A stretch of DNA of 58,938 nt, filler included, from Dugesia japonica (Eukaryota), in NCBI GenBank assembly GCA_001938525.1. It is 6 parts of 6 records of this genome, joined end to end, with 100 filler letters (N's around TTAATTAATTAA, not from the genome) between each part and the next. Parts side by side here need not be neighbours in the genome. Positions count along the whole stretch, not along the records: positions 43,956 to 58,938 come from MQRL01607775.1; 5 more parts are not named here. The stretch is one strand, 5' to 3'. Under the pieces are notes generated by a model that saw nothing but the letters and a program-made list of their open reading frames with translations, ran no database searches and was not told where the DNA came from. A program made the position numbers and the translations under genes. Below, one piece after another: positions 1-58,938 of this stretch. Each line of letters starts with the position of its first letter. Within the stretch, counting starts at the first letter, position 1.

Positions 1-12285: not shown

Positions 12286-12780
12286 TATATAGTACAAGCT
12301 CCACTTTGCTGTTTGTATTTATTTTTTTATCTATAACATTGTAAGAAATTGTAAACATGTTTTGAAACAATTTAATTTTTTTCATTTTAGACGACCAAAT
12401 TTGTACCTGAAAAACAACATATTCGAGAAACATGGCTTTTCCTATTTCATTTGAAGAAAAATGATAGTGATAAACATAAATTTATAATACAGGGTTTTGG
12501 CAAACATGCTTTAGCCGGAAGAACTTTTGTCAGAATTGGTTTAATAACCGCTTCCAGTCCGATAACTTTGATATGAACGTCAAGCTCTATGTACAACAAC
12601 GGAAAAAATTGGAAAACCATGAATTGCAAGCATTGTTGCCCAAACTCAAATTCAATTAGCAAAATCACTCAATGTTAGTCAACAAGCTTTTTCAAAACGT
12701 TTGAGTGATATGTGAAAGATTCAGAAGGAAGAAAGTTAGTGCATTATGAATTCTCAGAAAGAAATAAACAACAGCGGATT
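12286..12780 (+). mobile_element. 5' fragment of a Mos1-like (mauritiana) mariner
   Basis: From 12391 (ACG, decayed start): TKFVPEKQHIRETWLFLFHLKK...FGKHAL..QNWF.RFQSDNFD...ELQALL..QTQIQLAKSLNVSQQAFSKRL..KIQKE, colinear with the Mos1 N-terminus. No catalytic domain. Confidence 0.85.
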
Positions 12781-13989
12781 CACTTCCAACATTTTGATTG
12801 AAAGAAATTATTTTTAATTTTAATCTATATTTTAAATTACATAAAAATTATTAATGATAAATGAAAATTTAAATTTTATTTTATTTCTGATTTATAATTT
12901 AATTTAATTTTCAGTACAATTTCATTGTGTACAATAATTGTTTACAATTTGAGGTTTTATTTTTCAATATGAATATTCAAACATTTATCATTGAAATTTT
13001 CAATCAATAAATTTTCTAAAATTTGTTTTAAACAAAATATAATTTATCATTTCGGTTTAAATAAATTGCCGACTAAATCTAGCGTGGAATATTTATGCAA
13101 CATTTGTCAAAGGATGAGGGAAATTCAATAATTACTAATGGTGAAGTGCACGAGAGAAATAAACTGTAATAAATTTATTTGTTTTAATTATGAAATTGAA
13201 ACGAATTAAGNTCCAAAGANNTATAAACNTTTTCATTATTTTGTTATTACATTGTTACAGGNTAAACTCATGTCTAATTTAGTATTGCTATTTAATTATA
13301 TTTTATGTATAAAATNATAGATTAATAATTTACCAAAACTAATCTGATAATANAATGTTTAAATCNTTTTCAATCATTTTTAACATGTGGACAATCAAAT
13401 CTTTATTTGTTTAAGTTCAATCAGACTTGCAGACATTTTATTGTTTAAATCAATTTTAATGAAAACCTGAAGAAAGAATAATTATGATAAACAAAAAAAG
13501 TTTTAATATCATTTATAATCGCCAAATCTGAAAAGAAAAGCTATAATATATTCGATGAATATTTCTGGAAATTTGAAGAAAACTGCGAAATTAATCAATA
13601 TTAATTAATTTAATTAAATCAATTTAATTCCTATAATAGTTATGAAACAAAATGTTTTCCTTAAAGTTTTTAGCAATTTAATAACATTTAAACAAATTTT
13701 TTTCTGTTTTGAAATTAACAAAAATAACAAATTTCATATTTGAAAATCTAAAAAATGCAGAATTTTAAATTTAATTCATGAAAGATTTGAACAAACAAAT
13801 AAAATTTAAAATTAAGAAAATCATAAATTGAATACTTTTATGATATAAAAAAAACAAATATTCCAAATCCTAAAAAACATTCAATTTATTTAATTACAAA
13901 TAAATGGTTAGTAGAAGAAAAATGTGAATGTTGTCGCTTTTAAAAAACTGACACTTCACTGAATTAATTCTTAAACTAGCCTTTATTAT

Positions 13990-16010
13990 CTCAAATAATA
14001 GATTATTCAATTACTCTATAGTATTGATCTTTTTTATTCTTAAATATCAGAATGTCATCAAGATACATCATGGCTCCTTTAATTCTGCCTGCCATTTTTG
14101 TCATAATCTCTCCAAATGTTCACGGTGCCATGTTCTGTGATCCCAAACTGCATTCTATTAAAATAATACTGTCCGTGCTTTGTTGAAAATGCTTTTTTTT
14201 CTTGAGATTTTTCTGAGTCATGATAGTACGCATTTCTCAAATCTATTTAATTGAAGTATTTCGGCTATTTCTAACTTGTTCATTATTTCATCAACGTTAA
14301 GCATATGAAAGGCCTTTTCGTTACTGCATTTAATTGTCTAAAATCCAAACATATTCTAATGTCCTTCTTTTCCTTTTTCCAAACACAAATAAGTGGGGTA
14401 TTCTATGGAAAGTTGCATTTCTAGATAATATTATTCTCAAAAATGTTTTGAATAGCTTCTTAAATTTTAGATTCAAAGTTCATTAATTGCCTGTAAGGTT
14501 TTACATTGATTAGTTCACGATTTGTGATTATTTTGTGATTTTTCAGATGAGTTCGTCCTACATCCAATTTATCTGTAATAGAAGCATCTTTAATCTTAAA
14601 AGTATTTAAAGGTCTTGTTAATCGCTCTTCTTTTGTAATTTTTCTCCAAAACTTTGCTTCAATATTACAAATGTTCAACTTTTTCATACGTTTTGCTAGC
14701 AACCTTTGACATAAACTAATATCCAAAAATCTAATATCCCATTGTCTGAAATTCAAACATATTCTTATGTATTCTTTTTTTATGTATTCTTACATATTTT
14801 TTTCATTTTTCCAAAGACAAATCAGTAGAGTATTTCTCGTAGAGTTGCATTTCTGAATAATATTATTCTTAAAAAGGGTTATAGCTTCTTTAATTTTAGT
14901 TTCTAAGCTCATTAGTTGTCTGTGAGGTTTTACGTTGATATTTTGATCACTTGGAGTTATTTTATATTTTAACAGATATATGTTTGTAGTGACTTTATTT
15001 TATCTGCAATCGCATAAATTCAATTATATTTGTTTTCTGGACCTTCATTTGTCACAGATTTTTCAGGTTGTTTTCTTTCATTTTAAAATTTAGCACTCTT
15101 CTGCCCTTTGTCCTCCATTTTCACATCATTTACACTTTAATTTTTGATATAATCTCTAATATGGCCCACGTTTCCACAACAAAAACATTTTGTTGGTTTT
15201 AATCTGTGCAAACTCGACTTATATGTCCTTTTTAATGACAAGTCCAACATTCTACAACTTTCTTTGTTGGACAATTTGCTTTAGTATAACCCATATTATG
15301 ATATAACGAACATTCAATATTTCGTTTCACCAATCTTTGATCTAAAATTCTACACACTGTATAATTTACAAGTTTCAGATAATTCTGACTTTTAACTCTC
15401 GCGTTACTTCTAACTGCATCAACTTGATCTCTATTTTTCTGTACTATATCTACTAATGCAATTTTTTCTTCAACCTTTGCTATATTCAGCCGTTTCCGCA
15501 AAGTCACTTCTTCTTCAATTGTTTTGTTATCTGAACAATGTAATAGAATCTTTGCTACGATTTTCTCTTCAGTAAAATATTTATTTGTAAATAATCTTTT
15601 TACTAAATCTTTTACATGTTTAAAATAAACTTGAATCTCTTCACTTCCACGCCTGTAGTTAATCAAGTTTTCAAAATATTTGATAACATATTTTTCTTTC
15701 TCAAATGCCATACTTAAACGGCCCTGAAATGTTTCAACTAAATATTGTAAAAATCATCATGTAACAAAAAAGAGGAAAATCTCACCCGTTGTTTGATCTG
15801 GTTAATATCTTTAGACTCAAAATATAATTCACACCGTTTGACGCATATTTTAATTTCACTTCTTTTGCATAACACATTACGCAATAATTTATCTGTAAAA
15901 AAATCAGTATTTACCTTTGTCATCATGTTAGATACATCTTCTAACAATAATTGATATTGCAAATCACAACAATTCATTTCACACAATTCTATTTCTAATT
16001 CAAAACTATA
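13990..16010 (-). mobile_element. Ty3/Gypsy remnant (gag with zinc knuckles plus partial RT)
   Basis: gag ORFs 15738-15986 and 15232-15711 with CSLYHNMGYTKANC and CWTCH knuckles. RT N-terminus INVKPYRQ and AMMYLDDILIF at ~14045-14075. Confidence 0.85.
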
Positions 16011-16836
16011 AAAAAATATTAAAAACTTTTCTGAAATAGAAACTAAAAAATAATTTCTATTGGTTGAAATTTTTTTATTTATTAATTATTTCCTTAAATA
16101 TAAAAAATATATATATACAACCAAATAAAACTAAAACCTCGTTAACAAATATTGTTTTGCGAGAACAGAATTATTTTGCTGATAAACATCTTGAATTAAT
16201 GAAAATAATTAAAAAAATATTTTATTTATTTATTAATTTAAATGAGATATTTTTCAATATTTTTAATGTTGAAAAATGTTTATCATCTATAATGTTTAGA
16301 ATCTATATATTTCTTACTACCAAGTTGAATGAGATTGTAAAAAAATTAAGTATTCTATAAGTTTATGTCAATTATTACAGACAATTTTATAAAACATAAA
16401 AAATATATGTATATTACGACTCTATTAGAACAAACCGAAAGAAAAGCTATTAAAAGAGATCAAAACAAGATATTGTCAAATGAAAATAACAATAAATATT
16501 ATTGTATAAAAGATTTTCAAGGTTGTAAAAACTGAAAAACAGAAAAAAAACTAAAAATAGGTATGCAGCTTGGACAGTTAATTAATAACAAAAAAAAATT
16601 AACATAACATGTTAAAGTTTGAAACTACAATTTATTAATGTCCAGTTCTCATTCATTTCAATTCTGATTTCAGAAATTTCAGAATTTATTTATGCTAGCC
16701 TTGATAATTAAACATTCTAATTAGTTAAAATTAATCATCATTTATTCACAAAGAAACTAATGTATTTTTTAATTTTAATTTAATTTAATATTTTAATTAT
16801 ATTTATGATAACATTTAAAATGAAAAACTGGAAAAT

Positions 16837-16936
16837 NNNNNNNNNNNNNNNNNNNNNNNNNNNNNNNNNNNNNNNNNNNNTTAATTAATTAANNNNNNNN
16901 NNNNNNNNNNNNNNNNNNNNNNNNNNNNNNNNNNNN
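16837..16936. other. Artificial contig linker
   Basis: N44-TTAATTAATTAA-N44. Confidence 0.97.
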
Positions 16937-17099
16937 ATAATATTTAGTTATCTCAATTCTTATTGGCTGAAATTATTAATTAATAATTATTTCCTCATAA
17001 ATATTAATAATAATAATAATAATATCTTTTAATATATTTTATTTTTATTTTATTATATTATATTTCAATATATTTATTTCTATAACCATTGTAAATATA

Positions 17100-17375
17100 A
17101 TTGTTAGTTACATCTTCTAATAAAAACTGATTTTGCAAATCACCAAATTAGTTTTTATTTCAAATTAAAACTACGTTTGTTTATTCGATGTCATTCTTAA
17201 GAACAGTTTGGCGGCCGTAGTATTCTGTTAGCGACCAATAACCTCTTGTCAATTAGCCATTACCTTGAAATAAAGTGGTTGTAGTTTCTAAGAGCCCTAA
17301 CCCAGTAAATTGCTTTCCCACCAATTTCAATCCTAACACTTGGTGAAGGTGATTTTTATTTTGGTTGTTAATTTA
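17100..17375 (-). mobile_element. Small Gypsy-derived fragments
   Basis: 17108-17172 resembles 15930-16010. The minus-strand peptide SPSVRIEIGGK resembles a retropepsin N-terminus. Confidence 0.4.
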
Positions 17376-18048
17376 GTAATTTAGTATATTTTTATAACGC
17401 TCTTAGGTCAAAATGTTTTAAGAAAAAGTAAACAAGTTGTTAAAAAGTTATTTAATATATATATATATATATATATATTAATGAAAGATTAAAAGATTTT
17501 CAGGGTTAAAATTGGGTTTCAATGTTCCACTGTGATTATTTTCACTGGAATTGTAATAATTGTAGTTTATCGCAATAAAATCTAAGGAATACTAAATTTG
17601 GATCGACGAAGCTCAATGTATCACATATATACTTTGAAAATCCGTTTAAAAAAATTGAAAACAATATAAAACGTTATTTAGGAATTTAACCTAATACAAC
17701 GAATAAGCTAATGAAACCACGCAAAATTGATCCTTCATTAAAATGTATAATAACTAGAGATAGAAAATGAATTACATATAATTATGTCAATCAAAAATGT
17801 TTTTAAATGAAGCGAAATGAAAGTTAAGATCGATCAAAAAACGTTTTCGTATTAGAAAAGAGTTATCTACTTTGAAATGTTTCCACGAAATCAAATGACT
17901 ATTTCCAATGTCTACATTTAACCTCTAACCAAATTATCAATAATTATTTACGAAAACCAAATTAATTAATTTTAAAAAAATTAATTTTTAAAAAAAAGAA
18001 GTAATAATTATTTCTTTTTAAATTTAGCAATCACTCATCGAACGTATA

Positions 18049-19828
18049 CTGTATAAACCGGTTATAACAAATTCGTTTCAACCGAACAAAAATCAATTAT
18101 CAATAATTTATTAACTGTTTTTTTATTTAAACCGAAGATTTTTAAACCGAATTAAAAATCTGAAATTATTAACCACAAAATGCCACCAAAAAAACGAAGA
18201 ATTTTATCTCTAAAAGAAAATATATCAATATTACAATCAATTGAGTTCGGTCAAAAGCAAAGAAAAATGGTGAAAATATACAATTCTACCCCCTGAACTG
18301 TTAATGATATTTGGAAAGTCAAAGAAGAAATTAAAAAAGCTTTCGTTGAACGAAGAAGTGATATAAAAAAGAGAAAAGCCCCAAGTATAAAGAAATCGAT
18401 GCAGCTAACTCATTGATGGACTTATGCTAAAAAAAAAAGCTACATTGATAGCAAGTGAATTTGGAATAAACCGGTTTGAATGTTCAAGCAGTTGGATTTT
18501 CCGATTTAAAGAAAAATACTCCATGTATATGGTTCAACACAAGCCAAATCAGTCGATGTAAACTCTGTTTATTTATGGCTAGAAGATGAATGGCCACATT
18601 TAAGAAAAGAATATGCCGATAAAGATGTTTTTTAATACTGATGAAGCTGGGATATTTAATAAAATTACACCAAAAAAAACTCATAAATTTATAGACGAAA
18701 AATGTACCGGCGTAAAGCTATCAAAAGAGAGAATAACAGTGTTTTTTGTGCAAGCATGACTGAGGAAAAAAGACAGCCCCTAATTATTGGGAAAAGTAAG
18801 AATCCAAGATGTTTTAAAAATCAAAGTTGGACAAGATATAAATACTATTCGAATTCTAAAGCATGGATGACTTCCAATATTTTTAAAAATGAATTAATCC
18901 AATAGGATTCAGAACTTAGAAGAAAAAGAGGTAGAAAAATAATATTATTGATCGACAATTGCTCCGCTCATCCAAATATAAACGATATGTTGACCAAAAT
19001 TAAATTGGTATTTTTTGCCATCGAATACAACGAGCATTTTACAACCACTTGATCAAGGGGTGATAAGAAATTTCAAAGTTTATTATAGAAAATCATTAAT
19101 ATCTAAAATGATACAAAAGGCTAAAAATGGTGAAGAATTTAAAATAACTCTTATAGATGCAATCCAACTTGTAGAAAGTTCTTGGTTTAAAGTCAATAGA
19201 AATACCATCATTAATTGTGTCCACCATTAGAAAATAAAAACCAAGTTTAAAAGTAAAGATACAAAATTACCTCTAAAGGACAGCAATTTATCGCAATCTT
19301 TATGATTCAACCATTTTTTTAATTAGGTTGTTAAATTGAATAGCTATTTCGAAAGCGATAAGATGTTCAAAAACCCGAGGACTTTTGTATTGAATCTGAT
19401 AAATCATTACTAATTGACGATACATAGGAAGAGAATATTGCTTTAGAAGTGGTTGACTTGAGAGATGCATTTAATGCTATTAATANTATTAGTAAATTTT
19501 ATGGTTTCAAAATGCCATCAGAGAAGATAAAAGCAAGCGTATTTCCATTGTAAAATGATATGGAAAAGATGAATATTTTAAGAAGAAAAGTGCAAAGAAA
19601 GATTACTGATTTTTTTAAAATAAAATGGTGTTATTTTATATGTTAATGTTTTAATTTTATTAAAATATATCTAGAAAGCAAATATTATTTTAACATAGTT
19701 TATTTATATTATATATTAAAAACAATTTTTATCGTTTCTATATGAAAAAAATCGGTTAAACCAAACTTCCGGTTAAAACGAACTAAAATTTCGATCCCTT
19801 GAAAGTTCGGTTTAAGCGGATTTCACTG
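18049..19828 (+). mobile_element. Tigger/pogo (CENP-B-like DDE_1) transposon, near full length, degenerate
   Basis: ATG at 18180 MPPKKRRILSLKE (HTH-psq); FNTDEAGIF; GRKLSKERITV; PLIIGKSKNPRCFK; NSKAWMT; LLIDNCSAHP; PSNTTSILQPLDQGVI; C-terminal QRKITDFF. TIRs TA|CTGTATAAACCGGTTATAAC and GTTTAAGCGGATTTCACTG. Confidence 0.92.
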
Positions 19829-20481
19829 GATATATATTTGTATATAATAATCTCATGGCATATANNNNNNNNNNNNNNNNNNNNNNNNNNNNNNNNNNNN
19901 NNNNNNNNNNNNNNNNNNNNNNNNNNNNNNNNNNNNATAAACTAATTATTATCAAACGATTACGGATCACATTAAAACAAATTTTCTATTATTTCGATAA
20001 TTACTTTATTAATAATGGCTGTAAAATTGAAATTAATGAATTAAATTCCAGTTGTAATAAAATATTGTATTAAAGGGCATAAATATTTCATTTATAACAT
20101 CAACTTTATTTCAATAAAATTCCAATATTCTTTATGAATAAATTCTAAATATTGATAAATTTCAAATTCGAGTTTTATTAATTAAATTTTCAAATTAATT
20201 TTTAAACTGGGCAAATAAAATAAAGCCACAATAGTTTATTATTTAAATTTAAATTTGAAATAAAAGTTAACATCTTTAATTCTATCCAAAAGAATATAAA
20301 TAAACTCTATAAATAAAGTAGAAAATTCAAGTCAATTCAACAACAAAAAATTAAAAAATTATCTTTACTATATATTTGTATTTAATTTAATTTATTAACA
20401 TAATGAAAACANNNNNNNNNNNNNNNNNNNNNNNNNNNNNNNNNNNNNNNNNNNNNNNNNNNNNNNNNNNNNNNNNNNNNN

Positions 20482-20497
20482 TAATAATAATATTAAT

Positions 20498-20549
<52 letters not shown>

Positions 20550-20552
20550 TTA
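20482..20552. repeat. (AAT)n microsatellite in Rab intron 3
   Basis: Seen directly; source of the spurious poly-Ile ORFs. Confidence 0.9.
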
Positions 20553-20577
20553 ATACAAATATTTATTATTGACATAC

Positions 20578-21205
20578 CTTTTGAACTAATGCATTAGCGG
20601 CTTCATCAATTCCAATATTTTCCTTGGCTGAGGTATCAAATCTTGCTACAAAACCATTTTCCTCAACAAATTTATCGAGATAATTCGTATCCGATAATCT
20701 GCCTTCTCGTTCACAGTCCGACTAAACAGAAATGCGTTTTTCAATAAATATTGATACTAATAAATATGAAAACCTTGTTTCCTAAAAGAATACATGGTAT
20801 TGGATCTCCATTTGGTTGGGTAACTTTACTGTCAAGATCTTTTTTCCATTTTACAACAGCTTCAAAAGTACTATTTCGGGTAACATCATAAACGATAAAT
20901 GCACCCATTGCATCTTTATAGTAAACGCGCAACATGTTTCCAAATCTTTCTTGTCCAGCTATATCCCATAATTGTAGTCGAACAACCGATGAATCCTCCC
21001 AAGGTAAAACTTTCAATGCAAAATCAACACCAATCTAAAAATTGCATGATTTATTAAATATCTCTAATATGCAAATAATCAATCTTACTGTAGCTCGGTA
21101 ATGCTGAGAGAAAAATTTGTGGACATATCTTTTAATAATACTTGTCTTCCCAGCTCCCAATTCCCCAATGACAAGAACTTTAAACAAATACTCTTTTTCT
21201 GTCAT
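20578..21205 (-). CDS. rab32: Rab32/Rab38-family small GTPase, exons 1-3 (21205-21089, 21034-20774, 20721-20578); last exon not located
   Basis: Spliced product MTEKEYLFKVLVIGELGAGKTSIIKRYVHKFFSQHYRAT|IGVDFALKVL..WDIAGQERFGNMLRVYYKDA..KWKKDLDSKV..PIPCILLGNK|SD..FDTSAKENIGIDEAANALVQK. WDIAGQE is the Rab32/38/29 signature. GT-AG phase-0 introns of 54 and 52 nt. Confidence 0.95.
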
Positions 21206-21612
21206 AAATCAAATTCGATCAATAATTTATTAAATTAATGCAAATGTGCAGATATTGTGAAATTTATTTTTATACGCGAGAACTTTAACCTCGCAAAATG
21301 AATAATTAATCGATTTAAACAAATGTATTACAAATTTATTCGATGCATTTATATTCTTATGATTTATTTTAAAACATTAAATTAAAATTGATTAACTTAT
21401 TATTTGTCATCATTTATTGAATATTGATTATTATTGATTATTGATTATTGATTATTGATTATTNNNNNNNNNNNNNNNNNNNNNNNNNNNNNNNNNNNNN
21501 NNNNNNNNNNNNNNNNNNNNNNNNNNNNNNNNNNNNNNNNNNNNNNNNNNNNNNNNNNNNNNNNNNNNNNNNNNNNNNNNNNNNNNNNNNNNNNNNNNNN
21601 NNNNNNNNNNNN

Positions 21613-21669
<57 letters not shown>

Positions 21670-21690
21670 TTCATCATCATCATTATTATT
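21613..21690. repeat. (ATT)n/(CAT)n microsatellite
   Basis: Seen directly. Confidence 0.9.
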
Positions 21691-22524
21691 ACTAATTAAA
21701 TTGAGAACTTCACAATTTTTCATAATTTTTTTCACAATTGTTTTATTAAAGTTAAAAAGATAATAAAGATAAATAATCTTTCAATTAATTTTTCAAATGA
21801 TGTTTTAGTCTTTTAAAAATCGGTAATTTAAATATTTAAAAAAAATATTACTACTATAATTTAAAAAAATATTTTAATTCCTAATAATTTTTGAACTACA
21901 ATATATCAAAATTAATTAAACCAAATTAAATTTTCAAAAATAATTTTTTCAATGTTTAACAGATATTTTTACATTAATTTATTAAAATATTTTTAGGGGG
22001 ATCAGTTTTGGTTTTACCAATATTTTACACAGAATTTTTTGAAAAACTATTTTCTTCTTAACATTGGTCAACAAAATGTCTATTCTATAGAGAATTATTT
22101 GATGATTCCAAATATGTTAACCTAAAATCAGCAGACTTTATTCCAATTAAAACAATTAAGGTTTGGTCTCGAAAAATCCCAAATTTTGAATTTTGCTGCT
22201 CAATTTTCTAGGCATACATAAATGATATGGATTCAAAACAGATGTCAATTTAACTCAGGAGAACAAAGTGACTGAATAAAGTTAAAATATCGGAAAATGG
22301 TTCTTAATAAAGATATACAGTTTTACTCCCGGATTTGGTAACTTGTTTCTGAAAAATAATAGGTATCCCAAAATTTATCATAATTGATACCAGCTGATAA
22401 AGAATTTTACCGTAATAACATGTGAACCTCAAATCGTCAAGCTTTATAGATAAATATTATATGTACTTGTAATTAAATATGTAATTAATTTGAGAGCCTC
22501 ATAAAATAATAAAAATAGGTTGCT

Positions 22525-22650
22525 AATTTCCTCGGTAAAGTTGAATCAAGTTAATTAAGGACTAGAATTTCCTGAAATTATTTTCTCGGTGAGGTCGAAT
22601 CAGGTCTACTTTTTAAGTGGTTTTGGTTTCTTTAGGTGATAATTTACTTG
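22525..22650 (+). repeat. Dispersed repeat (GGTGAGGTCGAATCAGGTC family), probably Polinton terminal-region derived
   Basis: Matches 47720-47790 and the reverse complement of 43960-44090. Confidence 0.6.
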
Positions 22651-25059
22651 TTATTGGTGCTTTTTCTCACTTATTGGTTTTCTCAATTGTTGTAGGTCTT
22701 CAGTCATCATCACCCACTCTTCATTGGTTTTCAGTTTACAAGACTTTGCTCACTGTTCACTAGTGTTCAGTCATCAATGGTTTCCAGGCTCTTCATTTAT
22801 CACATTTCTTGCTTAGTGATCTTCGCTCTTCCCAGGTCTTTACTCTTTATTAGTTTGCTGGTTCATCAACTCTTCACTGGATTTTCCACTCTTCATTGGT
22901 NNNNNNNNNNNNNNNNNNNNNNNNNNNNNNNNNNNNNNNNNNNNNNNNNNNNNNNNNNNNNNNNNNNNNNNNTTCACTCATTACTGGTTTTCTCACTCTC
23001 TACAGGTCTTTGCTCTTTGCTTGTGATAAATATCATGTTTGATTAATGTTATTCAACATAGAAATTTGTAATAAATCAAAGTTTCTACTTATAAATTAAA
23101 GATTTTATTCAAATAACTGCTAATATTGATTTTAATTTAACCAAGTAATTTTCAGGTACTTTCTTCAATGATTGACGATTGATGTGAAAAAATCAAATAA
23201 TTATTTCTAATGGTAATAAACTTTCATTTTAATTAAATATTTTTCTATAAATCTTACATTAATATTTAATTATTTAACCTGTTCTATATTTTTATTGTAA
23301 TTTTGAAATTAAATTAGATTTTGCGTGTATTTTTAATTAACGTTAAATTTTTAATAGGAAATTTTTACTAAGCATAAGTTTAGTTGAAATAATTTTAAAT
23401 AATTTCTAAAAATTTTTTGAAAATAGATAATTTCAAACTTTTATTTATAATAGAAATTTTTTATTAAGAATTAGATAAATTTGAAAAATTTGTAACAATT
23501 TATTGAAAATAATCTATATAATTAATAAAATAAAAAATTGTGGGAAAATCGGTAAAATGAACAAAAAGTAGACAAATTAAGTATTTTAAAAGATTGTATG
23601 CATAGAAGAAATTTATTGTTATTAATTAAGTAAGTATTTTCCATGACCAGACCAATATCTTTCTACAAAACTCGTATTTTCTATCATGTCTATAATTTTT
23701 CAAGGATAAAGCTAGTGTTTTCAACGACACATCTTTATTTCCCAAAAAACTCATATTTTCAACAGTAAAAGAATTATTTTCTATGATGACTCGTATATAT
23801 TCTGAGATGAATCATATATTTTCATAATAAAGCAACTATTTTTACCCTATGGATATTATGATTCTCACAGTGGCCACTGATTCATCTTCATATAAAATCA
23901 TATAATGTATACTTATTAGTCTAAAGATTGATTTTACTAAATATGTAATTAATAATTAGGTATCTGGATATTAAAAAAAAATAAATCCCACAAAACCGAG
24001 GTGTACACAGGGAAACCAATAAGCAAGCCTTGAAGCAGACAGATAATGAATGATTTTATTGTAAAGAATATCTATGTTTTCATGCAAAAAAAACATATTT
24101 TTTATGTTGAAACCTAAAGTTTACATAATTGTGGTTACCTTTCCTTAAATGACGCTAGAATGTCACGGGAGTTGTATTCATATTGCACCGAAATTTTAAT
24201 GGAATCATATAGTAATCCTTTACCCAATAAACATAAACAATCGTTTCTTAACATATCAGATCTTTACCAAAGAATATTGCATTTAACACTCAGACAAATT
24301 AATCAATAATAATATAATAATTACAAGAAAATATTAAAATATACAAAGAAAATAAAGGCATTAAGGAAAGAAAGCCAACACAAGGATGAATAATACGAAG
24401 GAAGCAAATGAGTAAGATAGAATAATCATTCGTGGAGGCATAAAAATATGATAAAATAGAGCGAAATAATTTAATGTAGGGCTTAAGTGTGAAATAAGAA
24501 AAATAACAAAAAAATAAAGAACAATAGAGAAAATGGGGTGAAAAGTGATAAAAATGAGTTTAAAATGAGTTTAATATTTTTTAATAAAAGACGATAAAAT
24601 CATAAAAAAACTATTTGATTAAATATGTGATTATTTTACTATTTTAACGTTGTATTGTCATATATATTTTTCTTCTTTTCTTTTGAACCTTGTTTTATTT
24701 TTTGATTAATATTTTTGGAATCCAAAATAAATAAAATTTTTATAAAACGAATAAAGCCGGTATTTCTTAAGAAAATAAAAGTCCGTTTGTTTTTCAATGG
24801 GGCTGCAAATTTCAAATTTCTTTCTGTTTGTGAGAGAGTAGGCGGCCCACATTAAGTTAAATGAATTTTTAAACTTTAACTGTATATTTATTTTAATACT
24901 AAAAACATTCTAAAGAATTGTTATTCCAAAGATTTCTTAGAATATTCTAAAAGTAACTTTCATTAATAAAAACAAGTCACAAATAAATAAATTATCTCTA
25001 CGAACGTAACTAAGGAATATAACAAACAACAAATAACGATAAGAATTTAAAATGTATAA

Positions 25060-25450
25060 AATCAATAGGGTTTCTGATTTTAAAATCTTGTGCAGTAGAT
25101 TTAATAATTATTGGGATAGAGTTACGTGTGAAGCTTTGTTGATAATGGCATTAAATCCTAAAATTAATGTTCAGAGACGGATTCAACATCGCTCTTAAAA
25201 TTATTTTATTGATTATTTATTAAGATTGCATAATTAAAATTATATAATCATTTAAACTTTCTAAGTAGTTTGTTTTAATAATTTTTAATTGACTGATGAT
25301 GACGATTATTCCGTCGAAATTAATTGCAGTAGATAAATAATTTATGAAATGGTGTTCATTAAGTTTTTTAATAAAATTACCAATGTTTTTTGAGTTTTAT
25401 AAATAAGAAAATTCGACTAATATATTTGAGTTGGATATCGGCATTTTGTC
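25060..25450 (+). mobile_element. Penelope-like element 3' remnant (family B): GIY-YIG C-terminus plus pLTR
   Basis: Approximately DFKILCSRFNNYWDRVTCEALLIMALNPKINVQ, homologous to 46870-47140, followed by a hammerhead core. Confidence 0.75.
25287..25331 (+). ncRNA. Degenerate minimal hammerhead ribozyme (PLE family B)
   Basis: CTGATGA-t-GACG attattc CGTC-GAAA-ttaa-TT. Core and stem II intact, stem I partly mismatched. Confidence 0.6.
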
Positions 25451-26122
25451 AAATATAATTCTAAATAAAAACAATGTTTCGTTAATTAAATAAATCACAA
25501 CTAGTTAATAATTCCCATTTTATTGTTATAGTTGGACATTAAAATAATATTCAAATGTAATAAAACAAAAAAAAACGACCAAGAAACAAAATAAGAAAAT
25601 TAATTCATTGATGTTGTAACATATGCTCTTTATACAGACATATTTCAATAATAGTGTTTTTGCTTTTCTACATATTAACGGTGTAATGATTATGTTTGTA
25701 ATTTTATAGATAAAATAATGTCTAACATTTAACAAAGTCCACAACAGTATTAAATTTTAAAAATCGATAAAGACAAAAAATATTAAAGCGACACTAAAAA
25801 TGTGTAACAAATCTAACAAAATAAATTCAAACCTAAAAATTATTTTAATATATATTTTTAATAATTATAAATTCTTTCAGTAAATATTTGTGTTAATTTT
25901 ATGTGGAAAATTCTAGCAACAACTATTTTTTACAATTCGATTTTCTTTTGAATTTCTATTATTAATATTGATTAAATCGATATCTTCTTTAATTTCTGGA
26001 TTTTCAGAGATATTTAGCATCTAAATTAAATTAGTTTAATCAATGAAATATTCAATGAAATCAAATCAGATGACAATAGAAATTAGTTTTAGAATCTGAA
26101 AATATATCAAATCAGAATTCGA

Positions 26123-26222
26123 NNNNNNNNNNNNNNNNNNNNNNNNNNNNNNNNNNNNNNNNNNNNTTAATTAATTAANNNNNNNNNNNNNNNNNNNNNN
26201 NNNNNNNNNNNNNNNNNNNNNN
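26123..26222. other. Artificial contig linker
   Basis: N44-TTAATTAATTAA-N44. Confidence 0.97.
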
Positions 26223-27959
26223 ATTATAATAATAATAATAACAATAATAATATTATAATAATTAGATATCCCGACCCAGCACTCGTTTTATTTCGTGACT
26301 CTTTTAACATATTTTTATATTTTGAATCCAATTTTGGCCTGATATAAATTGTGAGATATGAAAAATTATAATTAATACTTAAAAGAAATTAAAAAATCAT
26401 TGAAAATTGATTTAAAAAAAATTATATTATATTAATTTATGCCAGTTAATTTTTAATCTGAAATGGACTCTGAAAATATTAAAGAAAACAAAAAATTCAA
26501 TTAATGTTTTTTTGACAACTGCCTCTTGAACCTAAACAAAATTACCACCATCTGCTAATNNNNNNNTTGAGCTCTGTTGAACACTGGAATCATAACAGTG
26601 CTGGAACACGAATTCATTTATATATTTTTTTGTACACTAGCTGAAGAATAGTGGAGAGCTGGCCAACTTCATTCAATTGTTTACCGCATGAACTCTCAAA
26701 GCAAATAATGATTATACGGATTAGCTGATTGTAAAACTTGTCTATCTTATAACTTTATTATAAATATATCTCATGAAGACTGTTTAATATGGCAACATTC
26801 TTATAATTTTACTAATCACGGTAAATTTTAGAACGAAATGTATTTTTAAAATTCAAGACCTAGAATTGTGAATGTTTTCTGATGTAATTTTCATCAAAAT
26901 GATTGAGTAGGATTTAATTATCATATTTTCTTAACTTGACTTTCAATTTAAAATTGTTTTCTGAACTTTGATCTACAATTTTAGAAGTGTTCTTTCATCA
27001 TATCTAGACTGACTTAAATTAAATTCTCAGAAAATGATTAATCAAATCTGTAGAAACTACATCATTGTAATCAATCTGACGAGAATCAACATTCTTATTT
27101 GAGCACATTGCATGCATTTTAATTCAGAATTATTTGAACAAATTAAATCTTTGAAAAGAAATGGTTTTATATTGTGTTTTTGAATGTGTAAATGTTAAAA
27201 TTAATATTCATANNNNNNNNNNNNNNNNNNNNNNNNNNNNNNNNNNNNNNNNNNNNNNNNNNNNNNNNNNNNNNNNNNNNNNNNNNNNNNNNNNNNNNNN
27301 NNNNNNNNNNNNNNNNNNNNNNNNNNNNNNNNNNNNNAACTCTTTGGAACTGAATTACCGAGTCAGTCTCAGGTGGAATAGTTCGTAAAGATTGTATTAC
27401 ATGGGTGTACAATTCTACATAGCAACCGGGATTTGCTAGTAACTCTTTTCTTTTACGAGTCATTGATCATATTATCAACTCGTTCTTATGAATTAAGAAC
27501 AAAAGAATAAGTACGAACAATTGTAATTATTAAATCAGGGGATTTTATTTTAAAGATGCGATAGAAATTTGCCTTTATAATCTAGTTTTAAAATGTCTAT
27601 ATAGTCAACACCCAGTGTAGTATTTGTGGCATGTCTAGTTTCATAAATCAGAAGAAAAAATTTAAGATTTAATTGAATGTTTGAGGTTTTAGAAAATGGA
27701 TCGAATCAATATTTTATTTATATCGTTATCAAATATTATTACAATATCACCTTTTTTTTAATCATCAATTTTAATTCATTTTTTCTTTTGAATTCATGCT
27801 TCATTTCCTCGCTCATATTTTATTTTTATCAACTATCATTGCTGACAATTATCATAACGTTTTTACTTTTATATAATTTATTTTAATTAAGTTAAGATTC
27901 AGTTAATCTTATTTTCGATTTCAAAATATTAAATAATTATTTTTTTGAAACTCATTTTA

Positions 27960-28528
27960 ATTCTATATATTACTTTTAAATTTGTAAATCTCACAAGTAC
28001 ATATTGGAATTCCCGCATTTAAAATCTCATTAACTTTCTCCGAATTTTGTTTTAATCCAAATTTGTTTATATTATGACCCAAAATCCCTAGCTCTTCTTG
28101 ATACACCTTACATTTGGGTGTATTTACTTTAAGATTTGATGCTTAATATTTTTGATATCTTTCTTATAGAATAAGATCATATTAATTCTGATATTTTGCA
28201 GAAATTAGAATATCATTGATATAAACTATAACGCCTTTAAAAAGAATATCTGATAGAATTGCATGCATTATTATGTGAAACGTATCCGGAGCGGTTGATA
28301 GAATAAATGACATGCGATTATAACATTACTGGTTGTTTTTGTAAAACGAGCGGTTTAAGTTTATTCTCCTTTTCTAGTTCAACTTAATAATACGCTTGAC
28401 CTATATTTTGAGATATTTTCCAAGCATTCCTATCCATTACTTAAATTGATGCTCCTGTATGTCATAACATCTCCACACCTTTACGATTCTCTTTAACCAC
28501 GCTCCGAATTCTTACATCGCTATTTACG
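27960..28528 (-). mobile_element. Older Gypsy element, PR/RT part (host of nested insertion)
   Basis: EML*HTGAS (decayed protease DTGAS); RMSFILSTAPDTFHIIMHAILSDILFKGVIVYINDILI (RT YxDD region). Confidence 0.75.
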
Positions 28529-28635
28529 TGTTAATGATAAATTACAAAAATAATATTTATTCAAATAAAACAGGTTCAAATTATCCTCTTCTAAAATCAG
28601 AATATTTAAACACTTCATTTTTATATTATATCACA
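28529..28635 (-). repeat. 3' LTR (107 bp)
   Basis: 101/107 identical to 33232-33338; preceded on the minus strand by the PPT. Confidence 0.95.
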
Positions 28636-31600
28636 TCCCTCTTTTTATCATTCGAATTCTCGGAATCTTGTTGGTTTACGTCTTTCTCTTGTAGGATTTA
28701 TTCTTTCTTGTTTCTCGCTTGTTAATTGTTCCGGTTTCATTATTGAACTTCTTTTTGATTGGCTTATTATTGTAATGTTCTTAAGACTCTTTTCTCATTT
28801 CTTCTTTCTAGCTTCTCTATTGTAAATCTTTTAATTTGATTAACATTACGAATTAGCGATTTCCCTTTGTAACTCATTTTTATATTATCGTATGGTAATA
28901 TTTCCGTAACTTCATATGGTCCTTTATATTGCTTCTATAATATTCCTTTCTTTTCTGATTTGAACATCACCATATTGCCAATTTTTATTTGATGGTTATT
29001 ATTAATAATTACACTGTCTTTTGCTTTTAAATTTTGATTTATTCTTTCTAAATTTACTCTTTTATTCTTTAAAGATTGATCTAGATTTTTCGAGTTGACT
29101 TGTTCGTTATTTAAATAAGCTTGAAATTGTTTGCCAAAAGCTATTTCAAAAGGAGAATAATTAGTTGTTTCATTTTTGGTTATTCTCACAACCATTTCGA
29201 CGAATGGAATGGCATCTATCTAATTTGTGAGAAATTTCAAGCTGGTTGCATAAATTCTATCCTTTGCAGTTCTAAAAATCCTTTCTATCAAGTCGTTTGC
29301 TTGATGATAGTATGGGCTTGCAAAAGTTTGATTTATTTTAAGAACTTTACAAAATTCTTCCATGAAATTGTTTTTAAATTGACTTCCATTATCAGAGTGA
29401 ATAATTTTAGGCATTCAAAAGATAGTGATCCATGTTTTAAATAATTTAGTTATTACATATCTCCATTTGATCCCTTTAAGATGAATTAAATTGGTTTATC
29501 TTGAGAAGACATCTATTAAACCTAAATTATATCTATAGGCTTTACATTCTGGTAATGGTCTGGTGATATCCATGCATAATTTTTCAAATGCCTCATTAGC
29601 CACAAAACCTTTCTCAGGAATGTAGTTTGAAATTATTCCATTCATTTGATTTATGCATGGAAAGGATTTTATCTCTTTACTCATATTCTTCCAGTCATAT
29701 CAATTCTGAATTAATTTCATTGTCTTTATAAATCCTGGTAGGCCATGTTATTATGATAATATTCCATTATTTCCTATTTTCTTTGAGACGTGAAATCATT
29801 TTTTAGATCTCGAATAATTGGCTTCTCATCATTTTCTTTCTCCATCAGTTTCATATTTATTCGGTTCTTTGGTTGATTATGTCTGAGTTCACATTGTTCA
29901 CATTCCGGTCGGCTCATATACTCTGTGTGTATGTGTAATCTGCCAGGTCGGTGTTCAATATCAAAATCATATTCCTCTAATTCTGTGATCCAAGTAAAAT
30001 ATATGATGTATTTGGATTTTTAGTTACAAGAATGCTTTATGATCAGTTTTTATTTTGAAACTTCTCCCCAATAAATAATGCCTGAATTGTTTCAAAAACC
30101 ATAGACAAATAATAACTCCTTACGAGTAACACAATATTTCAATTCTGAATTTGTCAGCTTCTTTGACGTATATGCGATAAATTTTTCATCTTTATTTTGA
30201 ACTTAGCTTAAGATTCCTCCAATATGGGTGACTTGCATCTGTATTTAATATAAACATACCTTCTTTCAGAGGATAAGCTAGAACTGGGGCTGTTGTTAGA
30301 AGTACCTCTATCTTTTAAATGCTTCTTTTCCTTTAGCATCGCAAATTATTTGTTTTTTGCTGTATTTCCCTTTTATTTTTTATTTTTCTTGTTTCAGTAT
30401 AGTTTCTAAAAGTTGAACGACATAAGCAAAATCTTTTATAAATTTTCTATAATAGTTACAGAAAGCTATAAAAGAATGTAGATCTGAGTAACACCAATTT
30501 CGAACTTCTTTATCTTTATTGGATTTGTTTTTATACCTCTACCGCCATTTTATGTCCCAAATATGAAACTTCCTTTAGCAAAAAATTACATTTGTCAGGT
30601 TTTAATTTAACTCCCGATTCTTCTATTTTAGCTAAAACAACTTCCAATCGACTGAGATGTTGTTCATACGAGTTTCCAAATATCAAAACATCGTTCAGAT
30701 AAATAAGACATTGTTCCCAATTTTCATTTTACAATATCAGATGGATAAGTCGTTGAAATGTTTTTGGGTCTGAACTCAGGCTAAATCGCATTCTATTAAG
30801 TTCATACTATCCTCTCCTAGTAGAAATTGGTGTTTTTTGTTTATTTGCGTCATTTACTTCGACATTATAATATCCATTGAATAAGTCTAAAATCTTTGCT
30901 CAACCCAATGCATCAAAAAGTTGAGAAGTTTCTGGAATTGGATATATTTGTCTGATTGTGACTAAGTTTAATTGCCTGTAATGGACATATAATTTTATGA
31001 CACCATTGACTTTAGTGATACACACTAAAGTTGTATTTCATGGACTTTCACTTTTCCTAATTATCTCATTTTTCAATAATTCTCCAACTAAGTTATCAAC
31101 TTTATTCTCAAGTCCTATCGGTATTCGTCTAAATGGAACAGCGATCGGCACTTCTTCTTTACTGACAATGCAATTCTTTAGTTTTTTACAATGACCAATA
31201 TCCGTGTCGCATTAACTAAATATGTTAGTATATTTTAATATTAATCTCTTAACCTTTCTTTTATGTTCTAAAGGAATGTCGTCTTCTTTTTTGATTCTAT
31301 CAATCAATCCGTTTACATGAGACAACTTTAATTTGTCTGAATAAATATTTTCGATGAACTCGACTTTTTCTTCCCAGATTTTTAAACTACCCCTTCTTGT
31401 GCCTTTATAAATTTTTTTTTCGAAATCTGATAAATTTTAAAGTCTTATAGGAATCTTTCCTATATAGAATCTTTCGATAGTGTCTTTGTCAACAGACACT
31501 AACGAATTAGCTGACAAGATATCTAAATTTGCTATTTTGTCTTTATAACCTACAAAGATTCCTTCTCTAATTTTGAATTCATCACAGTCAACAAATCCAC

Positions 31601-33219
31601 CTACAAAATATTCTTTAAGCTTTTCTAAAACTACAGTTTCGTCCAAAATGAGGAGTAAAGAGCAATATTGAGTCTTGTTTTTTCTAGCACCTGAATCGTG
31701 ACTCTTAAGATTGGTACTTGTTAGTTTTCCACTCCTTCGTCACAAACCTTTGACACAAATGGTATATATATATACAGTCATCTTTTGCCACAATTTGAAT
31801 TCTGTGTGTTTTCATCGATTTAATTCCAATGATAATTGTTGGCGAAACGTTTTCTACCACTTTAAATTCTAATGTCAATACTTTTTCTCCAATTACCAGT
31901 TCAACTTTTGCAACCCCCACGGTTTTCATTGGCGTTCCGTTTGCACAGTACATTCTTTCTGTATTTTTGAAAAATTTAATCTATTTGTTACTTTTTCTCA
32001 ATTCACAAATTAAATTGTAATCTATTACATTTGATTCTGTCCCACTATCTATTAGTGTCGCTACCCATTTTTGTTTTATTCTCGCTTGGACCAAAGGCTC
32101 ATTTTGTGCAAATTCTGAGTGCTTTTCTGTATTCAGTGTTTTTGCTTTATTTTCAAACTTTACTATGGCTCCTTGCTCTTTAATGTATTGAGCTGAATTC
32201 ATAACTTCTTTATTATAAAAATTATTTTTATTACCTTTTTCGGTTTCGCGTTTTTCTTAACTATTCCGTTCAATGCATAATTAGTCTTCGTGCTGAACAT
32301 TTCTGATCTCGTTGAAATCCATCTATTTTCATCAAACTCCATATGTTCACTATCATTTTTATTAATATATCTGACTTTTTCCATATTTCTTGTTCTGCAA
32401 AATCGATNNNNNNNNNNNNNNNNNNNNNNNNNNNNNCAAATAAATTGGTTTTTACAATCTCTCACAAAATGGCAAAAAATGTCACAGTTAAAGCATTTAA
32501 TATCTTTAATTTGGATATTTCTAGACCGACTTTCATTATTAGTCTTAGAGTTATTCACTCCAGATTTATTTCTTCTGTTCTCTATATCTTTAGATAGCCT
32601 GGCTATCAGTTGTTCCAATTCCGGCATCTTCTGTTTTAGTGAACGCACTTCATCTGATAAGTCATGTTGTGTTTTAATTTGTCTCAAATTTTCATTACGT
32701 TTTTAACTTCTTTTTTTTACAAAGTTATAAGCTTCTTCTAATGATTCTGGCTTAAGAAATTTAACGGCTGCCGCCACTTTTTTATCGTTCAATCCAAATA
32801 AAAAAGCGAATATTAAAGTCTTTTCTCTGTGCTCGCTTTTCAATTCTGGTTGACTTTTAAATAAATAAACTATCAATTTTGTAATCAATTCTCTTAAAGA
32901 GAGGTAATTTTGCTTAATCTGTAAAAGTTCGGTAATAGGAAAAATCCTCAAATCTTTAACTTTATATAATTCTACAAATTTATTACTTAACAAAGTAAAG
33001 TCACCATCAACATTCTGGTAATCTGGTAAAGAAAATAACTCATATTGAGCATCTTGCTCTAAAGTATTAATAAAATATCTAATTTTTTCATTACCATCTT
33101 CGATCTTTAAATTAAGAACGTGGTTCTTACATTCCTAAAGGTGTTTTGCAGAATAATCTCCAATATGAAAAGTTTGCAGCGTCTGAACCATGTTGAAAAA
33201 AGTTGATAAAAATATTCTG

Positions 33220-33231
33220 CTCCTGACACCA
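33220..33231 (-). promoter_or_regulatory. Primer binding site, tRNA-Leu type
   Basis: TGGTGTCAGGAG directly after the 5' LTR, complementary to the CTCCTGACACCA 3' end of tRNA-Leu(CAG). Confidence 0.75.
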
Positions 33232-33338
33232 TGTTAATGATTAATTACTAAAATAATATTTATTCAAATAAAACAAGTTCAAATTATTCTCTTCTAAAAT
33301 CTGATTATTTAAACACTTCATTTTTATATTATATCACA
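33232..33338 (-). repeat. 5' LTR (107 bp)
   Basis: TGTGATAT...ATTAACA on the minus strand, followed by the PBS. Confidence 0.95.
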
Positions 33339-34110
33339 TAACGCATATCTCGTCATCTACTTTTAAATTTCGATTTTTATGTGTTCTTACTTTCTTGACT
33401 CCACAGACGAGATTGTAACAGTAAAGTTTTAAATAGATGTTATAGTTTAAATAGTTTACATCATGTGCTACTTCATCTGATTCATCGCAAATTACATTTA
33501 TTGCATCTTTTTCATCAGTTTCATCTGCATTACATCAATATATTTTCAAAGTAGTCGACAACTTCTAAAGTTATGGTCCGATTTCCCACAAATTAAAATA
33601 CAATCTTTTTGAGGACAANNNNNNNNNNNNNTTCCCATTAAACCACATCAAAAACACATATCGGATCTCAAGATCTCTTATCTTAGAGATGAAAAACATT
33701 TTGATTGATTTTAAAACTTTCTGTCAATAAACTTCATGAATTTATTTGGCGAGTTTCTTTGGATTTCTTTTGGTATTGAATTTGAGGATTTACTTCTAGA
33801 TCATTAACAACAGATGTTGGTCTTGATATCATTAGCCTATTCAAATTCGAATATAGTTTCGACCGTATTAATTCTATTTGAAATTTAGCAGTAATTAAAT
33901 GGTGCCACATCAAAATATGATAATTTATTTATTTATGACTTTTTGCCAATATCATAGTTGACATTGATAGATTATACTAAAATCTTCGATTATTTGTAAA
34001 AAAGATTTATCTTTGACAAACTTTTATTTAAACCACTGTCTTGTTGATTTTTTGTACATGTTGGTTCGTGATTTACAAGCTAACCGTAAATCCGTAGCGT
34101 TCCCATCTAA
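33339..34110 (-). mobile_element. Older Gypsy element, gag part (host of nested insertion)
   Basis: Zinc-knuckle remnants CF*CGLMG..CP and CGKSDHNFRSC; the frame joins the 28528 flank across the TSD. Confidence 0.65.
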
Positions 34111-34659
34111 TAAAAATCAAAAGTTGATATGAAGTCAATTTTATTATTTTTATATCTAACTCCTTTTGTTTGTATATATATATATATATATGTGTGTGTG
34201 TATATTGTACTGTTGGATATTTTTAGTATTTTAGAGTTTGCAAAAAAGCGCTGTTTGTTTTAAAACACCCTATATATAAATATTTGCAACAGATTATTAA
34301 ACGTTTCGTATTTTATATCAAAATCAAATGAACAACAACATCACCATATAAAGCATCGTAAAATAAATTTTACTGTAAAATGATTTTACATTGTAACAAA
34401 AAAAATGGACATATATGATATGAAATAGGTATTAAGTACTAAAATTTATACAAATCATATGTGTTAAATGAAATCCAAAATTTTCCTTTTCGTTAATTTA
34501 TTTTAAAATGGATGCAAATTACTTGGACTTGTTTCAATCCAGTCTGATATTGCCAATTTCTTTTAAAATCTATCTTCAATTAGATTTTCAAGTTGCATTT
34601 TAGTTATAAAAGGAATTTTATATATCAAATATTAAAATGAAGAACGATATTGAAATCAA

Positions 34660-34661
<2 letters not shown>

Positions 34662-34731
<70 letters not shown>
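34662..34731. repeat. (AAT)n microsatellite at contig end
   Basis: Seen directly. Confidence 0.9.
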
Positions 34732-34831
34732 NNNNNNNNNNNNNNNNNNNNNNNNNNNNNNNNNNNNNNNNNNNNTTAATTAATTAANNNNNNNNNNNNN
34801 NNNNNNNNNNNNNNNNNNNNNNNNNNNNNNN
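34732..34831. other. Artificial contig linker
   Basis: N44-TTAATTAATTAA-N44. Confidence 0.97.
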
Positions 34832-35261
34832 TAATAAATGACAGCTATAATTTTCGCTAATTTCTCGATAAGATTGTTAAAAATATTAATTATCAATCGG
34901 ATTTATTAATAAATCATATTCCAATCAAAATTCATTTCAATTAAAAAAATTTTAATTCATGAGAAACTTTTTTCAGAAATTGTTTGCTTTTATATTTAAA
35001 AATCAGATTAATTTTAATTCGAAATTTATGTGAAATATCGAGTTTCTCTAACAAAAGATAATTGCAAAGCTTTTATTATATTTGTGCTAATTTTCAGATT
35101 ATTCATTTCCTGTATCTCCAATTATTACTAATTCTCCTGATTATGACGTAATACAATAATTATCAAAATACACAACAAAGTTGTGCAATTGATACTATAA
35201 AACCATGATCATTATAGATATTATTTATCGTTAATATTTTTAAATATTTTTTTATCAAAAT

Positions 35262-36455
35262 ATGAAAACTATATTAGAAGACAATGAAAATCCAATGAAT
35301 ATACAAAAATCCAATACTTCCGTAAAATTGAGATCAAAAAAGAAAGATCAAACTGGAGATTCGGTGAGAGAAAGTATTTTTAAAAGATTTACTCGATTTG
35401 TTAATCCAAAAAAACCGACAACTCAACAGAATAATCATGAAAATATTGATTTTGAACTTGGAAAATTAAATATTAATGAACAAACTCAATCGAAACCTGT
35501 TATTAATAAAATCAATGACGATTTGTTTTATACTGTACAACGTATTAATAAATTATCGGAGATATTTTTCCACCCAATCAAAATCAAATGCTGTTCGATA
35601 ATTCAAAACAGAGTATTTATTGGAATAGAAAACAGTACCGATATTTGTATTTTATCATTTGATGAAACCGAACAAAAACTGAAATTCGAAGAAATGTGGA
35701 ATCCGATTTTAAGAGATTTCCCACTTTATCCTGTACAAATAAAATCCGATAAACAAGGCTATATTTATTTATCGGCCTATTATTATCCGCGGATTAATGA
35801 AGATGAAAAATTGTATTTACTAATAAAATATGATAGTCAATTTAATATAATAATTAAAACGAGAAAATATAGCTTTCCTAGATTTTCGGATTTTGATTTT
35901 GACTCTGATGATTGTTTAATTATTATTTGTTCATCTAAAGAAGATAATAGTGTTTATCATGTATCGAAATTAACCGAAGATTTTGCTAGATTTTGTTATA
36001 AATTTAATTTTTCTAGTTCGTCTAGTAGATATATTCCACAAAGGATACTTTGTTTAGGTATTGCCGAGAAATCATGGATAATTGCGTATAAAGAAGAAAA
36101 TGAAGAAAAAGAACCAAGATTGATTAGTTTCAATTCGGAAGCATGTAGAGATAAAGATGAATCAATGACAAATTTCATGGGTAAAATTAACACATCAGCT
36201 TGGAGTTCTGGCCATTTTAATCCTCAAGAAATAAATAGATTTACCAGTAAATATACGTTCTCGATTGATGAGAAAACTAAAGCTCTCTATTGTTTATCAT
36301 GGGATCACAAAAACAGTTGCCCTGATGTTGCTCAAATTTCAAATATTGGTGAACCGTTATTCGAAAACATATGTACCGACAGTAATGGAATTGCATATCT
36401 TTTCACTTTACACAGCATTTATAAGTTTGCAGTAACTTTGCAAAAAGACTGTTAA
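35262..36455 (+). CDS. Hypothetical 397-aa protein; disordered N-terminus plus probable NHL-like beta-propeller
   Basis: 1194-nt uninterrupted ORF in very AT-rich DNA. Recurring blade-like motifs PVQIKSDKQGYIYL, FSDFDFDSDDCLII, PQRILCLG, PQEINRF and ENICTDSNGIAYL. AATAAA at 36455-36460. Confidence 0.85.
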   Translation: MKTILEDNENPMNIQKSNTSVKLRSKKKDQTGDSVRESIFKRFTRFVNPKKPTTQQNNHENIDFELGKLNINEQTQSKPVINKINDDLFYTVQRINKLSEIFFHPIKIKCCSIIQNRVFIGIENSTDICILSFDETEQKLKFEEMWNPILRDFPLYPVQIKSDKQGYIYLSAYYYPRINEDEKLYLLIKYDSQFNIIIKTRKYSFPRFSDFDFDSDDCLIIICSSKEDNSVYHVSKLTEDFARFCYKFNFSSSSSRYIPQRILCLGIAEKSWIIAYKEENEEKEPRLISFNSEACRDKDESMTNFMGKINTSAWSSGHFNPQEINRFTSKYTFSIDEKTKALYCLSWDHKNSCPDVAQISNIGEPLFENICTDSNGIAYLFTLHSIYKFAVTLQKDC

Positions 36456-36990
36456 ATAAAAGATTTTTAAAATTTGTTTTATGCTGCTCATATTGATATA
36501 TAATTTTTAAATGTTCTTCTTTATGCAGTTTTATCATTCAATGTTTCTATAATTCACGATTAGTTAAAAAAAATCAACTTTATATAGAGAAAAATATTGA
36601 TTTAAAAATTTGATATTAATAATTTTGATATTCATTTTAATATTGATTTTGTTTATTAATATTAATTAAGAAATTTTCATATTGACATATAATTTTAAAA
36701 TATTTTCTATCTGATTATTTCTAATCCTAATTTTATGTTTTTTTATGACTCATAATAAAAAATGAAATTTTATGTAAAGTAAAAAAATTTTCTTTTACTT
36801 TCTTAACTTTGTATGGGTATTTTGTAGAAACTCTGCATAAAATAATTTTTTTCCCATACTACAAAGTTATGAAAAATTTGAAATTTTTCGTTCATTTTAT
36901 CTAATCTACGAAAATCGATAATGTAACAGCTCTTTCAATAGATTCCTTTTTATTTANAATGATTTTTCAAAAATAATTTTATATGAAATA

Positions 36991-37395
36991 GGTGTCATCC
37001 ATAACTGACGTCACACGATTTTGGATGATTCTTTACACCCCTCGTGTCACACTTAGTCACAAGAAGTCAGACCCCCCTAAAATATGACGCCACAAAATCT
37101 GCATCCCCTCCGCCAAACTTTTATTTCTAAAAATGAAAATTTAAAGGTTCTAAATTAATATTTGTCACGTTGAAAGACAGAGATAGCGGTGTTCAGCCCA
37201 GAGCTGTGTCTAGCCTCAAATATGCTTCCCTGATGCTCAATAGTGCACTATATGGCTCAGTTACAGGAATATATTAAAATAGTTAAAATTAAATACTCTC
37301 ATTTATTTTTATGTGACGTCTCATATCTTAGCCCCCTCGTCACAAATGTATGATCCCCCTCCCCTATTCGTATGACGTCATTTATGGATGGCCCC
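36991..37395. mobile_element. MITE (405 bp), Zator/Harbinger-type non-autonomous element
   Basis: TIRs GGTGTCATCCATAACTGACGTCA / TGACGTCATTTATGGATGGCCCC (20/23 match); 3-bp direct flank ATA on both sides; internal GTCAC and CCCCT repeats. Confidence 0.85.
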
Positions 37396-40182
37396 ATAGA
37401 TAAAAATAAATTATAGAAAATTGAATTAAATTTATTTATGAAAGATTTAAGTGAAAAGAAACTTGTACTAGGACATTATTTAACGTTATTTAGATAAAAG
37501 AATTTTAACTTTACATGCAATTAAGTGTGAAAACCATCAATTAGAATTTTAAAATTACAAATTCACTTTAGTAAAGTTATAAACCTNNNNNNNNNNNNNN
37601 NNNNNNNNNNNNNNNNNNNNNNNNNNNNNNNNNNNNNNNNNNNNNNAACAACTGCCAAATTTTCATTAAAATTCGTCAAAAAATTTAAATCTTTCAACTT
37701 CTACAAGCAAACCACAATACATTTTTAAATACAAATCATTTTAAATTCTTTTATTTATTGAATAATTCTTGAAAATCTTATTTAATATATTCGATATAGT
37801 TTATTTTTAATCTTCATAAATGACATAAATTTATCTTGAAACCCCTTCCCTTGTCAACAATTGTCAAACTCATTCAACTTCACTTCTCCAATTTCATTGG
37901 CATAATTAATTGTAGTAAAATACATTTTGTAAATCGTTTAAAACCGGCATATTTTTCATAATGAATATTTTATGACTATTTTAAATCTAACGATACTTTA
38001 GAAATCTAAATATGCATTTTAATGTTTTTACGAAATTGTTTTGTTAAGGATTAATTATAACTTTAAATACAGTGCTCCATTGTTAATTTCCTACTTTTTC
38101 GACAATATTTATTTGGGGGATGAACAATCAAAAGGGTATTATTAAAGCAATTCAAAATATAAAAATAAAACTTGAAAATAATTACAGTTAGTNNNNNNNN
38201 NNNNNNNNNNNNNNNNNNNNNAAAAAATTATTCTTTCATCTTAGATTGGAGCTATACGATTTGGTGAATGGATTGAAAAGCAAACCTAAATTATTCAAAA
38301 TATCACTAGAAAAAAGAATTTTTTTTGAGCATTACATTCAAACGGAAAACTTTGAAGAATATAACTTTACAGATAACATTTTAAGTTTATGAATATGAAG
38401 TGATTTCAGAATTTGAGGATTTCAAGAAATCGGAGAATATCTTTTCACTTTTTACAGATTCAGTAACTATTATTATTAACAAGTATTATATCTGAATACA
38501 AATTGGAATTTTGTAATCACAAAGGAAACAGATCTACATTTCTTGAGTCTCTTTATTGATCGATTTCAAAAACTTAGTGATTTTCGTTTAAAAAAATTAG
38601 TTTGATGATCGGATTTACTTTTATTTTTGAAAATTCTTTTTCAACAATGAATTTTATAAAATTTGAGTATAGATCTTCGTTGTCTGGCAAGTCACTTAAT
38701 CATGNACTGAATTTGGCAACAATTAATTATATTTATACGTGGAGATTTGTAAAATATGCATTATTAAAGAAACAATTATTTTATTAAATAAATATTATTG
38801 AAAACAAAAATCGCCGGTCCCTCTGATATTCTCTTAAAATTTTTTGACCCGCAAATATTTTAGACTTGAAAAGACTTGATTATAAATCATTAAAAATTAG
38901 ATTTGTTTTAGATTTTTTTTCTTCGTAAGTTACGTTATTATAAATTACATAACAATTAATTTAACAAACAATTCAAAAAAATCATTTAATGAAAAATTAG
39001 CCGGACTTTTTCACAGTCTGAAATTCAATTTAATAACATTATTTTAATGTAATTTTTTTATTGTAATAAAACTAATGGAAAATCAACGAGAAGTATTGTA
39101 ATTATAATAACAAATAATAAATGTAATTATAATTAAATGGTTGTTCATTCGATGTAATATAATATATTTCTTTGAATTTAACGCAGTGGGAAATTTTAAT
39201 CTTTTGTTCATATAATATAGTTAATTGGTATCTAATTAATGTCATGTCACAGCGTGAAATGTATTTATAACAGCTATTAATTATAATATTTGCAGCTTTG
39301 TTCTTTTTTACAGATTCAAATAGTATATAATCTCGTGAAAAGGATCTAATTTTTATAATAAAAGTTGAAATCACTTTATTTATTGTTTAAATCGACATAA
39401 TTTAAGCTAGATTTTTTAAAAAATTAAAAATAGATTTTACTTGTTTATCATAAGTTACATTTTATTTACCGAAAATTTCAAATTTTGTTTATAAAATCAT
39501 ATATTAACACACAATCACATGATTCAATACTACTTGAGTGTGTATTTTGAAAATCTAATCAATCAAATTTAATTTGTAACATACGAATAACTGTTATTTT
39601 GTCAATTAACTTTAAAAACCTGTGTTTTGTTCACTTTAATTAATGTTTGAACTTTCTTTTAAATGTGAAATTAATAGAAAATTTTTAATATTAACCTATT
39701 ATGTTCTCTGGAAAACTGTAAATTGTAAAATAAATCGTAAACTCAAAATGTTTAGTTCTATTAAAAATAACTAGAAATTATGTNNTGAAATACTCAAATG
39801 ATTTCATCCACCAATTATTTATGAAACTGAATGGACATGAAAGCAAAATTTTCTATATTTCTTTCATTATTTTACACAATTTTACTTATGTTTTAAATTA
39901 CTAAATAAACGTATCATAGTAGAGGACAAATTCAATGTTTTTATAATGAAATAAAATCTTCAAACAGCAAATAAGGATGGTTTGCTTGTTTTGGTCAATC
40001 ATGACTGATTTGATTCATAATATTTTGAATATAGAGTGGAATAATTTTTCTATGAACATAATTCAATTTAATTGAGATGTCATATATATGTGAACTTCAG
40101 ATCAGTTCAATGAAAATTGCGTTTCACGAATATTGCGCACATGAAAATTGCACATAATATGAAATTGTTATATGATATCATA

Positions 40183-41550
40183 TGTGACAATTAATTTAAA
40201 TTAATTGCTTTAAAATTAGTTTAAATTTGTTTTTGTAGTAGAATACATTTTCAAATTTGGATTTTTAATTATATTCAGTTGTAAATTGTCACAATGGCGT
40301 CACGAGTGAATCAATTCGATATTAAATTAAAAAATTAGAACTTAAAGTTTAAGAAAAGAAGCGTCAAGAAGAACGAGAGGATAGAATACGACAAGAAGAA
40401 AGAAAAGACGAGATGAATTCGATGAACGTTGAAGACAAGATGAATTAGATCAAAGGAAATTAGAATTTGAAGAAATAAAATTAGCAATCGAAGAAGCAAG
40501 ACAAACCGAAAATCTTCAATGTAATATGTCGAACGTTTTGCTCAAACCAATTGCTTTTCAGCCATATGTAGAAGGTGATAAAATTGAGATCTATTTAGAT
40601 AATTTTGAGAGATGGGCTACTACTCAAGGAATCAAACATAACGAATAGAGTATATTTCTACAACCGGGTAAAGCTAGAAAAGCTTTTTTAAGATTACCAT
40701 TAGATGACTCAAAAAATTACGATATTATAAAAAATGCGATTTTAAATAAATTCAAACTGAATCCAGAACAATACCGAAAAACATTTCGATCAATACGAAA
40801 GCTCGAGTCATCAGTCCGTATGCCAGTCCTACCTTATTCGTTCAAAAAAATGGAACACTAAGATTGGTACAGGATTATCGGTAAATTAATGAAAATACAC
40901 TTTCTGACTGCTATCCAATGCCAGAGATCGAGAAAATTATCGATTCTTCAGGAAATTCAAAATATATTAGTACAATTGATCTAACGAAAGGATGTTATCA
41001 TTTGCCAGTAAAATTCCAGGACAGATCTAGAAGTGCATTTATTACTCCTTTTGGTCTTTATCAGTTTAAAAGAATGTCATTTGGATTTAAAAATGCCCCA
41101 GCAACTTATCAAAGAATGATGGATAGTCTACTTAAAAATATTCCTAATACTGCTCTTTTTTAGATGATATTATAGTCTATTCACATACGAATTGAGATCA
41201 TATTTAAACTTTAGAGAAGGTACTCAAAGCATTTTTGGCAACCGGTTTTACAGTTAATCTTATAAAGAGTAAACTTATGTTGTTTAAAACCGAGTTCCTA
41301 AGTAAGATGATTGGGAATGGAGAGATTTCCCAATGACAAACAAAGTTGCAATAATACAAGATCTCCCCGCTATAAATCGAAGAAAGAGGTTCATCAGTTT
41401 ATGGAAATGCTGAATTATTATAGAGTTTATATCAGTAATTTAACTATCATTGCTTCGCCATTAACAGATCTCCTAAACAAGAAGATGTGTAACAAAGTAA
41501 AGTGGAATTCAGAATGTGAAGAAAACTTCAAAAAATTTAAATTGATTGAT
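40183..41550 (+). mobile_element. Internally deleted Gmr1-like Gypsy element (5' LTR, PBS, SCAN-type gag, RT)
   Basis: 111-bp LTR 40183-40293 with TGTGACAATT/AATTGTCACA ends. PBS TGGCGTCACGA (tRNA-Ser type). gag IEIYLDNFER..GKARKAF..YDIIKNAIL..PEQYRKTFR. RT IDLTKG..AFITPFGLYQF.RMSFGFKNAPATYQR..FLDDII. Confidence 0.85.
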
Positions 41551-42844
41551 TTAAAATTTATTTAAATTTGTTGATTTTGAAGTAGAAAACATTTTCAANN
41601 NNNNNNNNNNNNNNNNNNNNNNNNNNNNNNNNNNNNNNNNNNNNNNNNNNNNNNNNNNNNNNNNNNNNNNNNNNNNNNNNNNNNNNNNNNNNNNNNNNNN
41701 NNNNNNNNNNNNNNNNNNNNNNNNNNNNNNNNNNNNNNNNNNNNNNNNACATTTCATTATTGCAAATTAGCTATTCTCCTCGATCACTTCGTTAATTTGC
41801 AATCTTTTATATTTCTTAATAACTATTTTTCAGACGAGAAGATGCAGCATTTGTTAAAGTTAACATGATTTTTACAATTACATTTATTGCGACAATAATT
41901 GTATTGGGTATTTCTACTTAACAAGTTAATTTTTGGTTCGTTACTTTAAAACTATTGACTGAAAAAATATGTTTGTGAATTTATGGGTGTTGCTTTTTTC
42001 CTTTGTATGTTAATACAATTATTATATAATTAATATAATTATTCAAAATATTGATATAGTAATATTCGTGTAACTTTCTTATATAAACAAACTAATCAAT
42101 ACCTTTTAAAATTTATTTTTGGTATAAAACAAATACAAGTGATTATAAGCTATTCAAAACCCTATTAGCTAATTTTATATCAAACTGGAGCTGCTTCCCA
42201 CAAAACTCAGAGTCCAGATGACAATTTTTCACTAAAAAATAATTAAAAACAATCAGTATTTATACTGATTTTGGTAAGCAGACCTATGTACTTAAAACAA
42301 AAATTTTACGACAAATTATTTTCTTTCAAAAATATACATGCAAAACAAAATTAAAATATCAAATCACTAATTATTTTTCTTCCAAATAAAACAGCATACA
42401 GATCAGTTTACATAAAATATCAGTTTGTTATTTACAGAAAATATCAGTTTGTTGTCCTTAAAATATATTTTTTTTCCAGAAGAAATCGAGTAGAAATCGT
42501 GACTAATTAATTTTTTTTAAAATAACTTTGTACATAAATGATTTACAAATTATTATAATAATAATTACAAATTAACTATATAAAAATAAAAATAGAAATA
42601 AAAATAAATCAAAATATTAAAATGATGATCAATGTTCTGTGAATCAATAATAAAGTCTAAAAATCAATTTATGGGATATTACATCGTTTGTTGAACTGAC
42701 ATCACTTTCTGAGTTGTTGGTTTGAATATTGTGGATTGATTGATGGTCATTGCATCGCATATTGAGGATTTGTTGTTTATGTGTATGAGCGATAATTGTG
42801 TATAATTGTATGTTTGTTTGTATGTTATGAGTATCGGTGATTTC

Positions 42845-42945
42845 AACAATTGTTGAACTTAAACATTGATCGCATTTGAGATTTCATTAAAATATAAGCT
42901 TCGATAAAAATTTTGTTATGCTTTTCATTATTTGAATTGACGAAT
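42845..42945 (-). repeat. PLE family A pLTR fragment
   Basis: cattgatcgcatttgagatttcattaaaata is shared with 49451 and 53571. Confidence 0.75.
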
Positions 42946-43049
42946 ATTGTATTTGTTGTGTTAATGATTCAATTTAATTAAACTTTCTAAAAATTTTATT
43001 TACAAATATGATATTTAAAAAAATATCTTTTAATTTTAAAATGTTCTTC

Positions 43050-43340
43050 ATCACTCCCCGTTTTTAATTGAAAGCTCCAAAAAAATTGCTGGCTTCAATC
43101 TTTTTATTGAAACGATCTTTGGAGAGCCATCTAAATTTATTTCAAATGTTCCTTTATCATCACTGCAGCTAAAACCTGGAATTGACCCTCATATGGATTA
43201 TCGAACCCAATAGAAATCTCTACTCTCGACCAAACTTTTTGCAGTTCAACAGATCTTTATTGACTCTCGACTTTCTATTTGATCTCCGGTAAGTTTTTAA
43301 CACTTCTAATTCTTGATGTTGTTTTTGATTTTTTCGACGG
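43050..43340 (-). mobile_element. Gypsy integrase C-terminus plus PPT remnant
   Basis: PYEGQFQV...GTFEINLDGSPKIVSIKRLKPA (GPY/F module), then AAAAACGGGGAGTGA-TG. Confidence 0.6.
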
Positions 43341-43855
43341 ATGGTTCATGGTCGTCTAACATGTCAACTGATTTTATGATTATTAGTTGAACTCAAAAAC
43401 TCACAACTCTCCATAAATTTTTATTGTTTATTACAAGTTTTTTGATTAAAGTGAAAAAATATGAAGAACAATTTATGTGTATTACATAACTTTTGCTCGT
43501 ATTTTTGAATAATTTACCGAATTATTCGAATTTTTAAATTTTTGGATGATATAATTAGGAAATTTTTCGAGAAAGTTTATTTTTGTATGATTTTAGGTAA
43601 TTATTTCCTCTGGTTGGTCTGTTTCGGTAGAATTATTTACGAAAAATCGTGGGAAATAGATGAATTTGTTTAAATAATTCAAATAATTAAAATTTTTAAG
43701 TAAATCCGGAACCTCTGAAATTTCGAAAATTTTTGAAAAATTTTTTTATTGAGATTTTTACATCAATCGATAGAAAATTCGATGGAGATAATTTTTCGCA
43801 AATAAAAATTTTTCGAAAAAATTATTTCTCATCTTTACATAAAATAATTATATCT

Positions 43856-43955
43856 NNNNNNNNNNNNNNNNNNNNNNNNNNNNNNNNNNNNNNNNNNNNT
43901 TAATTAATTAANNNNNNNNNNNNNNNNNNNNNNNNNNNNNNNNNNNNNNNNNNNN
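43856..43955. other. Artificial contig linker
   Basis: N44-TTAATTAATTAA-N44. Confidence 0.97.
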
Positions 43956-44437
43956 GAAATTATCTACCAAATTCCCCTGAATCACCCAAAAATCGACCTT
44001 ATTCGACCTTACCGACGGAATTTTGGACAAAACCACCTAAAAACAATAAAAATTGACCTTATTCGATTTCACCAAATGAATTTCCAATTAAAAAGCCTAA
44101 AAAATATTGCTGCTTAAAAAGCCTAAAAAATTTTCCCAACTAAATACACATGAATAAATAACACCACATTACCGCTTAAAAAGCCTAAAAAAATTTTCCC
44201 AACTAAATGCGTAAAATTTCACCGATAAAATTAATCTCATGACATAATTTGTGTGCAAAAGATTTTCCCAACTAAATACACAGGGAAAAAGTAACACCAA
44301 ATTAAGTACTATTACGTAAAAATGTAATTTTTAAATTCCCAACTAAATACATTAGGATTATATTTCATTACGTTACGTCACGGCGTGGGAGGACTACTGA
44401 ATGTGTGCATGGTGCGGACTGCTACTATCTATCTACT
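43956..44437. mobile_element. Polinton/Maverick-like terminus inserted into a Gypsy integrase
   Basis: Ends in ACTATCTATCTACT (44437), the same terminus as 52382. Internal repeats TTCCCAACTAAAT x4, AAAAAGCCTAAAAAA x3, GACCTTATTCGA x2. The Gypsy IN frame is cut exactly at the junction. Confidence 0.65.
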
Positions 44438-45185
44438 CCCGTCATCTCTCTTCAATAAGTATCTTCGATCGTTTACTTTTTTTACTATCTGGTAAGGCCC
44501 CTCAAAACGTTTTTGGTCTTTATTCCTGTTTTCGCTCCTTACTGACACTTCCTCTCGATCTTCGAAAGTTCTTTTGGTTGTCGTCTTTGGTGCCGTGTTC
44601 TCTGCTACATGTTGATTCCAGTTTTCCCTTGCTATTTTTTCCAAAGATAAATTCCGCAAGACTGGTATTTATAGATTTTTGCCACGTCGAATTTAATGCA
44701 AATTCTATTTCTGGCAGTAATTCAGCCCAATTTCTGTCTTCTAATGTTGCATTTAACAAATACCGTACTGTCCTTAACTGTCTCTCAATTTGCCCATTCG
44801 TATTATGGTGGTACGGGCTCGAAAAACATAATTCTACGTTCCATCTCTTGGAAAATTCGTCCATTGCCTTCGATTCAAAAGACCGTCCACAGTCCACGTG
44901 AATTCGCATTGGACAGCCAAACTTGATTAGCCAATTATGCAAAATAACTTTCTGCATTGTGTTGTCATCTTGCTTGTGGATTGCTACCAACAACATGTAC
45001 TTGCTACATTGGTCTATTATTCCGAGGATATACTTCATCTGTCTCGTCGTCTCCTTGAATGNNNNNNNNNNNNNNNNNNNNNNNNNNNNNNNNNNNNNNN
45101 NNNNNNNNNNNNNNNNNNNNNNNNNNNNNNAGACTTTGTGTTTCTGACATGCCTGGCATGCGCTTATGATTTGTCTGATCTTTGT
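44438..45185 (-). mobile_element. Gypsy integrase remnant
   Basis: CQACQK zinc motif; KYILGIIDQCSKY..FGCPMRIHVDCGRSF..SPYHHNTNGQIERQLRTV; RFEGPYQIV. Confidence 0.9.
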
Positions 45186-46869
45186 CTTCAGATTCTTTAT
45201 TTCAGATTTCTTTTTTTCAGATTTCTTTTTTTCAGATTCAGAACCTTCAATTCAAGAAAATCTTCTCTTATGTCGAAGCTAATCGAGAATTCATATCCAG
45301 TCTATTTATATGTGATTATACAAATTTATATATTATTATAGAACTATTTAATATTTAAACATGTGTAAAAAAACTTCCACAAGGAAATTAAAATTTTAAC
45401 TTAATTTATCAATTTAATTAAAGTTTTTCTAATTCAAAAGTTAATGACAATTTGAGGAAAAATTAAAAAATAAATGACCACTAAGTTAAAATCAAAAACT
45501 AATGACTACTGGCAAGAAATCAAATTTTAGTACTCATTTCTAGAGAATTCTTTATTTAACTGGTTAAATTAGCTTTTATGTACACTCTTTGTGCGTAAAT
45601 TCACATACGGGTACACCTTACACGTTCATCAACCTCGAAAATTCTTTAGTCATCTGAGCTAACTTTGTGCGTTTGTTCATTAACATATTTTATTTAGTTT
45701 AGTAGTATATGAATACATGTCATGCACTCAGCAACTTATATGATTACGTAAGATTTTTGTCCCCAAAGTACACAGTTTGTGTCTACATTCATCTGCCCGT
45801 ACATTTAATGTGCACTTTAGTCACCTATTAGCACACCTTTTCCCCTCATTAATCATTAATATCACTTCATTTGTATATGAGTTCACTAATCATATTCTTT
45901 ATCTCAGTGAGTGGACATATATCCTTTGTGTACGCAATTTTGTTTATTTAAAAAGTTTTATGTGAAATGTGTGGGTACATTTGTTTTTACATTCAACTAC
46001 TTATTCCTTTTTTGTATTTTGGTCATCTATGATCTCATTTCAAGCACTCCTAATCTTATTTGATACCCTAGTTATTTATAAGCTTATTACAAGTGCTCAT
46101 CTATTTATATTTATCCATAATTTAACTGCGTATCCACTTTTTTATTGATCATGAAAGGACAATTCATATTATTTTGTACTTTTTTGGTGTTTAATCCAGT
46201 ATTAAAATAGGTAATTAATTAATATTTCATTTTAATTAATTTTATTCTTTAGCAAATCTACGAAGAAGCAATTTCAATTAATCAAATAAAACTGAAGATT
46301 ATAATTTTGACTAATGAAAAAAATTGTTTTTTTGTCTCTTTGTGTATTATTATTTTTTATCCCTGAAAATTCAAATATTAATGCCCACTAAAGAGATTCT
46401 TAAACTTTGTGTCTATATTAATCTACTTAAACAGTTTAGTAGTTTACGAGCCTATTTATTGTTTTCTTCAACTCATGATAACTATGGATATTTATGAGAG
46501 AATTTCGTGCAATTATTAACAAGTAAAATCACCTAATTATCTAAAAGTACATTTCTCGTGCTCACCAGCTTATATTGCGATACTCATCCCTAAATTTTAA
46601 AAACCAACATTTTTTATTTTAAAATTTATAATAAAAAATGACAAACAAAATCAAAACATAAATTTGTATGTTTAAATCGAATTATAAGCACCTAAACATT
46701 TCTTAATTCCGACTGAAACTGATTATGTAAAAACTATTTAACAACTAAATAAAATTAAACTTTAGAAAATTATAATCATTCAATAATTTTAATTTATCTA
46801 TTCAAATTATATATGTTAGGTAGATCTTCAATTGGTAATTCATAAAAATAAAAAAACTATTATTTTTAA

Positions 46870-47380
46870 TTCATTGAATCCACATGCATTGAAGAGACTT
46901 CCCGTCATATTTGTTCAAGAATTCAAGAGCATCGTCGAGTAGGTAGTGTAAGTAGTATTGCTGAATATAATATTTATTGTAAATCAGTTATCAGTATAAA
47001 TAATTTTAAATTTTCCGGCAAAAACTTTCAAGATTATTGGGAAACTGTTGTATGTCAAGCATTGATGATTAGATCAATTGATTCAAAAATTACTGTTCCA
47101 ACTGTTCTTTCTAAATCTTTATTGAATGTTTTTAATTAATTTGATTTATTGAATAGATTGCATAATTGTTAACATAATCAGAATTTTTTTATATATATCA
47201 ATTTTTTTAAAAAAAGGAAAAAAGGAATAAATATTGTTCCAATAAAGAATTTTGAAAAAAGAATTAAATTATTGTATCTGAAGATGACAGATATTCTGTT
47301 GAAACATGTAATACAAAACTATATATTTAAATGGCGTTTCAAAGTTTATATTAAAATATTGCCATTTTTTCGATTATTTT
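46870..47380 (+). mobile_element. Penelope-like element 3' end (family B): GIY-YIG endonuclease plus pLTR
   Basis: STCIEETSRHICSRIQEHRR..SSIAEY..C...NNFK...YWETVVCQALMIRS is a decayed YIGET.R.L..R..EH GIY-YIG; a hammerhead follows ~140 nt after the stop. Confidence 0.85.
47272..47316 (+). ncRNA. Minimal type I hammerhead ribozyme (PLE family B)
   Basis: ttgtat-CTGAAGA-t-GACAGA tat TCTGTT-GAAA-catg-TA-atacaa. Perfect 6-bp stem I, 6-bp stem II (basal G-U), palindromic ACATGT stem III, GUA cleavage triplet. Confidence 0.85.
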
Positions 47381-47719
47381 AATTATATCATTATTTTTAA
47401 ATAAAAATAAAAATTATATCATAAATAATGGGAAACATTCATGCCTAAATATGGTTTTCTTAACACTACTCAAACGTTTAACTAAAACATCAATTAAAGA
47501 AATTAATTAATTTGACAAACGCAACTGTAAATAACAAAGGAATAATAAAAAATAAAAATTGACTAATAATTAAAGAATGACAGTAGCGCAAAGCCTTGCA
47601 TACCCTCCTGGGGGTGGAGTTTTTTAAAATTGGTGATAAATTTTTAAAAATAAATAAAAAAATAGTATTATTTTTTGAACAAACCTTTATAAGTGGCGCT
47701 AGTTTTTAGGATTTGTTAG

Positions 47720-47790
47720 CGGAAATTTTTGTGAGGTTGAATCAGGTCTATTTTGTGCTGGTTTAGGTGATAATTTACTTTGTGAGATCA
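47720..47790 (+). repeat. Dispersed repeat (GTGAGGTTGAATCAGGTC family)
   Basis: Matches 22585-22650. Confidence 0.6.
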
Positions 47791-48349
47791 AATGTGTGCA
47801 ACCTTGTCGTCTTAGGTGAATTCAATCATAAATAATTATAGATATTACTAAATCAAAGAAAATTAAGAGAAAATTGAATATCAGAGAAAAGAATTTGTTG
47901 AATAAATTAAAGAAAAATAAAGGAATAAAAACGATATCAATTGATAAAATAAACCATTACTTTTAAACAATAAAATAGAGAAATAACAATATTATAAAAG
48001 AAATTGCTCAAGATAATAATGCAAAACCAATTAAACGGTATATTATAAATTTTTATTTTGAATATCAATAAAGGTAATAATTGATGATTCTCGTACGAAT
48101 ATTTACTCCTTAATTGTAAATTTATCATTGATACATAAACGGAAATTCGAAATAAGTCAATTCTGATAATATCATAACAAAATTGTAATAATATTTCATA
48201 AACTTTAATAATAATATTTAATAAGACCAAATAGAAATACACAATTGTATATCTTCCAGAATATATTAATTGGCATTTCAACAAATACTTCTTACAACCT
48301 GAGTACCAGGGTAATTAATTTATTTTTGTAGTATACATTAATTAAAGCA

Positions 48350-49250
48350 TAACCATAGAAGTCAGGTTTTATAAGTATTGAAAAGAGGCGTACAAAACCA
48401 GAAATCTCATTTAAATAGTCTAAATAGTGTCCTTAGTGCCATCTATTTAGTAAGCAAATGTTGCTCTACTCAACATTGTTGACTATGTGATGTCAAGTGT
48501 AATAAAATATCTGAGTTCAAAACAAATGTTTGAGATTGATCAAAGAGTTGTGTACTTCATTGCACGTGACGTTAGACTAAATATTACTAGAAATTAAGTT
48601 GTCTTTTGAAAATTAATCTGGAGCCACAATTCGTAATTAAGTTACGTGTCACAATAACAGCGCAAATAAAGGTAATCTACTTAAATGATGTGTCTCATCT
48701 AAATACCAAATTTTGTGGTATTTACCGTGGGTATGCTGACTTTCATGAAAAACATTGTTTTTATAACCATGGCCATCTATTGGTTAACCATTGAACTGGC
48801 AATAGGTGTCTGCTCTTGTGTAGACAAGAGAGATGAGAAAGAATCACAACGTAGAAAATATGAGCATTCGTTCATTTGCTGCGTCAATTGAGTGAGGTAT
48901 CATAAATGATAGAATTGTAGCAATTGTTCATGATACTATATCTTAGCAATTAATCTGCCAAAATTNTTATGCAACCACGCTGTAATTAGCCATCAATTTT
49001 GCCTTAAGAGTAAAAACTATAGAAAATGTGTTGGGCGCTGTCTATTGCCTAACTTGACATTTTATGCACATTGTACTGTCAACTGAATCATTGCGTTCAA
49101 ATTAAGTAACACTGCGTAGAGTCGATACACTTTTATTTCTGTGACATGTTTCAACTCGGTCAGTACTTTGATTGGAATCAGTAATATCAATGCTCAATTA
49201 TCATTCTCTGGTTCTGCTGAATGACTCAATAGCTATATTTAGCAGAAAGA
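48350..49250 (+). mobile_element. Highly decayed hAT (ZBED1/Ac-like) transposase
   Basis: VVYFIARDVR...LEPQFVIKLRVTIT resembles hAT FI..D..P..GF..LEP.Y..PSR.TIT. Later traces resemble C..H.L.LAI and DV.TR.ST. Confidence 0.55.
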
Positions 49251-49407
49251 ATTAAAAAATAAGGCTTTTGCAGAAACAAACTTGAAGGCTTTTATTAAAA
49301 ACATATTATTGTTGATATTTTATTTAGTTTAAATTTAGTTTATGTAATAATTGAAAACATTATAAAGTAGTTTTGTCGTATATATAAAGTTCAGAACTAG
49401 ATCCATA

Positions 49408-49485
49408 TTTTATAATTACAATTATTGTGAGAATAATTGTTGGACTTAACCATTGATCGCATTTGAGATTTCATTAAAATAAGAA
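49408..49485 (-). repeat. PLE family A pLTR fragment
   Basis: Nearly identical to 53528-53605. Confidence 0.8.
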
Positions 49486-51419
49486 ATTTTTCTTATTTTA
49501 ATAGATCCATATTGTTCTACGTTTTTATGGTACTTAAGCAGTTACCTTAACTTTACTGAAATATATGAGGTCCAGCAAAACCTATTGTTGATCCACATTT
49601 ATGTGCGTGGCTGAAATGAATATTAGTGATTATCAATCAATGATGTCAATATAGTTTTTTGCTTAGGAGTCTGGTTTTTCGATAAAATTAATATTCATTA
49701 AAAATACTAAAAGTACTTAAACTTTTCAAGTTCCTCAAAACGTTTACAGATCTCAAAAAAAAATTATTTACCATAACATAGTTTTCAAGATACTTTTCAA
49801 GCATAATCCAAAAACTATTGAATGTTTATGGCTTAAATTGCAGTCAATTNAAAAAATTATGGTTTGAAAATAATTTAATTTAAAAACAAAAAAAAAGTAT
49901 ACAGAAAGCTTAGCATAAAAATAATTCGCATTGATATAGTTTATTATATTTCTAATTTTGATTTAACTTATTTTTGATTGTTTCCATTATAACTTTATGA
50001 AAACAAAAATGGTGAGTGGAAATCAGAACAGTGGCCATAAAATGTTTGATTTCTAATTAACATTTATTCACTTAACCAAGACTTAATCCAGAAAAGAAAA
50101 GTTACAGAAATTATCAGAAATTACAGATATAAAAAACAAAAACCTAAGTAAACTGATTCATTGAAAGAATTAAGGAAACCTCCAAAACTATTAGATTTTC
50201 ATTATTAAATAGGATTAAAAAAAAGGTTCAACTTGTTTATCATAAATTTATTTTGATATAATTATATTTATTGAAATTTGGTAAAGTTATTATTTTCTTT
50301 ATTATTTTAAATAAAATTTTTAATTTTATAACTAATATTTGACATTAATAAACTTTATAATTTCTTTATATAATTAAGAATCCTATGCAATTTGAAAATA
50401 TTATCTGGATAACGACAAAGTTCAACACAAGAGTTCCTTTTATAAATGGATATAAGTTTGAGAAAGCATCGATTTATAAAGAATGTATTTATTGGAGATT
50501 CATTAATTCAGAATGCAATGTAAAATTGAAAACAAGCTCTGATGCTTTGATCTCCATTAATGGAGTTCACATTCATATCAACAGGCAGAGAGCAATTTCA
50601 ACTGTGAAATAAAGAAAATGGTGGCTACTCACCTTTTCTATTCTGCAAAAAAATATACGATGTGATAAAAATAAAAATGAATGCGTTGCTGGTTGAAAAC
50701 GCAGATAAAACAGCGATATTGAACAACATGCGATCGTTTGACAGTATAAAATAGTCAATTTATTCTCAAAAACACAAAATGTATTCAGTGATAAAGAACA
50801 ATAGATAATAATTACTGGATTTCCATTGACTGGGAGAAGATAGATAGTGGCACACGGGCACAATTTGGTAATGAGCCAAAATTTAGGCACTATTATTTTT
50901 AAGCAGTTATCGAGCCCCCTCCCCCGGTGGGGCTCAGAAACACATTACGCTTAAGCTGCGTTTTTTAACCATGATTTTTGTGATCGATTTTTTTTCTAAG
51001 ATTTTTAGGATCAAAAAACTTTTGATCGGATCAAATTTTTTTTTGATCTGATTAGTTTTTTTGATCCTGAAGGTGTGTGTGTATTTTAAAATTTTCTTTG
51101 TGTTTGGGTTGTTAAGGTGCTTTTAGAAAAGTAGGTCAAGTTTAGTTTGTGTGTGTAGTAGTGTGTGTGTATGTGTGTAAAAGACTGAAAAAACGAGGAG
51201 GAGTACCTGGAGATCTTGGAGGTAATTTTTTTTTGATTTTGAAGATTTATTTCTTGTCGGACAAAAGTTTGGTCTATATATTGTCTAAAGGACTTATGAG
51301 TTTGGATGGATGGTTTTCATCACAAGGGTAGTGGCACATGGGCACAAAATATGAGTTATCGTGGGGGGGTTTTCTTTTGGTTGTAGTTTTTTATGTTGTT
51401 GATGGAATTTGTAGTTTGA

Positions 51420-51520
51420 TGGAAATTCAAAAAAACTTATTTTGGCGGCAAATTCAAAAAAAATTATTTTGGCAAGGAAATTCAAAAAAAATTATTTTGG
51501 CGGGAAATTGAAAAAAAGGA
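51420..51520. repeat. ~28-bp tandem repeat x3.5
   Basis: GGAAATTCAAAAAAAATTATTTTGGC units. Confidence 0.8.
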
Positions 51521-52200
51521 AATTTTTCATTGCAATGGGGGGAAATCTTTTATTGCAATTAANNNNNNNNNNNNNNNNNNNNNNNNNNNNNNNNNNNNNN
51601 NNNNNNNNNNNNNNNNNNNNNNNNNNNNNNNNNNNNNNNNNNNNNNNNNNNNNNNNNNNNNNNNNNNNNNNNNNNNNNNNNNNNNNNNNNNNAGATATTA
51701 ATGAATGTAATATATGATTTATGAGTGTAATATTTGTATATTTACATTGTATTATTTACTTAGCAGTTATGTAATATAGGTTTTATGAGTACATCATTTA
51801 CTTAACAACTATGTATTTTTTTCTCTAATAACTGTGTAATATAAGGCTTATGAGGGTTTTTTACGTAGAATAGTTTGATTATCATTTTCTTTTCTCGATT
51901 TTCTTTAATTAATTCATAATTTAGTATATTATTTTAACGAATGAATTAAATTAAATTCATCAAAACACCAATGTTCCTCTTTATTTCATTAATTATGATA
52001 ATCAATGTTTAATACAAAGGTGAAATGATGCAAAGAAAATAAGCTTTCCTACAGGCAAACCATTTCAATTTAAAGTCAAAATCGACAAATTTACAATTAT
52101 GTACTTAAGATCAATAAAATTTTGAATAATGAGTTGTAAGATAATGGCGCGTATCCCCTCTTGATTTTATCCCTAAAAAGGCCTCCCCCTTTTTTAACAA

Positions 52201-52320
52201 GAGGATAAAAATTTAAAAGAAATTAAAAAAGGGGATAAAATTTTTAAAAGAAATTAAAAAAGGGGATAAAAATTTAAAAGAAATTTAAAAAGGGGATAAA
52301 ATTTTTAAAAGAAATTTAAA
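52201..52320. repeat. 30-31-bp tandem repeat x4
   Basis: GGGGATAAAA(A/T)TTTAAAAGAAATTAAAAAA units abutting the right TIR. Confidence 0.9.
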
Positions 52321-52649
52321 ATAATTGTGCTCGAATTTTGGCTCATTGCCAAAATGTACCCGTGTGCCACTATCTATCTACTAATGGGGTAAAAAGAAAA
52401 TATATAGATACAAGAATTAACAACTTAAAAAGTCTATTGGTTGATGATGAAAATTATTCATTGATAAGTTATATGATCAATATAATTAATGCGATAAAAT
52501 TTATAATTGAATAAATAAAATTTCATTTTATTTCAATTTTTATTTTTTGATATTTGTATTAAATCTTTAAAAATTTGTAATTTTTATCAACAATTTTTAA
52601 TATCAATTTTTGCAGTAATTTGATTAAATCTTTAAAAATTTAAATTAAG

Positions 52650-53220
52650 ATGTTATGGCCAATAAAAAGACACCAAATAAAAAGATGAGAAAATAATGTT
52701 ATGTTATGTCGTCTTATAAACACATTGTTTTTATGGATGAAACTGGTTTTAAGTTATATACCTCAATCAATGTTGGATATTCATCAGATAATATGAAATG
52801 AATATTACGTCAACTGATTAAAAGGTAACAATCTTTCTATAGTGTTTAGTAATATGTATAACTGCAAAACAAACATGACATGCTTATAAAGAGCCTTTAC
52901 TAAATATACATTCTTAAATTTCTTAAATCAATGTTTCAAAAAAAACATATTCACTAATGTATATATTGTGCTTATGGACAATATGAGATTTCATAATTGT
53001 CGTGAAATATAGGATTTTTTTAGACAAAAATAATGTTACGCCCGTTTATTTGCTTCTATAATGTACAAATTTCAATTCAACAAACAAATTATGTTTATCC
53101 TAATTAGATTTTGTGCAGTTAACTATGCACAATTATGAATCAATATTCAAGGGGTTTTGAATGTTTTAAAAGAACAAGATATTTCTTGTTACTATGAACA
53201 TTTCTGGAGTAAATTTAATA
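52650..53220 (+). mobile_element. Tc1/IS630-like transposase remnant
   Basis: HIVFMDETGFKLYTS..GYS; GNNLSI; IVLMDNMRFH. Confidence 0.75.
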
Positions 53221-53317
53221 ATTCTACAATTACTATAATTGCTAGAGTAATTGTTGAGCATAAACATTAATCTTTTTTGGGATTTTATTAAAATAAAGCT
53301 TCGATCAAATCGACTTC

Positions 53318-53352
53318 AATTCCTGACGAAGACAAAGTCGAAAATTAGAATT
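53318..53352 (+). ncRNA. Minimal type I hammerhead ribozyme (PLE family A)
   Basis: aattc-CTGACGA-a-GAC aaa GTC-GAAA-at-TA-gaatt. 5-bp stem I, palindromic AATT stem III, UUA triplet. Confidence 0.8.
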
Positions 53353-53640
53353 TTCATCACAAAACAAAAATAAATTTGAATGAAGTTTTATTATTGAAAG
53401 TTTTATTTTATCAAATCTAAAATTAATAAATTGAATTTAAACCAGTTTTAAAATTTATTTCTTTTTATTTGTGTTTATTTATTTATGAAATTTTGTTCAT
53501 CTTTTATGAAATTGACTGTAAATGAACTTTTATAATTACAATTATTGAGAGAATAATTGTTGGACTTAACCATTGATCGCATTTGAGATTTCATTAAAAT
53601 AAAGAAAAAGCTTCGATCAAATTAAAATATATATTTTTAG

Positions 53641-53678
53641 ATATTCAAATTTTCGACAATTGTCTTCTTCATGAATAT
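53641..53678 (-). ncRNA. Hammerhead copy with C3-to-A core mutation (probably inactive)
   Basis: Minus strand: atattc-ATGAAGA-a-GAC aatt GTC-GAAA-at-TT-gaatat. Confidence 0.6.
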
Positions 53679-54699
53679 GATGATTTTTGGAAACTTTTCC
53701 TGTCAATGCAAACTCTTTATCATATTATTCAGTAAATTGTTAACTTAAATAATTTTAAGTGCTTAAAATGAAAAGCGACAAAGTATAATAAATTTACTGT
53801 CATTTTATTTAAACTGGAATAAATGTAATACTTGAAAAGAAAAATGTGAGAAATCACACATCGTTTCTGGTTAAATACGTAGTCGAAATATAAAATGTCA
53901 ACATTGTACTGCCCTCTGAAATGACATTGTGGTGTTAAAATATTATTGAATATATCAAAATAAAACTAAAGCGTAAAAGTATACCGGTAAATATTGTAAG
54001 CAACGCAAATCCTTACATTTTTAACTTAAAAGAAAATATTTTGAATCGATTTTATTAGCTAATTTAATAATAAAATTATAAATACAAANCAAACTTTTTT
54101 TCAATGGAAAATATTTACACCGTATTAAAATAAATAAATAAAACTGACAGACTTATTATTACTTGATAATTTCTTCATTATTTAACTTCATTATATAAAT
54201 GAATATTCTTGTTAATTAAATATTCAGTTGTATTTAAACAAAACTAATAATATTTAATGTAAAATTTACTTTTATAAAATATTTAAAAATTAATTATAAT
54301 AGCAAAATCGATTGATACTACTATGGATTTATATCTATCTTTTATTAATTAATTTCCGATAATTTCTATAATAAATTAATGAGAATTCAATATTGCTAAG
54401 TGTAAAATGTTTGTTATTCGTATATTCTTAATAGGTTTCTTTGAATAACCATTATCATAAATAACTAAAATTTTATTTCTAGAATTTTTAATAAGAAATT
54501 GAAATAAAATAATTCTAATCGATATTTTAATTATTTATTATTTTTTTCCTTATATTTATCATCATCATCATCATTATGAGGAAATAATTATTAACTAATA
54601 ATTCCACCCAATAGAAATTGAGTTATATAAATATTAATATTGAAATGCTTGTATTTTAATATTATTTATATTATGCAAGATGTGTTGTAGTAGTAAAAT

Positions 54700-55330
54700 A
54701 AATGATGTCTCAAAGTATTAGTAGTGATTTGCAAAAGGAATTAACAATTGAATATTTACCTAACATGGTGATAGCAGTAAATACCGATTCTATTATAGAG
54801 AGGTTATTGCCGAATGTGTTCTGCAGAAATTCATCAAACAGTGTGAATTTTAATAATCCATCTGAAACAACAGGAGAGATTAGTCTCTTGTTTGTTAGAT
54901 GTAGATTTGTTTGAAGAATTTGCAAAGACGTCGAAAAAATGTGAAAGGTTTTTAGGCTCGTTTACTTATGGCATTTGAAAAAGAGAAAGATTTTATCAAA
55001 TATTTTCAAAATTTTATTAACTACAGTCGTAGAGAGATTCCAATGAAGAGATTTAAGTTTATTTCAAAATTGTAAAATATTTAGTAAAAAGATTATTTGC
55101 AAATAAAGATTTTACCGATGAAAAAATGGTAGAAAAGATGCTAATATATTGTTCAGATAAGTAAAAGGTTGAAGAAGTCACTTTGCGGAAACGAGAAAAT
55201 ATAGAGGAAATTGAAGAAACAGTGATATTAGTAGATAAATAGGGAATATCAGAGATCGAGTTGATGCAGTTAGAAGTTACGCGAGAGTTACAAATCGAAA
55301 TAATTACAGTAAATGTAGAGCAAAGAAAGG
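54700..55330 (+). mobile_element. Gypsy gag remnant, same family as 15232-15986
   Basis: MAFEKEKDFIKYFQNFINY..LVKRLFANKDFTDEKMVEKMLIYCSD..RVDAVRSYARV versus MAFEKEKYVIKYFENLINY..LVKRLFTNKYFTEEK..QVDAVRSNARV. Confidence 0.8.
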
Positions 55331-55379
55331 GTAATTAGTAAATAAGTAAAAAGTGGGTAATAAGTAAATATTTTGATAT

Positions 55380-56030
55380 CTAAAGGGTTAATGAGTGTAT
55401 AACGTTTATGAGTATATTATTTGCATAGTTACTCTGGATTATAGGGTTTATGAGTGTATTTTTTGTATAGTTACCTTGTATTACTTACTTAGCAGTCGTT
55501 ATATATATATGTGTGTGTGTGTTTTGTGTGTATTATTTACATACTTACTATGTATTATAGGGTTTATGAATATATTATTTACATTTTAACCGTGCAATAT
55601 AAGCTTAGCGAGTGTATTATATACATTNNNNNNNNNNNCTATATGATTTATGTTTGAATTATTTACAAAGCCATCATGAAATATAAGGTATATGTGTGCA
55701 TTATTTACATAGAAACCCTGTATTATAGAGTTAATGAGTATATTATTTACATATTAATCGTGTAATATAAGGTTAACAAGTGTATTATTTACATATGAAC
55801 TATGAAATATATGGTTTATAAGGTTATTATTTTAATAGGTACCTTAACTTATAGAGTTTATTTATAATATTCAGATAACAAATCATAGTTATCATGTTTT
55901 ATTTACTTGACAACCATGAAATATATGGTTCATGAGTTTATTATTTGTGTAGTTACCTTGTATTATATACATAGTAACCGTGTAATATAAGGTTAACGAG
56001 TGTATTATTTACATAGTAACCATGTGTTGT
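55380..56030. repeat. Degenerate ~42-bp satellite array
   Basis: Consensus about TGTATTATTTACATAGTAACCGTGTAATATAAGGTTAACGAG; related units at 51694-51860. Confidence 0.8.
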
Positions 56031-56864
56031 ATAGTCTACAAACAAATCAGATATCAAGATCTATTTACAACTTCATGCGGTCAACAATGTTTATTATGGT
56101 TGAAAAAAACAACATTGTACTTGACAATATTTATTTGTTTTTTTTGTAAAAATTAAATGTTTTTTATTGAAATGAAATCTTTGTTATTTATTAAAACTAA
56201 GAATAAAAAGAATAAAACAGCATTTATTTATAAAATATTTGTAAATAATATCATATTAATACATGTTTTTATTATTATTTTGATACGTTTTATTATCAAA
56301 AAATTAAAATTATTTTAAAATACTGCAACGTAATATATCTGTAATGTTTTAAATTAATTTGAAATTTTAAAATACGCACATACTCGAATTTGATTGGTTA
56401 GATTTGAAAACCTTGAAAAAATTTATTATTATTCATCCCAATTTCAAATTATTTTTATAAAACCAGTAAACAAATTCAAGAGAACTTCAAGTAATTTATT
56501 AATATTATTACCATTATTAACTTTTATTTTTAGAATTATCATGAAAAGAAGACTTATTTCAACTATGAATGCTGTAAGATTGTTATTATTTATTATTATT
56601 AATAAATTAATTATGTAGTTTAGAATTTTAACGAAATGAGACATGAAAGTGAAGGATCTTGGATGTTTGTGAATGGAGATTCGCGAAAGTTTTTTTAATA
56701 TTATTTTAAAAAGTTAAATTTTATTAAAATTTTAAAAACTATTATGAAAAACAAATATTCCATGTCGATTTCCATGATATGTTCCATGATATGATAATAT
56801 GAAGAAATGCTCTATGTTTCTTTTAATGAAAAGGTTCTATTCTTTTATCATTTTTCTGAGAAAA

Positions 56865-57002
56865 TTGTATCGCTAATATGATTTATTTTGGAACATTGCA
56901 TCACCAATATGATTTATTTTAGAAAATTGCAACGCTAATGAGATTTTATATTAAAAATTGCGTCACTGATGAGATTTACTTTGAAAACTTGCATCACTAA
57001 TC
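56865..57002. repeat. 31-bp tandem repeat x4.5
   Basis: TTGCATCACTAATR(T/A)GATTTATTTTRGAAAA units at 31-nt period. Confidence 0.8.
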
Positions 57003-57332
57003 AGAACATTGTAAATTTTAAAACCATTGCGCAAGTGCGAGTCACAATGGTGACTGCCATAGTATCATGGAAGGATACTATGGCCAATGGTTTTATGGAA
57101 AAAATTATTTTGTGCTTCCTAATTGTAAGGTATTAGGTTTAGGTGACTACTTAAGTTTTTATAGGACACATAAGAAACACTTAAGTTTTTTTAGTGAACG
57201 TAAAAAAATAGTTTAAAATCAATATTAGATAGACAGATAGATAGTGAGTTTTATGAAGCACCAGTAAATAAGAGAATTNNNNNNNNNNNNNNNNNNNNNN
57301 NNNNNNNNNNNNNNNNNNNNNNNNNNNNNNNN

Positions 57333-58612
57333 GATGACGTTAAAGAAATAATAATCAAGGATGAACCAGTTGAAATAATTGAATATGTTGTTGAATAAAT
57401 CATCAATTTAAAACCGGAAGAAGAAACAGCCAATATTGTACAAGAAGAAGATACAATCAATACTAAATCATATGATTTGAACAGTTTTGAAGTACTTGAT
57501 GATCTTGATGAAGAAGATATCGTGTTACAACAATTTATGGATGCAGAAGCGGAAAATAATAATCAAGTTGGTGGATCAGCAAATAATACTGTGGATGATG
57601 TAGTTATTATAGAATCAGATTTGTATCGCTGTTCATAGGATACTTAAAATAGATGTTTCAAGACGGAATTGTTGTGAAATAATTTTACCAGAAGCAATAG
57701 TTGCAAAATTATTTCAGACAATAGAAGAAATGAAACAGGTTGAAATTCNNNNNNNNNNNNNNNNNNNNNNNNNNNNNNNNNNNNNNNNNNNNNNNNNNTA
57801 AAACCTGTAAAATATTGAATAGAGCCGTTGCATTATCTGATAACTTTTTTAAAGATGGTATCATACAATTAATTGAAAAAATAACAATACGAAGCAAACT
57901 AGGCTCCAGTTGTATGTTGAATCGAATACTAGAAATTATTTTTAAGATCACAGATATATGTTAACTTTCAGGAAAAAGTTATATTCCAAAACCAAACGAT
58001 TTAAAAAAGGAAAGAGGCCATTGTAAACATCAAGAACGATGACAATAACTGTTTTATTTACAGTATTCTTGCTATCGTCAAAAAAGATCAAGTTAGAGGA
58101 AGGAAAAAACACCGCATAACATTATACAAAAAATACATGTCGGAGCTTGTATTTGACAAAGAGAATATGCCGATGAAACTGAATAATATAATAAAGTTCG
58201 AAAAGAATAATCTAGGACTATAAAACAATGTTCTATCGTGGAATCAAGAATCGGTGAAGTATAAAGAAGATGAAGTAATCATGAAACATCTGAATTTGGA
58301 CATAAGATACAGGTCAAAAGTGATAGACCGATAAATAATATATCTGGTTTTACATGAAAATAACAACAGATTTCATTACACCGCAGTAATGAACATAAAT
58401 CAACTAATAAACAGGGATAATAAAGGGCAGGGTGTTCTTATTTGATCTACATGGTGTCCTAACTGTCTAAACGGGTTCAAAGATAAANNNACTTATGAGA
58501 AGCATGAACCAATTTGCAAAAGAAAATCCAGACAGGTACTACCGTGTATATAGACGAACTTGATTTTTAAGGATTATTCAAAAGCAATAACGCCGCTTTT
58601 TGTTATATATAG
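57333..58612 (+). mobile_element. Polinton/Maverick (adintovirus-like) protein-primed DNA polymerase B, N-terminal pseudogene fragment
   Basis: GSSC(GSGW-like)..SYIPKP..AIVNIKNDDNNCFIYSILA..PMKLNNIIKFEKNN..NVL..FHYTAVMNINQLI..WCPNCLNGF..EKHEPIC..FKDYSKAITPLFVIYS, the Polinton PolB N-terminal motif series ending at ExoI (PFVIYADFE). Stops and frameshifts present. Confidence 0.85.
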
Positions 58613-58865
58613 TATTTTTTATTTGTTTACATATGTTATTTTAATTATGTGTTATTTATATTATGATGATAATAAAAGAAAATAATGTAAAAAAACATTT
58701 ATGAAAGTATAACCGGTCCTCTTTAGGACCAAAATTGTACATTGATTGTATATTGATGAATAGAATATGCCTTTATTATTTTATTCGTTTCAGTTTTTTA
58801 TTAGTTTTGTTTTAAAATTATTATTTATTACGGTTTTTGTTATGTATTAAAGAAGAAGAAAAAAA

Positions 58866-58874
58866 TCATCATCG

Positions 58875-58938
<64 letters not shown>
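58866..58938. repeat. (CAT)n microsatellite
   Basis: Seen directly. Confidence 0.95.

Follow-up and report, generated by a model that had tools for sequence, protein, structure and literature searches.

A 1.5-kb element on contig G000:C607775 of Dugesia japonica (43956–58938 of the window, the whole 58,938-nt stretch of DNA analysed here) carries the ends of a Polinton/Maverick, a group whose members measure 15–25 kb (PMC6431247). The locus raises the question of whether such a small element belongs to a mobile short family, as a preliminary description proposed, or arose by other means. Comparison with the assembly (854 Mb, 648,594 contigs) showed that the element is real but most probably an ordinary Polinton chimera, formed only once and by deletion. 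Coordinates are those of the window, and stranded features lie on the plus strand unless stated otherwise.

Termini and host site

Polintons/Mavericks have AG..CT termini, terminal inverted repeats (TIRs), and a 6-bp target-site duplication (TSD) (PMC8097293, PMC3014272). The two TIRs of the element (50835–50902 and, on the minus strand, 52315–52382) are inverted repeats of 68 nt, 87% alike with 9 mismatches, which bears out the ~65-bp TIRs reported for it. The left TIR is a Polinton-type terminus of a family that we call A, with its third base mutated. The exact 24-mer terminus of this family occurs 221 times genome-wide and 0 times in the control. Inverted-repeat comparison identified the right TIR as a family-A terminus cut to 68 bp. 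The short-repeat end described for the element was found at the right end alone, which reads AGTAGATAGATAG (AGTAG), whereas the left end reads AGAAGATAGATAG (AGAAG); AG..CT ends are present, the left one with one mutation. Compared with 42 other termini, 3–4 letters of each TIR are rare or do not occur at all, which points to an old insertion.

The 6-bp TSD was likewise confirmed. Its copies, ACTGGG (50829–50834) and AATGGG (52383–52388), were read from the sequence and match at 5/6 positions; at least 5/6 matches are expected by chance at ~1e-3 under the local composition. A 6/6 TSD flanks another element, L268 of a second family (B). The evidence supports the view that the ends of the element are real and of Polinton origin.

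The element lies in a decayed FLYWCH-MULE transposase copy. Its left side (50361–50834; FLYWCH, E 3.6e-4) has a deletion of ~800–870 bp, and the C-terminal end of the same copy follows on the right (52389–52480, by paralog alignment). Paralogs of this copy match MULE at E 1e-10. Eight of them span the empty site; 5 agree in length and register with the window sequence once the element is taken out, and 3 are 9 bases shorter. The proposal that excision restores the MULE frame therefore holds for length and register, but the frame itself is closed: a stop lies 9 codons upstream of the site, and the ~800–870 bp present in paralogs are missing just before it. A near-identical segment of ~75 bp brackets the MULE region (49383–49490 and 53525–53600). 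It is also present at the end of the continuation of locus L039 and is possibly a small insertion element.

Three-part make-up of the element

The left arm (50835–52141) belongs to family A, which is multi-copy and internally deleted. It is 85–93% identical to all 29 sister loci over 51705–52141. The match runs up to 52141 in 25 of the 29 fetched sisters, which then continue into the rest of a TBP-like gene that is absent in the window; it stops before 52141 in the other 4. A query of 51700–52320 gave no other match past 52141 among the best 40 of 2713 candidates. The exact 49-mer terminus had 55 matches, and no contig carried two. Among 49 distinct A termini, 38 led into an A arm, 2 into related arms, 8 were too short, and 1 led into B repeats, this last being the right end of the window element itself. 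None of the 40 other informative A termini ran into family-B repeats.

Several features were annotated in this arm. The GC hairpin reported earlier was recovered at 50906–50945, with a predicted fold of −9.3 kcal/mol (calculated without a shuffle control), and the C-run at its start recurs in sister termini. An internal terminus-like direct repeat (51326–51347) is a family feature, present in 11 of 12 sister arms examined. Repeat and motif scans placed a 27-bp tandem array with three putative E2F/CHR-like motifs at 51421–51517, and imperfect ~64-bp repeats (51705–51857, repeat scan) form the end of the repeat arm. Tandem repeats had been claimed, and both this 27-bp array and a 31-bp array at 52199–52321 agree with that. 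The contents are not just repeats and a hairpin, because 51950–52141 holds what is left of the 5′ part of a TBP-like Polinton gene, broken by stops, a frameshift near 52030, and a cut at 52141. With this relic inside, the element is not non-coding by origin. No pPolB, rve integrase, ATPase, or jelly-roll capsid protein was found within the element.

The reported size of ~1.5 kb is unreliable. The assembly gap at 51563–51692 (130 N) is probably under-sized: in 5/5 sister copies with both gap flanks, the corresponding interval measures 886–2222 bp, compared with 143 bp here. The interval inspected in one sister (L092) is repeat-rich and without a core gene, and loose ends behind 51562 in two public runs continue like this sister. 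By comparison with these copies, the gap likely hides 0.7–2.1 kb of further repeats rather than genes, and the true size of the element is likely 2.3–3.7 kb.

The right part of the element (52139–52321) is the end of family B minus its first ~7 bases and includes the 31-bp array. Exact family-B termini number 88 genome-wide and 0 in the control. The motif at 52142 was preceded by the A sequence of the window in 0/29 loci; most of these begin at the B terminus and have unrelated flanks. Both inner junctions are unique. The A/B junction had 1 match at ≤2 mismatches (control 1), and the junction between B and the right TIR matched itself and one 2-mismatch sequence without homology to the element. 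Microhomologies of 3 bp and 6 bp, shared with both partners, lie at the two joints. No other single match combined the B part with an A TIR among the best 40 of 1614 candidates. Contigs of 4 public runs confirm the left flank through the first two bases of the element, and none of those listed bridges the gap or the junctions at 52141 and 52320. The two junctions are consequently known from the present assembly only. No RNA run with the element was among the matches listed, which weighs neither way.

Elsewhere in the genome, family-B ends are clipped near the same base in L086 and L090, and in L086, L090, L065, L073, and L270 they are clipped alike or their termini stand head-to-head or back-to-back. 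Termini are often located in or beside other Polinton-type sequence. No core genes were found inside the arms at B ends in 20 loci. MCP-like (L273) and TBP-like (L279) pieces beside B ends were considered and rejected; they look like host sequence.

The deleted parent subfamily and its Polinton relatives

An older, family-wide deletion junction at 51870–51900 joins the repeat arm to the start region of an ATPase/TBP-like gene pair. It was spanned by 40/40 scored copies (best 40 of 470 candidates). Upstream of the TBP-like gene, all 29 closest sisters (85–93%) carry repeats in place of the ATPase; an ATPase match was found in 0/29 and a pPolB match within the locus in 1/29, many of these loci having little upstream sequence. 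Of 73 TBP-like gene starts, a sample chosen for resemblance to the window or for long frames and therefore no measure of the genome ratio, 45 were of the deleted type (window included), 17 had the ATPase, 6 were of other types, and 5 were too short. The terminus, arm, and TBP-like gene without core genes were found together, each with its own flank, in L095, L099, L106, L233, L258, L262, and L263. An internal deletion common to many copies with different flanks, a feature of non-autonomous subfamilies, is thus present in family A. Both A ends occurred in one copy only in the window element among 335 loci of this fragmented assembly.

The TBP-like gene connects the element to longer relatives. 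Intact paralogs match Pfam TBP (E 7e-11 to 1e-8) and also solved TBPs. The gene encodes ~150 aa and stands head-to-head with a packaging A32-like ATPase gene (L213, L215, L217, L222, L265). A tblastn-type search gave 4422 candidates, of which the best 150 were scored, and the protein has 20 database homologs. A figure legend in PMC8502044 lists a TBP-like gene among those of related MELD viruses. Relatives with this gene beside the ATPase share the TBP-like gene of the element at 74–79% DNA identity (L222, L217, L265). On one of them, the 5.8-kb contig of L222, pPolB, INT, ATPase, and TBP-like pieces occur together with a capsid-like and a penton-like one. L217 and L265 combine INT, ATPase, and TBP-like pieces, and L217, L219, and L265 show parts of the L222 gene order. 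The ATPase and integrase pieces have weak Pfam matches only (E 0.0016, 0.003). The capsid-like piece has an Atlas feature match but no Pfam or PDB match and no useful BLASTP match to the capsid of another element, and the penton-like piece has neither a Pfam nor an Atlas match; the capsid and penton labels are weak.

pPolB is abundant in the genome, with 97 matches from the best 91 of 7453 candidates, many of them without stops. None of 30 pPolB loci, nor any of 20 longer stretches taken from pPolB contigs, showed a family-A or family-B terminus; such contigs break at their ends. In L220, a related terminus (72% arm identity) is connected to ATPase and TBP-like genes. A near-complete adintovirus-like element was seen at L142–L143 (G000:C529426), in which Pfam identified pPolB, capsid, ATPase, and rve genes; its integrase ORF bears a phospholipase-A2-like domain. 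The Polinton reading of the window element is kept for the ends, and the interior is homologous to elements with A32-like ATPase, rve integrase, capsid-like, and pPolB pieces.

The idea that selection maintains the TBP-like gene in deleted copies found no support; many copies are broken near residue 76–78 or contain stops. Because it is broken in many deleted-type copies, the gene is probably a passenger there.

The shared deletion removed the block from the ATPase to the polymerase, and multi-kb defective copies likely spread via the enzymes of intact Polintons. A single deletion followed by spread would imply mobilisation in trans. We lean slightly towards a broader reading, in which defective A copies with one shared deletion and B copies with kb-long gene-free inverted arms reached hundreds of copies by borrowing the integrase and polymerase of intact Polintoviruses, the window copy being a TSD-bearing witness. 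The idea of a satellite-like parasite suits the 1.5-kb element less well than the multi-kb parent subfamily, with its deletion junction common to many copies. If true, the broader reading would describe an animal that naturally hosts a satellite or defective-genome system. Many copies with one enzyme-removing deletion would show trans mobilisation and mark what is needed in cis (ends and repeat arms). The movement of Polintons is not known to have been directly observed in animals. The parent subfamily bears on this movement; the element itself, one of many broken copies, matters little.

Inward-facing ends of one family were found among the 335 fetched loci only in the window element and in L268 (G000:C624400:3699–6008). 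L268 is a two-ended family-B element of 2310 bp with 39/40 matching ends and a perfect TSD (CACATG), without a marker gene. Its interior is common to 29/29 other fetched loci, none of which has a terminus at the same place, and its junction matched itself alone among the 335 loci. L268 is a one-off deletion product like the window element. Such short two-ended copies may be over-noticed, because a fragmented assembly can hold them whole. Elements of ~4.5–5.6 kb with long patchy inverted arms were also seen (oriented coordinates: L097 3656–8879, L320 56–5652, L324 1–4484). They have no Met-started ORF of at least 80 aa, and their outer ends are mostly cut off.

Origin of the element and comparison with known systems

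The three-part make-up, unique junctions, near-perfect 6-bp duplication, Polinton gene context, and private TIR mutations make it probable that the element is a single decayed chimera. It consists of an A left arm, a clipped B end, and a right A end reduced to a 68-bp stub. Its insertion into the MULE copy likely took place in trans, and its shortening likely came later. The inserted form may have been a multi-kb defective A copy that already lacked the ATPase-to-polymerase block, integrated by an integrase borrowed from an intact Polinton. A later microhomology-guided deletion or break repair would have removed most of the interior and the right arm, leaving the B end. A B copy may first have inserted itself near the right end, with two later deletions leaving the present B piece, or this piece may be filler copied during repair. 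The present copy would have no function of its own.

Some points weigh against this explanation. The assembly breaks in such repeats, so that sister chimeras may be missing, and only the best 40 candidates were scored. The inner junctions are not bridged by the listed public contigs, and among the 335 loci no second family-A copy was complete, with its two ends and a TSD. Of the 9 bases at the insertion site, 3–4 agree with the A-rich site of the paralogs, a greater difference than in the flanks. The similarly clipped B ends in L086 and L090 could mean a recurring process.

This last point also suits a rather unlikely alternative, in which the chimera formed extrachromosomally, much as a defective viral genome does, when protein-primed replication switched templates between an A and a B molecule; it would then have integrated a single time as it is. 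The start of the B piece ~7 bases inside the B terminus and the microhomologies at both joints agree with it, and the TSD fits either order of events. Deletion after insertion, however, explains the same sequence without the extra step.

We regard it as distinctly improbable that the short chimera was made once and then multiplied by Polinton enzymes into a mobile family of MITE-like or satellite type. In favour of this, the chimera has its two ends with a near-perfect TSD, repeats are under-represented in the assembly, and microhomology-made MITEs are known in other superfamilies (PMC3814204). Against this, both junctions are unique, no second B and A-TIR match appeared within the candidates scored, and the TIRs decayed independently. 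The many similar-sized copies with distinct TSDs expected of such a family were not found. The preliminary description had set its MITE-like family against a single-copy deletion product, and the unique junctions and the absence of A termini running into B repeats (0/40) show the latter. With unique junctions and a coding remnant inside, the element is not a MITE family.

A scaffolding error joining unrelated halves across the 130-N gap, or a full-length Polinton hidden in it, is very improbable: the element does span the gap and no listed contig crosses it, but the gap flanks are collinear in 5/5 sisters, the one interval inspected is repeat-rich without a core gene, the sequences on either side of the element come from neighbouring parts of a single MULE copy, and the TSD matches across the gap.

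The element resembles Polintons/Mavericks (Polintovirus, adintovirus) in its termini, TIRs, TSD, and relatives with INT, A32-like ATPase, and pPolB pieces. It differs in measuring a few kb at most, lacking core genes, fusing the ends of two families, and being single-copy. Kapitonov and Jurka are said to have described non-autonomous Polintons in 2006, and the N in Repbase names marks a non-autonomous family. Defective copies are common in vertebrates, where 96% of Maverick copies are defective (PMC8097293), and a zebrafish Polinton-1N1_DR is named in PMC9341505. Like such degraded or non-autonomous Polintons, the element has Polinton ends without coding capacity. Unlike Polinton-1N1_DR, it forms no family; its parent A, present in many copies, has long repeat arms and still contains a broken TBP-like gene. 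The literature searched, without most subscription papers, contained the named Polinton-1N1_DR and no study of defective multi-copy Polinton families.

The Gnome, Elf, and Goblin MITEs arose from Ozma by microhomology-mediated internal deletion with both ends kept (PMC3814204). The window element shares the deletion between short microhomologies and the retained ends, but it belongs to a different superfamily, contains foreign family-B filler, and was not amplified later. Transpovirons are linear and TIR-bounded, and a descent from Polinton-like viruses through the loss of genes has been suggested for them (PMC5499653). These properties are similar here, whereas the helicase and giant-virus particles of transpovirons were not seen. 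Further background is given in 10.1101/2025.02.07.637071, 10.1101/2024.01.15.575659, 10.1101/2021.04.08.439009, 10.1101/697771, PMC5753468, PMC4028283, and PMC11296320.

A pPolB relic and another terminus had been noted on the same contig. Both are present, but nothing ties either to the element. The terminus at 44437 belongs to a third family and lies beside an rve integrase piece (44520–45062). The relic (57333–58612, pPolB-like near 58000–58200) is 64–69% identical to pPolB loci, including L222. Upstream of it, 55400–57005 contains 42-bp and 31-bp repeat arrays, the 42-bp repeat resembling the interior repeats of family A. In a different stretch of the window, a terminus of the same type was found on the minus strand at 6769–6785, and the sequence beside it (6400–6785) is 70% alike to a pPolB locus.
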